Of a DNA stretch of 64,000 nt, positions 1-64,000 are shown piece by piece. The DNA lies in the NCBI RefSeq assembly GCF_056746865.1, contig NZ_CM163382.1; one strand, given 5' to 3'. The notes beneath the pieces are model-generated. The model ran no database searches. It worked only from the letters and a program-made list of their open reading frames with translations, and was not told the origin of the DNA. The position numbers and the translations under genes are program-made. The stretch's first letter is position 1; each line of letters opens with the position of its first letter.

Positions 1-511
1 TGCTGATGATTGCCGTGCCGTGCTGATCGTCGTGGAATACCGGAATATTCATCCGCTCGCGCAGTTTCTGTTCAATATAGAAACATTCTGGCGCTTTAAT
101 GTCTTCGAGGTTGATGCCGCCGAAGGTCGGTTCAAGCGCGGCGACGACTTCAATAAATTTGTCCGGGTCGAGTTCATCAACTTCAATGTCAAATACATCA
201 ATTCCGGCGAATTTCTTAAACAGAACGCCCTTGCCTTCCATCACCGGTTTGCCCGCCAGCGCGCCAATGTTGCCTAACCCCAGCACCGCCGTACCGTTAG
301 AGATCACCGCCACCAGGTTACCGCGCGCGGTATATTTGTAGGCTTTTAACGGGTCTTTTTCGATTTCAAGACAAGGTGCGGCAACGCCTGGTGAGTAGGC
401 CAGCGCCAGATCGCGCTGCGTTGCCAGAGGCTTGGTTGGAGAAACCTGGATTTTCCCTGGAACTGGAAATTCATGGAAATCAAGTGCACTTTGTTTTAAC
501 TGGTCATCCAT
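1..511 (-). CDS. maeB: NADP-dependent malic enzyme MaeB, N-terminal portion (gene continues beyond window start)
   Basis: Minus-strand ATG at 511-509 followed by [15 protein letters not shown]...; reverse translation of 1-60 reads ...[18 protein letters not shown]; frame open to position 1. Not in ORF track because it has no stop inside the window. Confidence 0.9.
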
Positions 512-799
512 TTGGTTGTTCCTTTCACGTAACGTTCACAAATAAAGTGTGTGGGCAACAGCCCCTGCCCACAACGTGGCGCACATTATTACCCTGCCGG
601 AGTCTACAGACTTTGAGCAAGTCCAAACTCTCACCATTAATATAATGTTTTGGTAATAATCCTATAACACTGATGTTACCTGCTTAATCCAGCAATACCA
701 TGCCTGTCTGCTATGCTTTTTTGATGCGTTTAGCGAAATTTCTCAGAAGTGTGAATTAACGCACTCATCTAACACTTTACTTTTCAAGGAGTATTTCCT

Positions 800-1750
800 A
801 TGAACGAGTTAGACGGCATCAAACAGTTCACCACTGTCGTGGCAGACAGCGGCGATATTGAGTCCATTCGCCATTATCATCCCCAGGATGCCACCACCAA
901 TCCTTCGCTGTTACTCAAGGCTGCCGGATTATCACAATATGAGCATTTAATAGACGATGCTATCGCCTGGGGTAAAAAAAATGGCAAGACCCAGGAACAA
1001 CAGGTGGTCGCAGCGTGTGACAAACTGGCGGTCAATTTCGGTGCTGAAATTCTCAAAATCGTACCCGGTCGCGTGTCAACAGAAGTTGATGCACGCCTCT
1101 CTTTTGATAAAGAAAAGAGTATTGAGAAGGCGCGCCATCTGGTGGACTTGTATCAGCAACAAGGCGTTGAGAAATCACGCATTCTGATCAAGCTGGCTTC
1201 GACCTGGGAAGGAATTCGCGCGGCAGAAGAGCTGGAAAAAGAAGGTATTAACTGCAACCTGACGCTGCTGTTTTCTTTTGCCCAGGCGCGGGCCTGTGCA
1301 GAAGCAGGCGTTTTTCTGATTTCGCCGTTTGTCGGGCGTATTTATGACTGGTATCAGGCACGCAAGCCGATGGACCCGTATGTGGTGGAAGAAGATCCGG
1401 GCGTTAAATCGGTGCGCAATATCTACGACTACTATAAGCAACACCACTATGAAACCATTGTGATGGGCGCGAGCTTCCGTCGCACCGAACAAATCCTCGC
1501 CTTAACCGGCTGCGATCGACTGACTATCGCACCGAATTTGCTGAAGGAGCTGCAGGAAAAAGTTTCGCCAGTGGTACGTAAATTAATCCCACCTTCTCAG
1601 ACTTTCCCACGCCCAGCTCCCATGAGCGAAGCGGAGTTCCGTTGGGAGCACAATCAGGATGCGATGGCGGTAGAAAAACTGTCTGAAGGCATTCGTCTGT
1701 TCGCCGTTGATCAACGCAAACTGGAAGATCTTCTTGCCGCCAAACTATAA
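800..1750 (+). CDS. talA: transaldolase A
   Basis: 316-aa ORF starting at ATG 800; sequence recognisable as transaldolase; length matches E. coli TalA. Confidence 0.95.
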
Positions 1751-1769
1751 ACCAGCCACGGAGTGTTAT

Positions 1770-3773
1770 ATGTCCCGAAAAGACCTTGCCAATGCGATTC
1801 GCGCACTCAGTATGGATGCGGTACAAAAAGCCAATTCTGGTCATCCCGGCGCGCCGATGGGCATGGCTGATATTGCCGAAGTGCTGTGGAACGATTTTCT
1901 TAAACATAACCCCACCGACCCAACCTGGTATGATCGCGACCGCTTTATTCTTTCCAACGGCCACGCGTCGATGCTGCTCTACAGTTTGCTACATCTGACC
2001 GGTTACGACCTGCCGCTGGAAGAACTGAAGAACTTCCGTCAGTTGCATTCAAAAACCCCAGGTCACCCGGAGATTGGCTATACGCCAGGTGTTGAAACCA
2101 CCACCGGTCCACTTGGACAAGGTTTGGCGAACGCCGTCGGACTGGCGATAGCAGAGCGTACACTGGCGGCGCAGTTTAACCAGCCGGATCATGAAATTGT
2201 CGATCACTTCACCTATGTGTTTATGGGCGACGGTTGCCTGATGGAAGGTATTTCCCACGAAGTCTGTTCGCTGGCGGGCACGCTGGGACTGGGCAAGCTG
2301 ATTGGTTTTTACGATCACAACGGTATTTCCATCGACGGTGAAACCGAAGGCTGGTTTACCGACGATACAGCAAAACGTTTTGAAGCCTATCACTGGCATG
2401 TGATCCATGAAATCGACGGTCACGATCCGCAGGCGGTGAAGAAAGCGATCCTTGAAGCGCAAAGCGTGAAAGATAAGCCGTCGCTGATTATCTGCCGCAC
2501 AGTAATTGGCTTTGGTTCGCCGAATAAAGCAGGTAAGGAAGAGGCGCACGGCGCACCGCTGGGGGAAGAAGAAGTGGCGCTGGCACGGCAAAAACTGGGC
2601 TGGCACCATCCGCCATTTGAGATCCCTAAAGAGATTTATCACGCCTGGGATGCCCGCGAAAAAGGCGAAAAAGCGCAGCAGAGCTGGAATGAGAAGTTTG
2701 CCGCCTATAAAAAGGCCCATCCGCAACTGGCAGAAGAGTTTACCCGTCGGATGAGCGGTGGTTTACCGAAGGACTGGGAGAAAACGACTCAGAAATATAT
2801 CAATGAATTACAGGCGAATCCGGCGAAAATCGCCACCCGTAAGGCTTCGCAAAATACGCTTAACGCTTATGGCCCCTTGCTACCGGAGCTGCTCGGCGGT
2901 TCGGCGGATCTGGCTCCCAGCAACCTGACCATCTGGAAAGGTTCTGTGTCGCTGAAGGAAGATCCGGCGGGCAACTACATTCACTACGGGGTGCGTGAAT
3001 TTGGCATGACCGCTATCGCCAACGGCATTGCGCACCACGGCGGCTTTGTGCCGTATACCGCGACGTTCCTGATGTTTGTTGAATACGCCCGTAACGCCGC
3101 GCGGATGGCGGCACTAATGAAAGCGCGGCAGATTATGGTTTATACCCACGACTCAATTGGTCTGGGCGAAGATGGTCCTACGCACCAGGCTGTTGAGCAA
3201 CTGGCCAGTCTGCGCTTAACGCCAAATTTCAGCACCTGGCGACCGTGCGATCAGGTGGAAGCAGCGGTGGGCTGGAAGCTGGCCGTTGAGCGCCACAACG
3301 GACCGACGGCACTGATCCTCTCCAGGCAGAATCTGGCCCAGGTGGAACGTACGCCGGATCAGGTTAAAGAGATTGCTCGTGGCGGTTATGTACTGAAAGA
3401 CAGCGGCGGTAAGCCAGATATTATTTTGATTGCCACCGGTTCAGAGATGGAAATCACCCTGCAAGCGGCAGAGAAATTAGCGGGAGAAGGTCGCAATGTA
3501 CGCGTAGTTTCCCTGCCCTCGACCGATATTTTCGACGCCCAGGATGAGGAATATCGGGAGTCGGTGTTGCCTTCTAACGTTGCGGCTCGCGTGGCGGTGG
3601 AAGCAGGCATCGCCGATTACTGGTACAAATATGTTGGTCTGAAAGGGGCAATTGTCGGGATGACCGGCTATGGGGAATCTGCTCCGGCAGATAAGCTGTT
3701 CCCGTTCTTTGGCTTTACCGCCGAGAATATTGTGGCAAAAGCGCATAAGGTGCTGGGAGTGAAAGGTGCCTGA
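1770..3773 (+). CDS. tktB: transketolase 2
   Basis: ORF 1707-3773; true start taken as ATG 1770 ([21 protein letters not shown]...), giving 667 aa; thiamine-diphosphate transketolase motifs. Confidence 0.95.
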
Positions 3774-3796
3774 TGGTGATCGCCGGATGCTGTATG

Positions 3797-3866
3797 TTCC
3801 CCTCACCCTAACCCTCTCCCCAGAGGGGCGAGGGGACGGTCCGTGCGCTTTTTAGGGGCGCATCTG
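3797..3866. repeat. GC-rich imperfect palindromic intergenic repeat (BoxC/REP-like) between convergent tktB and ypfG
   Basis: ttcccctcaccctaaccctctccccagaggggcgaggggacggtccgtgcgcttttt: CCCTCTCCCC/GGGGCGAGGGG inverted arms; family assignment from memory only. Confidence 0.35.
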
Positions 3867-3875
3867 GGATTTTGT

Positions 3876-4919
3876 TTAACGGGTGATCCACAACGTGGGC
3901 CAGGCGTCTGGCCCATGCCAGTTATCACAGGTGGGTTCTGCGGCGTAACGCACCAGGCGAAAACGCTGACCGTCAAAGCGCCAGCGCGCCTGAATGCCAC
4001 AATCGCTTAATCCGCGCCCTTTTGCTAAGGTCACCAGTTCACGCGATTTTTCATCGAATGTTGCGTTCATCAGTTCCAGTTCATTCGTCTCCTGACCGCT
4101 GTTGAACGGCAAACGTAACCGAACCGGGCGCGAGGCCAGTGGCTTTTTACGCGACACAATCCAGGCCAAATCAATGGTGTTATAGGCCCCTGCCTCACAG
4201 CTAATCATCATCAGCGCTTTATCATCGGTCAGCGCAGTGACATTTACCTCTCGACGCAATGGATCAAGCGAGCAGCGCAGACCATTCATCCGCCAGTTTC
4301 CATAATCCAGCAAATCGTTGCGTTCTTCGAGTGAGAGTGGCGTCGGCGTTGGGTTAACCACCGCGACCTCTTTCAGCGCAGGCGCGGGCGGTACGCTGAG
4401 CGGCGGTTCATCCCCTTTCTTTATCCACGCGGTTTCACTGCCAACGCGCTTTTGCTGAGCATCTATAAACAACAACGCCGCTTTTAAGCCACTCAGAGAA
4501 ATGGTCTGATTGCCATCGCGTAAGGTGATTGCCTTCCCTTCCTGAATCATCTGCAAAAACGCGGTGAGGGTTGCCGTATCATCGGTTACTAATAACCATG
4601 GTGAAATCCGCCACTTGTCACCACTTAATGCCAACGGCTCACCATCTAACAGCAGCCGTGGCGCTATCTCCCCTTCCGACGCATCCGGCGACTTCAACCC
4701 GCCGCGCTCAATACGTAAAACGGCATCGGTATGCGCCCCAGCGCTGCGGCTCAGGGTCATCACCAGTCCATTATGATCGCCCGTATTGCGCGCCACACAA
4801 AAATTTTGATTATTACAGGTGACCTGCCAGTCGGAAAACGCCCGTTGCGCTGGTGCCGCCCACACCAAAGACGTCGGCAACAAAGCGAAAAAAAAGAGAA
4901 GGAAAATGCGATAGCGCAT
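3876..4919 (-). CDS. ypfG: DUF1176 family periplasmic protein YpfG
   Basis: 347-aa ORF with N-terminal signal peptide (MRYRIFLLFFFALLPTSLVWA); length matches K-12 YpfG. Confidence 0.9.
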   Translation of the reverse strand: MRYRIFLLFFFALLPTSLVWAAPAQRAFSDWQVTCNNQNFCVARNTGDHNGLVMTLSRSAGAHTDAVLRIERGGLKSPDASEGEIAPRLLLDGEPLALSGDKWRISPWLLVTDDTATLTAFLQMIQEGKAITLRDGNQTISLSGLKAALLFIDAQQKRVGSETAWIKKGDEPPLSVPPAPALKEVAVVNPTPTPLSLEERNDLLDYGNWRMNGLRCSLDPLRREVNVTALTDDKALMMISCEAGAYNTIDLAWIVSRKKPLASRPVRLRLPFNSGQETNELELMNATFDEKSRELVTLAKGRGLSDCGIQARWRFDGQRFRLVRYAAEPTCDNWHGPDAWPTLWITR

Positions 4920-5044
4920 GGACGGTACGACCCCAGAAGTTCAAACAAACAGCACAAGTCGTATCTTCGTTGCGCAGGTAGCGCGGCTCAATCGGATTTG
5001 TCGGATTGAGCCAATAATAAACAACGAAATATTATTGTTATTTT

Positions 5045-5620
5045 TCAGTCCATTAAATGTGACGTTTGCAAATAGTTAAGCAATAACACCGTCTTACCGT
5101 CACGTATCTCGCCGGTTTTGATCATCTCCAGCGCCTGGCTGAACGGCAGCTCGAGCACTTCAATATCTTCATCTTCGACACCGCCACCGGCGTTAGCGCG
5201 CTGATTGTCACTGTATTCGGCGATAAAAAAGTGGATTAGCTCAGTCACACCGCCTGGGGACATATACAGTTCAAATAATTTGCGCACTTCGCCCACTTCA
5301 TAGCCCGTCTCTTCAATCGCCTCTTTGCGAATGCACACTTCCGGTTCGTCGTTATCCAGCAGCCCGGCGCAGGTTTCAATCAGTTGCCCGCTTTCATTGC
5401 CATTAACCCAGGTAGCGACACGGAACTGACGAATCAGAACCACGGTCTTTTTCTTCGCGTTGTACAGGAGGATCGTCGCACCATTACCGCGATCGTAAAC
5501 TTCACGTTTATGACGGATAACTTCGCCATCTTTGCGCGTGAGATCGTAAGTAATGTTGTGCAGGGTGAAATAGTTATCGGAGAGAATTTTGTCTTTAATG
5601 AGGGTGATTTGTTGCGTCAT
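5045..5620 (-). CDS. nudK: GDP-mannose pyrophosphatase (Nudix hydrolase) NudK
   Basis: ORF 5045-5647; start placed at ATG 5620 ([18 protein letters not shown]...), 191 aa; Nudix box present. Confidence 0.9.
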
Positions 5621-5687
5621 ACCGACTCCACAGCGCGAAATGAACAATTATCTTACGCTGTGAAGCCGGGTTTGTCTGCGCAGGCTA

Positions 5688-7667
5688 TCAGTGAGATTTG
5701 ACTGATTTTACCCCCAGCCAGTCAATAATCCCCTGTGCCGCATGACGTCCTTCTGCCATTGCGGTAACCACCAGATCCGCACCACGCACGGCGTCACCAC
5801 CGGCGAAGATTTTCGGATTCGTGGTCTGATAACGGTACTGGCTTTCCACATCCGCGATGATGCGGCCCCATTTGTCTACCGTTACACCGTGCGACTCCAG
5901 CCACGGCATCCCGTGTGGATTGAAGCCAAACGCCATAATCACCGCGTCGGCTGGCATGACAAATTCACTGCCTTCCACCGGCACTGGACGCCGACGCCCC
6001 TGGGCATCCGGCTCGCCAAGACGCGTGCGCAGGAAACGAATTCCGCAAACGTGACCTTGCTCATTCAGCTCAAGCGCCACCGGCTGGACGTTAAATTCAA
6101 AGTTGGCCCCCTCTTCGCGGGCGTTCTTCACCTCTTTCTTCGAGCCTGGCATGTTAGCTTCATCACGACGATAAGCGCAGGTGACGTTACTCGCGCCGTG
6201 GCGCAGCGCGGTACGCACACAGTCCATCGCGGTGTCGCCGCCGCCCAGTACCACGACGTTGAGTCCGGCGGTATTGATAAACGGCTCTTCCGGTAGCTCT
6301 TCGAGTCCCATCACCTGTTTAGTGTTGGCGATGAGGAACGGCAGGGCGTCATAAACGCCCGGCGCATCTTCATTGGGTAAACCCGCTTTCATGGAACGGT
6401 AAGTGCCTACGCCAACGAAGACCGCGTCGTATTGTTCCAAAAGCGAATCCAAAGAGACATCTTTACCCACTTCACAATTGAGTTCGAAGTGAATCCCCAT
6501 CGCGCTGAAGATTTCCCGACGGCGTGCCAGCAGGGATTTATCCAGTTTGAAAGAAGGAATGCCGAAAGTGAGCAAGCCACCAATTTCTGGATGGCGATCG
6601 TACACCGTCACCGCCACGCCATTGCGGGTCAGAACATCCGCACAGGCCAGCCCTGCCGGACCTGCACCGATAATCGCCACCCGCTTGTCCACTTTGGTGA
6701 CATGGCTTAAGTCAGGACGCCAACCTTTCGCCAACGCCTGATCTGAAATGTAGCGTTCAATGTTGCCGATAGTTACCGCACCGTGCTCATCGCGAATAGT
6801 ACAGGCTCCTTCACACAAACGGTCTTGCGGACAAACGCGTCCGGTAATTTCCGGCAGGGTGTTGGTCTGGTGAGAAAGCTCGACGGCGGCGTCGATGTTT
6901 CCGGCTTTCACCAGTTCAATCCACTGCGGAATATGGTTATGCAGCGGGCAGGTCCATTCACAAACGCTGTGCTCGCCGCACTTAAGGCAGCGCGAGGCTT
7001 CCCGTTGTGCCTGATCGGCACGGAATGGCAGATAAATTTCATCAAAACCGGTTTTGCGCGCTTCAATCGCCAGTTTGTCCGGCTCGCCGCGCGCGGGCGT
7101 TGCCTGCATTTGCTCGACTTTACTCATTACCGGCATTTCTTGTGCCGCGGTACTGGCATGCCACGGTTGATGCTCCTGACGTGCGGTGCGCAAGCGGCGG
7201 GATTTCGCCATGCCGGAGAGTGCGGCGTCAGTGACCAGTTGCAGCGCGTCTGCCGGGCAATTCTCAACACAGGCAGGACCGTTTTCGCGCCCTGCACAAA
7301 GGTCGCATTTATGCGCCGTGGCTTTTACTTTGCCCGCCGCGACGGGTGTCAGGACGATTTGCATCGTACCAAACGGACAGGCCACCACGCAGGATTTACA
7401 GCCAATACACTTTTGCTGATTGACCTGAATGCTGTCATCAACGTGGCTGATTGCGCCATTAGGGCAGCTACGGGCGCAGGGCGCATCTTCACAATGGTGA
7501 CAGGTCACTGCACTACGTTGCTGCTGATGTTTGATAACCGTAATTCGGGGATGAAAATGGTGTTGGCTCAAGACATGTTGCTCATCATTGTGAGCCATGA
7601 CACAGGCGATTTCACAAGCATGACAACCCAGACATTGCTGACTGTTGGCCATAATAAAACGATTCAT
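5688..7667 (-). CDS. aegA: putative oxidoreductase AegA (Fe-S cluster and pyridine-nucleotide disulfide oxidoreductase domains)
   Basis: 659-aa ORF; N-terminal 4Fe-4S ferredoxin Cys clusters and C-terminal GltD-like FAD/NAD domain; length matches AegA. Confidence 0.9.
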   Translation of the reverse strand: MNRFIMANSQQCLGCHACEIACVMAHNDEQHVLSQHHFHPRITVIKHQQQRSAVTCHHCEDAPCARSCPNGAISHVDDSIQVNQQKCIGCKSCVVACPFGTMQIVLTPVAAGKVKATAHKCDLCAGRENGPACVENCPADALQLVTDAALSGMAKSRRLRTARQEHQPWHASTAAQEMPVMSKVEQMQATPARGEPDKLAIEARKTGFDEIYLPFRADQAQREASRCLKCGEHSVCEWTCPLHNHIPQWIELVKAGNIDAAVELSHQTNTLPEITGRVCPQDRLCEGACTIRDEHGAVTIGNIERYISDQALAKGWRPDLSHVTKVDKRVAIIGAGPAGLACADVLTRNGVAVTVYDRHPEIGGLLTFGIPSFKLDKSLLARRREIFSAMGIHFELNCEVGKDVSLDSLLEQYDAVFVGVGTYRSMKAGLPNEDAPGVYDALPFLIANTKQVMGLEELPEEPFINTAGLNVVVLGGGDTAMDCVRTALRHGASNVTCAYRRDEANMPGSKKEVKNAREEGANFEFNVQPVALELNEQGHVCGIRFLRTRLGEPDAQGRRRPVPVEGSEFVMPADAVIMAFGFNPHGMPWLESHGVTVDKWGRIIADVESQYRYQTTNPKIFAGGDAVRGADLVVTAMAEGRHAAQGIIDWLGVKSVKSH

Positions 7668-7869
7668 AACGACCTTCTTTTTTGGTTGTAAAAACCTTAT
7701 TCTTTATATGAGTGTTGTTATTACCCGACTTACAGGGGAATCGGCAATGTTCATGTGCCCAGAATAAGTAACTATTTCGCTATAAACTGTGGCAGATCAA
7801 ATAATCCCATCACTGACTAAATTGCGTTTCAGCGAACTGGAACATTAATGATTTTTTGTGGAGAAGACG

Positions 7870-9573
7870 CGTGTGATTGTTAAACGACCCGTCTCGGCCA
7901 GTCTGGCCCGGGCCTTTTTTTACATTGTGCTGCTGTCGATTCTTTCCACGGGTATCGCTCTGCTAACTCTGGCGAGCAGTTTGCGCGACGCTGAGGCTAT
8001 CAATATTGCCGGATCGCTGCGTATGCAGAGTTACCGCCTGGGCTACGACTTGCAAAGTGGCAGTCCACAACTCAATGCACATCGCCAGTTATTTCAGCAG
8101 GCACTGCATTCACCGGTATTAACCAATCTCAACGTCTGGTATGTGCCAGAAGCAGTAAAAACCCGCTATGCGCATCTGAATGCCAACTGGCTGGAGATGA
8201 ATAATCGGCTCAGCAAGGGCGATTTACCGTGGTATCAGGCCAATATTAATAATTATGTTAATCAGATAGACCTGTTCGTACTGGCTTTACAGCACTACGC
8301 TGAACGCAAAATGCTGCTGGTGGTGGCGATTTCCCTGGCTGGCGGCATCGGTATTTTCACGCTGGTCTTTTTTACTTTGCGCCGCATACGCCATCAGGTG
8401 GTTGCCCCGCTGAATCAGCTGGTTACCGCCAGTCAGCGTATTGAACACGGGCAGTTCGACTCGCCGCCGCTGGATACCAGCCTGCCGAATGAGCTTGGCC
8501 TGCTTGCCAAAACCTTTAACCAGATGTCGAGCGAGCTGCATAAATTGTACCGTTCGCTGGAGGCGTCAGTAGAAGAAAAGACCCGCGATCTCCACGAGGC
8601 CAAGCGTCGCCTGGAGGTGTTGTATCAGTGTTCGCAGGCGCTGAACACCAGCCAGATTGATGTGCATTGTTTCCGCCATATTTTGCAGATTGTGCGCGAC
8701 AACGAAGCGGCTGAATATCTGGAGTTAAATGTCGGTGAAAACTGGCGGATTAGCGAAGGGCAACCAAACCTGGAATTGCCGATGCAGATTTTACCGGTGA
8801 CAATGCAAGAGACGGTTTACGGCGAACTGCACTGGCAAAATAGTCACGTTTCATCATCAGAACCGCTGCTTAACAGTGTTTCGTCGATGCTGGGACGCGG
8901 TTTGTACTTTAATCAGGCGCAGAAGCATTTTCAGCAGTTATTGTTGATGGAAGAACGTGCGACCATCGCCCGCGAATTGCACGACTCGCTGGCTCAGGTA
9001 CTTTCTTACTTACGTATCCAGTTGACGTTACTGAAGCGTTCGATACCGGAAGATAACGCCACCGCACAAAGTATCATGGCCGATTTTTCCCAGGCGTTGA
9101 ATGATGCTTATCGGCAGTTACGCGAGCTGTTAACTACTTTCCGCCTGACGCTGCAGCAGGCAGATCTCCCCTCCGCGTTGAGGGAAATGCTGGATACGTT
9201 ACAAAATCAAACCAGCGCTAAACTGACCCTCGACTGCCGCCTGCCAACCCTGGCGCTGGATGCGCAAATGCAGGTGCATTTGTTGCAAATTATTCGCGAA
9301 GCGGTGCTGAATGCGATGAAGCACGCCAACGCCAGCGAAATCGCCGTTAGCTGCGTCACCGCGCCGGACGGCAATCACACAGTCTATATTCGCGACAACG
9401 GGATTGGCATCGGTGAACCGAAAGAACCCGAAGGCCATTATGGTCTGAATATCATGCGCGAACGCGCGGAAAGATTGGGTGGGACGCTGACTTTTTCACA
9501 ACCTTCCGGCGGCGGCACGTTAGTGAGTATTAGCTTTCGCTCCGCGGAGGGTGAGGAAAGTCAGCTGATGTAA
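7870..9573 (+). CDS. narQ: nitrate/nitrite sensor histidine kinase NarQ
   Basis: ORF 7858-9573; start placed at GTG 7870 (MIVKRPVSASLARAFFYIV...); HAMP domain and histidine-kinase H-box (ELHDSLAQ) present. Start codon choice +/- 4 codons uncertain. Confidence 0.9.
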   Translation, partial: RVIVKRPVSASLARAFFYIVLLSILSTGIALLTLASSLRDAEAINIAGSLRMQSYRLGYDLQSGSPQLNAHRQLFQQALHSPVLTNLNVWYVPEAVKTRYAHLNANWLEMNNRLSKGDLPWYQANINNYVNQIDLFVLALQHYAERKMLLVVAISLAGGIGIFTLVFFTLRRIRHQVVAPLNQLVTASQRIEHGQFDSPPLDTSLPNELGLLAKTFNQMSSELHKLYRSLEASVEEKTRDLHEAKRRLEVLYQCSQALNTSQIDVHCFRHILQIVRDNEAAEYLELNVGENWRISEGQPNLELPMQILPVTMQETVYGELHWQNSHVSSSEPLLNSVSSMLGRGLYFNQAQKHFQQLLLMEERATIARELHDSLAQVLSYLRIQLTLLKRSIPEDNATAQSIMADFSQALNDAYRQLRELLTTFRLTLQQADLPSALREMLDTLQNQTSAKLTLDCRLPTLALDAQMQVHLLQIIREAVLNAMKHANASEIAVSCVTAPDGNHTVYIRDNGIGIGEPKEPEGHYGLNIMRERAERLGGTLTFSQPSGGGTLVSISFRSAEGEESQLM

Positions 9574-9736
9574 TGCCTCCGACTGACCAAAGAATACTGG
9601 CCCTTAAAGTTCAGTATAAAAGGGCATGATAATTTACATTAACTCCTTTTTTTCTCCACGATTGGCTCGTACCTTGCCGCTACAGTGAAGCAAGTCAAGC
9701 CTACAACGATACGCAGAAACACGAGGTCCTCTTTTA

Positions 9737-12700
9737 ATGGCGAATTTCTTTATTGATCGCCCCATTTTTGCCTGGGTGCTGGCAATCCTGTTGTGTCTGA
9801 CAGGTACCCTGGCGATTTTTTCATTGCCCGTTGAACAATACCCCGATCTCGCGCCACCGAATGTGCGAGTGACCGCTAACTATCCCGGCGCATCGGCCCA
9901 GACGCTGGAAAACACCGTGACCCAGGTTATCGAGCAAAATATGACCGGCCTCGATAATCTGATGTATATGTCGTCTCAGAGCAGTGGCACCGGCCAGGCA
10001 TCTGTCACTTTAAGTTTTAAAGCAGGCACCGATCCGGACGAAGCCGTGCAGCAAGTACAAAACCAGCTGCAATCAGCCATGCGAAAGTTACCGCAGGCGG
10101 TGCAAAATCAGGGCGTGACGGTGCGTAAAACCGGCGATACCAACATTCTGACCATTGCCTTCGTCTCTACCGATGGTTCGATGGATAAACAGGATATTGC
10201 CGATTACGTTGCCAGTAATATTCAGGATCCGTTAAGCCGCGTGAATGGCGTCGGGGATATCGATGCCTATGGTTCGCAATATTCCATGCGTATCTGGCTG
10301 GACCCGGCGAAACTCAACAGTTTCCAGATGACGGCTAAAGATGTCACTGATGCCATTGAGTCACAGAACGCGCAGATTGCGGTTGGGCAACTTGGTGGTA
10401 CGCCTTCCGTCGATAAGCAGGCGCTCAACGCCACCATTAACGCCCAGTCACTGCTGCAAACACCAGAACAGTTCCGCGATATCACCTTGCGGGTGAATCA
10501 GGACGGCTCAGAGGTAAGGCTGGGCGATGTCGCCACCGTCGAAATGGGGGCGGAGAAATACGATTATCTTAGCCGCTTCAATGGTAAGCCAGCCTCCGGG
10601 TTGGGGGTAAAACTGGCCTCCGGCGCGAACGAAATGGCGACAGCGGAGCTGGTGCTCAATCGTCTTGACGAGCTGGCGCAGTATTTCCCGCACGGACTGG
10701 AATACAAGGTGGCGTATGAAACCACCTCGTTTGTTAAAGCCTCCATTGAAGACGTGGTGAAAACGCTGCTGGAAGCTATCGCTCTGGTTTTCCTCGTTAT
10801 GTATCTGTTCCTGCAAAACTTCCGCGCCACGCTGATACCCACTATCGCCGTGCCGGTGGTGTTGATGGGAACCTTCTCCGTACTTTATGCCTTCGGTTAC
10901 AGCGTCAACACCTTAACCATGTTCGCGATGGTGCTGGCGATCGGTCTGCTGGTGGATGACGCCATCGTGGTGGTGGAAAACGTCGAACGTATTATGAGTG
11001 AGGAAGGACTCACTCCTCGCGAAGCCACACGTAAATCGATGGGGCAGATCCAGGGGGCACTGGTCGGGATTGCGATGGTGCTTTCGGCGGTATTTGTACC
11101 AATGGCCTTCTTCGGCGGCACCACCGGTGCCATCTATCGCCAGTTCTCTATTACCATTGTTGCGGCGATGGTGCTGTCAGTATTGGTAGCGATGATCCTC
11201 ACTCCGGCTCTGTGTGCCACGCTACTTAAGCCACTGAAAAAGGGTGAGCATCACGGGCAAAAAGGCTTTTTTGCCTGGTTTAACCAGATGTTTAACCGCA
11301 ACGCCGAACGCTACGAAAAAGGGGTGGCGAAAATTCTCCACCGTAGCCTGCGCTGGATTGTGATTTATGTCCTGCTGCTTGGCGGCATGGTGTTCCTGTT
11401 CCTGCGTTTGCCGACGTCGTTCTTGCCACTGGAAGACCGGGGCATGTTTACTACCTCGGTACAGTTGCCCAGCGGTTCAACCCAACAACAGACCCTGAAA
11501 GTCGTTGAGCAAATCGAGAAATACTACTTCACCCATGAAAAAGACAACATCATGTCGGTGTTTGCCACTGTTGGTTCTGGCCCTGGGGGTAACGGGCAAA
11601 ACGTGGCGAGAATGTTTATCCGCCTGAAAGACTGGAGCGAACGCGACAGTAAGACCGGCACCTCGTTTGCCATTATCGAGCGTGCAACGAAGGCGTTTAA
11701 CAAGATTAAAGAAGCTCGCGTTATCGCCAGCAGCCCGCCAGCAATTAGCGGTCTTGGTAGTTCTGCAGGTTTTGATATGGAGTTGCAGGACCACGCTGGA
11801 GCGGGTCACGAGGCGCTGATGGCAGCACGTAACCAGTTGCTGGCGCTGGCAGCGGAAAACCCGGAGCTAACCCGTGTGCGCCATAACGGCCTCGACGACA
11901 GTCCGCAGTTGCAGATTGATATCGACCAGCGTAAAGCTCAGGCGCTGGGCGTTGCTATCGACGATATTAACGACACACTGCAAACCGCCTGGGGTTCGAG
12001 CTATGTGAATGACTTTATGGATCGCGGTCGCGTGAAGAAAGTCTATGTGCAGGCAGCTGCGCCGTATCGCATGCTGCCAGATGACATCAATCTCTGGTAT
12101 GTCCGAAATAAAGATGGCGGCATGGTGCCCTTCTCTGCTTTCGCGACCTCACGCTGGGAGACAGGCTCGCCGCGTCTGGAACGCTATAACGGTTATTCTG
12201 CAGTTGAGATTGTTGGGGAAGCCGCACCGGGGGTCAGTACCGGTACGGCGATGGATATTATGGAATCGTTAGTGAAGCAGCTGCCAAACGGCTTTGGTCT
12301 GGAGTGGACGGCGATGTCGTATCAGGAGCGGCTTTCCGGCGCGCAGGCTCCGGCGCTGTACGCCATTTCCTTGCTGGTGGTATTCCTGTGTCTGGCGGCG
12401 CTGTATGAAAGCTGGTCGGTGCCGTTCTCGGTAATGCTGGTCGTGCCGCTGGGGGTTATCGGCGCGCTGCTGGCAACCTGGATGCGCGGGCTGGAAAACG
12501 ACGTTTACTTCCAGGTGGGCCTGTTAACGGTCATTGGTTTATCGGCGAAAAACGCCATCCTGATCGTCGAGTTTGCTAACGAGATGAACCAAAAAGGCCA
12601 CGACCTGTTTGAAGCGACGCTCCACGCCTGCCGTCAGCGTTTACGCCCGATTCTGATGACCTCGCTGGCATTTATCTTCGGCGTATTGCCAATGGCAACC

Positions 12701-12850
12701 AGCACGGGTGCCGGTTCCGGTGGTCAGCATGCGGTGGGTACTGGCGTAATGGGCGGGATGATTTCGGCCACTATTCTGGCTATTTACTTCGTGCCGCTGT
12801 TCTTTGTGCTGGTGCGCCGCCGCTTCCCGCTGAAGCCGCGCCCGGAATAA
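9737..12850 (+). CDS. acrD: RND-family aminoglycoside/multidrug efflux pump AcrD
   Basis: 1037-aa ORF ([19 protein letters not shown]...); typical 12-TM RND transporter; length matches AcrD. Confidence 0.95.
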
Positions 12851-12861
12851 GCAATAAAAAA

Positions 12862-12889
12862 GGCGACATGCCAATGTGTCGCCCTTTTC
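12862..12889 (+). terminator. rho-independent terminator downstream of acrD
   Basis: GGCGACA-tgccaa-TGTCGCC hairpin followed by CTTTTC, 12 bp after the acrD stop. Confidence 0.6.
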
Positions 12890-12948
12890 AACTTTCCGAT
12901 TAAGAACCTGCTCAGCAGGTTCTTGCTGTTTGTACTTTGTCTCAGGAA

Positions 12949-13008
12949 TTACTTACGAAGCATAACTTCGATAAAGTCTTTCCAGTTCCCCAGTTCACGT
13001 TCAATCAT
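12949..13008 (-). CDS. ypfM: small protein YpfM (19 aa)
   Basis: Minus-strand ATG 13008 to TAA 12949 translates MIERELGNWKDFIEVMLRK; recognised from memory as K-12 ypfM; too short for the ORF track. Confidence 0.7.
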   Translation of the reverse strand: MIERELGNWKDFIEVMLRK

Positions 13009-13370
13009 AACAACCTCTCTTATAATTATGGGTATTCTACGGAAACAATATACCGTGGTGAAGCTAATTTACTCGATTGCTGCGATGACTACCTCCGGGG
13101 GACAAACCTTATGTAAATACTATGGTCCTGCGGTGATGATTTGTATGTGATACACAGCAACATTTCGAGATATTCATACGGCATCTAATACTGATTTAAT
13201 TCTGGTTAAAATACAGACAGATAACAAGATGAATATTCTTAATGTTTACGTTAAAAATGTTTAATATTATTTAATAGTTGTTAATTTGAATACTTCGATA
13301 ATGTTATATTTCCTGATAATCATTTGCAGGCAAAATGTTTTCACTCTTAAATGAGTATTTATTCTCATAA

Positions 13371-13745
<375 letters not shown>

Positions 13746-13748
13746 TCT

Positions 13749-14876
13749 ATGTCGTGCCCGGTTATTGAGCTGACACAACAGCTTATTCGCCGCCCTTCCC
13801 TGAGTCCTGATGACGCAGGATGTCAGGCTTTGTTGATTGAACGTTTGCAGGCGATCGGTTTTACCGTTGAACGCATGGATTTTGCCGATACGCAGAATTT
13901 TTGGGCATGGCGTGGGCAAGGTGAAACGTTGGCCTTTGCCGGGCATACCGACGTGGTGCCGCCTGGCGACGCCGATCGTTGGATCAATCCGCCGTTTGAA
14001 CCCACCATTCGTGATGGCATGTTATTCGGGCGCGGTGCGGCAGATATGAAAGGCTCGCTGGCAGCGATGGTGGTAGCGGCAGAACGCTTTGTCGCACAAC
14101 ATCCCAACCATGCAGGTCGACTGGCATTTCTGATCACTTCTGATGAGGAAGCCAGTGCCCATAACGGTACGGTAAAAGTCGTCGAAGCGTTGATGGCACG
14201 TAATGAGCGTCTCGATTACTGCCTGGTTGGCGAACCGTCGAGTATCGAAGTGGTAGGTGATGTGGTGAAAAATGGTCGTCGCGGATCGTTAACCTGCAAC
14301 CTCACCATTCATGGCGTGCAGGGGCATGTTGCCTACCCACATCTGGCTGACAATCCGGTACATCGCGCAGCACCTTTCCTTAATGAATTAGTGGCTATTG
14401 AGTGGGATCAGGGCAATGAATTCTTCCCGGCGACCAGTATGCAGATTGCCAATATTCAGGCGGGAACGGGCAGTAACAACGTTATTCCGGGTGAACTGTT
14501 TGTGCAGTTTAACTTCCGCTTCAGCACCGAACTGACTGATGAGATGATCAAAGCGCAGGTGCTTGCCCTGCTTGAAAAACATCAACTGCGTTATACGGTG
14601 GAATGGTGGCTTTCCGGGCAGCCATTTTTGACCGCGCGCGGTAAACTGGTGGATGCGGTCGTTAACGCGGTTGAGCACTATAATGAAATTAAACCGCAGC
14701 TACTGACCACAGGCGGAACGTCCGACGGGCGCTTTATTGCTCGCATGGGGGCGCAGGTGGTGGAACTCGGGCCGGTCAATGCAACTATTCATAAAATTAA
14801 TGAATGTGTGAACGCTGCCGACCTGCAGCTACTTGCCCGTATGTATCAACGTATCATGGAACAGCTCGTCGCCTGA
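13749..14876 (+). CDS. dapE: succinyl-diaminopimelate desuccinylase
   Basis: 375-aa ORF; M20 peptidase family metal-binding motifs (HTDVVP, GAADMKG); length matches DapE. Confidence 0.95.
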
Positions 14877-14903
14877 TGAGTGGTTCTGCAAGAGGAAATA
14901 AGC

Positions 14904-15104
14904 ATGGACTGGCTGGCTAAATATTGGTGGATTCTGGTGATTGTCTTTTTGGTAGGCGTCCTGCTGAACGTGATTAAAGATCTCAAGCGCGTCGACCATA
15001 AGAAATTTCTCGCCAACAAGCCGGAGCTTCCCCCGCATCGTGATTTCAACGATAAGTGGGACGATGACGACGACTGGCCGAAAAAGGATCAACCGAAGAA
15101 GTGA
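14904..15104 (+). CDS. ypfN: UPF0370 small membrane protein YpfN
   Basis: ORF 14880-15104; start placed at ATG 14904 ([21 protein letters not shown]...), 66 aa; single TM helix and acidic C-terminus. Confidence 0.8.
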
Positions 15105-15110
15105 GCTGAG

Positions 15111-15175
15111 TGGCCGGATAAGGCGTTCACGCCACATCCGGCCATGATGCCTGAAACAGTCTTATCAGGCCTACC
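15111..15175. repeat. REP/BIME element (two palindromic units) between ypfN and ypfH
   Basis: tggccggataaggcgttcacgccacatccggcca plus gatgcctgaaacagtcttatcaggcctac match the E. coli REP consensus pattern. Confidence 0.7.
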
Positions 15176-15184
15176 CGGCTATTA

Positions 15185-15883
15185 TTACATCATTTCAATC
15201 ACATCATCATCGCCAGGCTTACCGCCACTTAGCGCTTCGTCGAAATAATGTTTCGGAATGGTATAACGCAAGTGATCCAGGGCAAATTGCATACTGCGAT
15301 TGTCGATCGCATGGCCTAAATCCTCCACGATATCCAGCGTCACGTCACCACCGGCACTGATTAACGCTTCCTGCGCCGCAACCGCATGCGCCAGATCGAT
15401 AACCGGATCTTCACCACCATGAATCAAGTGAATTGTCGTGGCTGTAGACGCGGTTTCCGGCAGGCTGGCATAGCGTCCGTTAAAGGCAATGACGCGCGAA
15501 GCAAGGCCCGGTTCGACTTTAATGCTCTCCAGCGCCATAATCGCGCCTTGAGAGAAACCGATGAGTGCCGTGGCGTTAGCCCCTACTCCGCTCTGTTTCT
15601 GCCAGTAGCGCACCGTTTCAATAAACGTCGGCATGATGGCATCCACACGTGCCTGGCGATTATCTTCCGTAATACCCTGCACCGAAAACCACTGACGCCC
15701 CGCCGGATTACCGCTCGGCTCCGCGCCACCGACACTCACCACCAGCGCATCAGGAAACAGCGGCGCAAACCAGCTACCTATTTCCCCCATTGCCACCGGG
15801 TTATCCCCGACACCGTGGAAAAGCAGTAACAACTGTTGTGCAGGTTTATCCGGGCTTTGAACAACAAAATGGTCATGTTTCAT
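15185..15883 (-). CDS. ypfH: esterase/carboxylesterase YpfH (alpha/beta hydrolase)
   Basis: ORF 15185-15907; start placed at ATG 15883 (MKHDHFVVQSPDKPAQQ...), 232 aa; GFSQG nucleophile elbow. Confidence 0.9.
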   Translation of the reverse strand: MKHDHFVVQSPDKPAQQLLLLFHGVGDNPVAMGEIGSWFAPLFPDALVVSVGGAEPSGNPAGRQWFSVQGITEDNRQARVDAIMPTFIETVRYWQKQSGVGANATALIGFSQGAIMALESIKVEPGLASRVIAFNGRYASLPETASTATTIHLIHGGEDPVIDLAHAVAAQEALISAGGDVTLDIVEDLGHAIDNRSMQFALDHLRYTIPKHYFDEALSGGKPGDDDVIEMM

Positions 15884-15956
15884 GGCGAACTCCTTAACTG
15901 ATGTCATTAATTTTACGCCGCTGACTCACAATGACCATGGGAGAAAATTGAAGGAG

Positions 15957-17972
15957 TCAGTGAAAAAATTGCCATTGCGTTATGCGATCGCGCAGACGCT
16001 CAGTGCGAACATCATCAAGTGCGAATAGCGCCTGCGCGGCCTCTTCCCGCTGGCGAACCAGTAACAGCTTACGGCCTGAAAGTTTAAGTGTGGTACATAA
16101 CTGCGCGTCACTGGCGTTTTTCTGTAAACGCCCACGCAGCGCCGGTAATGCCAGTTCGCTGGTTTGTAGCAGACGCAATAAGCAACCTAACGACGTTAAT
16201 AGCGGACGATGAGTGAAAGCAAAACCGGCCAGTTCAAGCCAGTCGTCGTCAGAAAGGACGGCATCGTTTAGTGGATCAACAGGAAGCATTTCGCCATTCC
16301 ACTGCGCGAGAGCTTGCGCATCGCGACGTAAACGGTAATGCTCACGTTCAGCCAGCTGTTTACCCGCATCACTCATCGGTAACAGCGCCATCGCCGTATA
16401 GCAACCGCTGCTGGCTTCACGATGATTACCCATTCGCACCAGCACAAAACCGCAGCGTTGCCAGAAACGCCATAACTCCTCGGTGTAACCAAAACTCACC
16501 GAAAGATAGTCGAGGTCATGCGTATATTGCAAAGCACCAACAATAAGCTGTCGCCCTGTGCCTTCCCGCTGACGAGCAGGATGAACTGCTATCCGGCTAA
16601 CCCGCCGTCCGCGCAATGTCGCCGCCAGTGGATTGCTGCCGTGCGCCGCCAGCGACTGGGCCACCAGATTACCCCGCGGGCGACGAAAACCCGCCCATAC
16701 CGCCTGACTGAGTTCTTGAGATAATCCGCCCTCATCCACCAGCCACAGCGCTCCGGCAATCTCGTTTTCGCCAGCCGCCTGTAAAAAATGTTGACCTGGT
16801 GCATCCATCATGCGGCGTAAATCCAGCGGCGAAGTCCGGTAGTGCGCGCCAGACAATAGCTGATATACCTTTAACGGCGTTTCTGGTTCGCTTCGCCATA
16901 ACGTCTGTTCAAAAGCAGAAATGACGATGTCACCTTGTGGTTCGTGAGTGAAGTTTTCGTCGTCAAAAACCAGTGCCTCGCTGACCATTTTTTCCAGCGG
17001 GCATCCCTGCGCCCAGCGGATCGGTTGTTGCAGTTCAAAACGGTGTAAATGTGGAAAGCGAGCGCAAAATTTCAGCAAAAAACCACGTCCGGTACCTTCG
17101 TAGCCCTGCACCGTAGTGGTTAACAACGTTCGAGGAAAACGCGATACCAGTTGATGCAACAACGGCGCAGGTATGGCTGCGGCTTCATCGACCACCAGCC
17201 AGTCGGCTTGCTCATCGCTGGCTAACAAGGCATCCGGCGCAATAAAGCGAAACTTCTCGCCCGCAAATTGTGCCAGTACATCCGTTGCCGCTTTTGCGGG
17301 CGCGGTGACAATCGCACTGCCCGCAATACGAGAAATGAGTTGCCCTGCCAACGCCGATTTACCGCGCCCACGCGCAGCCGTTACCGCTGCCACGCCCGGC
17401 GGCATGGTCAGTAACTGCTGTAAGAGTTGCTGTTGTTCTGGTTGTGGTGTGCCGGTCGCGGGGTGCCAGTCAGTACGGGGAGCAAAATGCACCAACGTGA
17501 ACGGCTGGTTTTGCCGCCAGAGGATGGCGTCGTTATTCGCCGTAAGTACACGTTTGAGATGCTGGACAAAATGCGGCGTCGCAATAGGGTCAGGGCAATC
17601 ACTCCAGCGCAGCGAGTCGGCATCAGGTTGGTTTTCCCACTCTTCCCATACAGGGAGTAACAACACCAGCCAGCTTCCCGCTTTCAACGTTCCGCTAAGT
17701 GCTGCAAAGGCAGCGGCATCAAAGCCGTGGCGGGCGTCGAATACCGCATGCCGGAATTCGCGCCCAAGTAAAGTTTGTAGCGCCGAGGGAAAACAGTGGT
17801 TTTCAGCGACTGGCTGCGGCGAAATCCACAGCCAGTCGCCAGGTAAGGCATCACGCAACTTAAGCGCATGATCAAAACACCAACCCTCTTCCCCGCTCAA
17901 CACCAGCAAGCGGCGGATCCCTTCACGTTTCATTTGCGCTGTTAATGTGTGAAGCGCAGTCAGTTCAGCCAT
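15957..17972 (-). CDS. tmcA: tRNA(Met) cytidine acetyltransferase TmcA
   Basis: 671-aa ORF; Walker A (GRGKSALAG) helicase-like domain plus C-terminal GNAT acetyltransferase; length matches TmcA. Confidence 0.9.
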   Translation of the reverse strand: MAELTALHTLTAQMKREGIRRLLVLSGEEGWCFDHALKLRDALPGDWLWISPQPVAENHCFPSALQTLLGREFRHAVFDARHGFDAAAFAALSGTLKAGSWLVLLLPVWEEWENQPDADSLRWSDCPDPIATPHFVQHLKRVLTANNDAILWRQNQPFTLVHFAPRTDWHPATGTPQPEQQQLLQQLLTMPPGVAAVTAARGRGKSALAGQLISRIAGSAIVTAPAKAATDVLAQFAGEKFRFIAPDALLASDEQADWLVVDEAAAIPAPLLHQLVSRFPRTLLTTTVQGYEGTGRGFLLKFCARFPHLHRFELQQPIRWAQGCPLEKMVSEALVFDDENFTHEPQGDIVISAFEQTLWRSEPETPLKVYQLLSGAHYRTSPLDLRRMMDAPGQHFLQAAGENEIAGALWLVDEGGLSQELSQAVWAGFRRPRGNLVAQSLAAHGSNPLAATLRGRRVSRIAVHPARQREGTGRQLIVGALQYTHDLDYLSVSFGYTEELWRFWQRCGFVLVRMGNHREASSGCYTAMALLPMSDAGKQLAEREHYRLRRDAQALAQWNGEMLPVDPLNDAVLSDDDWLELAGFAFTHRPLLTSLGCLLRLLQTSELALPALRGRLQKNASDAQLCTTLKLSGRKLLLVRQREEAAQALFALDDVRTERLRDRITQWQFFH

Positions 17973-17986
17973 CCCTGCCCCGGAAG

Positions 17987-18850
17987 TTAAATGCTTTTAC
18001 CAAAAGTATTGCATTGTGCCGGATCACCGCTGTCGAAACCACGTTTAAACCAGCTGTAGCGTTGCTGAGAAGTGCCATGAGTGAAACTGTCTGGTACTAC
18101 TCGCCCCTGACTTTGCTGTTGTAAACGGTCATCGCCGATGGCCTGCGCCGCGTTCAGCGCCTCTTCCAGATCGCCGGTTTCCAGAACGCCTTGCTGCTGC
18201 ATACTATGCCCCCAGACACCAGCAAAACAGTCGGCCTGGAGTTCCATACGCACAGATAAGCGGTTCACTTCCGCCTGCGTCGCGTTTTGTTGCAGTTGAC
18301 GAACTTTCGGCTCGATGCCTAACAGTTTCTGCACATGATGACCGACTTCATGGGCGATAACGTACCCCTGGGCAAAATCGCCATCCGCGCCAAGTTTGTC
18401 TTTCATTTCATCATAGAAGGAGAGATCGATATAAACCGTGCCATCCGCCGGGCAATAGAACGGCCCCATAATGGACTGGCCCGCCCCGCAGCCGGTGCGC
18501 GTCATTCCACGGTACATGACCAGCTTCGGTTGCTGATAGGTTTTACCCATCTTCTCGAATTGCTGTCCCCAGGTGTCTTCCGTGGTTGCCAGAATCACCG
18601 AAGTGAATTTTGCGGCTTCGTCTTCATTAGGACTAATTGACCGTGTTGATTGCTGTTGGGAAACCGGCTGTCCGGTCATCAACCCGGTTAAATCAACGCC
18701 ATAGTAGCCTGCAACCAGCACGACTATCAGTAAAATCAGCCCGCCTTTACCGCTTGGCAGGCGAAAACCTGGACCGCCCATTGACGGACCACCAGAGCTG
18801 TTGCGCCTGTCTTCAACATTGTCACTTTCACGTCGCCCTTGCCAACGCAT
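17987..18850 (-). CDS. ypfJ: putative zinc metalloprotease YpfJ
   Basis: 287-aa ORF with HExxH motif ([11 protein letters not shown]); length matches YpfJ. Confidence 0.9.
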
Positions 18851-19017
18851 AGATACCTCAACAATATATTCATTATAGAAATGATCGTAGGTGGTTCAGA
18901 GGAAGATTACCACAGGAAAGCGGGATGAAATGGCGGAGGAATGAGCGTTCAATGCACATCTTCCGAGAGCGGTTGTCTTGCCGTGCCAGCTGCACGGCAA
19001 GATGATGAACAGAAAAA

Positions 19018-19731
19018 TCAGTCCAGCTGTACACCCAGGCGGCGGGCGACGGCTTCATAGGCTTCGATCAGGCCACCGAGGCTCTGGCGGAAACGGTCTT
19101 TGTCCATTTTCTCCAGCGTTTCTTTGTCCCACAGGCGGCTGCCGTCCGGGGAGAACTCATCGCCCAGTACAACTTCACCTTTGTACAGGCCAAACTCCAG
19201 TTTAAAGTCGACCAAAATCAGACCAGCATCATCGAACAGTTTTTTCAGCACGTCGTTCGCTTTGTAGGTCAGCTCTTTCATACGCGCCAGGTTCTCTTTA
19301 CTTACCCAGCCAAAGGTTTCGCAGTAAGATTCGTTGACCATCGGATCGTGCATGGCGTCGTTTTTCAGGAACAGATCGAACAGCGGCGGGTTCAGCTCAA
19401 TACCTTCTTCGATTCCAAGTCGTTTCACCAGAGAGCCAGCAGCACGGTTACGCACGACACACTCAACCGGCACCATATCCAGCTTTTTCACCAGACATTC
19501 GGTATCGGAGAGCAGACGCTCCATTTGAGTCGGGATACCCGCTTCAGCCAGTTTGCTCATAATGAAGTAGTTGAACTTGTTGTTCACCATACCTTTGCGA
19601 TCAAACTGCTCAATGCGCGCGCCATCCCCTGCTGACGTATCATTGCGGAATTCGAGCACCAACAGGTCCGGGTTTTCCGTGCTGTATACGGTTTTCGCTT
19701 TACCACGATACAACTCAGCTTGCTTTTGCAT
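19018..19731 (-). CDS. purC: phosphoribosylaminoimidazole-succinocarboxamide synthase
   Basis: ORF 19018-19740; start placed at ATG 19731 ([28 protein letters not shown]...), 237 aa. Confidence 0.95.
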
Positions 19732-19784
19732 CTTTATCACTCCTGGGTGTGAATTAACGTTTTAAAATCTTTTGCTGTCTGGTG

Positions 19785-19835
19785 TGCCGGATGTTTTGTC
19801 AGATGCGGCAAGAACGCCTTATCCGACCTACGTCC
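19785..19835. repeat. REP-like palindromic unit in bamC-purC intergenic region
   Basis: gtgccggatgttttgtcagatgcggcaagaacgccttatccgacctacg resembles the REP consensus (GCCGGATG...CTTATCCG). Confidence 0.5.
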
Positions 19836-19910
19836 GACAAACAAATTTAGTGCAAATTACCGCTAAAATCGCGTTTTCCTGCCGACGCACACGTTTGCGT
19901 ATCATATCAG

Positions 19911-19945
19911 AAAAAAGGGCCGGATGACTCCAGCCCTGTATTTTT
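19911..19945 (-). terminator. rho-independent (bidirectional-looking) terminator downstream of bamC
   Basis: A6-AGGGCCGG-atgact-CCAGCCCT-gtaTTTTT; on the minus strand the hairpin is followed by a T6 run. Confidence 0.55.
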
Positions 19946-20978
19946 ACTTGCTAAACGCAGCCTGGAAGACAGCTACCAGCGCGTCGTTCTGACTCTGAGT
20001 CAGAGTATGACCTTTCGGATCGATAAACTGTAGGCTGCTGCGGTTATCTAAATCGCCAACCTGCAGTTTATAGTCACCGGATGCCAGGCCTGGATCGCTC
20101 GCGCCCAGTTCCTGCCAGTCGCTGTCAGACAGCGGCTTGTAAGTTACGGCCATGTTGCCCTGCGAACGGGTGCTGTCGGTCACTTTCATGCCCACTTTTT
20201 CCAGCGCCGCTGGCAGACGTTGCCAAACCACATTGAACGGCCCGCGTACGACCAGCATTGGTAAACCGGTGTCATCAGCTGCACTTTGTACGTCCATAGT
20301 GGTGGAGGCACGATTTTGCGCAGCGTTCGCGGCGTCAGTGGCAGATTTATCCAGACCGGCGGAAATAACGTTCATCATCTCCGTGCTGTAACGCTGCATG
20401 GAAGCCGCGTCTGCAACCGGTTTGCCCGCCTGTTCCAGGTTCAGCAGTTTAACCGTAACCGCCTGCTGATAACCCTGCGGCTTAACAGAGATTTGATAAC
20501 GACCACGATACTGCTCGTCTTCGTCCAGACGGTTCCATTGTACCCAATCGGTGGTCAGTGTCTGACCAGCATCATCACGTTGGGTGATGGTGTAGTTTTT
20601 CGCCTGCAGCACGCTAACCACCTGCGGCCACAGAGTATTGCCACGACCATTTTCCACCAGCAATGAAGCGGTATCGCCCGTGAACTGGGTACGCGCGCCA
20701 GAAACCAGTGCCAGCGGCTGGGCTGGTGGACGAATGTCCAGCGCCTTACCGACAGCACCACTACCGTTGGTCACCGGGATTGCATAATCACCGGAGGTCA
20801 CCGGCAAAATCATTCCAGCCGGGGCATGAAGCTCCGCAAGCGGTGCCGCTTCCAGGTAGGCTTCATCACCACTGACCTGACGCTTATAGCGTGAGTCAGA
20901 ACTACAGGCAGCGAGTAATAAAACAAGCGAAACACCCGCAACCTTTGCCAGGCGCGACTTTTGAACAGAGTAAGCCAT
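19944..20978 (-). CDS. bamC: outer membrane protein assembly factor BamC (lipoprotein NlpB)
   Basis: ORF 19944-20981; start placed at ATG 20978 ([27 protein letters not shown]...) with lipobox LAAC; 344 aa. Confidence 0.95.
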
Positions 20979-20994
20979 CAAATCTCCCTAAACT

Positions 20995-21873
20995 TTACAG
21001 CAAACCGGCATGCTTAAGCGCCGCTCTGACCGTCTCACGACCACTGTCGGTGATTGGTGTCATTGGCAGGCGCAGCGTATCGGTCGCCACAAGACCCAGT
21101 TCCTTACATGCCCATTTCACCGGGATTGGATTGGGTTCGACAAATAGTTTGTTGTGTAATGGCATCAGACGCTGATTAATAACGCGTGCCTCGGCAAAAT
21201 GCCCTTCTGCTGCCAGTTTGCACATCTGGGCCATATCACGCGCTGCGACGTTAGCCGTAACGGAAATAACCCCATGACCGCCTAATTGCATGAAGTCCAG
21301 CGCGCTCGCATCATCGCCGCTCAGCAGAACAAAATCATCTGAAACCAGCTCTTTGATCTGGTTTACACGCGTTAAGTTCCCTGTTGCCTCTTTGATTCCG
21401 ATAATATTTTTTACTTTCGCCAGACGGCCCACCGTTTCCGGGAGCAGATCGCAGCCAGTACGGGACGGCACATTATACAGAATTTGCGGCAGGTCAGTAT
21501 GCTCAGCGATGGCTTTGAAATGCTGATACAAACCTTCTTGCGACGGACGATTGTAGTAAGGGGTTACCGTCAGGCAGCCGACGATACCACTGTCATTGAA
21601 GCGCTGCGTCAGGCTAATGGCTTCCGCAGTAGCGTTAGCGCCGGTCCCGGCAATCACCGGAATGCGCCCGTCAGCCAGCTCCAGCGTCATCATCACCACA
21701 TCAGCATGTTCGTCATGATTTAAGGTAGCGGACTCGCCAGTGGTGCCAACAGAAACGATCGCCGAAGTACCGCTGGCGACATGATAATCAATCAGTTTTT
21801 TCAAGCTAGCCCGACAGACATTACCTTTTTCATCCATCGGAGTAACAATCGCGACAATACTTCCCGTGAACAT
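20995..21873 (-). CDS. dapA: 4-hydroxy-tetrahydrodipicolinate synthase
   Basis: ORF 20995-21891; start placed at ATG 21873 ([19 protein letters not shown]...), 292 aa. Confidence 0.95.
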
Positions 21874-22018
21874 GGGCCATCCTCTGTGCAAACAAGTGTC
21901 TCAATGGTACGTTTGGTATGGCATTAAAAGCAAGCAGACAGAACCGTTCTGATTGTTGTATGCATGTTTTTTTTATGCTTTCCTTAAGAACAACTCACCC
22001 CTTAAAGGAATAACCAGT

Positions 22019-22591
22019 TTGACACTGTCATCGCAACATTATCTGGTGATCACTGCGTTGGGTGCCGATCGCCCTGGAATTGTGAACACCATCACCCGTC
22101 ATGTCAGTAGTTGCGGCTGTAATATTGAAGACAGTCGCCTGGCGATGCTGGGAGAAGAGTTCACGTTTATCATGCTGCTTTCCGGTTCATGGAATGCCAT
22201 TACTCTGATTGAATCAACGTTACCGTTGAAAGGTGCCGAGCTGGATCTTTTAATCGTGATGAAGCGCACGACGGCGCGTCCGCGTCCGCCAATGCCAGCA
22301 TCTGTCTGGGTTCAGGTCGATGTGGCAGACTCCCCGCATTTAATTGAACGCTTCACAGCACTTTTCGACGCGCATCATATGAACATTGCGGAGCTGGTGT
22401 CGCGCACGCAACCTGCTGAAAATGAACGGGCTGCGCAGTTGCATATTCAGATAACCGCCCACAGCCCCGCATCTGCGGACGCAGCAAATATTGAGCAAGC
22501 GTTCAAAGCCCTATGTACAGAACTCAATGCACAAGGCAGTATTAACGTCGTCAATTATTCCCAACATGATGAACAGGATGGAGTTAAGTAA
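22019..22591 (+). CDS. gcvR: glycine cleavage system transcriptional repressor GcvR
   Basis: ORF 21953-22591; start placed at TTG 22019 so the product begins (M)TLSSQHYLVITALGADRPGIV... (190 aa, ACT domains); the preceding in-frame ATG adds an implausible extension. Confidence 0.85.
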   Translation: MTLSSQHYLVITALGADRPGIVNTITRHVSSCGCNIEDSRLAMLGEEFTFIMLLSGSWNAITLIESTLPLKGAELDLLIVMKRTTARPRPPMPASVWVQVDVADSPHLIERFTALFDAHHMNIAELVSRTQPAENERAAQLHIQITAHSPASADAANIEQAFKALCTELNAQGSINVVNYSQHDEQDGVK

Positions 22592-23061
22592 TGAATCCAC
22601 TGAAAGCCGGTGATATCGCACCGAAATTTAGCTTGCCGGATCAAGACGGAGAACAAGTTAATTTGACCGACTTCCAGGGACAGCGTGTTCTGGTTTATTT
22701 CTACCCGAAAGCCATGACCCCCGGCTGTACCGTACAGGCCTGCGGCTTACGCGATAACATGGATGAGTTGAAAAAAGCGGGCGTTGATGTGCTGGGTATC
22801 AGCACCGATAAACCCGAAAAACTCTCCCGTTTTGCGGAAAAAGAGCTGCTTAACTTTACGCTCCTGTCTGATGAGGACCACCAGGTGTGCGAACAATTCG
22901 GCGTCTGGGGTGAAAAGTCCTTCATGGGCAAAACCTACGATGGTATTCATCGCATCAGCTTCCTGATTGACGCTGATGGCAAAATCGAACATGTCTTTGA
23001 CGATTTCAAAACCAGCAATCACCACGACGTTGTGCTGAACTGGCTGAAAGAACACGCCTGA
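22591..23061 (+). CDS. bcp: thiol peroxidase / bacterioferritin comigratory protein (peroxiredoxin Bcp)
   Basis: 156-aa ORF; peroxiredoxin motif PKAMTPGCT; start ATG overlaps the gcvR stop (ATGA). Confidence 0.95.
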   Translation: MNPLKAGDIAPKFSLPDQDGEQVNLTDFQGQRVLVYFYPKAMTPGCTVQACGLRDNMDELKKAGVDVLGISTDKPEKLSRFAEKELLNFTLLSDEDHQVCEQFGVWGEKSFMGKTYDGIHRISFLIDADGKIEHVFDDFKTSNHHDVVLNWLKEHA

Positions 23062-23115
23062 TTACTTTGCTCCATTCCGTGCTGGCTGCGCTTGCGGTCA
23101 GCACACCTCACTTCT

Positions 23116-23131
23116 CGTGATCAAGATCACA
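23116..23131. promoter_or_regulatory. CRP-like palindrome upstream of the hyf promoter
   Basis: cGTGA-tcaaga-TCACa matches the CRP consensus TGTGA-N6-TCACA at 9/10 core positions, about 140 bp upstream of the sigma-54 element. Confidence 0.4.
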
Positions 23132-23255
23132 TTCTCGCTTTCCCCTGCGACACGGGTGTCGAATTCATTTTTTGCTGAACGTTAATGACCATCATTTTTG
23201 TACCGTTCAGAATACAGTTAATTCATAACCTATTGAATATATTAAATTAATAAGA

Positions 23256-23273
23256 CTGGCATCCTTTATGCAA
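23256..23273 (+). promoter_or_regulatory. sigma-54 (-24/-12) promoter of the hyf operon
   Basis: cTGGCAtcctttaTGCAa fits the TGGCAC-N5-TTGCA spacing; about 40 bp upstream of hyfA, consistent with the sigma-54 activator HyfR encoded in the operon. Confidence 0.6.
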
Positions 23274-23313
23274 TATGAAATGCAATGTTTCATATCATTT
23301 TCAAGGAGCCGAC

Positions 23314-23931
23314 ATGAACCGCTTTGTGGTGGCCGAACCACTGTGGTGTACAGGATGTAATACCTGTCTCGCTGCCTGTTCGGACGTGCATAAAACGCAA
23401 GGTTTACAGCAACACCCGCGCCTGGCCCTGGCGAAGACGTCAACACTCACTGCCCCTGTCGTGTGTCATCACTGTGAGGAAGCCCCTTGCCTGCAGGTCT
23501 GCCCGGTCAATGCCATCTCCCAGAGGGATGATGCGATCCAACTCAACGAAAGCCTCTGTATTGGCTGCAAGCTTTGTGCCGTGGTCTGCCCATTTGGCGC
23601 AATCAGCGCTTCAGGAAGCCGTCCGGTGAATGCCCCTGCGCAATATGTTTTTCAGGCTGAGGGCTCACTCAAAGACGGCGAAGAAAACGCGCCGACCCAA
23701 CATGCTTTGCTGCGCTGGGAACCGGGTGTCCAGACCGTCGCGGTGAAATGCGACCTGTGTGATTTCTTGCCAGAAGGTCCGGCCTGCGTTCGCGCTTGCC
23801 CGAATCAGGCGTTACGGCTGATCACCGACGATAGCCTGCAACGTCAGATGAAAGAAAAACAGCGCATTGCCGCAAGCTGGTTTGCCAATGGCGGGGAGGA
23901 TCCCCTTTCCCTCACTCAGGAGCAACGCTAA
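23314..23931 (+). CDS. hyfA: hydrogenase-4 component A (4Fe-4S ferredoxin-type subunit)
   Basis: ORF 23275-23931; start placed at ATG 23314 preceded by AAGGAG (MNRFVVAEPLWCTGCNTCLAAC...), 205 aa; multiple CxxCxxCxxxCP motifs. Confidence 0.9.
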   Translation: MNRFVVAEPLWCTGCNTCLAACSDVHKTQGLQQHPRLALAKTSTLTAPVVCHHCEEAPCLQVCPVNAISQRDDAIQLNESLCIGCKLCAVVCPFGAISASGSRPVNAPAQYVFQAEGSLKDGEENAPTQHALLRWEPGVQTVAVKCDLCDFLPEGPACVRACPNQALRLITDDSLQRQMKEKQRIAASWFANGGEDPLSLTQEQR

Positions 23932-25949
23932 TGGATGCCCTGCAATTATTAACCTGGTCGCTGATCCTCTATCTGTTTGCCAGTCTGGCTTCGCTGTTTT
24001 TACTCGGTCTGGACAGACTGGCTATTAAGCTTTCCGGCATCACATCGCTGGTGGGTGGCGTGATTGGCATCATCAGCGGAATTACGCAATTACATGCAGG
24101 CGTAATTTTAGTCGCCCGTTTTGCCACGCCTTTTGACTTTGCCGATTTAACCCTGCGAATGGATAGCCTCTCGGCATTTATGGTGCTGGTTATCTCCTTG
24201 CTGGTGGTGGTTTGTTCGCTCTATTCATTGACTTATATGCGCGAATACGAGGGCAAAGGCGCGGCGGCGATGGGCTTCTTTATGAATCTTTTCATCGCAT
24301 CGATGGTTGCCCTGCTGGTGATGGACAACGCTTTTTGGTTCATCGTGCTGTTTGAAATGATGTCGCTGTCTTCCTGGTTTCTGGTCATTGCCAGGCAGGA
24401 TAAAACGTCAATCAACGCTGGCATGCTCTACTTTTTTATCGCCCACGCCGGATCGGTACTGATTATGATCGCCTTCTTGCTGATGGGGCGCGAAAGCGGC
24501 AGCCTCGATTTTGCCAGTTTCCGCACGCTTTCACTTTCTCCGGGGCTGGCGTCGGCGGTGTTCCTGCTGGCCTTCTTTGGTTTTGGCGCGAAAGCCGGGA
24601 TGATGCCGTTGCACAGCTGGTTGCCACGCGCTCACCCTGCCGCACCATCGCACGCTTCGGCGTTGATGTCTGGCGTAATGGTCAAAATCGGTATTTTCGG
24701 CATCCTGAAAGTAGCGATGGACCTGCTGGCGCAAACGGGTTTGCCGCTGTGGTGGGGCATTCTGGTGATGGCGATCGGCGCAATCTCCGCGCTCCTGGGC
24801 GTGCTGTATGCGCTGGCGGAACAGGATATCAAACGGCTGCTGGCCTGGAGTACCGTCGAAAACGTCGGCATTATTTTGCTGGCGGTCGGTGTGGCGATGG
24901 TCGGTCTGTCACTGCACGACCCGCTGCTCACCGTTGTTGGACTGCTCGGCGCGCTGTTTCATCTGCTCAACCATGCGCTGTTCAAAGGGCTGCTGTTTCT
25001 CGGCGCGGGTGCGATTATTTCGCGTTTGCATACCCACGACATGGAAAAAATGGGGGCACTGGCGAAACGTATGCCGTGGACAGCCGCAGCATGCCTGATT
25101 GGTTGCCTCGCGATATCTGCTATTCCTCCGCTGAATGGTTTTATCAGCGAATGGTACACCTGGCAGTCGCTGTTCTCACTAAGTCGTGTGGAAGCCGTAG
25201 CGCTACAACTTGCGGGTCCTATTGCTATGGTGATGCTGGCAGTCACTGGTGGGCTGGCAGTAATGTGCTTCGTCAAAATGTACGGTATTACTTTCTGTGG
25301 AGCGCCGCGCAGTACACACGCTGAAGAGGCACAGGAAGTGCCGAATACGATGATCGTCGCCATGCTACTGCTCGCGGCACTCTGCGTATTCATTGCGCTT
25401 AGTGCCAGTTGGCTGGCACCGAAGATAATGCACATTGCCCATGCGTTTACCAATACCCCTCCCGTCACTGTCGCCAGCGGAATAGCACTTGTACCAGGCA
25501 CGTTTCATACACGGGTCACTCCCTCATTACTGTTGCTGTTACTACTGGCGATGCCTTTGCTGCCTGGCCTTTACTGGCTGTGGTGTCGTTCGCGCCGCGC
25601 AGCGTTTCGTCGCACAGGAGATGCCTGGGCATGCGGCTACGGCTGGGAAAATGCGATGGCCCCGTCAGGCAATGGCGTGATGCAGCCGCTGCGTGTGGTC
25701 TTTTGTGCGCTATTTCGTCTACGACAACAGCTCGACCCTACGCTGAGGCTAAATAAAGGTCTTGCGCACGTCACCGCCAGGGCTCAGAGCACAGAACCCT
25801 TCTGGGATGAGCGGGTGATCCGCCCCATCGTGAGCGCCACCCAACGGCTGGCCAAAGAAGTACAGCATCTGCAAAGCGGCGACTTTCGTCTCTATTGCCT
25901 GTATGTGGTCGCCGCACTGGTTGTGCTGCTAATCGCTATTGCCGTCTAA
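23931..25949 (+). CDS. hyfB: hydrogenase-4 component B (NuoL/antiporter-like membrane subunit)
   Basis: 672-aa polytopic membrane ORF; start overlaps the hyfA stop. Confidence 0.9.
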   Translation: MDALQLLTWSLILYLFASLASLFLLGLDRLAIKLSGITSLVGGVIGIISGITQLHAGVILVARFATPFDFADLTLRMDSLSAFMVLVISLLVVVCSLYSLTYMREYEGKGAAAMGFFMNLFIASMVALLVMDNAFWFIVLFEMMSLSSWFLVIARQDKTSINAGMLYFFIAHAGSVLIMIAFLLMGRESGSLDFASFRTLSLSPGLASAVFLLAFFGFGAKAGMMPLHSWLPRAHPAAPSHASALMSGVMVKIGIFGILKVAMDLLAQTGLPLWWGILVMAIGAISALLGVLYALAEQDIKRLLAWSTVENVGIILLAVGVAMVGLSLHDPLLTVVGLLGALFHLLNHALFKGLLFLGAGAIISRLHTHDMEKMGALAKRMPWTAAACLIGCLAISAIPPLNGFISEWYTWQSLFSLSRVEAVALQLAGPIAMVMLAVTGGLAVMCFVKMYGITFCGAPRSTHAEEAQEVPNTMIVAMLLLAALCVFIALSASWLAPKIMHIAHAFTNTPPVTVASGIALVPGTFHTRVTPSLLLLLLLAMPLLPGLYWLWCRSRRAAFRRTGDAWACGYGWENAMAPSGNGVMQPLRVVFCALFRLRQQLDPTLRLNKGLAHVTARAQSTEPFWDERVIRPIVSATQRLAKEVQHLQSGDFRLYCLYVVAALVVLLIAIAV

Positions 25950-25959
25950 GGAAATCACC

Positions 25960-26907
25960 ATGAGACAAACTCTTTGCGACGGATATCTGGTCATTTTTGC
26001 GTTAGCACAGGCCGTGATTCTGCTGGTGCTAACCCCGCTTTTTACGGGGATTTCCCGGCAGATACGCGCGCGTATGCACTCCCGTCGCGGACCGGGGATC
26101 TGGCAGGATTATCGCGATATCCACAAACTGTTTAAACGCCAGGAAGTTGCGCCGACATCTTCAGGTCTGATGTTCCGCCTGATGCCGTGGGTATTAATCA
26201 GCAGCATGCTGGTGCTGGCGATGGCCCTACCACTATTTATTACTGTTTCCCCTTTTGCGGGCGGCGGCGATCTGATCACCCTTATCTATCTTCTTGCCCT
26301 GTTTCGTTTTTTCTTTGCTCTTTCCGGGCTGGATACCGGAAGCCCCTTTGCGGGAGTCGGTGCCAGTCGCGAGTTGACGCTCGGCATTCTGGTCGAACCC
26401 ATGCTCATTCTCTCACTGCTGGTATTGGCGCTGATAGCGGATTCCACGCATATCGAGATGATCAGCAATACGCTGGCGACGGGCTGGAACTCGCCGCTAA
26501 CCACCGTACTGGCGTTACTGGCCTGTGGTTTTGCCTGCTTCATTGAGATGGGAAAAATTCCCTTTGATGTTGCTGAAGCAGAACAGGAATTACAGGAAGG
26601 CCCGCTGACCGAATATTCCGGTGCCGGGCTGGCGCTGGCGAAATGGGGGCTGGGGCTGAAACAGGTCGTGATGGCATCACTGTTTGTGGCCCTGTTTCTG
26701 CCCTTTGGGCGCGCGCAAGAGCTTTCTCTCACCTGCCTGCTGACTTCACTTGTCGTTACGCTGCTCAAGGTTTTGCTGATTTTTGTACTGGCCTCAATCG
26801 CAGAAAACACGCTGGCACGCGGGCGTTTTTTACTCATTCACCATGTGACCTGGCTTGGCTTCAGCCTTGCTGCGCTTGCCTGGGTCTTCTGGTTAACCGG
26901 TCTGTAA
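25960..26907 (+). CDS. hyfC: hydrogenase-4 component C (NuoH-like membrane subunit)
   Basis: ORF 25939-26907; start placed at ATG 25960 (MRQTLCDGYLVIFALAQ...), 315 aa. Confidence 0.9.
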   Translation: MRQTLCDGYLVIFALAQAVILLVLTPLFTGISRQIRARMHSRRGPGIWQDYRDIHKLFKRQEVAPTSSGLMFRLMPWVLISSMLVLAMALPLFITVSPFAGGGDLITLIYLLALFRFFFALSGLDTGSPFAGVGASRELTLGILVEPMLILSLLVLALIADSTHIEMISNTLATGWNSPLTTVLALLACGFACFIEMGKIPFDVAEAEQELQEGPLTEYSGAGLALAKWGLGLKQVVMASLFVALFLPFGRAQELSLTCLLTSLVVTLLKVLLIFVLASIAENTLARGRFLLIHHVTWLGFSLAALAWVFWLTGL

Positions 26908-26923
26908 GGAGCACTGACGGAAT

Positions 26924-28363
26924 ATGGAAAATCTTGCTCTGACGACGTTATTGCTGCCTTTTATCGGCGCACTGGTCGTTTCGTTTTCGCCACAACGTCG
27001 GGCCGCCGAATGGGGAGTTTTGTTCGCCGCGCTGACCACGCTGTGCATGTTGTCACTGATCTCCGCGTTTTATCAGGCCGATAAAGTTGCCGTCACGTTG
27101 ACGTTGGTCAACGTGGGGGATGTGGCGTTGTTTGGCCTGGTCATTGATCGCGTGAGTACGCTGATTCTGTTTGTGGTGGTGTTTCTCGGTTTGCTGGTCA
27201 CGATCTACTCCACGGGTTATCTGACGGATAAAAATCGCGAACACCCGCATAACGGCACGAATCGTTATTACGCATTTTTGCTGGTGTTTATCGGCGCGAT
27301 GGCGGGACTGGTACTCTCCTCGACGCTGCTCGGTCAGTTGTTGTTTTTTGAAATTACGGGCGGCTGCTCCTGGGCGTTGATCAGTTATTACCAGAGCGAT
27401 AAAGCGCAGCGTTCAGCACTAAAAGCGTTGCTTATCACTCATATCGGTTCGCTGGGGTTGTATCTTGCCGCCGCCACGCTGTTTTTGCAGACCGGAACGT
27501 TTGCGCTCAGCGCGATGAGCGAGTTACACGGCGACGCACGCTATCTGGTTTATGGTGGCATCCTGTTTGCCGCGTGGGGGAAATCGGCCCAGCTACCGAT
27601 GCAAGCGTGGCTACCGGATGCAATGGAAGCGCCAACACCGATCAGCGCCTATCTCCACGCCGCATCGATGGTGAAAGTGGGCGTTTACATTTTTGCCCGT
27701 GCCATTATCGACGGCGGCAATATCCCGCATGTGATTGGCGGCGTTGGCATGGTTATGGCACTGGTCACCATTCTTTATGGCTTCCTGATGTATTTGCCAC
27801 AGCAGGATATGAAGCGGTTGCTGGCCTGGTCGACCATCACTCAACTTGGCTGGATGTTTTTCGGCTTGTCGCTCTCCATCTTCGGTTCGCGGCTGGCGCT
27901 GGAGGGCAGCATCGCCTACATCGTCAACCACGCGTTCGCTAAAAGCCTGTTTTTCCTTGTAGCAGGTGCGCTGAGTTACAGCTGCGGCACGCGCTTGTTG
28001 CCGCGTCTGCGTGGCGTATTGCACACCCTGCCGTTGCCTGGCGTGGGTTTCTGCGTGGCAGCGCTGGCAATTACCGGCGTGCCGCCGTTCAACGGCTTCT
28101 TCAGTAAATTCCCGCTGTTTGCCGCCGGTTTTGCGTTGTCAGTGGAGTACTGGATCCTGCTGCCCGCCATGATTCTGCTGATGATTGAATCGGTCGCCAG
28201 TTTCGCCTGGTTTATTCGCTGGTTTGGTCGCGTCGTGCCTGGCAAACCGAGCGAGGCCGTCGCCGATGCCGCACCGCTGCCAGGATCAATGCGCCTGGTG
28301 TTGATTGTACTGATTGTGATGTCGCTGATTTCCAGCGTAATCGCCGCGACCTGGTTGCAGTAA
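26924..28363 (+). CDS. hyfD: hydrogenase-4 component D (antiporter-like membrane subunit)
   Basis: 479-aa polytopic membrane ORF; length matches HyfD. Confidence 0.9.
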   Translation: MENLALTTLLLPFIGALVVSFSPQRRAAEWGVLFAALTTLCMLSLISAFYQADKVAVTLTLVNVGDVALFGLVIDRVSTLILFVVVFLGLLVTIYSTGYLTDKNREHPHNGTNRYYAFLLVFIGAMAGLVLSSTLLGQLLFFEITGGCSWALISYYQSDKAQRSALKALLITHIGSLGLYLAAATLFLQTGTFALSAMSELHGDARYLVYGGILFAAWGKSAQLPMQAWLPDAMEAPTPISAYLHAASMVKVGVYIFARAIIDGGNIPHVIGGVGMVMALVTILYGFLMYLPQQDMKRLLAWSTITQLGWMFFGLSLSIFGSRLALEGSIAYIVNHAFAKSLFFLVAGALSYSCGTRLLPRLRGVLHTLPLPGVGFCVAALAITGVPPFNGFFSKFPLFAAGFALSVEYWILLPAMILLMIESVASFAWFIRWFGRVVPGKPSEAVADAAPLPGSMRLVLIVLIVMSLISSVIAATWLQ

Positions 28364-28374
28364 GGAGATGATGA

Positions 28375-29025
28375 ATGACCGGTTCTATGATCGTAAATAA
28401 TCTGGCGGGACTGATGATGCTGACATCGCTGTTTGTGATTAGCGTCAAAAGCTATCGCCTGTCATGCGGATTTTACGCCTGCCAGTCGCTGGTGCTGGTG
28501 TCTATTTTCGCCACTCTCTCGTGCCTGTTCGCCGCAGAGCAACTGCTGATCTGGTCCGCCAGCGCCTTTATCACCAAAGTGCTGCTGGTACCGTTAATCA
28601 TGACTTACGCTGCACGAAATATTCCCCAGAACATCCCGGAAAAAGCGTTATTCGGTCCGGCAATGATGACACTGCTCGCGGCGTTAATTGTCCTGCTTTG
28701 CGCATTTGTCGTTCAGCCCGTGAAGCTACCGATGGCTACCGGGCTGAAACCGGCGCTGGCGGTGGCGTTAGGTCATTTTCTGCTTGGCCTGCTGTGCATT
28801 GTCAGCCAGCGCAATATCCTGCGGCAAATTTTTGGTTACTGCCTGATGGAAAACGGCTCCCATCTGGTACTGGCGCTTCTTGCCTGGCGTGCACCGGAAC
28901 TGGTGGAAATTGGTATCGCTACCGACGCCATCTTCGCCGTCATTGTGATGGTGTTACTGGCAAGAAAAATATGGCGTACCCACGGCACGCTGGACGTGAA
29001 CAACTTGACCGCGCTGAAGGGATAA
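28375..29025 (+). CDS. hyfE: hydrogenase-4 component E (membrane subunit)
   Basis: 216-aa hydrophobic ORF; length matches HyfE. Confidence 0.9.
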
Positions 29026-29029
29026 TGAG

Positions 29030-30610
29030 ATGAGTTATTCTGTGATGTTCGCTTTACTCCTGCTCACGCCGCTGCTTTTTTCGCTGCTCTGTTTTGCCTG
29101 CCGGAAACGGGGGCACTCTGCGACTCGCACGGTGACAGTACTACATGGCTTAGGGATCACACTGCTGCTGATTCTGGCACTGTGGGTGGTCCAAACTGCC
29201 GCTGATGCGGGAGAAATATTCGCTGCGGGACTGTGGCTTCACATTGATGGTCTGGGCGGTTTGTTCCTCGCCATTCTTGGTGTGATTGGCTTTCTCACCG
29301 GTGTTTACTCGATTGGCTACATGCGTCATGAAGTGGCACACGGCGAGCTTTCACCCGTTACGCTGTGCGATTACTACGGTTTCTTCCATCTGTTTTTGTT
29401 CACCATGCTGCTGGTTGTTACCAGCAATAACCTGATTGTGATGTGGGCGGCAATCGAAGCCACCACCTTAAGCTCGGCGTTTCTGGTAGGCATTTACGGT
29501 CAGCGTTCATCGCTGGAAGCTGCATGGAAGTACATCATTATTTGTACTGTTGGTGTCGCTTTTGGTCTGTTCGGTACCGTGCTGGTATACGCCAACGCCG
29601 CCAGCGTTATGCCGCAGGCAGAAATGGCGATATTCTGGAGCGAGGTTCTTAAGCAATCGTCCTTGCTTGACCCAACATTAATGCTGTTGGCCTTTGTGTT
29701 TGTGCTAATTGGCTTTGGCACCAAAACCGGGCTTTTTCCCATGCACGCCTGGCTGCCGGATGCTCACAGTGAAGCGCCGAGTCCGGTCAGCGCCCTGCTC
29801 TCCGCCGTATTGCTGAACTGCGCGCTGTTGGTGCTTATTCGCTATTACATCATTATTTGCCAGGCCATCGGCAGCGATTTCCCCAACCGGTTGTTGCTCA
29901 TCTTCGGCATGTTGTCGGTTGCCGTGGCGGCATTTTTCATTCTGGTACAGCGGGACATTAAGCGTCTGCTGGCGTACTCCAGCGTGGAGAACATGGGACT
30001 GGTCGCGGTGGCGTTAGGCATTGGCGGGCCGCTGGGAATTTTTGCCGCGCTGCTGCACACCTTAAACCACAGTCTGGCAAAAACGCTGTTGTTCTGCGGT
30101 TCCGGCAATGTACTGCTCAAGTACGGCACGCGCGATCTCAACGTCGTCTGTGGGATGCTCAAAATCATGCCATTTACCGCCGTGTTGTTTGGCGGCGGTG
30201 CGCTGGCGCTGGCCGGGATGCCGCCCTTCAACATTTTTCTTAGCGAATTTATGACCGTTACCGCCGGACTGGCACGTAATCACCTGCTGATTATCGTCCT
30301 GCTGTTATTGCTGTTAACGCTGGTGCTGGCGGGCCTGGTACGGATGGCTGCGCGGGTGTTAATGGCGAAACCGCCGCAGGCCGTTAACCGGGGTGAACTT
30401 GGCTGGTTGACCACCTCGCCAATGGTGATTCTGCTGGTCATGATGCTGGCGATGGGAACGCATATTCCACAACCTGTCATCAGGATCCTGGCAGGCGCTT
30501 CCACTATAGTCCTCTCAGGGACGCACGACCTGCCTGCACAACGTAGCACCTGGCATGATTTTTTGCCTTCAGGCACCGCATCTGTTTCGGAGAAACACAG
30601 TGAACGTTAA
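29030..30610 (+). CDS. hyfF: hydrogenase-4 component F (NuoN/antiporter-like membrane subunit)
   Basis: 526-aa polytopic membrane ORF; length matches HyfF. Confidence 0.9.
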
Positions 30611-32315
30611 TTCATCGTCAAATCGTGGCGAAGCGATTCTCGCCGCCCTGAAAACGCAGTTCCCCGGCGCGGTGCTGGATGAAGAGCGACAAACGCCTGA
30701 ACAGGTCACCATTACGGTGAAAATCAATCTGCTGCCTGACGTTGTGCATTATCTTTATTATCAACATGATGGCTGGCTTCCAGTCCTGTTTGGCAACGAC
30801 GAGCGGACACTTAACGGTCATTACGCGGTTTATTATGCCCTTTCTATGGAAGGGGCCGAAAAATGCTGGATCGTGGTGAAGGCACTGGTCGATGCCGACA
30901 GTCGGGAGTTTCCGTCAGTCACACCGCGCGTCCCTGCCGCGGTCTGGGGCGAGCGAGAAATTCGCGATATGTACGGGCTGATTCCGGTTGGCCTGCCGGA
31001 TCAGCGTCGGCTGGTGTTGCCCGATGACTGGCCGGAAGATATGCATCCGCTGCGCAAAGACGCGATGGATTATCGACTGCGCCCAGAACCGACGACTGAT
31101 ACCGAAACGTATCCGTTTATCAACGAGGGCAACAGCGATGCGCGGGTGATCCCTGTCGGCCCGCTGCATATCACCTCCGATGAACCAGGTCACTTCCGCT
31201 TGTTTGTGGATGGCGAGCAAATTGTCGATGCTGATTACCGCCTGTTTTATGTCCATCGCGGCATGGAGAAACTGGCAGAAACGCGGATGGGCTACAACGA
31301 AGTGACCTTCTTATCCGACCGCGTGTGTGGGATTTGCGGTTTTGCCCACAGTGTGGCCTATACCAACTCGGTTGAAAATGCACTTGGGATTGAGGTGCCG
31401 CAACGAGCGCATACTATTCGCTCGATTCTGCTGGAAGTCGAACGGCTACACAGTCATTTGCTCAACCTTGGTCTCTCCTGCCATTTTGTTGGTTTTGATA
31501 CCGGCTTTATGCAATTTTTCCGCGTGCGGGAAAAGTCGATGACAATGGCGGAATTGCTGACCGGGTCGCGTAAAACCTACGGTCTGAATCTGATTGGTGG
31601 TGTTCGCCGCGATATTCTCAAAGAGCAACGTCTGCAAACGCTGAAACTGGTGCGCGAGATGCGAGCCGACGTGTCGGAGCTGGTAGAGATGCTGCTTGCC
31701 ACGCCGAATATGGAACAACGCACTCAGGGCATTGGCATTCTCGACCGACAAATCGCCCGTGATTATAGCCCCGTAGGGCCGCTGATCCGCGGCAGTGGTT
31801 TTGCCCGTGATTTGCGCTTTGATCACCCCTACGCCGACTACGGCAATATTCCCAAAACGCTGTTTACCTTTACCGGCGGCGATGTCTTCTCCCGCGTGAT
31901 GGTCCGTGTAAAAGAGACGTTTGATTCGCTGGCAATGCTGGAATTTGCCCTCGACAACATGCCAGATACCCCACTGCTGACCGAAGGCTTTAGCTATAAA
32001 CCTCACGCATTCGCGCTGGGCTTTGTTGAAGCGCCACGTGGTGAAGACGTGCACTGGAGCATGCTCGGTGATAACCAAAAATTGTTCCGCTGGCGCTGTC
32101 GTGCCGCCACCTACGCCAACTGGCCAGTGCTACGTTACATGCTGCGCGGCAATACCGTTTCTGACGCACCGCTGATTATCGGTAGCCTTGATCCCTGCTA
32201 CTCCTGTACCGACCGTGTGACGCTGGTTGATGTGCGCAAGCGCCAGTCAAAAACCGTGCCGTATAAAGAGATCGAACGCTACGGCATTGATCGTAACCGT
32301 TCGCCGCTGAAGTAA
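30600..32315 (+). CDS. hyfG: hydrogenase-4 large ([NiFe] catalytic) subunit
   Basis: ORF 30555-32315; start placed at GTG 30600 ((M)[17 protein letters not shown]...), overlapping the hyfF 3' end by 11 nt; N-terminal [10 protein letters not shown] and C-terminal DPCYSC [NiFe] ligand motifs. Exact start uncertain. Confidence 0.85.
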
Positions 32316-32324
32316 GGACAGAAG

Positions 32325-32870
32325 ATGCTGAAGTTACTGAAAACTATTATGCGCGCCGGAACCGCGACGGTGAAATATCCCTTCGCGCCACTGGAGGTCA
32401 GCCCAGGCTTTCGCGGGAAACCGGACCTGATGCCCAGCCAATGTATTGCCTGCGGTGCCTGCGCCTGTGCTTGTCCGGCAAATGCGCTGACTATCCAGAC
32501 CGACGACCAGCAAAATACGCGCACCTGGCAGCTCTATCTGGGGCGTTGTATTTACTGCGGACGTTGTGAAGAAGTGTGCCCGACCAGAGCCATTCAGCTT
32601 ACCAATAACTTTGAACTGACCGTCACCAATAAAGCCGATCTCTATACCCGCGCGACGTTCCATCTACAACGTTGCAGCCGTTGCGAACGCCCGTTTGCCC
32701 CGCAAAAAACCGTCGCACTGGCTGCAGAACTGTTGGCACAGCAACAAAATGCACCACAAAACCGCGAAATGTTACGGGCGCAAGCGAGCGTCTGCCCGGA
32801 ATGCAAACAGCGCGCGACGCTGATCAACGACGACACAGATGAACCGCTGGTGGCTAAGGAGCAGCTATGA
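32325..32870 (+). CDS. hyfH: hydrogenase-4 component H (2x[4Fe-4S] ferredoxin-type subunit)
   Basis: 181-aa ORF with two CxxCxxCxxxCP clusters. Confidence 0.9.
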
Positions 32871-33625
32871 GTCCAGTGCTTACGCAACATGTCAGCCAGC
32901 CCATCACGCTGGACGAGCAAACGCAAAAGATGAAGCAGCATTTGCTACAGGATATCCGTCGCTCGGCTTACGTTTATCGCGTCGATTGCGGCGGCTGCAA
33001 CGCCTGTGAAATCGAAATTTTTGCTGCCATCACACCCGTATTCGACGCAGAACGTTTTGGCATTAAGGTTGTTTCATCACCGCGTCACGCCGATATTTTG
33101 TTATTTACTGGCGCAGTCACCCGGGCGATGCGTATGCCTGCACTTCGGGCGTATGAGTCTGCCCCCGATCATAAAATTTGTGTTTCCTACGGCGCGTGCG
33201 GTGTCGGCGGCGGTATTTTCCACGATCTTTACAGCGTCTGGGGCGGCAGCGACACCATTGTCCCCATTGATGTTTGGATCCCCGGCTGCCCGCCAACACC
33301 GGCCGCCACCATTCACGGTTTCGCCGTGGCGCTCGGTTTGCTGCAACAGAAGATTCACGCGGTGGATTATCGCGATCCCACCGGGGAGACCATGCAACCG
33401 CTGTGGCCGCAGATCCCGCCATCACAGCGTATCGCCATTGAGCGAGAAGCGAGGCGGCTGGCGGGCTATCGTCAGGGGCGAGAAATTTGCGATCGGCTCC
33501 TGCGCCATTTAAGCGACGATCCTACAGGAAATCGGGTTAACACCTGGTTGCGCGATGCCGACGATCCGCGTCTCAATAGTATCGTTCAGCAACTCTTTCG
33601 CGTACTCCGGGGGTTACATGACTGA
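32867..33625 (+). CDS. hyfI: hydrogenase-4 small subunit (NuoB-like)
   Basis: 252-aa ORF; NuoB-type Cys motifs (CGGCNAC, GACG, CPP); start overlaps the hyfH stop. Confidence 0.9.
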
Positions 33626-34031
33626 AGAGTGCAGGGAAATTGTTTTCTGGACGCTGCGAAAAAAGTTTGTCGCCAGTAGCGACGAGATGCCGGAACACAG
33701 CTCCCAGGTAATGTATTACTCGCTAGCTATCGGCCATCACGTTGGCGTGATTGATTGTCTGAATGTCGCCTTCCGCTGCCCACTGACGGAATACGAAGAT
33801 TGGCTTGCACTGGTCGAAGAGGAGCAAGCCCGACGTAAGATGCTGGGGGTGATGACCTTTGGTGAGATTGTTATTGACGCCAGCCACACCACCCTGTTGA
33901 CCCGGGCATTCGCGCCACTGGCAGATGACGCGACGTCTGTGTGGCAGGCGCGTAGCATTCAATTCATTCATCTGTTGGATGAAATTGTGCAGGAACCGGC
34001 CATCTATCTGATGGCCAGAAAAATTGCGTGA
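33618..34031 (+). CDS. hyfJ: hydrogenase-4 component J (HycH-like maturation/assembly protein)
   Basis: ORF 33555-34031; start placed at ATG 33618 ([17 protein letters not shown]...), 137 aa. Confidence 0.85.
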
Positions 34032-34060
34032 GAAGGATTTCTCATTAATAAGGACTGTTG

Positions 34061-36073
34061 ATGGCTATGTCAGACGAGGCGATGTTTGCCCCGCCGCAAG
34101 GAATAACAATTGAAGCGGTAAACGGAATGCTCGCGGAGCGGTTAGCGCAGAAACACGGCAAGGCGTCTTTATTACGCGCCTTCATCCCGCTGCCGCCGCC
34201 GTTCAGCCCGGTACAACTTATTGAACTGCACGTTCTCAAAAGCAACTTCTATTACCGCTACCATGATGATGGCAGCGATGTGACGGCAACAGCAGAGTAT
34301 CAGGGCGAGATGGTCGATTATTCGCGTCACGCCGTCCTTCTCGGCAGTAGTGGAATGGCGGAGCTACGCTTTATTCGCACCCACGGCAGTCGTTTTACTC
34401 CCCAGGATTGCACACTGTTTAACTGGCTGGCACACATAATCACTCCGGTTCTGCAATCATGGCTCAATGATGAAGAACAGCAGGTGGCGCTGCGTTTGCT
34501 GGAGAAAGATCGCGATCATCATCGGGTACTGGTGGATATCACTAATGCAGTGTTGTCACATCTTGATCTCGACGATCTGATCGCTGACGTCGCTCGTGAG
34601 ATCCATCATTTTTTCGGTCTGGCTTCAGTCAGTATGGTACTGGGCGATCATCGAAAGAACGAGAAGTTCAGCCTGTGGTGCAGCGATCTTTCTGCCTCAC
34701 ATTGTGCGTGTCTGCCACGCTGTATGCCTGGCGAAAGTGTATTGCTGACACAAACGCTACAAACCCGACAACCGACCTTGACGCACCGTGCAGACGATCT
34801 GTTTCTCTGGCAACGCGACCCGTTATTACACTTACTTGCATCTAACGGCTGCGAATCTGCGCTCCTTATACCGCTCACCTTTGGCAACCATACACCGGGC
34901 ACATTGTTGCTGGCGCATACCTCTTCCACTCTCTTTAGTGAGGAAAACTGCCAGCTACTACAACATATTGCCGATCGCATCGCTATTGCCGTTGGCAATG
35001 CCGATGCCTGGCGCAGCATGACCGATTTGCAGGAAAGCTTGCAGCAAGAAAACCACCAGCTTAGCGAGCAGCTCCTTTCGAATCTGGGCGTCGGTGACAT
35101 TATCTATCAAAGCCAGGCAATGGAAGATTTGCTCCAGCAGGTAGATATTGTGGCGAAGAGCGACAGTACGGTGTTGATTTGTGGTGAAACCGGAACCGGC
35201 AAAGAGGTGATCGCCAGAGCGATCCATCAACTTAGCCCACGACGCGACAAGCCACTGGTCAAAATCAACTGCGCTGCCATCCCCGCCAGTCTTCTGGAAA
35301 GTGAGTTATTCGGTCATGACAAAGGGGCATTTACTGGTGCGATTAATACCCATCGTGGTCGTTTTGAAATTGCCGATGGCGGCACGTTGTTTCTCGATGA
35401 AATTGGCGATCTGCCGTTAGAACTTCAGCCTAAACTGCTGCGCGTATTGCAGGAACGGGAGATTGAGCGTCTCGGCGGGAGTAGAACGATCCCGGTAAAT
35501 GTCAGAGTCATTGCCGCCACCAACCGTGATTTGTGGCAAATGGTTGAAGATCGCCAGTTTCGCAGCGATCTCTTTTATCGCCTGAATGTCTTCCCACTGG
35601 AATTGCCCCCGCTACGCGACCGTCCGGAAGATATCCCTCTTTTAGCAAAACATTTCACGCAAAAAATGGCGCGCCATATGAATCGCGCAATTGACGCCAT
35701 CCCGACCGAGGCGCTACGCCAGTTGATGTCGTGGGACTGGCCGGGCAACGTGCGCGAGCTGGAAAACGTGATTGAGCGGGCGGTACTACTGACTCGCGGT
35801 AACAGTCTGAATTTACATCTTAATGTCCGACAAAGCCGTTTACTGCCGACGCTAAATGAAGATTCAGCGCTTCGCAGTTCAATGGCACAGTTGCTGCACC
35901 CGACGACGCCAGAGAATGACGAAGAAGAACGTCAGCGCATTGTTCAGGTATTGCGAGAAACCAATGGCATTGTTGCCGGGCCCCGTGGCGCGGCGACACG
36001 ATTAGGGATGAAGCGCACCACGCTGCTGTCACGAATGCAGCGTCTGGGGATCTCGGTTCGCGAGGTGTTGTAA
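34061..36073 (+). CDS. hyfR: sigma-54-dependent transcriptional activator of the hyf operon (FhlA-like)
   Basis: ORF 34058-36073; start at ATG 34061 (MAMSDEAMF...), 670 aa; AAA+ sigma-54 activator motifs ([14 protein letters not shown]) and C-terminal HTH. Confidence 0.9.
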
Positions 36074-36094
36074 TCTGCTTTTGCAGGAGTATTC

Positions 36095-36943
36095 ATGAGA
36101 AACAAACTCTCTTTCGACTTGCAGTTGAGCGCCAGAAAAGCGGCAATCGCTGAACGGATTGCCGCCCATAAAATTGCCCGCAGCAAAGTGTCGGTCTTTT
36201 TAATGGCGATGTCCGCTGGCGTGTTTATGGCGATCGGATTTACTTTTTACCTTTCCGTTATCGCCGATGCCCCGTCTTCACAGGCATTAACCCATCTGGT
36301 GGGTGGCCTTTGCTTTACACTCGGCTTTATTTTGCTGGCGGTTTGCGGCACCAGCCTGTTCACCTCGTCGGTAATGACGGTGATGGCAAAAAGTCGGGGC
36401 GTTATTAGCTGGCGAACATGGCTGATTAATGCACTTCTGGTGGCCTGCGGTAATCTGGCAGGTATTGCCTGTTTCAGTTTGTTAATCTGGTTTTCCGGGC
36501 TGGTGATGAGTGAAAACGCGATGTGGGGAGTCGCGGTTTTACACTGCGCCGAGGGCAAAATGCATCATACATTTACTGAATCTGTCAGCCTCGGCATTAT
36601 GTGCAATCTGATGGTTTGCCTGGCGCTGTGGATGAGTTATTGCGGGCGTTCATTATGCGACAAAATCGTCGCCATGATTTTGCCCATCACCCTGTTTGTC
36701 GCCAGTGGCTTTGAGCACTGTATCGCCAATTTGTTTGTGATTCCGTTCGCCATTGCCATTCGCCATTTCGCCCCTCCCCCCTTCTGGCAACTGGCGCACA
36801 GTAGCGCAGACAATTTTCCGGCACTGACGGTCAGCCATTTTATTACCGCCAATCTGCTCCCGGTGATGCTGGGTAATATTATCGGCGGTGCAGTGCTGGT
36901 GAGTATTTGTTATCGGGCTATTTATTTACGTCAGGAACCCTAA
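36095..36943 (+). CDS. focB: formate channel FocB (FNT family)
   Basis: 282-aa polytopic ORF; formate/nitrite transporter family features; length matches FocB. Confidence 0.9.
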   Translation: MRNKLSFDLQLSARKAAIAERIAAHKIARSKVSVFLMAMSAGVFMAIGFTFYLSVIADAPSSQALTHLVGGLCFTLGFILLAVCGTSLFTSSVMTVMAKSRGVISWRTWLINALLVACGNLAGIACFSLLIWFSGLVMSENAMWGVAVLHCAEGKMHHTFTESVSLGIMCNLMVCLALWMSYCGRSLCDKIVAMILPITLFVASGFEHCIANLFVIPFAIAIRHFAPPPFWQLAHSSADNFPALTVSHFITANLLPVMLGNIIGGAVLVSICYRAIYLRQEP

Positions 36944-36948
36944 AAATC

Positions 36949-36974
36949 AGCCCGGCGAAACAGTTCGTCGGGCT
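36949..36974. terminator. hairpin terminator between convergent focB and perM
   Basis: AGCCCGGCG-aaacagtt-CGTCGGGCT imperfect hairpin in the 36-bp gap between the two stop codons. Confidence 0.5.
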
Positions 36975-36979
36975 GAAGA

Positions 36980-38041
36980 TTATTCTTGCGCGATTTGCCC
37001 ATCGGGCCAGGCGTGAATCACGGCTTTGATCAGCGTCGCCAATGGAATGGCGAAGAATACGCCCCAGAATCCCCACAAACCACCGAAGATCACTACTGAT
37101 AAAATAATGACCAGCGGATGCAGGTTAACCGCTTCGGAGAACAACACAGGTACTAACAGGTTGCCGTCCAGCGCCTGAATAATCAGATACACCGCGAAGC
37201 AGCTCCAGAATTCCGTGCCAGCACCAAACTGGAATAGCGCCACGCCAACCACCGGAATGGTCACCACAAATGCACCAATGTACGGAATAAGTACCGAGAA
37301 GCCGACCAGCACCGCCAGCAGCAGCGAATAGTTCAGCCCGAAGAGTAAGAATCCCAGCCAGGTGGCAATCCCCACCACGATCATCTCCAGCACTTTGCCG
37401 CGGATATAGTTGGTGATTTGTTGATTCATCTCCTTCCACACCTGTCCTGCCAGTCCACGGTTACGTGGCAGCACCCGGCGAACGGCGTTCAGCATCTGCT
37501 CTTTGTCTTTCAGCAGGAAGAAGACCATCAATGGTACCAGCACCAGATAGACGGCAATGGTCAGCAAACCGACCAGCGAGGCGAGGGAAATTTTCACCAC
37601 CGAATCGCCCATGGTCAGCATCCGACTGCGCATATTTTCGGCCATTGCATCAATAATGCCCGCGTCCATTAACGCCGGATAGCGGCGCGGCAACGTGGCG
37701 GCAAAGTCAGAAAGCTTATTGAGCATCCCCGGCATATCGCGGATTAAGTAGATGCCCTGTTGCCAGGCGATAGGCAGTACCACGAACGCCATCAGTAGCA
37801 ATATACCGACGAAAACCACCAATACAATCGACGTCGCCCAGCGGCGGGAGCAGCCAATAGATTGCAGGCGCACGGTTGGCCATTCCAGCAAATAGGCCAG
37901 CACAATAGCCACCAGCAACGGAGCAAGCAGGCCACTAAAGAAAAAGATAATGCCAAATCCGGCAACTAAAATAACCAGCAAGGCAATCGCTTCCGGGTCG
38001 CTAAAACGGCGGCGATACCATTGCATCAACATTTCGAGCAT
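36980..38041 (-). CDS. perM: AI-2E family permease PerM (YfgO)
   Basis: 353-aa polytopic membrane ORF; length matches PerM/YfgO. Confidence 0.9.
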   Translation of the reverse strand: MLEMLMQWYRRRFSDPEAIALLVILVAGFGIIFFFSGLLAPLLVAIVLAYLLEWPTVRLQSIGCSRRWATSIVLVVFVGILLLMAFVVLPIAWQQGIYLIRDMPGMLNKLSDFAATLPRRYPALMDAGIIDAMAENMRSRMLTMGDSVVKISLASLVGLLTIAVYLVLVPLMVFFLLKDKEQMLNAVRRVLPRNRGLAGQVWKEMNQQITNYIRGKVLEMIVVGIATWLGFLLFGLNYSLLLAVLVGFSVLIPYIGAFVVTIPVVGVALFQFGAGTEFWSCFAVYLIIQALDGNLLVPVLFSEAVNLHPLVIILSVVIFGGLWGFWGVFFAIPLATLIKAVIHAWPDGQIAQE

Positions 38042-38253
38042 AAAGACCTTCCCTGAACCTCAAGAGCGGGATTGCGATCCGCAATTGTATCGAAATGTCA
38101 CAAAAAAGACTTCGCTTTTTATGACGGATTCAGGAAACTGAAAAGTCATTTGAGTGGGCTAATCTTCGCCGTTACACTCAAAGGCGGCGCGGTGGGAACG
38201 ATATTTCACAGTATCGGTCAAATGACTATCTCCAGAAATACAGGATAGAGGTT

Positions 38254-39717
38254 ATGTTCAGGCAGTTGAAAAAAAACCTGGTTGCAACCCTCATTGCTGC
38301 CATGACCATTGGTCAGGTAGCCCCGGCGTTTGCCGACAGCGCAGACACCTTGCCGGATATGGGAACCTCCGCAGGAAGCACGCTTTCCATTGGTCAGGAA
38401 ATGCAGATGGGCGACTATTATGTCCGCCAGCTACGCGGCAGCGCGCCGTTAATTAATGACCCGCTGTTAACGCAATATATTAATTCGCTGGGGATGCGTC
38501 TGGTTTCGCATGCCAATTCGGTTAAGACACCGTTTCATTTTTTTCTGATCAACAACGACGAAATTAACGCCTTTGCTTTCTTTGGCGGCAACGTGGTGCT
38601 GCACTCTGCCCTGTTCCGTTATTCCGATAACGAAAGTCAACTGGCTTCAGTTATGGCGCACGAAATCTCCCACGTCACCCAACGTCACCTGGCGCGAGCG
38701 ATGGAAGATCAACAACGCAGCGCGCCGCTGACCTGGGTCGGCGCGTTAGGTTCTATTTTACTGGCGATGGCCAGTCCGCAGGCGGGGATGGCGGCGCTGA
38801 CCGGTACACTGGCGGGAACGCGCCAGGGGATGATCAGTTTCACCCAGCAAAATGAACAGGAAGCGGACCGCATTGGTATTCAGGTGCTGCAACGCTCGGG
38901 ATTCGATCCGCAGGCGATGCCGACCTTCCTCGAAAAATTGCTCGATCAGGCGCGTTACTCCTCGCGTCCGCCGGAAATTTTATTGACTCACCCGTTGCCG
39001 GAAAGTCGTCTGGCAGATGCCCGCAACCGTGCTAATCAGATGCGTCCGATGGTGGTGCAGTCGTCGGAGGATTTCTATCTGGCGAAAGCGCGCACACTGG
39101 GGATGTATAATTCCGGACGTAATCAGCTCACCAGTGATTTGCTGGATGAATGGGCGAAAGGAAACGTTCGTCAGCAACGAGCAGCACAATATGGTCGTGC
39201 TTTACAGGCGATGGAAGCCAATAAATACGACGAGGCGCGTAAAACGCTGCAACCGTTACTGGCGGCAGAACCTGGCAACGCATGGTATCTCGATCTGGCT
39301 ACCGATATCGATCTTGGGCAAAACAAAGCCAATGAGGCAATCAATCGCCTGAAAAATGCCCGTGATTTGCGCACCAATCCGGTGTTGCAGCTCAACCTGG
39401 CGAACGCTTATCTGCAAGGCGGTCAACCACAAGAAGCGGCCAATATTCTGAATCGCTACACTTTTAACAATAAAGATGACAGCAATGGCTGGGATTTACT
39501 GGCACAGGCGGAGGCGGCGCTAAATAACCGCGATCAGGAACTGGCTGCGCGAGCAGAAGGTTATGCGCTCGCCGGGCGACTCGATCAGGCCATTTCCTTG
39601 TTGAGTAGCGCCAGTTCGCAGGTGAAATTAGGCAGCCTGCAACAAGCGCGTTACGATGCGCGCATCGACCAATTGCGCCAGCTGCAGGAACGCTTTAAGC
39701 CTTATACCAAGATGTAA
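38254..39717 (+). CDS. bepA: periplasmic beta-barrel assembly-enhancing protease BepA (YfgC; M48 peptidase with TPR domain)
   Basis: 487-aa ORF with signal peptide, HEISH zinc motif and C-terminal TPR-like repeats. Confidence 0.9.
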
Positions 39718-39737
39718 TTCGCATTAAAGGAAGAACA

Positions 39738-40097
39738 ATGACCAAACAGGTAAAAATCTACCATAACCCACGCTGTTCAAAGAGCCGGGAAACGCTGAAC
39801 CTGCTGAAAGAAAACGGCGTGGAGCCAGAAGTGGTGCTCTACCTTGAGACACCCGCCGATGCGGCAACGCTGCGCGATTTGCTGAAAATGCTGGGGATGA
39901 ATAGCGCCCGTGAATTGATGCGCCAGAAAGAGGATCTTTATAAAGAACTGAACCTGGCTGACAGTTCACTTAGCGAAGAGGCGCTGATTCAGGCAATGGT
40001 GGATAATCCGAAGCTAATGGAGCGCCCGATTGTGGTCGCGAATGGCAAAGCGCGAATTGGTCGTCCACCGGAGCAGGTGCTGGAAATCGTGGGTTAA
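39738..40097 (+). CDS. yfgD: ArsC-family arsenate reductase-like protein YfgD
   Basis: 119-aa ORF (MTKQVKIYHNPRCSKSRETLNLLKENG...) with ArsC-type CxxS/R motif. Confidence 0.9.
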   Translation: MTKQVKIYHNPRCSKSRETLNLLKENGVEPEVVLYLETPADAATLRDLLKMLGMNSARELMRQKEDLYKELNLADSSLSEEALIQAMVDNPKLMERPIVVANGKARIGRPPEQVLEIVG

Positions 40098-40127
40098 GAA
40101 GTGCTCCATCGCTAGTTGAAGCACATT

Positions 40128-40164
40128 GCCGGATGCGACGCTTGCCGCGTCTTATCCGGCCGAC
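40128..40164. repeat. REP palindromic unit between yfgD and hda
   Basis: tgccggatgcgacgcttgccgcgtcttatccggccgac matches the REP consensus. Confidence 0.7.
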
Positions 40165-40202
40165 GAATACTATGGGTGCATTTCCGACAATAAACGTCTT
40201 GT

Positions 40203-40904
40203 CTACAGTTTCAGAATTTCTTTCACAAACGGAATGGTCAGCTTACGTTGCGCGGTAATCGACGCACGATCCAACTGATCCAACGTCATAAATAACGTGC
40301 GCATTTCTCTGTCGAGCCGCTTCAGCAAGAAACGCCCCACATCTTCCGGCAGTTCAAAACCACGCAAACGCGCGCGTAACTGTAGCGCCTGCAACTTATC
40401 TTCATCAGAAAGTGGCTGCAATTTGTAGATCTGCCCCCAGTCGAGACGCGACGCGAGATCCGGTAATCCAAGATTCAACTGCCGCGGTGGACGATCGCCG
40501 GTGATTAACAACCGTGTTTTGCCCGATTCCAGAATTCGATTGTAGAGATCGAAAATCGCCATCTCCCACAACTCATCGCCTGCAATACACTCAATGTTGT
40601 CGATACAGACCAGCGACAAATGCTCCATACCGTCGAGCACTTCCGGAACAAACCAGGTGCGTTTATCCAGCGGGACATAGCCCACCGCATCGCCACGCTG
40701 CGACAATTCCGCGCAAGCCGCGTGCAGCAGATGGCTGCGCCCCGCGCCTTCGCGTGCCCAGAGATAGATGTAACCGCTATGTTCCTGACGCAGCACGTTT
40801 TGCAGCGCGGCCAGTAAAGAGGAGTTATCCCCCGGCCAGAAACTTGCAAAGGTTTCGTCGTCAGGAAGATAAAGTGGCAAAGAGAGCTGTGCCGGTGTGT
40901 TCAG
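40203..40904 (-). CDS. hda: DnaA regulatory inactivator Hda (DnaA-related AAA+ protein)
   Basis: ORF 40203-40949; start placed at CTG 40904 so the product begins (M)[18 protein letters not shown]... (233 aa), following the documented non-AUG (CUG) start of E. coli hda. Confidence 0.85.
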
Positions 40905-40998
40905 AGATACCTCAACCAGGATTTCACAAAATCGCGAGAAGTTTACCACAGAATCCCATGATGTTTGAACCGGGCAGCAACACTGCCCGGTCGGTACA

Positions 40999-42288
40999 TT
41001 ATTTGTCTGTTATATCCGCGTCTTCTGCGTCCAGCACCACTTCTTCAGGGCGCAGCACACTAATCATTTTGAAGATCAAACTTAAGCCGATACCGACGAT
41101 GGTCGCCAGCGCCATACCTTTCAGCTCCGCCGCGCCGATGTTTACCTTCGCGCCACTGACACCGATGATCAAAATCACGGAAGTCAGGATCAGGTTCTGT
41201 GCTTTGTTGTAATCCACTTTCGATTCGATCAAAACACGAATACCGGAAGCACCGATGACACCATAAAGCAGCAGCGAAACGCCGCCCATCACCGGCAATG
41301 GGATCATCTGGATAGCAGCAGCCAGTTTACCGACGCAGGAAAGCAGGATAGCGAAAATCGTCGCCCCGCCGATAACCCAGGTACTGTAAACACGGGTGAT
41401 CGCCATCACGCCAATGTTTTCCCCGTAGGTGGTGTTTGGCGTGGAGCCAAAGAAGCCGGAGATCACGGTCGACAAGCCGTTAGCAAACATCGAACGGTGC
41501 AGACCTGGATCGCGCAGCAGATCTTTTTTGACGATATTAGCCGTTACCACCAGGTGCCCTACGTGTTCGGCAATAACCACTAACGCCGCTGGCAGAATAG
41601 TCAGAATGGCAAACCACTCGAAGCGCGGCGTATAGAGGGTTGGCAGCGCAAACCAGTGAGCATTAATAATCGGCGTGGTATCGACAATTCCCATTGCGAA
41701 AGAGAGCGCGTAACCCACCAGCACGCCAATTAAAATCGGGATAATTGCCAGGAAACCACGAAACAGCACGGAACCTAAAACCGTGACTGCCAGGGTGGTA
41801 ATGGAGATGATGATGGTTTTGGAGTCTGGCGTTTGCCCTTCAGCCGGGAGTAAACCTGCCATACCGGCAGCTACGCCCGCCAGCTCCAGACCGATGACGG
41901 CAACGATTGCGCCCATTGCCGCAGGTGGAAACAGCACGTCCAGCCAGCCGGTCCCCGCTTTCTTCACGATAAAAGAAACCAGGCAGAACAGCACGCCGCA
42001 CATAATAAAGCCGCCCAGCGCGACTTCATACCCTAACGGCAACAGTAACAATACCGGTGAAATAAAGGCAAAGCTGGAACCAAGATAAGCCGGGATTTTC
42101 CCTTTACAGATGAAGAGATACAGCAGCGTTCCTATACCGTTAAATAACAGTACAGTCGCCGGGTTAATATGAAATAAGACGGGCACCAGGACGGTTGCAC
42201 CAAACATGGCGAACAAATGTTGCAAACTAAGCGGGATTGTCTGTAAAAGTGGCGGTCTTTCACTCACCCCGATAGCACGGCGCGTCAT
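40999..42288 (-). CDS. uraA: uracil:proton symporter UraA
   Basis: ORF 40999-42330; start placed at ATG 42288 ([24 protein letters not shown]...), 429 aa; NCS2 family. Confidence 0.95.
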
Positions 42289-42373
42289 AGTATTATCCTC
42301 TGTATTATGTGTTATAGGCGCTTTACTCAAAAAAAAGCCGACTCTTAAAGTCGGCTTTAATTATTTTTATTCT

Positions 42374-43000
42374 TTATTTCGTACCAAAGATTTTGTCACC
42401 GGCATCGCCGAGGCCCGGAATAATGTATCCGTGCTCGTTCAGTCCCTGGTCAATTGATGCAGTATACAGTTCGACGTCCGGGTGCGCTTTTTCCAGCGCT
42501 GCGATACCTTCTGGTGCAGCTACCAGCACCAGAACTTTGATGCTGCTGCAGCCCGCTTTTTTCAGCAGGTCGATGGTCGCGATAACGGAACCACCGGTTG
42601 CCAGCATTGGGTCAACGATCAGCGCCATACGCTCATCGATGTTAGAAACCAGTTTCTGGAAGTACGGTACCGGCTCCAGCGTTTCTTCATTACGGTACAT
42701 ACCGACGACGCTGATGCGCGCGCTCGGAACGTTTTCCAGCACACCGTCCATCATCCCCAGACCCGCACGCAGAATTGGCACAACGGTAATTTTCTTACCT
42801 TTGATCTGGTCGATTTCTACCGGGCCGTTCCAGCCTTCGATAGTTACTTTTTCCGTTTCGAGGTCGGCGGTCGCTTCGTAAGTCAGCAGGCTACCCACTT
42901 CGGAAGCGAGTTCGCGAAAGCGCTTGGTGCTGATATCTTGCTCACGCATCAGTCCCAGCTTGTGTTTGACGAGTGGGTGTTTGACTTCCACGATCTTCAT
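42374..43000 (-). CDS. upp: uracil phosphoribosyltransferase
   Basis: ORF 42374-43027; start placed at ATG 43000 ([20 protein letters not shown]...), 208 aa. Confidence 0.95.
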
Positions 43001-43306
43001 ACTCTTTCTCCTTTGAGGGGCAGCCACAAAAAAAATCGACGGATTATACCTCCTTTCTTCAAGCCGGCAATATTATTTTCGTTGACTTTAGTCAAAATGA
43101 TAACGGTTTGAGATAAAGTTATTTTGTATTCAAATGGTTATGGAAGAAGATTATTCCATCCGAAAACGATCCTTTGCCCTGGTACAAGTATTCTTTCGCC
43201 GCGCGCCTGGGGAAAAGACGTGCAAAAAGGTTGTGTAAAGCAGTCTCGCAAACGTTTGCTTTCCCTGTTAGAATTGCGCCGAATTTTATTTTTCTACCGC
43301 AAGTAA

Positions 43307-44361
<1,055 letters not shown>

Positions 44362-44362
<1 letters not shown>

Positions 44363-45000
44363 TGAATATTGTGGTGCTTATTTCCGGCAACGGAAGTAAT
44401 TTGCAGGCAATTATTGACGCCTGCAAAACCAATAAAATTAAAGGCACCGTACGGGCAGTTTTCAGCAATAAGGCCGACGCGTTCGGCCTTGAACGCGCCC
44501 GCCAGGCGGGTATTGCAACGCATACGCTCATCGCCAGCGCGTTTGACAGTCGTGAAGCCTATGACCGGGAGTTGATTCATGAAATCGACATGTACGCACC
44601 CGATGTGGTCGTGCTGGCTGGTTTTATGCGCATTCTCAGCCCGGCGTTTGTCTCCCACTATGCCGGGCGTTTGCTGAACATTCACCCTTCTCTGCTGCCG
44701 AAATATCCCGGATTACACACCCATCGTCAGGCGCTGGAAAATGGCGATGAAGAGCACGGTACATCGGTGCATTTCGTCACCGATGAACTGGACGGTGGCC
44801 CGGTTATTTTACAGGCGAAAGTCCCGGTATTTGCTGGTGATACGGAAGATGATATCACCGCCCGCGTGCAAACCCAGGAACACGCTATTTATCCACTGGT
44901 GATTAGCTGGTTTGCCGATGGTCGTCTGAAAATGCACGAAAACGCCGCGTGGCTGGATGGTCAACGTCTGCCGCCGCAGGGCTACGCTGCCGACGAGTAA
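44362..45000 (+). CDS. purN: phosphoribosylglycinamide formyltransferase 1
   Basis: 212-aa ORF (MNIVVLISGNGSNLQAIIDA...); start overlaps the purM stop. Confidence 0.95.
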
Positions 45001-45171
45001 TGCCCCCGTAGTTAAAGCGCCAGCTCTGCCGCTGGCGTTTTTCAATTCACCTGTAAATCGCAAGCTCCAGCAGTTTTTTTCCCCCTTTTCTGGCATAGTT
45101 GGACATCTGCCAATATTGCTCGCCATAATATCCAGGCAGTGTCCCGTGAATAAAACGGAGTAAAAGTGGTA

Positions 45172-48784
<3,613 letters not shown>

Positions 48785-48790
48785 TGCTTT

Positions 48791-48817
48791 GCAGGCCGAC
48801 AAGAAATGTCGGCCTGC
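48791..48817. terminator. bidirectional hairpin terminator between convergent ppx and pdeF
   Basis: GCAGGCCGACA-agaaa-TGTCGGCCTGC perfect 11-bp stem in the 38-bp gap between the stop codons. Confidence 0.6.
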
Positions 48818-48822
48818 ATTAT

Positions 48823-51066
48823 TCAGGCACTTTCGCGAATGGGTTCGATTTCATTCAGCGTATCAATTAACGGTTGCGGCTTACCAATAAGATAACCCTG
48901 CATATAATCGATCCCCAAAGAGAGCACCGCCTCGCGGATCTCTTCGTTTTCAACGTACTCTGCCACTACCCGCATTTTCTTCATTCGCGCCAGGTGGCAA
49001 ATCGACGCCACTATCTGATAATCCAGACTATTTGACACAATATTGCGGATAAAACTGCCGTCAATTTTAAGCAAATCGGCATTCACATTTTTAAGCCGCG
49101 CATAGCTGGCGTAGCCGGTGCCGAAATCATCAATCGCAATCTGGCAGCCTAATTCCTGAAGATGCTGCAAGGTGATTTGCGCCTGCTTAACATTGGTCAG
49201 AGCATTACTTTCGGTGACTTCAAAAATAAGTTGCCACGCTTCAATTTGATATTTAGCCAGCAGCTGACTGACTTCAACGGGAAAACGAGCCTGACATACC
49301 GAGGTTGGCGACAGATTAATCGCAAAACGGTGAGCGGGCATCTTCGCTCTGTTTTCAGCCATAAATTGCAGCGTATGCTCAATGACCCACATGTCGATAC
49401 TCGACGATAAACCAAATTCGTGCGCGACCGGCAAGAAGCTGTCGGGGCTGATCAGTTCATCATTCTCACCTTTCATGCGCAGAAGAATTTCATGGTAGAC
49501 ATCGCCACGCATACCGGTAATCAGCTGGGCCATCAGGAAAAAATGGTTGTGTTCCAGCGCCTGCTGTAGCCGATTCATCATCGCGACTTTATCTTTCAAT
49601 TCGCGTTGCAAATACATTGCCCCGCGACGCTGCATATTTTCCGGGGCGTTGGTCACGATGGAAAGCTCGGCGACCGTATTTAGCTCTCCCAGCAGCAGGT
49701 AGATATGATTCACTGGCGAGCGCACATAGCAGTAACTGACGCCAATCTGCGGTTGCATCGGCATTCCATCCCAAAAGAAACGAAATTGCTTGAGATGGCT
49801 ATCCAGTTCGGTAATGCGCTCCTGGTGCGATTCTGTATTCAGTCGCAGCGCGAGATCGTTACCCGAAAGCTGATAAACATCCTCACCCGGTTCCAGCAAG
49901 GGTGACAGCCAGTGAGAAAGTTTTTGCTTGTATTGAATCCGCAGCATGATGCCATAGTTCTTAACCAGCATTTCCATGCCAGGGATGCGTAAATAACAAA
50001 GCGCAGACCAGGGGGCATCACGCAACGCGCGATTCAGGGCGCGAACATTTGGCAGATGAACCACCGGGTCCACATACGCAAGCCGCTGAATGCGTCTGAC
50101 TACCGCTCTCTGACGGGTTGCCAGTACAGCCATATAATTGACAATAAAAGAGAATACCAGATAACTGGAGGAGGTTATGGTCAGCTGCGTGGTATAGCCA
50201 GGATAAATGGGAATGTAATTTTGATAGCTGTGGATGCTGATCATCAACACGACCGCCCAGAGCAGCGAAATCAGCTTATAACCATAGCGCATCGCTCCCC
50301 ACATCATCAGGGGCAGCAATAATGACAAGGTATAGTTGGTGCTAAAAATTGTGCTTTTTTCATTTAACGGCATGCATAACAGCAGCAGTAAAGCACCTAA
50401 TGCCAGTAGCCAGAGTGCGAACTCTTTTTTGGTGACTTTGACATCAACCTGCTGTTTTAATTGCGAATAATAACTACGTAAATAAAACGGATTTCGCACT
50501 ACACGAATGATGAAGTAGCACAGCGGGACACCAATCAGATTGCCCACCAGTAAGGCCTGATAATTGATTAAGGTCCCGAGGTTAAAAGGCATGACGCCGA
50601 CCAGATTTTCTCTGCTCGCCAGTAATCCTACAAACGCAGCAAACTGGAAAAGTATCAGAAACAGCGTTGCAGGAAACACAATCTGCCAGAATATACGCTG
50701 GGAAATTAAACGTGTATCACCATGTGAAACGTTGTTACGCCGGGGAGTAAAGACCCTGTAACCGCCCCAACAGAGAATGATAATGATAATAAAATTAGCC
50801 GTTAATGAGAGCGTTTCGTAAAAACCCAGCTCTGCATATTTGCGGACAAAAATCCCTAAGGCGATCCCTGGCAATGCCGCCCAGCTGAAAAACATCATCA
50901 TGCTGATCATCAGAGCCAGAGGCAGATAAAAGAGAAAAACCTCACCGGAAGAAATATGCGCGAAAGTATTAATGTGGGCGAAAATGGGCAAGATTAAAGA
51001 AGGCAGGAACAGCGGAAGCCCCCACCATTTATCACGTATTTTTATATAAGTTGCATTCAGTTTCAT
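48823..51066 (-). CDS. pdeF: cyclic-di-GMP phosphodiesterase PdeF (YfgF; membrane-anchored degenerate GGDEF plus EAL)
   Basis: 747-aa ORF; N-terminal multi-TM region, C-terminal EAL domain (EVTESNAL, DDFGTGYA motifs). Confidence 0.9.
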   Translation of the reverse strand: MKLNATYIKIRDKWWGLPLFLPSLILPIFAHINTFAHISSGEVFLFYLPLALMISMMMFFSWAALPGIALGIFVRKYAELGFYETLSLTANFIIIIILCWGGYRVFTPRRNNVSHGDTRLISQRIFWQIVFPATLFLILFQFAAFVGLLASRENLVGVMPFNLGTLINYQALLVGNLIGVPLCYFIIRVVRNPFYLRSYYSQLKQQVDVKVTKKEFALWLLALGALLLLLCMPLNEKSTIFSTNYTLSLLLPLMMWGAMRYGYKLISLLWAVVLMISIHSYQNYIPIYPGYTTQLTITSSSYLVFSFIVNYMAVLATRQRAVVRRIQRLAYVDPVVHLPNVRALNRALRDAPWSALCYLRIPGMEMLVKNYGIMLRIQYKQKLSHWLSPLLEPGEDVYQLSGNDLALRLNTESHQERITELDSHLKQFRFFWDGMPMQPQIGVSYCYVRSPVNHIYLLLGELNTVAELSIVTNAPENMQRRGAMYLQRELKDKVAMMNRLQQALEHNHFFLMAQLITGMRGDVYHEILLRMKGENDELISPDSFLPVAHEFGLSSSIDMWVIEHTLQFMAENRAKMPAHRFAINLSPTSVCQARFPVEVSQLLAKYQIEAWQLIFEVTESNALTNVKQAQITLQHLQELGCQIAIDDFGTGYASYARLKNVNADLLKIDGSFIRNIVSNSLDYQIVASICHLARMKKMRVVAEYVENEEIREAVLSLGIDYMQGYLIGKPQPLIDTLNEIEPIRESA

Positions 51067-51417
51067 AGATGCTCAGCAGAATCCCCCACATCCTGAAGGA
51101 GGTGTATTCAGACAGGCATCCCACCTGACTTCGAATGATGATTATTCATCACTATAGAGAGCATTGATTCTAAGTGTCATATGAAAGTTCCAATTGATAT
51201 ATATCAAACAAAATAACCCTGATTAATGAATTATTACGTTTATCATGTTAATTCATCATTATTACATCATCATTGTAAATAATTAAATTAACTTCCATAA
51301 CATTAAAATATGTATCCACTGACGCTTTTTTACATAACGAAGAATTGACCATTTTGTCCTGTTGTGCCTTAATGTAAGTACCGTCCACAGCGTGGGACAT
51401 ACTTCAAGGAACCTTTT

Positions 51418-51609
51418 GTGAGTCAGGCAACCAGTATGCGAAAACGACACCGATTTAACAGTCGCATGACCCGTATCGTACTGCTCATCAGCTTTATCTT
51501 CTTCTTTGGCCGTTTTATCTACTCGTCCGTCGGTGCATGGCAGCACCATCAGAGCAAAAAAGAAGCTCAGCAATCCACACTCTCCGTCGAATCACCGGTA
51601 CAACGTTAG
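51418..51609 (+). CDS. yfgG: small membrane protein YfgG
   Basis: 63-aa ORF with basic N-terminus and one TM helix (IVLLISFIFFFGRFIYSSV); in K-12 position after pdeF. Confidence 0.8.
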   Translation: MSQATSMRKRHRFNSRMTRIVLLISFIFFFGRFIYSSVGAWQHHQSKKEAQQSTLSVESPVQR

Positions 51610-51919
51610 CGGTTACCTTCTCCACTTTCACAGAACATAACGGCACCTCGCTGTCGGATGCTTTTGCTCTTTGGGATTATCAAAGCGGCAGATATTCTTT
51701 CATCTTAAATTTTACGTCTTTGTCCTGACTGATGTTTTTCCTGTTTGGCTGCGAAATAAATATAAAATTAATACATATATTTTAATGATGTATTTTTATA
51801 AATTATTTCCCACATGAATTTTAATAAATTTAATCTATTCCTTTATACGCAATACATTTACTTTCCTCTTTTGATGATCTTAAATGTCTTATTTTTCGTA
51901 ATGTGTATAACAAGGAATA

Positions 51920-52438
51920 GTGATGAAATTTAAAAAATGTCTTCTGCCTGTGGCAACGTTAGCGTCATTCACTCTGGCAGGATGCCAGTCAAATGCTGAT
52001 GATCATGCCGCCGATGTTTATCAAACCGATCAACTGAATACCAAACAAGAAACTAAAACCGTTAATATTATTTCCATTCTTCCCGCAAAAGTTGCCGTAG
52101 ACAACTCCCAAAATAAACGAAACGCACAAGCCTTCGGCGCGCTTATTGGTGCAGTCGCTGGCGGTGTTATTGGCCACAACGTCGGGTCTGGCAGCAATTC
52201 CGGAACGACGGCAGGTGCAGTTGGCGGCGGAGCTGTTGGCGCGGCAGCGGGTTCTATGGTGAATGATAAAACCTTAGTGGAAGGTGTTTCTTTAACGTAT
52301 AAGGAAGGCACCAAAGTGTATACCTCCACCCAGGTGGGTAAAGAGTGCCAGTTTACGACAGGTTTAGCCGTTGTTATTACCACGACGTATAACGAAACGC
52401 GTATTCAGCCAAATACGAAATGTCCTGAAAAGAGCTAA
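51920..52438 (+). CDS. yfgH: outer-membrane lipoprotein YfgH (glycine-zipper family)
   Basis: 172-aa ORF; lipobox LAGC; glycine-zipper segment (GALIGAVAGGVIGHNVGSG...). Confidence 0.9.
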   Translation: MMKFKKCLLPVATLASFTLAGCQSNADDHAADVYQTDQLNTKQETKTVNIISILPAKVAVDNSQNKRNAQAFGALIGAVAGGVIGHNVGSGSNSGTTAGAVGGGAVGAAAGSMVNDKTLVEGVSLTYKEGTKVYTSTQVGKECQFTTGLAVVITTTYNETRIQPNTKCPEKS

Positions 52439-52453
52439 TGATCAGGAGGAGTC

Positions 52454-52993
52454 ATGAAGAAAGTTTTTCTTTGCGCCATCTTAGCCTCCTTAAGCTATCC
52501 GGCTATCGCCTCATCATTGCAGGATCAACTCTCTGCTGTCGCAGAAGCGGAACAGCAAGGTAAAAATGAAGAGCAAAGGCAGCATGACGAATGGATCGCG
52601 GAGCGCAACAGGGAAATCCAGCAAGAGAAGCAACGTCGCGCAAACGCCCAGGCCGCCGCTAACAAAAGAGCGGCAACGGCAGCGGCAAATAAGAAAGCTC
52701 GTCAGGATAAACTGGATGCCGAAGCCACTGCGGACAAAAAACGCGATCAAAGTTATGAAGATGAGCTACGCAGCTTAGAGATTCAGAAACAAAAACTGGC
52801 GCTGGCGAAAGAAGAAGCCCGCGTTAAGCGCGAAAACGAATTTATCGATCAGGAACTGAAGCACAAAGCTGCGCAAACCGATGTGGTGCAATCTGAAGCT
52901 GACGCAAACAGGAATATGACTGAGGGCGGTCGCGATCTGATGAAAAGCGTGGGCAAAGCAGAAGAGAACAAATCGGACAGCTGGTTTAACTAA
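52454..52993 (+). CDS. yfgI: periplasmic coiled-coil protein YfgI
   Basis: 179-aa ORF with signal peptide and highly charged coiled-coil body; length matches YfgI. Confidence 0.9.
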   Translation: MKKVFLCAILASLSYPAIASSLQDQLSAVAEAEQQGKNEEQRQHDEWIAERNREIQQEKQRRANAQAAANKRAATAAANKKARQDKLDAEATADKKRDQSYEDELRSLEIQKQKLALAKEEARVKRENEFIDQELKHKAAQTDVVQSEADANRNMTEGGRDLMKSVGKAEENKSDSWFN

Positions 52994-53040
52994 GCGATGT
53001 CAGTAACTTCAAGCCTATGATTCGTGAGTATAATAAATAT

Positions 53041-53065
53041 CCTCCGGCATAGCCGGAGGTTTTTC
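53041..53065 (+). terminator. hairpin plus T-run downstream of yfgI (either the yfgI terminator or the detached right-end hairpin of IS200)
   Basis: CCTCCGG-catag-CCGGAGG followed by TTTTTC, 47 bp after the yfgI stop and 9 bp before IS2. Ambiguity explained in findings. Confidence 0.5.
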
Positions 53066-53068
53066 AAA

Positions 53069-53073
53069 TGCGC
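53069..53073. repeat. IS2 target-site duplication, left copy (TGCGC)
   Basis: 5-bp TGCGC immediately left of the IS2 left inverted repeat; identical pentamer immediately right of IS2. Confidence 0.8.
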
Positions 53074-53164
53074 TAGACTGGCCCCCTGAATCTCCAGACA
53101 ACCAATATCACTTAAATAAGTGATAGTCTTAATACTAGTTTTTAGACTAGTCATTGGAGAGCAG

Positions 53165-53530
53165 ATGATTGATGTCTTAGGACCGGAGAAACGCAGACGG
53201 CGTACTACACAGGAAAAGATCGCTATTGTTCAGCAGAGTTTTGAACCGGGAATGACGGTCTCCCTTGTTGCCCGGCAACACGGTGTGGCAGCCAGCCAGT
53301 TATTTCTCTGGCGCAAGCAATACCAGGAGGGAAGTCTTACTGCTGTGGCCGCAGGAGAGCAGGTCGTTCCTGCCTCTGAACTTGCTGCTGCCATGAAGCA
53401 GATTAAAGAACTCCAGCGCCTGCTCGGCAAAAAAACGATGGAAAATGAACTCCTTAAAGAAGCCGTTGAATACGGGCGTGCAAAAAAGTGGATAGCGCAC
53501 GCGCCCTTATTGCCCGGGGATGGGGAGTAA
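53165..53530 (+). CDS. insC: IS2 transposase OrfA (InsC; HTH DNA-binding component)
   Basis: ORF 53120-53530; start placed at ATG 53165 ([24 protein letters not shown]...), 121 aa. Confidence 0.9.
53482..53488 (+). other. IS2 programmed -1 ribosomal frameshift slippery site (A6G) in the insC/insD overlap
   Basis: AAAAAAG heptamer inside the 43-nt overlap of insC and insD; IS3-family OrfAB fusions are made by -1 frameshifting at such sites. Confidence 0.6.
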
Positions 53531-54393
53531 GCTTAGTCAGCCGTTGTCTCCGGGTGTCGCGTGCGCAGTTGCACGTCATTCTCAGACGAACCGATGACTG
53601 GAAAGATGGTCGCCGCAGCCGTCACTCAGATGATACGGATGTGCTTCTCCGTATACACCATGTTATCGGAGAGCTGCCCACGTATGGTTATCGTCGGGTA
53701 TGGGCGCTGCTTCGCAGACAGGCCGAACTTGATGGTATGCCTGCGATCAATGCCAAACGTGTTTACCGGATCATGCGCCAGAATGCGCTGTTGCTTGAGC
53801 GAAAAACCGCTGTACCGCCATCGAAACGGGCACATACTGGCAAAGTGGCCGTGAAAGAAAGCAATCAACGATGGTGCTCTGACGGGTTCGAGTTCCGCTG
53901 TGATAACGGAGAAAAACTGCGAGTCACGTTCGCGCTGGACTGCTGTGACCGTGAGGCACTGCACTGGGCAGTCACTACGGGCGGCTTCGACAGTGAAACA
54001 GTACAGGACGTAATGCTGGGAGCGGTGGAACGCCGCTTCGGCAACGAGCTTCCGGCGTCTCCAGTAGAGTGGCTGACGGATAATGGTTCATGCTACCGGG
54101 CTAATGAAACACGGCAGTTTGCCCGGATGTTGGGGCTTGAACCGAAGAACACGGCGGTGCGGAGTCCGGAGAGTAACGGCATAGCAGAGAGCTTCGTGAA
54201 AACGATAAAGCGTGACTACATCAGTATCATGCCTAAACCAGACGGGTTAACGGCAGCAAAGAACCTTGCAGAGGCGTTCGAGCATTATAACGAATGGCAT
54301 CCGCATAGTGCACTGGGTTATCGCTCGCCACGGGAATATCTACGGCAGCGGGCCAGTAATGGGTTAAGTGATAACAGGTGTCTGGAAATATAG
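53488..54393 (+). CDS. insD: IS2 transposase OrfB (InsD; DDE integrase-like catalytic component)
   Basis: 301-aa ORF ([23 protein letters not shown]...); rve-type integrase core. Confidence 0.9.
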
Positions 54394-54404
54394 GGGCAAA
54401 TCCA

Positions 54405-54409
54405 TGCGC
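54405..54409. repeat. IS2 target-site duplication, right copy (TGCGC)
   Basis: TGCGC immediately right of the IS2 right end. Confidence 0.8.
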
Positions 54410-54476
54410 CTATAAGGCTCTCTTACCAGCCGCGCCCTAACAGGCGCACACGATCTGACATTTGCATCCAACTTCG

Positions 54477-54935
54477 TTACTTACGGCCCGTAAACGGGCT
54501 GCCCGGATAGGGAATCGATAACTGCTCTCCCATTTTATCCTCTTCAAGCTGGTGCTTTATGTAATCCTGTATCTTCGCCGTGTTCTTACCCACTGTATCG
54601 ACGTAGTACCCTCTGCACCAGAACTCCCTGTTCCTGTATTTGAATTTCAAATCACCAAACTGCTCGTAAAGCATCAGACTGCTTTTCCCTTTCAGATATC
54701 CCATAAACCCGGATACGCTCATTTTAGGCGGGATCTCCACAAGCATATGGATATGATCTGCACAGCATTCAGCTTCCAGAATCCGTACGCTTTTCCACTC
54801 ACACAGCTTTCTCAAAATACTGCCTATTGCTCTACGCTTCTCTCTGTAGAACACCTGTCTTCGGTATTTTGGCGCAAAAACTATGTGATATTTACAGTTC
54901 CATCGGGTGTGCGCTAAGCTCTTTTCGTTCCCCAT
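54477..54935 (-). CDS. tnpA: IS200 transposase TnpA (Y1/HuH single-strand transposase)
   Basis: ORF 54477-54986; start placed at ATG 54935 preceded by GGGGG (MGNEKSLAHTRWNCKYHIVFAPKYRRQVFY...), 152 aa; HuH motif (HIHMLV) and catalytic Tyr region. Confidence 0.9.
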   Translation of the reverse strand: MGNEKSLAHTRWNCKYHIVFAPKYRRQVFYREKRRAIGSILRKLCEWKSVRILEAECCADHIHMLVEIPPKMSVSGFMGYLKGKSSLMLYEQFGDLKFKYRNREFWCRGYYVDTVGKNTAKIQDYIKHQLEEDKMGEQLSIPYPGSPFTGRK

Positions 54936-54940
54936 TGGGA

Positions 54941-55010
54941 CCCCCTTTTGATTTCTTGTTTGACACTTGCAGTTGCCAGACCGCAAGGTGTTTTAACAAA
55001 TCAAAAGGGG
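54941..55010 (-). promoter_or_regulatory. IS200 5'-UTR stem-loop that sequesters the tnpA ribosome-binding site
   Basis: CCCCTTTTGATTT (54941-54953) and AAATCAAAAGGGG (54998-55010) are exact reverse complements; the arm next to the ATG contains the Shine-Dalgarno sequence. Confidence 0.6.
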
Positions 55011-55045
55011 TTTTAATAACTGGCTCAAAGCTGAAAGCTTTCCGG

Positions 55046-55068
55046 AACCCCCAGCCTAGCTGGGGGTT
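55046..55068. other. IS200 left-end hairpin (palindrome near the element end)
   Basis: aaCCCCCAGC-cta-GCTGGGGGtt, 23 nt, about 10 bp inside the inferred IS200 left boundary. Confidence 0.5.
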
Positions 55069-55074
55069 TTCTGT

Positions 55075-55108
55075 GCACAAAAAACCCTCTGTAGTAACAG
55101 AGGGTTTT
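55075..55108 (-). terminator. rho-independent terminator of the prophage lysis cassette (minus strand)
   Basis: Minus strand reads AAAACCCTCTG-ttacta-CAGAGGGTTTTTTGTG: 11-bp stem plus T6, 127 bp downstream of the Rz stop and abutting the IS200 end. Confidence 0.6.
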
Positions 55109-55234
55109 GTTCATTCATAGTGCAGGGTCAAATCATTCCCACTCAATTGTTTACGACAATCATAACCAATTGAGTGATAACATTTTTCCAAAACTTAATT
55201 TTTCTAGTACCGTTTTATATACCGTCACCGGAAA

Positions 55235-55732
55235 TCAGTGCCACGATTTTTGCTTCTTCAGTGAATCGTATTGCTGTTCGCAGGATTCTCCTGCAATCCG
55301 ATACTTTTCAGCCTCAGCTGCTGTTGCGTTGTAAACTCGATTGCTTTCTTCAAGCATGTCGGCGAGCACACCGATGACCTTGCTGGCTGGCGTGCCAGTG
55401 GGGAAAGATCCGGTATAGTGTTCGGCGAGTCGCTTGGTTTTGTCAAGCTCGGCGCGCAGGCTGTCAGCAGCGGCATTAGCATGCTCAGCATCAACACGCG
55501 CCACATCGATACGGGATTGTGCTTCACGTTCAATTTGTGTTTTCTCCTGATCACGTTGTGACCTGGCCTTATCATCAGCCTGTTTCTGATCTTCCTGTGC
55601 CTGCGCATACCCGGCATCGTACTGGCGACTGCCGTGTATATTCCAGGCAACCACTCCGACGGTAAACAGAGCAGCAAGAATCACCACGATAAGCAGTTGT
55701 TTCCAATATGCTTTTACGAATGCCCAGATCAT
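55235..55732 (-). CDS. prophage i-spanin (Rz-like inner-membrane spanin)
   Basis: 165-aa ORF with one N-terminal TM helix then a charged coiled-coil body; start overlaps the endolysin stop (ATGA); last gene of the lysis cassette. Confidence 0.7.
55258..55506 (-). CDS. prophage o-spanin (Rz1-like outer-membrane lipoprotein) embedded in the +1 frame of the Rz-like gene
   Basis: ORF 55258-55677 in an alternate frame inside Rz; from ATG 55506 it encodes [17 protein letters not shown]... with lipobox LTA-C followed by a proline-rich short mature region; start codon choice tentative. Confidence 0.6.
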   Translation of the reverse strand: MWRVLMLSMLMPLLTACAPSLTKPSDSPNTIPDLSPLARQPARSSVCSPTCLKKAIEFTTQQQLRLKSIGLQENPANSNTIH

Positions 55733-56358
55733 ATAGCCAGCACCTTACTGGCAGTGACGTACCGCGCGCGCCGGTCGTCGATGCCGTTCCGGCCACCATT
55801 GATAATCAGAGTTACACGTGCAATATCACCGGTATACTTCATGCATCCTTTGCTGGCAAAGAACCACGCCGCGCTACGAGCCGCGTATTCGTCCTGCGCC
55901 AGCAGTTCAGGATTCTCCAGCAAGTCCACTTTCAAGCCGTTTCCGCAGTCACGATAGTTATTCAAACCGGTAATCTGGATAAGTCCGCGACCTCGGTAAT
56001 TCCAGCCATCGCCGGGGGCATTGTTCCCCATGCGTTTGCTGTACACCAGATTGGCAATCGCTCTCTGGCGCTCAGGTGGCAATGGTGGTTCACCAGCACG
56101 GCGCCCCAATGCGTTGGCCTGTCCCTGAGTGAGACGCCCAGCCCGAACGAAGTTAGCCAGTCCGCTGACGCTGTAGTTGAAATTTTCCTGCAACCGGGTG
56201 AAACCTCCAGACTCATGCCCGACCTGAGCAATAAACATTGCCTGATCTTCTGGTTTGCTGATACCAAACTCTTTCATCGCAGAAGTTATATGCGAGAACC
56301 AGCGTGCGGCAAGCGCCTCGCTAATACCAGCAGCTCGCTGGAATTGTTTAATCTCCAT
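55729..56358 (-). CDS. prophage endolysin, glycoside hydrolase family 19 (chitinase-like lysozyme)
   Basis: ORF 55729-56523; start placed at ATG 56358 preceded by GAGGT ([21 protein letters not shown]...), 209 aa; GH19/COG3179-like motifs ([21 protein letters not shown]). Confidence 0.8.
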
Positions 56359-56656
56359 GTTTAGACCTCGATACTTTGAAAATTTGAACGACGTTACCGC
56401 GCGTTTTAATAACCGCAGCGAGCATGACAGCGTTGATAATGACCTCAGATAAATCCACAGCCATTGGCGTGCGGAACCAGATTGCATAGGCAACACGAAC
56501 CGGAATACTGGCCGCAGCAACAATCAGGAAATAAGCAAGCCACCCCCCCCATCTTCGATGTTGAGATCCGTTACGCCGGAATGTGACAACACGAATTGCT
56601 ATGCCAGTACAAATAACTGCATTGGTGATAAGTAAAAACAGGTCATGCGTTACCAT
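56348..56656 (-). CDS. small membrane protein in lysis cassette (putative holin or antiholin, 2-3 TM)
   Basis: 102-aa hydrophobic ORF directly upstream of the endolysin gene and overlapping it by 11 nt; function assigned by position only. Confidence 0.5.
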
Positions 56657-57059
56657 CGTCTTTTCTCCCCGGAATTAACTCGCGTGGATTATCGGAACGG
56701 TGATAGAGCCAGATACCAATTCGCACTGCGACAATTGCTGATACGAATGCGCCAGCAGAGAAAACAATCCCTTTCTCGAACGAGTCCTGCGTGATGGTAG
56801 GGATCAGGCTGGCTATGCCGATAAGAATTGATGCTGCTGGTTTGTAAAAAAGAAGGCCGCAGAGAAAGCTAAGCATCGACAAAAGCACACGACGACGAAT
56901 GGGATACTCTACCGCAGAGGTAACAAAAATTACCGCTCCAGCCAAAGACCCCAAAGCAACCTCGGGAGGAACTCCTGCTATCACCGCCGCCAGAGAAGTC
57001 ATGCTAAGCCACTGATTCAAAGAATCACTGGTTGTCTGAATTGACATGATAAACACCAT
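56643..57059 (-). CDS. putative holin (multi-TM small membrane protein), first gene of lysis cassette
   Basis: 138-aa ORF with 3-4 predicted TM segments and a basic C-terminal tail; two Met codons within the first five (M1, M5); overlaps the next gene by 14 nt. Confidence 0.55.
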   Translation of the reverse strand: MVFIMSIQTTSDSLNQWLSMTSLAAVIAGVPPEVALGSLAGAVIFVTSAVEYPIRRRVLLSMLSFLCGLLFYKPAASILIGIASLIPTITQDSFEKGIVFSAGAFVSAIVAVRIGIWLYHRSDNPRELIPGRKDDGNA

Positions 57060-57187
57060 TTATTTCACATAAACAACTCCATTAAATAAATGTTTATCAT
57101 ACACAATAAACCATTTATGGATAATTATTACTCGTGATTTTTATGATTATTCGCGCATTTTTCTATCATTTTTATCCAGTGTGCCGT

Positions 57188-57211
57188 AAAACCACGTCCT
57201 TAAGGGCGTGG
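57188..57211 (-). terminator. hairpin terminator downstream of the tail fiber gene
   Basis: Minus strand: CCACGCCC-ttaa-GGACGTGG followed by TTTTAC; about 160 bp after the tail fiber stop. Confidence 0.5.
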
Positions 57212-57236
57212 ATGATGTCAACTGATGATGTCAACT
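57211..57236. repeat. perfect tandem direct repeat 2 x 13 bp (GATGATGTCAACT) in the tail fiber - holin intergenic region
   Basis: gatgatgtcaact gatgatgtcaact read directly from the sequence at 57211-57223 and 57224-57236. Confidence 0.7.
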
Positions 57237-57372
57237 ATTGGCTGGCTTTGACTGATATTGCAGGAGTTGTTGGATAAGATTTAAGTGACCGTCAAAGCGG
57301 TCACTTATGAGAAAAGGAAGTTAGACAAAGTGGCAAACAGGCTCATTGATGGCTACGTCAATGACCAAGGTT

Positions 57373-59775
57373 TCATTCAGACTCCAGCAACTCTATCCTG
57401 GCGAGAAGCGCTTCATATTTATCAAGTAATCGAGAGTAGTTCCTTCGTTGCATTGCAGCTTCCATTACCAACATTTCTTCATAACGAATGCCGTAACGGG
57501 AACCAGCTTCTATAGCAGGAGTGATTACCTCACCGGTTTCATCATCTATGACGGCAGGAGTGTCACCCCATTCATCATAACAGATGAAACCAAAGCGATG
57601 AGCATCAAGACCATGCCTTTCGAATGCCTCCACGTACCGTTGAGCAATGGCGCCGAAGTGCCAGCGGGCGCCATCAGCGCCTTTTTCTTTAATCCTATCC
57701 AGATACTTATACTGGACTAGCTGAACCTCTTCTGCGGCATCGAGAATGGCATCAGTCATTAGTAATGGGTCTGATTTGCAAATGGCATCTGACGTGATAG
57801 TGAACGCCGTTTGAGTGAATCCACCAGACCACGGAAACGAACTTGCCCCGCAAGGATAGGTATTTGCCGTGGCAGGACGTATTTGCTTCACAGCAAATAC
57901 GTGCGACGTCATTTCTGCTGTACCAGAACCCGTAACGCCGGGATCTCCACCAGAGACACGTAAAATCCCTGTAGGGACAGATGAGTCCGTCGATGAATAA
58001 AAGCGAATCTGCTGTGCTTCTGCAACACCAGGGTTACATAGCTTAATAGCTTTAGTTGTGAACGCATTAGTATCCGTATCAAATATCCAGTATCTGTTGT
58101 TTGAACCACCATCTATAATAACGTTCGCAAGAGATACACCAACTCGCTGTATATTAGAAATATTGTTAGCATTAGTACCAGCAGTTAACTGAATACCCCT
58201 TGTGCAATTATTTACACGCGAGTTACTAATAGTATTATTAGCAGCAAATCTAGTGCCAGCGGTATTTCCTGTCAGGAGAGTATGCGTAGTGTCCTTACTG
58301 AAGCCTGTCAATAACACCTCATTATTAGTGAACGTACCGTACTGAGCACATGATTTAAAACCGATATAAGGTGTGGTTAAATCCTCAGGAATACCATTCC
58401 ATACCATACAAAAGTTATCTGTAATTACACTATGGTTTCCTCCATTGTTAGACAAATCACCCAACTCTACAGCACTTATGGAAGTATTGAAGTGGTTATT
58501 TGTAACCTGGAACAGGTTACCAACATTGTTTTCAGAAACAACTCCGCGGCGACCAGCAATGATATGGTTACCGAAAACCACAACACCTTCGGTATCGTCA
58601 TGCGCGTACATGAAGGTGTCGAAGTTCTGATAAGAACCATTGACAATATTGATATTCTTTGTTGAGTACAGGTCGAATATTTTACCCATTCGATATGCTG
58701 GTACAGATGTTCCTCCACCAGTTACGTTAACGCCGTCAAATACACACTGACCAGCTCTGCTTAGCTTAAAGACAGTATCAAAAGAGGATTGAGTACCAGC
58801 ATCATTTGACACATCCAGGTCACGAACGATAAGTTGTCGGGCGTATTCGATTCCCCCTGTCCCTAAAAACGTAAGCGCAGTACCCTGAAGTTGCCCGGTA
58901 GCTTTTATCGTGAAATTACGTAAACCAACAGGTTTTCTTACTACAGTCGTACCCGAGTTATCAATGATAAGACCATATCCAGCAGCAAATTTTATTCCGC
59001 ATGTAGCCATGCTTACGCCAAAAACATCACTATAAAAATTAGTTACTGAGATGTCGCTTGAGCAGTTGTATATACGACGAAGCTTAATATCTAGACCAGT
59101 TTCCTTTGCTGCAGTAAAGGCATTGATCAGTGCCAAGGTATCATCAGCATCACCTCCAACAGCGCCAAAATCCTCAGGAGTGAGTGATTCCCTCATTTTA
59201 TCCTGGAACGTTCGGTATACTGCCCCATAACCATACTGAATAAACCAACCAAAACCACCAACAACCCCGGCGATTGCAGCATCGACATAATTACGCATTG
59301 AGCGATTATTTACAGCGTCCTGCTCAAGTGATGGATCTGCAAGGTTAGAAATTCTGTTTTGCTTTGCATCGTAATATTTTGCAAGCAAAGATGGTTTCAT
59401 CAATGCACGTCTGAACCACCCAAAACATTGCTGGATCAGCATCGTCAGGTAGTCAAAGGCATCTTCATGCACTTCGGGAAAAAACTTTCCCTGATTGCGA
59501 AGGTCTGTCTCCTGTACTACATCAAGCACACGATCTATCGTAATTCGCCATCCAGTAGCAAGCGGAGACGGAAGAACCACAGAACCGCCACTATAAGTGC
59601 CCGCCCCAGTTACCGTATAACCGGTATCCAGAACCAATTCTGTTACGTTCCCGTTCAGGTCAGACACCTGAACAACCAGGTCTGATTTTCTGAAAATTCG
59701 AAAAGTATACGGAAACGATGTCGTAACGCCGTTACCTGTGTATTCGTTGTGGTCAACTTCGGTTGAGACCGTCAT
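57373..59775 (-). CDS. prophage tail fiber/tailspike (N-terminal virion-attachment domain, central beta-helix-like domain, C-terminal intramolecular chaperone domain)
   Basis: 800-aa ORF preceded by GGAG; N-terminus has the tail-fiber motif ...NRISNLADPSLEQDAVN... (compare T7 gp17 RIVNLANAVDDRDAV); middle is Gly/Asn/Thr-rich repeat typical of beta-helix tailspikes; C-terminal ~130 aa resemble S74-type chaperone domains. Confidence 0.8.
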   Translation of the reverse strand: MTVSTEVDHNEYTGNGVTTSFPYTFRIFRKSDLVVQVSDLNGNVTELVLDTGYTVTGAGTYSGGSVVLPSPLATGWRITIDRVLDVVQETDLRNQGKFFPEVHEDAFDYLTMLIQQCFGWFRRALMKPSLLAKYYDAKQNRISNLADPSLEQDAVNNRSMRNYVDAAIAGVVGGFGWFIQYGYGAVYRTFQDKMRESLTPEDFGAVGGDADDTLALINAFTAAKETGLDIKLRRIYNCSSDISVTNFYSDVFGVSMATCGIKFAAGYGLIIDNSGTTVVRKPVGLRNFTIKATGQLQGTALTFLGTGGIEYARQLIVRDLDVSNDAGTQSSFDTVFKLSRAGQCVFDGVNVTGGGTSVPAYRMGKIFDLYSTKNINIVNGSYQNFDTFMYAHDDTEGVVVFGNHIIAGRRGVVSENNVGNLFQVTNNHFNTSISAVELGDLSNNGGNHSVITDNFCMVWNGIPEDLTTPYIGFKSCAQYGTFTNNEVLLTGFSKDTTHTLLTGNTAGTRFAANNTISNSRVNNCTRGIQLTAGTNANNISNIQRVGVSLANVIIDGGSNNRYWIFDTDTNAFTTKAIKLCNPGVAEAQQIRFYSSTDSSVPTGILRVSGGDPGVTGSGTAEMTSHVFAVKQIRPATANTYPCGASSFPWSGGFTQTAFTITSDAICKSDPLLMTDAILDAAEEVQLVQYKYLDRIKEKGADGARWHFGAIAQRYVEAFERHGLDAHRFGFICYDEWGDTPAVIDDETGEVITPAIEAGSRYGIRYEEMLVMEAAMQRRNYSRLLDKYEALLARIELLESE

Positions 59776-59860
59776 GTTAAATCTCCAGATAGTCGCAGCA
59801 CCCGTTGCGCCGCATATCTGGTTATTCTATTACCTGAAAAACCACATATGGATAGAAAGG

Positions 59861-59876
59861 CTGTAAATACGAATAG
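59861..59876. promoter_or_regulatory. weaker second LexA-like box (CTGT-N8-ATAG)
   Basis: CTGTaaatacgaATAG, one mismatch in the distal ACAG half-site, about 70 bp upstream of the strong box. Confidence 0.3.
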
Positions 59877-59931
59877 ATATTACCTTTCAGGTAATTTGCA
59901 AAACGTGCTGGATAGCAAACAAATTATTTGC

Positions 59932-59951
59932 TACTGTATAAATATACAGTT
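59932..59951 (+). promoter_or_regulatory. LexA (SOS) box immediately upstream of the small plus-strand ORF
   Basis: tACTGTATAAATATACAGtt matches the LexA consensus TACTGTATATATATACAGTA at 18/20 with CTGT-N8-ACAG intact; ends 6 bp before ATG 59957. Confidence 0.7.
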
Positions 59952-59956
59952 ATTGC

Positions 59957-60229
59957 ATGGAGAAGATTAAGATGCAGCAGTATCACTATCCACTGGAAGA
60001 CGGATTTACCGAAAGGATTCACACGCCGGGAGGCGTCAGGTCACTGGTGGAGGGATCGCACTTGATGAAATTACTCCGGGATCTCGATAAGGATGGATTT
60101 AATGTCGATGGCCCACTTGCCGAACTGACTGCACTGATTAACTACGTCACCAGCTCACAGATGTCTATGCGGGATCTGCAAACACATCTCGACTATTGTG
60201 CCGAACAATTACGAAAACAAACCCGGTAA
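59957..60229 (+). CDS. small SOS-box-associated prophage protein of unknown function (90 aa, or 85 aa from ATG 59972 which has the better GGAGA Shine-Dalgarno)
   Basis: ORF in track; soluble, charged, no TM segment; LexA box overlaps its promoter region; convergent with the 98-aa membrane protein gene. Confidence 0.55.
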   Translation: MEKIKMQQYHYPLEDGFTERIHTPGGVRSLVEGSHLMKLLRDLDKDGFNVDGPLAELTALINYVTSSQMSMRDLQTHLDYCAEQLRKQTR

Positions 60230-60235
60230 ATTTAA

Positions 60236-60273
60236 AGGCCGCAAGAGCGGCCTGTGACATGTCACGCTCTTTT
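60236..60273. terminator. bidirectional terminator between the convergent small genes
   Basis: GGCCGC-aaga-GCGGCC hairpin then GTGACATGTCAC palindrome and CTCTTTTTC; T-rich on both strands (tttaaattt on the minus side). Confidence 0.55.
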
Positions 60274-60558
60274 TCTGAATGATAGCCATTCGAAAAATGA
60301 TGACATTCCACCGCAGACAATAGCAAAGATGATCCCACCAAAGAAGAGAAGGCCAGCCTGCCACCACTCCCACCGCCATACATCCACAGCGCCAACCATA
60401 CCAACAATCGCTCCAACAAATGGAATATAGCTCACGATGAAAGCAATGGGGGCTGCAATTATCCAGTGCAATCCCCACCATGATTCAAGCCCAGCCATAA
60501 TTGCTGCCAACTGAAAAAGACCAACGACGATATAAACAATGAATCCTATAGCTTGCAT
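60262..60558 (-). CDS. small 3-TM inner-membrane protein of unknown function (moron; candidate superinfection-exclusion or conversion protein)
   Basis: 98-aa ORF with AGGTGA Shine-Dalgarno; three hydrophobic helices, Trp-rich loop (VDVWRWEWWQAG), basic C-terminus FRKRA. Confidence 0.6.
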   Translation of the reverse strand: MQAIGFIVYIVVGLFQLAAIMAGLESWWGLHWIIAAPIAFIVSYIPFVGAIVGMVGAVDVWRWEWWQAGLLFFGGIIFAIVCGGMSSFFEWLSFRKRA

Positions 60559-60570
60559 GTAGTCACCTAT

Positions 60571-60744
60571 TTACCCAGTAAAAATCAGAGGCCTCCCCTC
60601 AATAAGGCTTGCAACAAGAACTATTCCCTGCACAACAAAGATGAACCAGCAAATAGCTTGAGTCTGAGGGTTAAGAAAATATTTGTAGCGGTCAATAAAT
60701 AACAACCCACCAGAAATTATCACACTCAAAATAATTAAAAACAC
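60571..60744 (-). CDS. possible 57-aa two-TM membrane peptide (GTG start), translationally coupled to the upstream virion protein gene
   Basis: Not in ORF track (under 60 aa). GTG 60744 is preceded by AAGGAAG overlapping the 824-aa gene stop; product (M)FLIILSVIISGGLLFIDRYKYFLNPQTQAICWFIFVVQGIVLVASLIEGRPLIFTG; same frame as the upstream gene. Confidence 0.35.
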   Translation of the reverse strand: MFLIILSVIISGGLLFIDRYKYFLNPQTQAICWFIFVVQGIVLVASLIEGRPLIFTG

Positions 60745-60753
60745 AACACTTCC

Positions 60754-63228
60754 TTATTGCGGAGTGACATCCTGAGGTCGCCACCAGTATGTCTGGTTAA
60801 ACTCTTTCTTCGAACGTTGCTCCATTTTACGCAAATAGCCTGGTGAAAAATACTCCTGCATCTGGTTAAAGATCATATGATCGAGAGCCGCCTTTAAGTA
60901 CCAGAGATTCGCACCTGGCATCAAACCTTTCCCCAGCTTCACCAGATCACCACCAGTCTGCTCACTCTTCCCTTCCACAGCATTTAACGGTATGCCCTGA
61001 GCAATCTTCACTACGTCATCAACCAGACCAGCTACCGGGCCAAGCATCGACGCCAGCGCGCCGCTTCCGTACCTAGTGTGATCTGACAATAAAAAGTCAC
61101 CGTAAAGGCCAAGACCACCACCTTTCAGTAGAGCACCAAGCCAAAATTTAGCAGCATCTTCTCCTGTCATCTCGCGAGGATTACGACCAGACGCAAGGTC
61201 GTTAAGTTGCTGCGACAAAGCGCCAAGAATGGTCGTACTGGCAATAAACGTCGCAATATATGCCGCACGCCCACCAGCAGACGGCATACCCATAGCGCGT
61301 GACCAGTGACGCATAACCACCGAGATAGGGAACGATTTAAACAGGAAAACACTTCTCGTTAATTCACCTTTCCATGTTCCACGCTGAATACCAGAACCGG
61401 TTATCAGTTGCTCACGTGCTCCCGGTGTAATAACAGCCATATCAACTTCTTCAGTTACGGCACCGAGCAGTTTACGCATTGCCTCAAATTTCACGCGTTC
61501 AGGCTCACCAAGATGTTTAACTGCTGAATCAGGGATACGCATAATGCTTTCCGGTGTCAGCATCGTATTATTGCCGTTCCCCCAGTCCTCCTGTTGCGCC
61601 AGCTTCCATACGCTCCAGTCTGTGTCAGTAATCCCTTTGCTTTTCAGGATACGAAAATCAGAATCATCGAGGCTACGAAGGTCTGGTGTCCGTGACACTA
61701 CTTCTCCCAGGCTTCCCATCATGGTTACGCCATAGGCGCGCTTGTGCGCATCTGACCATGCTGTAAGCCCACTGGCACGCATTACCGCCGTTGCAGCCCA
61801 ACGAGACACAGACGGCCCCATATTATCCATCGCCCAGCGGTTAACGCTGCCAAGTAGAGATTCCATCGCCAGACCAGCGCGGCGCGCCCGCGCAAGTTCT
61901 GTACGGTTCGTTGGGTCCATAGCTTCAAGCTGGTTGCGGAATAACTGGTTCATTGGAAGGTTGGTAACCTTCGCAGACAGATACATGGTTCCAAGATCAG
62001 AGAACGATGACAGCAACGCGGATCCGAGTCTGCTGGCAACCAGCCAGTTGCGGATATTGTCAGACCATCGCGCGATGTGCGGATTCGCTACAGGCTGTGT
62101 CTTTCCGGAAATAAAATTGTACAGATTCTCTGTGTTGTTCGCCAGCCGCTCGACTTTACCGGTTTTACTCGGGTTAGCTGTTGCCGTTTCTGCCTTCACC
62201 TGATCAAGAAGAGAGCGGAAAACATGATCGGGGTTTGGGCCATATGTTTCCACCAGTGCAATATCTTTACTGATACCTTCAAGGTGACCGACCATGATTT
62301 CCCATAGAGAGCGATCGCCATAAAGTTGCTGATATTGCAGATAGGAATCTGCATCTTTGAAATGTATCTGTCGTGATGCATTACCACGGTTAGCACGTGC
62401 GCCGGAAATTCGCATTCCGGTATCAGTAAGCTTATTCAGCCCACCAGTAGCGATCGTGTTATAAGCCTCTCCAAGAAATGCAGACAACTCGGCATCGTTC
62501 ATCAGTTGTCCATCGGCTCGGGTATAATATTTGCGATCCAGCTTACCTATAACATCGCTAACCCATTTATCTTTTGATACCGCCCCAACCTTTTCCATAG
62601 AATGATGTTGAGGGATCCCCCAGTTTTCGAGATAGCCAATGTCCCCACCAGCATCATTAAACCGGCGGCGCAGCAGCTCTGTAACTTCTCTCCACGCCTT
62701 AGCACCTTTTCTTGCTTTAGCATTGCCAGTATTTTGCCCCCGCATTTCATATACCAGGTCACGTACGCCCGCTTCATCTTCAAACAGACCAAAAAAGCGA
62801 GGATCAACTGCTTCGAATGCCTCCTGCAATTGACTCAATGCATAATCACGGGTGGCTTTTGTTCTGGATTCAACAGAGAGGAAATTCGATTTACCGTCTG
62901 CATTAAAAGCAATAGTACGGTTAAGAGCGCCAAGTTTCCCATCAGCCCCTTGATAGCTATTGATAAATTTATCCAATCTCTGACGTGCGGCTATAGTGAG
63001 GGCCACACGACGTTTCTTTAATGCCGCTTCTCGCTGTAATTCTTCAGATGCCAATTGTGCTGCACGATACAACCGTTCTGATTCGGAAAGTTGTCGCCAC
63101 GACATCGGGTCATCACGAGCAATGGAGCGCATATTTCGATAAATGCGGTCTTCAATGTTCTGTATTTCTCGCGCCGTTAACGTGCGCTGCGCCGCCTGCT
63201 GGACCGCTTGTATACATTCCTGTCTCAT
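60754..63228 (-). CDS. large prophage virion protein, function unknown (putative internal virion / DNA-ejection protein by position)
   Basis: 824-aa ORF; N-terminal coiled-coil, Gly-rich C-terminal region; directly upstream of the tail fiber module; no catalytic motif recognised. Confidence 0.6.
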   Translation of the reverse strand: MRQECIQAVQQAAQRTLTAREIQNIEDRIYRNMRSIARDDPMSWRQLSESERLYRAAQLASEELQREAALKKRRVALTIAARQRLDKFINSYQGADGKLGALNRTIAFNADGKSNFLSVESRTKATRDYALSQLQEAFEAVDPRFFGLFEDEAGVRDLVYEMRGQNTGNAKARKGAKAWREVTELLRRRFNDAGGDIGYLENWGIPQHHSMEKVGAVSKDKWVSDVIGKLDRKYYTRADGQLMNDAELSAFLGEAYNTIATGGLNKLTDTGMRISGARANRGNASRQIHFKDADSYLQYQQLYGDRSLWEIMVGHLEGISKDIALVETYGPNPDHVFRSLLDQVKAETATANPSKTGKVERLANNTENLYNFISGKTQPVANPHIARWSDNIRNWLVASRLGSALLSSFSDLGTMYLSAKVTNLPMNQLFRNQLEAMDPTNRTELARARRAGLAMESLLGSVNRWAMDNMGPSVSRWAATAVMRASGLTAWSDAHKRAYGVTMMGSLGEVVSRTPDLRSLDDSDFRILKSKGITDTDWSVWKLAQQEDWGNGNNTMLTPESIMRIPDSAVKHLGEPERVKFEAMRKLLGAVTEEVDMAVITPGAREQLITGSGIQRGTWKGELTRSVFLFKSFPISVVMRHWSRAMGMPSAGGRAAYIATFIASTTILGALSQQLNDLASGRNPREMTGEDAAKFWLGALLKGGGLGLYGDFLLSDHTRYGSGALASMLGPVAGLVDDVVKIAQGIPLNAVEGKSEQTGGDLVKLGKGLMPGANLWYLKAALDHMIFNQMQEYFSPGYLRKMEQRSKKEFNQTYWWRPQDVTPQ

Positions 63229-63233
63229 TTAAT

Positions 63234-64000
63234 TTAACCTCTCAAGAAACACGCCACAGCAACATCAAACAGGCTGGAATCCTGTATTGCCTGCTCACTT
63301 TCCCTGTTCGCTTCATCCAGTACTTCACGCGCACTGCGCGATTGTGGATTACCATCATCATCCAGCACGGTGATTATCATGTCAGGTGATTCAAGCAGCG
63401 AGTCTTCAGCTATGCGCAGATCAATATCTCCTGCCTGATCTGACATCATTTTTTGTTCTGCCTGTTGCAATATTTTATCAGGCTCAAAAGGAGCTACTTC
63501 GTCTGGCGTCCTGACCTCTGCTGTTTTATAGAATGAAACAGCCTGAGCATTAAGTTCACTTTCTGCCTGCTGTCTCCGAGCCAGTTCTGCTCGAGCTTCA
63601 AAAAACTGACCGCCAGGCTCGTGCGGTGCCAACGCGTTACGGGAAAATTCCAGGCGTTCTTGTGCCTGCCGGATTCGTTGATCAATATCGCGAAGTCTGG
63701 CCTGTTTATCTGATCGAGCACGAGACAAAGCTTTACCGCTACCGGTTGGCTCTTCTGCAAGAATTTGTGCACGCTGTTCAGTGAGATTTTCAATAATTCG
63801 TTGGCTATTAGCGATTTCAGACTGGTAAACCTGTCTATCTCCACGCGGCAAAAGCTGCGCGGCCTGTTCTTCAAGCAACCGATTTTCTATAGCGCGCGCC
63901 GTTACTCCATCATCTACAGATGACAGAGCCTCATTAACTGCCTGAGACAGCAGACTCTTGCGCCCAGGAATTTCACTGAAAGATGCAGACTCAACAATGC
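63234..64000 (-). CDS. prophage coiled-coil virion/ejection-associated protein, C-terminal part (5' end beyond window)
   Basis: ORF track gives 63234-63878, but the same frame stays open to the window end (...SEIPGRKSLLSQAVNEALSSVDDGVTARAIENRLLEEQAAQ...); Gln/Glu/Arg-rich coiled-coil. Confidence 0.55.
   Translation of the reverse strand, partial: IVESASFSEIPGRKSLLSQAVNEALSSVDDGVTARAIENRLLEEQAAQLLPRGDRQVYQSEIANSQRIIENLTEQRAQILAEEPTGSGKALSRARSDKQARLRDIDQRIRQAQERLEFSRNALAPHEPGGQFFEARAELARRQQAESELNAQAVSFYKTAEVRTPDEVAPFEPDKILQQAEQKMMSDQAGDIDLRIAEDSLLESPDMIITVLDDDGNPQSRSAREVLDEANRESEQAIQDSSLFDVAVACFLRG

Follow-up and report, generated by a model that had tools for sequence, protein, structure and literature searches.

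Two adjacent genes of a phiV10/epsilon15-like prophage as a probable counterpart of T7 gp16

The podophages T7 and PhiM1 carry a core of internal proteins above the portal, which is ejected into the cell envelope ahead of the DNA (PMC11784390, PMC11440229). A tube spanning the periplasm has been seen during epsilon15 infection (PMC5850374, PMC8402733), and one review assigns the epsilon15 internal core to gp17 (PMC5850374). According to a 2021 paper, no sequence relationship can be recognised among the proteins that build the channel in P22, T7 and epsilon15 (PMC8402733).

The window, a 64,000-nucleotide stretch of contig NZ_CM163382.1 (GCF_056746865.1), ends in a gene for an 824-aa protein and the partial ORF upstream of it. 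The earlier note on this DNA had placed both in the position of internal virion or DNA-ejection proteins, without a recognised family. By analogy with T7, the two ORFs are probably the genes for the last two proteins of the internal core, the ejection proteins, of a phiV10/epsilon15-like temperate podophage; their products would jointly be the counterpart of T7 gp16 and be ejected to form the DNA-entry channel (probability about 0.8).

The prophage and its two core genes

The prophage is a phiV10/epsilon15-like (Uetakevirus) prophage of E. coli with a T7-like tail and core module and is not P22-like. It is inserted between yfgI and guaA and has a DNA identity of 94-97% to Uetakevirus phages. 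For the window, this settles the prophage lineage, which is that of a temperate, serotype-specific podophage of E. coli. Next to the prophage end, at 53.1-55.0 kb, there are a copy of IS2 and a transposase gene of the IS200 family; both are situated outside the phage genes. The 824-aa gene and the tailspike are separated by less DNA than in phiV10 and phiv142-3, and neither of the two ORFs searched there has a BRO-N match.

The 824-codon ORF is intact and ATG-initiated in the ORF listing of the window, and its length is far beyond a chance origin. The protein (Table 1) matches PHROG 684, described as "virion structural protein", over its full length (E=0, 1286 bits, residues 1-824 against profile positions 1-831 of 840). 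A non-virion reading was considered and rejected. The proteins of HEMP4, ZX5 and O157 typing phage 10 are 99.3-99.8% identical to it, and the homolog at the gene 17 position in the epsilon15-type Salmonella phage VB_ST_E15 is about 28% identical. The protein is the ortholog of phiV10 gp20 (YP_512274) and epsilon15 gp17. The 824-aa protein and its partner have thousands of homologs, with matches to phage families from E=0 to 1e-109. A search for related loci with a tight alignment returned only loci that were 87-100% identical, too close to add any diversity. A distant homolog in phiVC8 was named structural by BLAST only and is absent from the proteins identified by mass spectrometry.

The 824-aa protein has no match in Pfam (E<=0.1) or NCBIfam (E<=1), and sequence searches of the PDB with single sequences and profiles of both protein families gave nothing significant. 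The AF2 model is all-alpha, with a pLDDT of 91.1 and a pTM of 0.91. A conserved FLFKSFP motif precedes three Gly-rich hydrophobic helices, and conservation within the family is highest in this helix region. The helices are candidate membrane-inserting segments.

Table 1. Coordinates of the core protein genes and their features in the window
Feature	Position	Strand	Basis
Complete gene, 824-aa internal core/ejection protein (predicted)	60754..63228	-	ATG-start ORF; PHROG 684
Three Gly-rich hydrophobic helices of the 824-aa protein (aa 651-675, 696-715, 721-746)	60991..61278	-	Kyte-Doolittle hydropathy
Gene junction, partner to 824-aa gene	63214..63251	-	Sequence reading
3' part (last 254 codons and stop) of the 600-aa partner core protein gene	63234..64000	-	Open frame; PHROG 1145
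Long helical pair (aa 398-469) of the partner protein	63630..63845	-	AF2 model

The frame upstream is open to the window edge; translation of 63234..63998 gives 254 codons without an internal stop, followed by TAA at 63236-63234. Its product matches PHROG 1145 (1e-109, profile positions 375-594 of 594) and shares 98% identity with the phiV10 gp19 C-terminus. The partial ORF is the C-terminal part of a 600-aa homolog of phiV10 gp19 (YP_512273) and epsilon15 gp16. The homolog search for the partner family returned near-identical sequences only and yielded no deep alignment, with the result that the AF2 model of the 600-aa protein is poor (pLDDT 57); only the helical pair is confident (pLDDT 84-96). 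Since this pair lies inside the window, the earlier description of the partial protein as coiled-coil is reasonable.

The Pfam scan of the window part of the partner has no match. For the full-length partner, NCBIfam has none and Pfam gives chance-level matches only (E 0.065-0.15, far under the cut-offs). Neither the 824-aa protein nor the full 600-aa partner has an SLT (lytic transglycosylase) domain in Pfam or NCBIfam, and similarity of the partner family to T7 gp15 and gp16 is undetectable by hhalign. Both ORFs exist as the earlier note had described them, and its reading that they lack a catalytic motif agrees with these scans. The families can be recognised, since PHROG 684 (full-length) and PHROG 1145 cover them, phiV10 gp20 and gp19 are their counterparts, and PMC5850374 identifies epsilon15 gp17, the ortholog of the 824-aa protein, as the core protein of that phage. 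The finding is real but ordinary, in that both genes are near-identical to genes of sequenced phages and the family is already known. About 6% of complete E. coli genomes carry the two core genes, and the PGAP label is still "hypothetical protein".

Gene order and fold of the core module

Gene order was read from phiV10, phiv142-3 and the E. coli 118UI prophage. The module encodes a tubular A-like protein of 201 aa, a tubular B-like protein of 823 aa, proteins of 154, 181, 837, 600 and 824 aa, and then the tailspike, and this order mirrors T7 gp11, 12, 13, 14, 15, 16 and 17. In these three Uetakevirus sequences the 824-aa gene comes last among the large structural genes, following the gp15-like and gp16-like genes and preceding the tailspike region. 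The gene-by-gene order is shared with BcepC6B, Acinetobacter phage 4316, Pelagibacter phage Skadi-4 and Vibrio phiVC8. The 181-aa neighbour passes the Pfam T7_gp14 model with 31.2 bits against a cut-off of 27 and is named "virion core protein, T7 gp14 family" by PGAP. PHROGs labels the two small proteins of the module "internal virion protein". The homologs of tubular proteins A and B just upstream belong to PHROG 394/9239 ("tail tubular protein") and PHROG 376 ("tail protein"), and the "tail tube A/B" proteins of Skadi-4 match them at 2e-24 and 2e-123.

At positions 11-13, the phiV10 and epsilon15-type modules have genes for about 201, 823-825 and 154 aa. Table 1 of the review PMC8954989 lists 229 aa (gp11), 499 aa (gp12) and 708 aa (gp13) for Epsilon 15, and was set aside because these sizes disagree with the module and look P22-like. 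The portal is a separate gene, annotated as "portal protein" in E. coli 118UI; the phiV10 counterpart (PhiV10p07) is annotated as "head-tail adaptor". A tape-measure or portal reading was rejected, since there is no family match, the related prophages have this separate portal gene, and the phage, a podovirus, has no tail-tube or tape-measure genes. Of the outcomes that the earlier note had listed as speaking against a core protein (tape measure, portal, non-virion protein), none was found for the 824-aa protein in PHROG, Pfam or NCBIfam.

The fold of the 824-aa model is similar to the body of gp16, as seen in T7 gp16, PhiM1 gp48 and "internal virion protein D" proteins. The best PDB match by Foldseek is 9jyy_I (probability 0.94, E 0.01), and the runner-up has a probability of 0.13. 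The matched chain has 1223 residues and comes from the T7 core; because of this length it must be gp16. In BFVD the model matches T7-like "internal virion protein D" and "internal core protein" entries (E 5e-9 to 1e-4) over more than 800 aligned columns, with a TM of approximately 0.34-0.5 by query length. Many predicted viral structures score about 1e-8. Several of the BFVD matches are "large polyvalent protein associated domain-containing" proteins.

Direct evidence from sequence that the 824-aa protein is homologous to T7 gp16 is weak and near the detection limit. There are two local profile matches, which are collinear and share an offset close to +478: positions 281-432 of the profile correspond to gp16 759-913 and positions 615-672 to 1092-1150, the profile numbers being close to residue numbers. 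The HMM score against T7 gp16 is 12.8 bits (hmmsearch), which was reached by none of 2000 locally shuffled gp16 sequences. In hhalign the probability is 10.7% (E 0.003). This comparison is weak and has a single sequence on the T7 side because the homolog search for T7 gp16 gave only 94-99% identical sequences and no deep profile. T7 gp16 has three hydrophobic segments near its C-terminus (1132-1158, 1188-1213 and 1251-1271), as does the 824-aa protein by Kyte-Doolittle hydropathy.

The placement of both proteins at an internal or ejection position of a virion module is borne out by the synteny, the T7_gp14 match, the gp16-type fold matches and the effector-bearing fusions described below. The ejection role that the earlier note had suggested holds; the lineage is not P22-like, and the module is T7-like.

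Split pairs, fused relatives and the gene junction

The phiV10 gp20/gp19 and epsilon15 gp17/gp16 proteins are the orthologs of the pair, with the same 824-aa length and the same position, and the window holds the same protein in a prophage. More distant phages also have a split pair in the same order: BcepC6B (gp16 and gp17), Acinetobacter phage 4316 (858 aa and 836 aa), Pelagibacter phage Skadi-4 (gp11 and gp12) and Vibrio phages VP2, VP5 and phiVC8 (p18 and p19). The 824-aa protein matches its counterparts in the split-pair phages at 5e-109 down to 2e-59. The partner matches only those of BcepC6B and Acinetobacter 4316 among these phages, at 2e-9 and 2e-4. In these two phages the protein at the partner position is annotated with an SLT/transglycosylase domain, which the E. 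coli version lacks. Some of the split-pair proteins are already annotated as "internal virion protein".

Other relatives are fused into a single chain of 1700-2900 aa, in which the N-terminal module of the 600-aa partner comes first and the full 824-aa module comes last. The middle of these proteins contains ddrB-ParB, RadC-JAB or ART-PolyVal domains. Such cargo domains are hallmarks of proteins co-injected with DNA, as described for polyvalent proteins by Iyer et al. 2017 (PMC5512222). Phage polyvalent proteins have at least two disparate effector or enzymatic domains per chain, and the fused relatives carry ParB, JAB or ART cargo. In contrast, the window proteins have no cargo domain in Pfam or NCBIfam and resemble a bare scaffold.

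The partner gene ends 5 nt before the start of the 824-aa gene, and a GAGAGG Shine-Dalgarno-like motif sits inside the end of the partner gene. On the minus strand, the junction comprises the Cys596 codon (63249-63251) and stop codon (63234-63236) of the upstream protein, followed by the start codon (63226-63228) and Cys5 codon (63214-63216) of the 824-aa protein. Among the relatives, this cysteine pair, located 5-11 residues before the upstream C-terminus and at position 5 of the 824-aa protein, is conserved in the split versions and lost from the fused versions, which carry Leu, Met, Thr or Ala in place of both cysteines. It is conceivable, if rather unlikely, that podophages of the epsilon15, BcepC6B, VP2 and Pelagibacter type re-join the split halves of a gp16-like protein through the cysteine pair, which would make either a disulfide or a metal site common to both halves. 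Such a junction would act as a covalent hinge that may arise in the virion or under the oxidising conditions of the periplasm, and the same scaffold would be a general podophage vehicle for injected anti-defence effectors.

Role in ejection and comparison with T7

By analogy with T7 and PhiM1, both proteins would be packaged with the gp14-like and gp15-like proteins as a core above the portal inside the capsid. The 600-aa partner would substitute for the N-terminal part of gp16, here without a lytic transglycosylase domain. Binding of the tailspikes to O-antigen would be the trigger, after which the core proteins may unfold and exit via the tail nozzle before the DNA. [quoted passage not shown] The elements that insert into the membrane are likely to be the Gly-rich hydrophobic helices, which lie at the C-terminus of the 824-aa protein and in the N-terminal half of its partner.

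An external tail position of both proteins is an unlikely alternative to this core, one in which the 824-aa and gp15-like proteins make up the tube or hub at the centre of the adsorption apparatus, a proposal made for epsilon15 from amber-mutant particles. Attachment of epsilon15 gp17 reportedly needed gp15 and gp16. The RefSeq product name of phiV10 gp20 says no more than "virion structural protein", and the passage of PMC12391199 on Guichard et al. 2013 describes epsilon15 gp4, gp20, gp15 and gp17/16 as the tail packaging/injection apparatus and not as an internal core. However, the hub would come from the homologs of T7 tubular proteins A and B that are already encoded just upstream, and the fold matches are internal core proteins and not nozzle or adaptor proteins. 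Epsilon15 particles that lack gp15 and gp17, but are DNA-filled and bear tailspikes, are reportedly stable. This stability would fit the loss of a core better than the loss of a tail tube.

It is also very unlikely that the proteins are injected carriers or effectors that act on the host (counter-defence) and do not form a channel, with the 800-residue module as a polyvalent delivery scaffold. The fused relatives, the polyvalent-associated BFVD matches and the concept in PMC5512222 point in this direction, but the window versions have no effector domains in Pfam or NCBIfam. Thousands of podophage genomes have the module in the same fixed place, whether cargo is present or absent, and its best matches among solved structures are of the channel-forming gp16 class. 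Cargo is also compatible with a channel role, as T7 gp16 itself bears an enzyme. Equally little weight is given to both genes being inert remnants of a defective prophage, with no functional product in this strain. The IS elements at the prophage end, the shortened stretch next to the tailspike and the presence of only part of the prophage in the window would fit such decay. Yet neither ORF is disrupted, and their identity to the counterparts in plaque-forming phages and many other lysogens is 98-99.9%. The ORF listing likewise shows no interruption of the lysis, tailspike and core genes within the window, and the IS elements are outside the phage genes.

The preferred reading is that of internal core proteins, and the P22 E-proteins gp7, gp20 and gp16 have the same general role, as internal proteins that become a trans-periplasmic conduit (PMC8402733). 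P22 has no ordered core (PMC5850374), whereas the window module is T7-like, and no homology to the P22 E-proteins was seen incidentally.

T7 gp16 and PhiM1 gp48 occupy the same slot as the 824-aa protein in a collinear tail and core module. Together with their Autographiviridae relatives, they are the best and longest structural matches of its model. The 824-aa protein corresponds roughly to the C-terminal 800 or so residues of a T7-type gp16. T7 gp16 is encoded by one gene (1318 aa), whereas in the window prophage it is split in two (600 and 824 aa). The N-terminal lytic transglycosylase of T7 gp16 is missing from both halves, and similarity between the gp16 N-terminus and the 600-aa partner is undetectable. 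Fold and synteny tie the epsilon15-type proteins to the T7 gp14/gp16 system. This makes annotation transfer to thousands of uncharacterised podophage proteins possible, as an incremental step and not as a new biological principle.

Family identity and prophage setting

The 824-aa protein and its partner, the 600-aa protein whose gene is cut by the right edge of the window, are a real feature and belong to a phage protein family that is both known and very common. The two reading frames reported in the earlier note are borne out; the 824-codon ORF is intact and the upstream frame stays open to the window edge. Both have homologs by the thousands in homolog searches and are far longer than expected by chance. 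A gap of 5 nt separates the genes, and the 3' end of the partner gene contains a GAGAGG ribosome-binding motif. That note had placed the proteins in no recognised family, which was wrong: PHROG 684 ('virion structural protein') covers the 824-aa protein from end to end (E=0), the final 220 profile positions of PHROG 1145 align to the partial protein (1e-109), and phage orthologs exist.

The 824-aa protein is the ortholog of phiV10 gp20, named 'virion structural protein' in RefSeq. Its identity is 99.3-99.8% to proteins of HEMP4, ZX5, PAS61 and O157 typing phage 10, 94% to counterparts in Salmonella phages SPN1S and SPN9TCW, and about 28%, across 99% of the protein, to the gene-17-position homolog of VB_ST_E15, an epsilon15-type Salmonella phage. 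The partial ORF shares 98% identity with the C-terminus of phiV10 gp19, a 600-aa protein annotated as similar to epsilon15 gp16. The 824-aa family has 5140 representatives at 50% clustering, with members in Vibrio VP2/VP5/phiVC8, Pelagibacter podophages, Liberibacter SC1/SC2, BcepC6B, and Ralstonia, Acinetobacter and Pseudomonas phages; some already carry the annotation 'internal virion protein'. Of 5426 complete E. coli genomes, 323 carry the gene, and PGAP annotates it as 'hypothetical protein' in the records listed. Pfam and NCBIfam gave no match for the 824-aa protein or the in-window part of the partner, in agreement with the earlier remark that no catalytic motif is visible. The full-length partner has only chance-level Pfam matches, far under the cut-offs, and PDB sequence searches, profiles included, found no entry related to either protein.

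Features of the prophage region and its left flank
Feature	Position	Strand	Remark
yfgI	52454-52993		
IS2 copy	53120-54393	+	two overlapping transposase ORFs
IS200-family tnpA	54477-54986	-	
Rz-side prophage end	about 55.1-55.2 kb		
Rz-like spanin, family-19 glycoside hydrolase endolysin, holin, membrane protein	55.2-57.1 kb	-	
Tailspike, 800 aa	57373-59775	-	followed by small membrane protein, 824-aa and partial genes
90-aa ORF	59957-60229	+	between tailspike and core genes
Small membrane protein gene, 98-aa ORF	60262-60558	-	directly downstream of 824-aa gene
824-codon ORF	60754-63228	-	ATG start; ORF listing
Cys5 codon, 824-aa protein	63214-63216	-	
Partial upstream (partner) ORF	63234-63998	-	open 254 codons, TAA at 63236-63234, runs past window edge; translation
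Cysteine codon, partner	63249-63251	-	

The right-hand 9 kb of the window has 94-97% DNA identity to the phiV10-like coliphages HEMP4, phiv142-3, PAS61, phiV10 and O157 typing phages 9 and 10, and about 79-80% to Salmonella and Enterobacter relatives; all annotated DNA matches are to the genus Uetakevirus. The rest of the prophage, which the earlier note proposed to look for, can be read from the complete genome of E. coli 118UI, which has the same insertion. The entire 39-kb prophage lies there between yfgI and guaA, with portal, terminase and integrase beyond the stretch corresponding to the window.

Several neighbouring features differ from relatives. The tailspike is a mosaic, with an N-terminal phiV10/epsilon15-type particle-binding domain (~227 aa), a low-GC middle (0.42) unrelated to that of phiV10 and a C-terminal Peptidase_S74 intramolecular chaperone domain (aa 662-723). 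The O-acetyltransferase gene oac, which adjoins the phiV10 tailspike gene, is missing from the window. The variable region that holds a BRO-N gene in phiV10 and phiv142-3 is much shorter, and no BRO-N match was found among the ORFs checked in this shortened interval between the tailspike and core genes. The 90-aa ORF belongs to PHROG 450 (unknown function) and weakly matches the C-terminus of an anti-repressor family. The 98-aa ORF has many hydrophobic segments, belongs to PHROG 3075 (unknown function) and gives a weak holin-family hint; its phiV10 counterpart by position is PhiV10p21, a shorter 'putative integral membrane protein'. Both insertion sequences sit between yfgI and the prophage, an interval that holds only the IS200 copy in related genomes.

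Gene order, fold and sequence signals relative to T7

The phiV10 module encodes proteins of 201, 823, 154, 181, 837, 600 and 824 aa and then the tailspike. This order parallels that of T7, gp11 (196), gp12 (794), gp13 (138), gp14 (196), gp15 (747), gp16 (1318) and the gp17 fibre. PHROGs labels the 201- and 823-aa proteins as tail or tail-tubular and the 154- and 181-aa proteins as internal virion proteins. The 181-aa protein is above the Pfam T7_gp14 cut-off (31.2 bits vs 27) and is a 'virion core protein, T7 gp14 family' in PGAP. BcepC6B, Acinetobacter phage 4316, Pelagibacter phage Skadi-4 and Vibrio phiVC8 have the same gene order as phiV10, and pairwise sequence matches back most positions. 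Among these four, the partner is matched pairwise only in BcepC6B (2e-9) and Acinetobacter 4316 (2e-4), where the protein at its position is annotated with an SLT or transglycosylase domain, like T7 gp16. The protein at the gp15 position, phiV10 gp18 (837 aa; 24049-26562 of the phiV10 locus, beyond the window), has segments common to PHROGs labelled endolysin, tail injection transglycosylase and tape measure protein; it has no SLT match in Pfam.

An AlphaFold2 model of the 824-aa protein, built with 100 diverse homologs as input, is confident (pLDDT 91.1, pTM 0.91) and all-helical. In a Foldseek search of the PDB the sole match of appreciable probability was 9jyy_I (prob 0.94, E 0.01; next prob 0.13), a 1223-residue chain of the 'core proteins of mature T7' entry (PMC11784390). 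This chain must be gp16 because of its length. In BFVD, a set of predicted viral structures, the matches form a graded series, all at probability 1.00. The series begins within the protein's own family, with the 'Internal virion protein' of VP2 (1e-33), passes through polyvalent-protein fragments and SLT-domain proteins, and ends with 'internal protein D' or 'internal core protein' of Autographiviridae, where the alignments exceed 800 columns and TM, by query length, is about 0.34-0.5. E values for this last group were 5e-9 (BB8), 5e-8 (RSB3), 4e-6 (PSTRCR_120), 3e-6 (LKA1), 7e-6 (PAO1_Ab05) and 1e-4 (another Pseudomonas phage).

Sequence signals to T7 gp16 are weak and collinear. Family profile positions 615-672 align to gp16 1092-1150 with a common FKSF motif, and hhalign pairs 281-432 with 759-913 at E 0.003 and a probability of just 10.7%; the offset is about +478 in both. 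In 2000 local shuffles of gp16, the observed score was never reached. Given this offset, the 824-aa protein would cover gp16 residues about 480-1300. Both proteins have three hydrophobic segments within roughly their last 190 residues.

Fused relatives and the junction cysteines

Among the matches listed, five relatives of 1700-2900 aa (P0140, P0142, P0148, P0194 and P0235) have the conserved N-terminal module of the partner first and a complete 824-aa module last. Between the modules P0148 has ddrB-like ParB and RadC-JAB domains, and P0194 has an ART-PolyVal ADP-ribosyltransferase. Such domains are a signature of the 'polyvalent proteins', for which co-injection with the DNA is inferred (PMC5512222). 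The gp16-like scaffold thus carries polyvalent, presumably injected, effectors in these relatives. The junction in P0194 is seamless, with the 824-like N-terminus beginning within two residues of the partner-like C-terminus. Since the modules occur as single chains with such a junction, the two window genes behave as halves of one functional unit. In another homolog group, about 1040-1170 aa long, a coiled-coil-like stretch of about 200-320 residues is inserted after residue ~575.

Of 100 aligned stand-alone homologs, 99 have the Cys5 of the 824-aa protein, as do 115 of ~120 stand-alone representatives. In each of the six divergent phages compared (phiV10, an epsilon15-type phage, BcepC6B, Acinetobacter 4316, Skadi-4 and phiVC8), a cysteine lies 5-11 residues before the C-terminus of the partner. 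The three fused proteins with an alignable junction (P0140, P0194, P0235) have Leu, Met, Thr or Ala in place of the junction cysteines. The pair may therefore form an inter-chain disulfide or metal bridge that ties the separate halves together, with few fused examples behind this comparison.

Proposed role and relation to known systems

Synteny, fold, weak collinear sequence signals and fusions are four independent lines that point to the T7 gp16 class of internal core/ejection proteins, and the earlier guess of ejection machinery was right. In T7 and PhiM1 a core of gp14, gp15 and gp16 is stacked on the portal; after adsorption these proteins exit via the nozzle and rebuild as a channel from outer membrane through periplasm to inner membrane (PMC11784390, PMC11440229, PMC8954989). 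A core of this kind is assigned to gp17 in epsilon15, and a tube across the periplasm has been observed during its infection (PMC5850374, PMC8402733). By homology with these phages, the 824-aa protein and its partner are probably the innermost components of a T7-type ejectosome. The Gly-rich hydrophobic helices at aa 651-746 (824-aa protein) and aa 123-279 (partner) would be the likely membrane-inserting parts. The in-window part of the partner comprises a pair of long helices (aa 398-469), predicted with confidence, and a conserved C-terminal tail.

An epsilon15 genetic study, as cited in PMC12391199, put gp15 and gp17/16 in the tail apparatus. It is unlikely that the window proteins belong there, since the genes just upstream code for bona fide homologs of the T7 tubular proteins and the structural matches are all to core proteins. 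A role as effectors only is very improbable because the window proteins have no cargo domains. There is equally little chance that the genes are an inert remnant, as both ORFs are intact and nearly identical to genes of plaque-forming phages.

Table 1 of PMC8954989 lists gp11 (229 aa), gp12 (499 aa) and gp13 (708 aa) as 'Epsilon 15' ejection proteins, unlike genes 11-13 of the epsilon15-type and phiV10 modules (about 201, 823-825 and 154 aa). The listed sizes have a P22-like look, so this entry is possibly mislabelled.

The finding is already known to the extent that the window genes are orthologs of known phage genes. Position, fold and hydrophobic architecture favour membership in the T7 gp16 family, sequence similarity is near the detection limit, and the transglycosylase domain of T7 gp16, which the window proteins lack, counts against it. 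In a 2021 paper these systems were said to show no recognisable relationship at the sequence level (PMC8402733). The somewhat new element is the explicit tie, at the level of the predicted fold, between the epsilon15-type gp17 family and the C-terminal body of T7 gp16, together with the view of the gp16-like and gp17-like proteins as a split T7 gp16.
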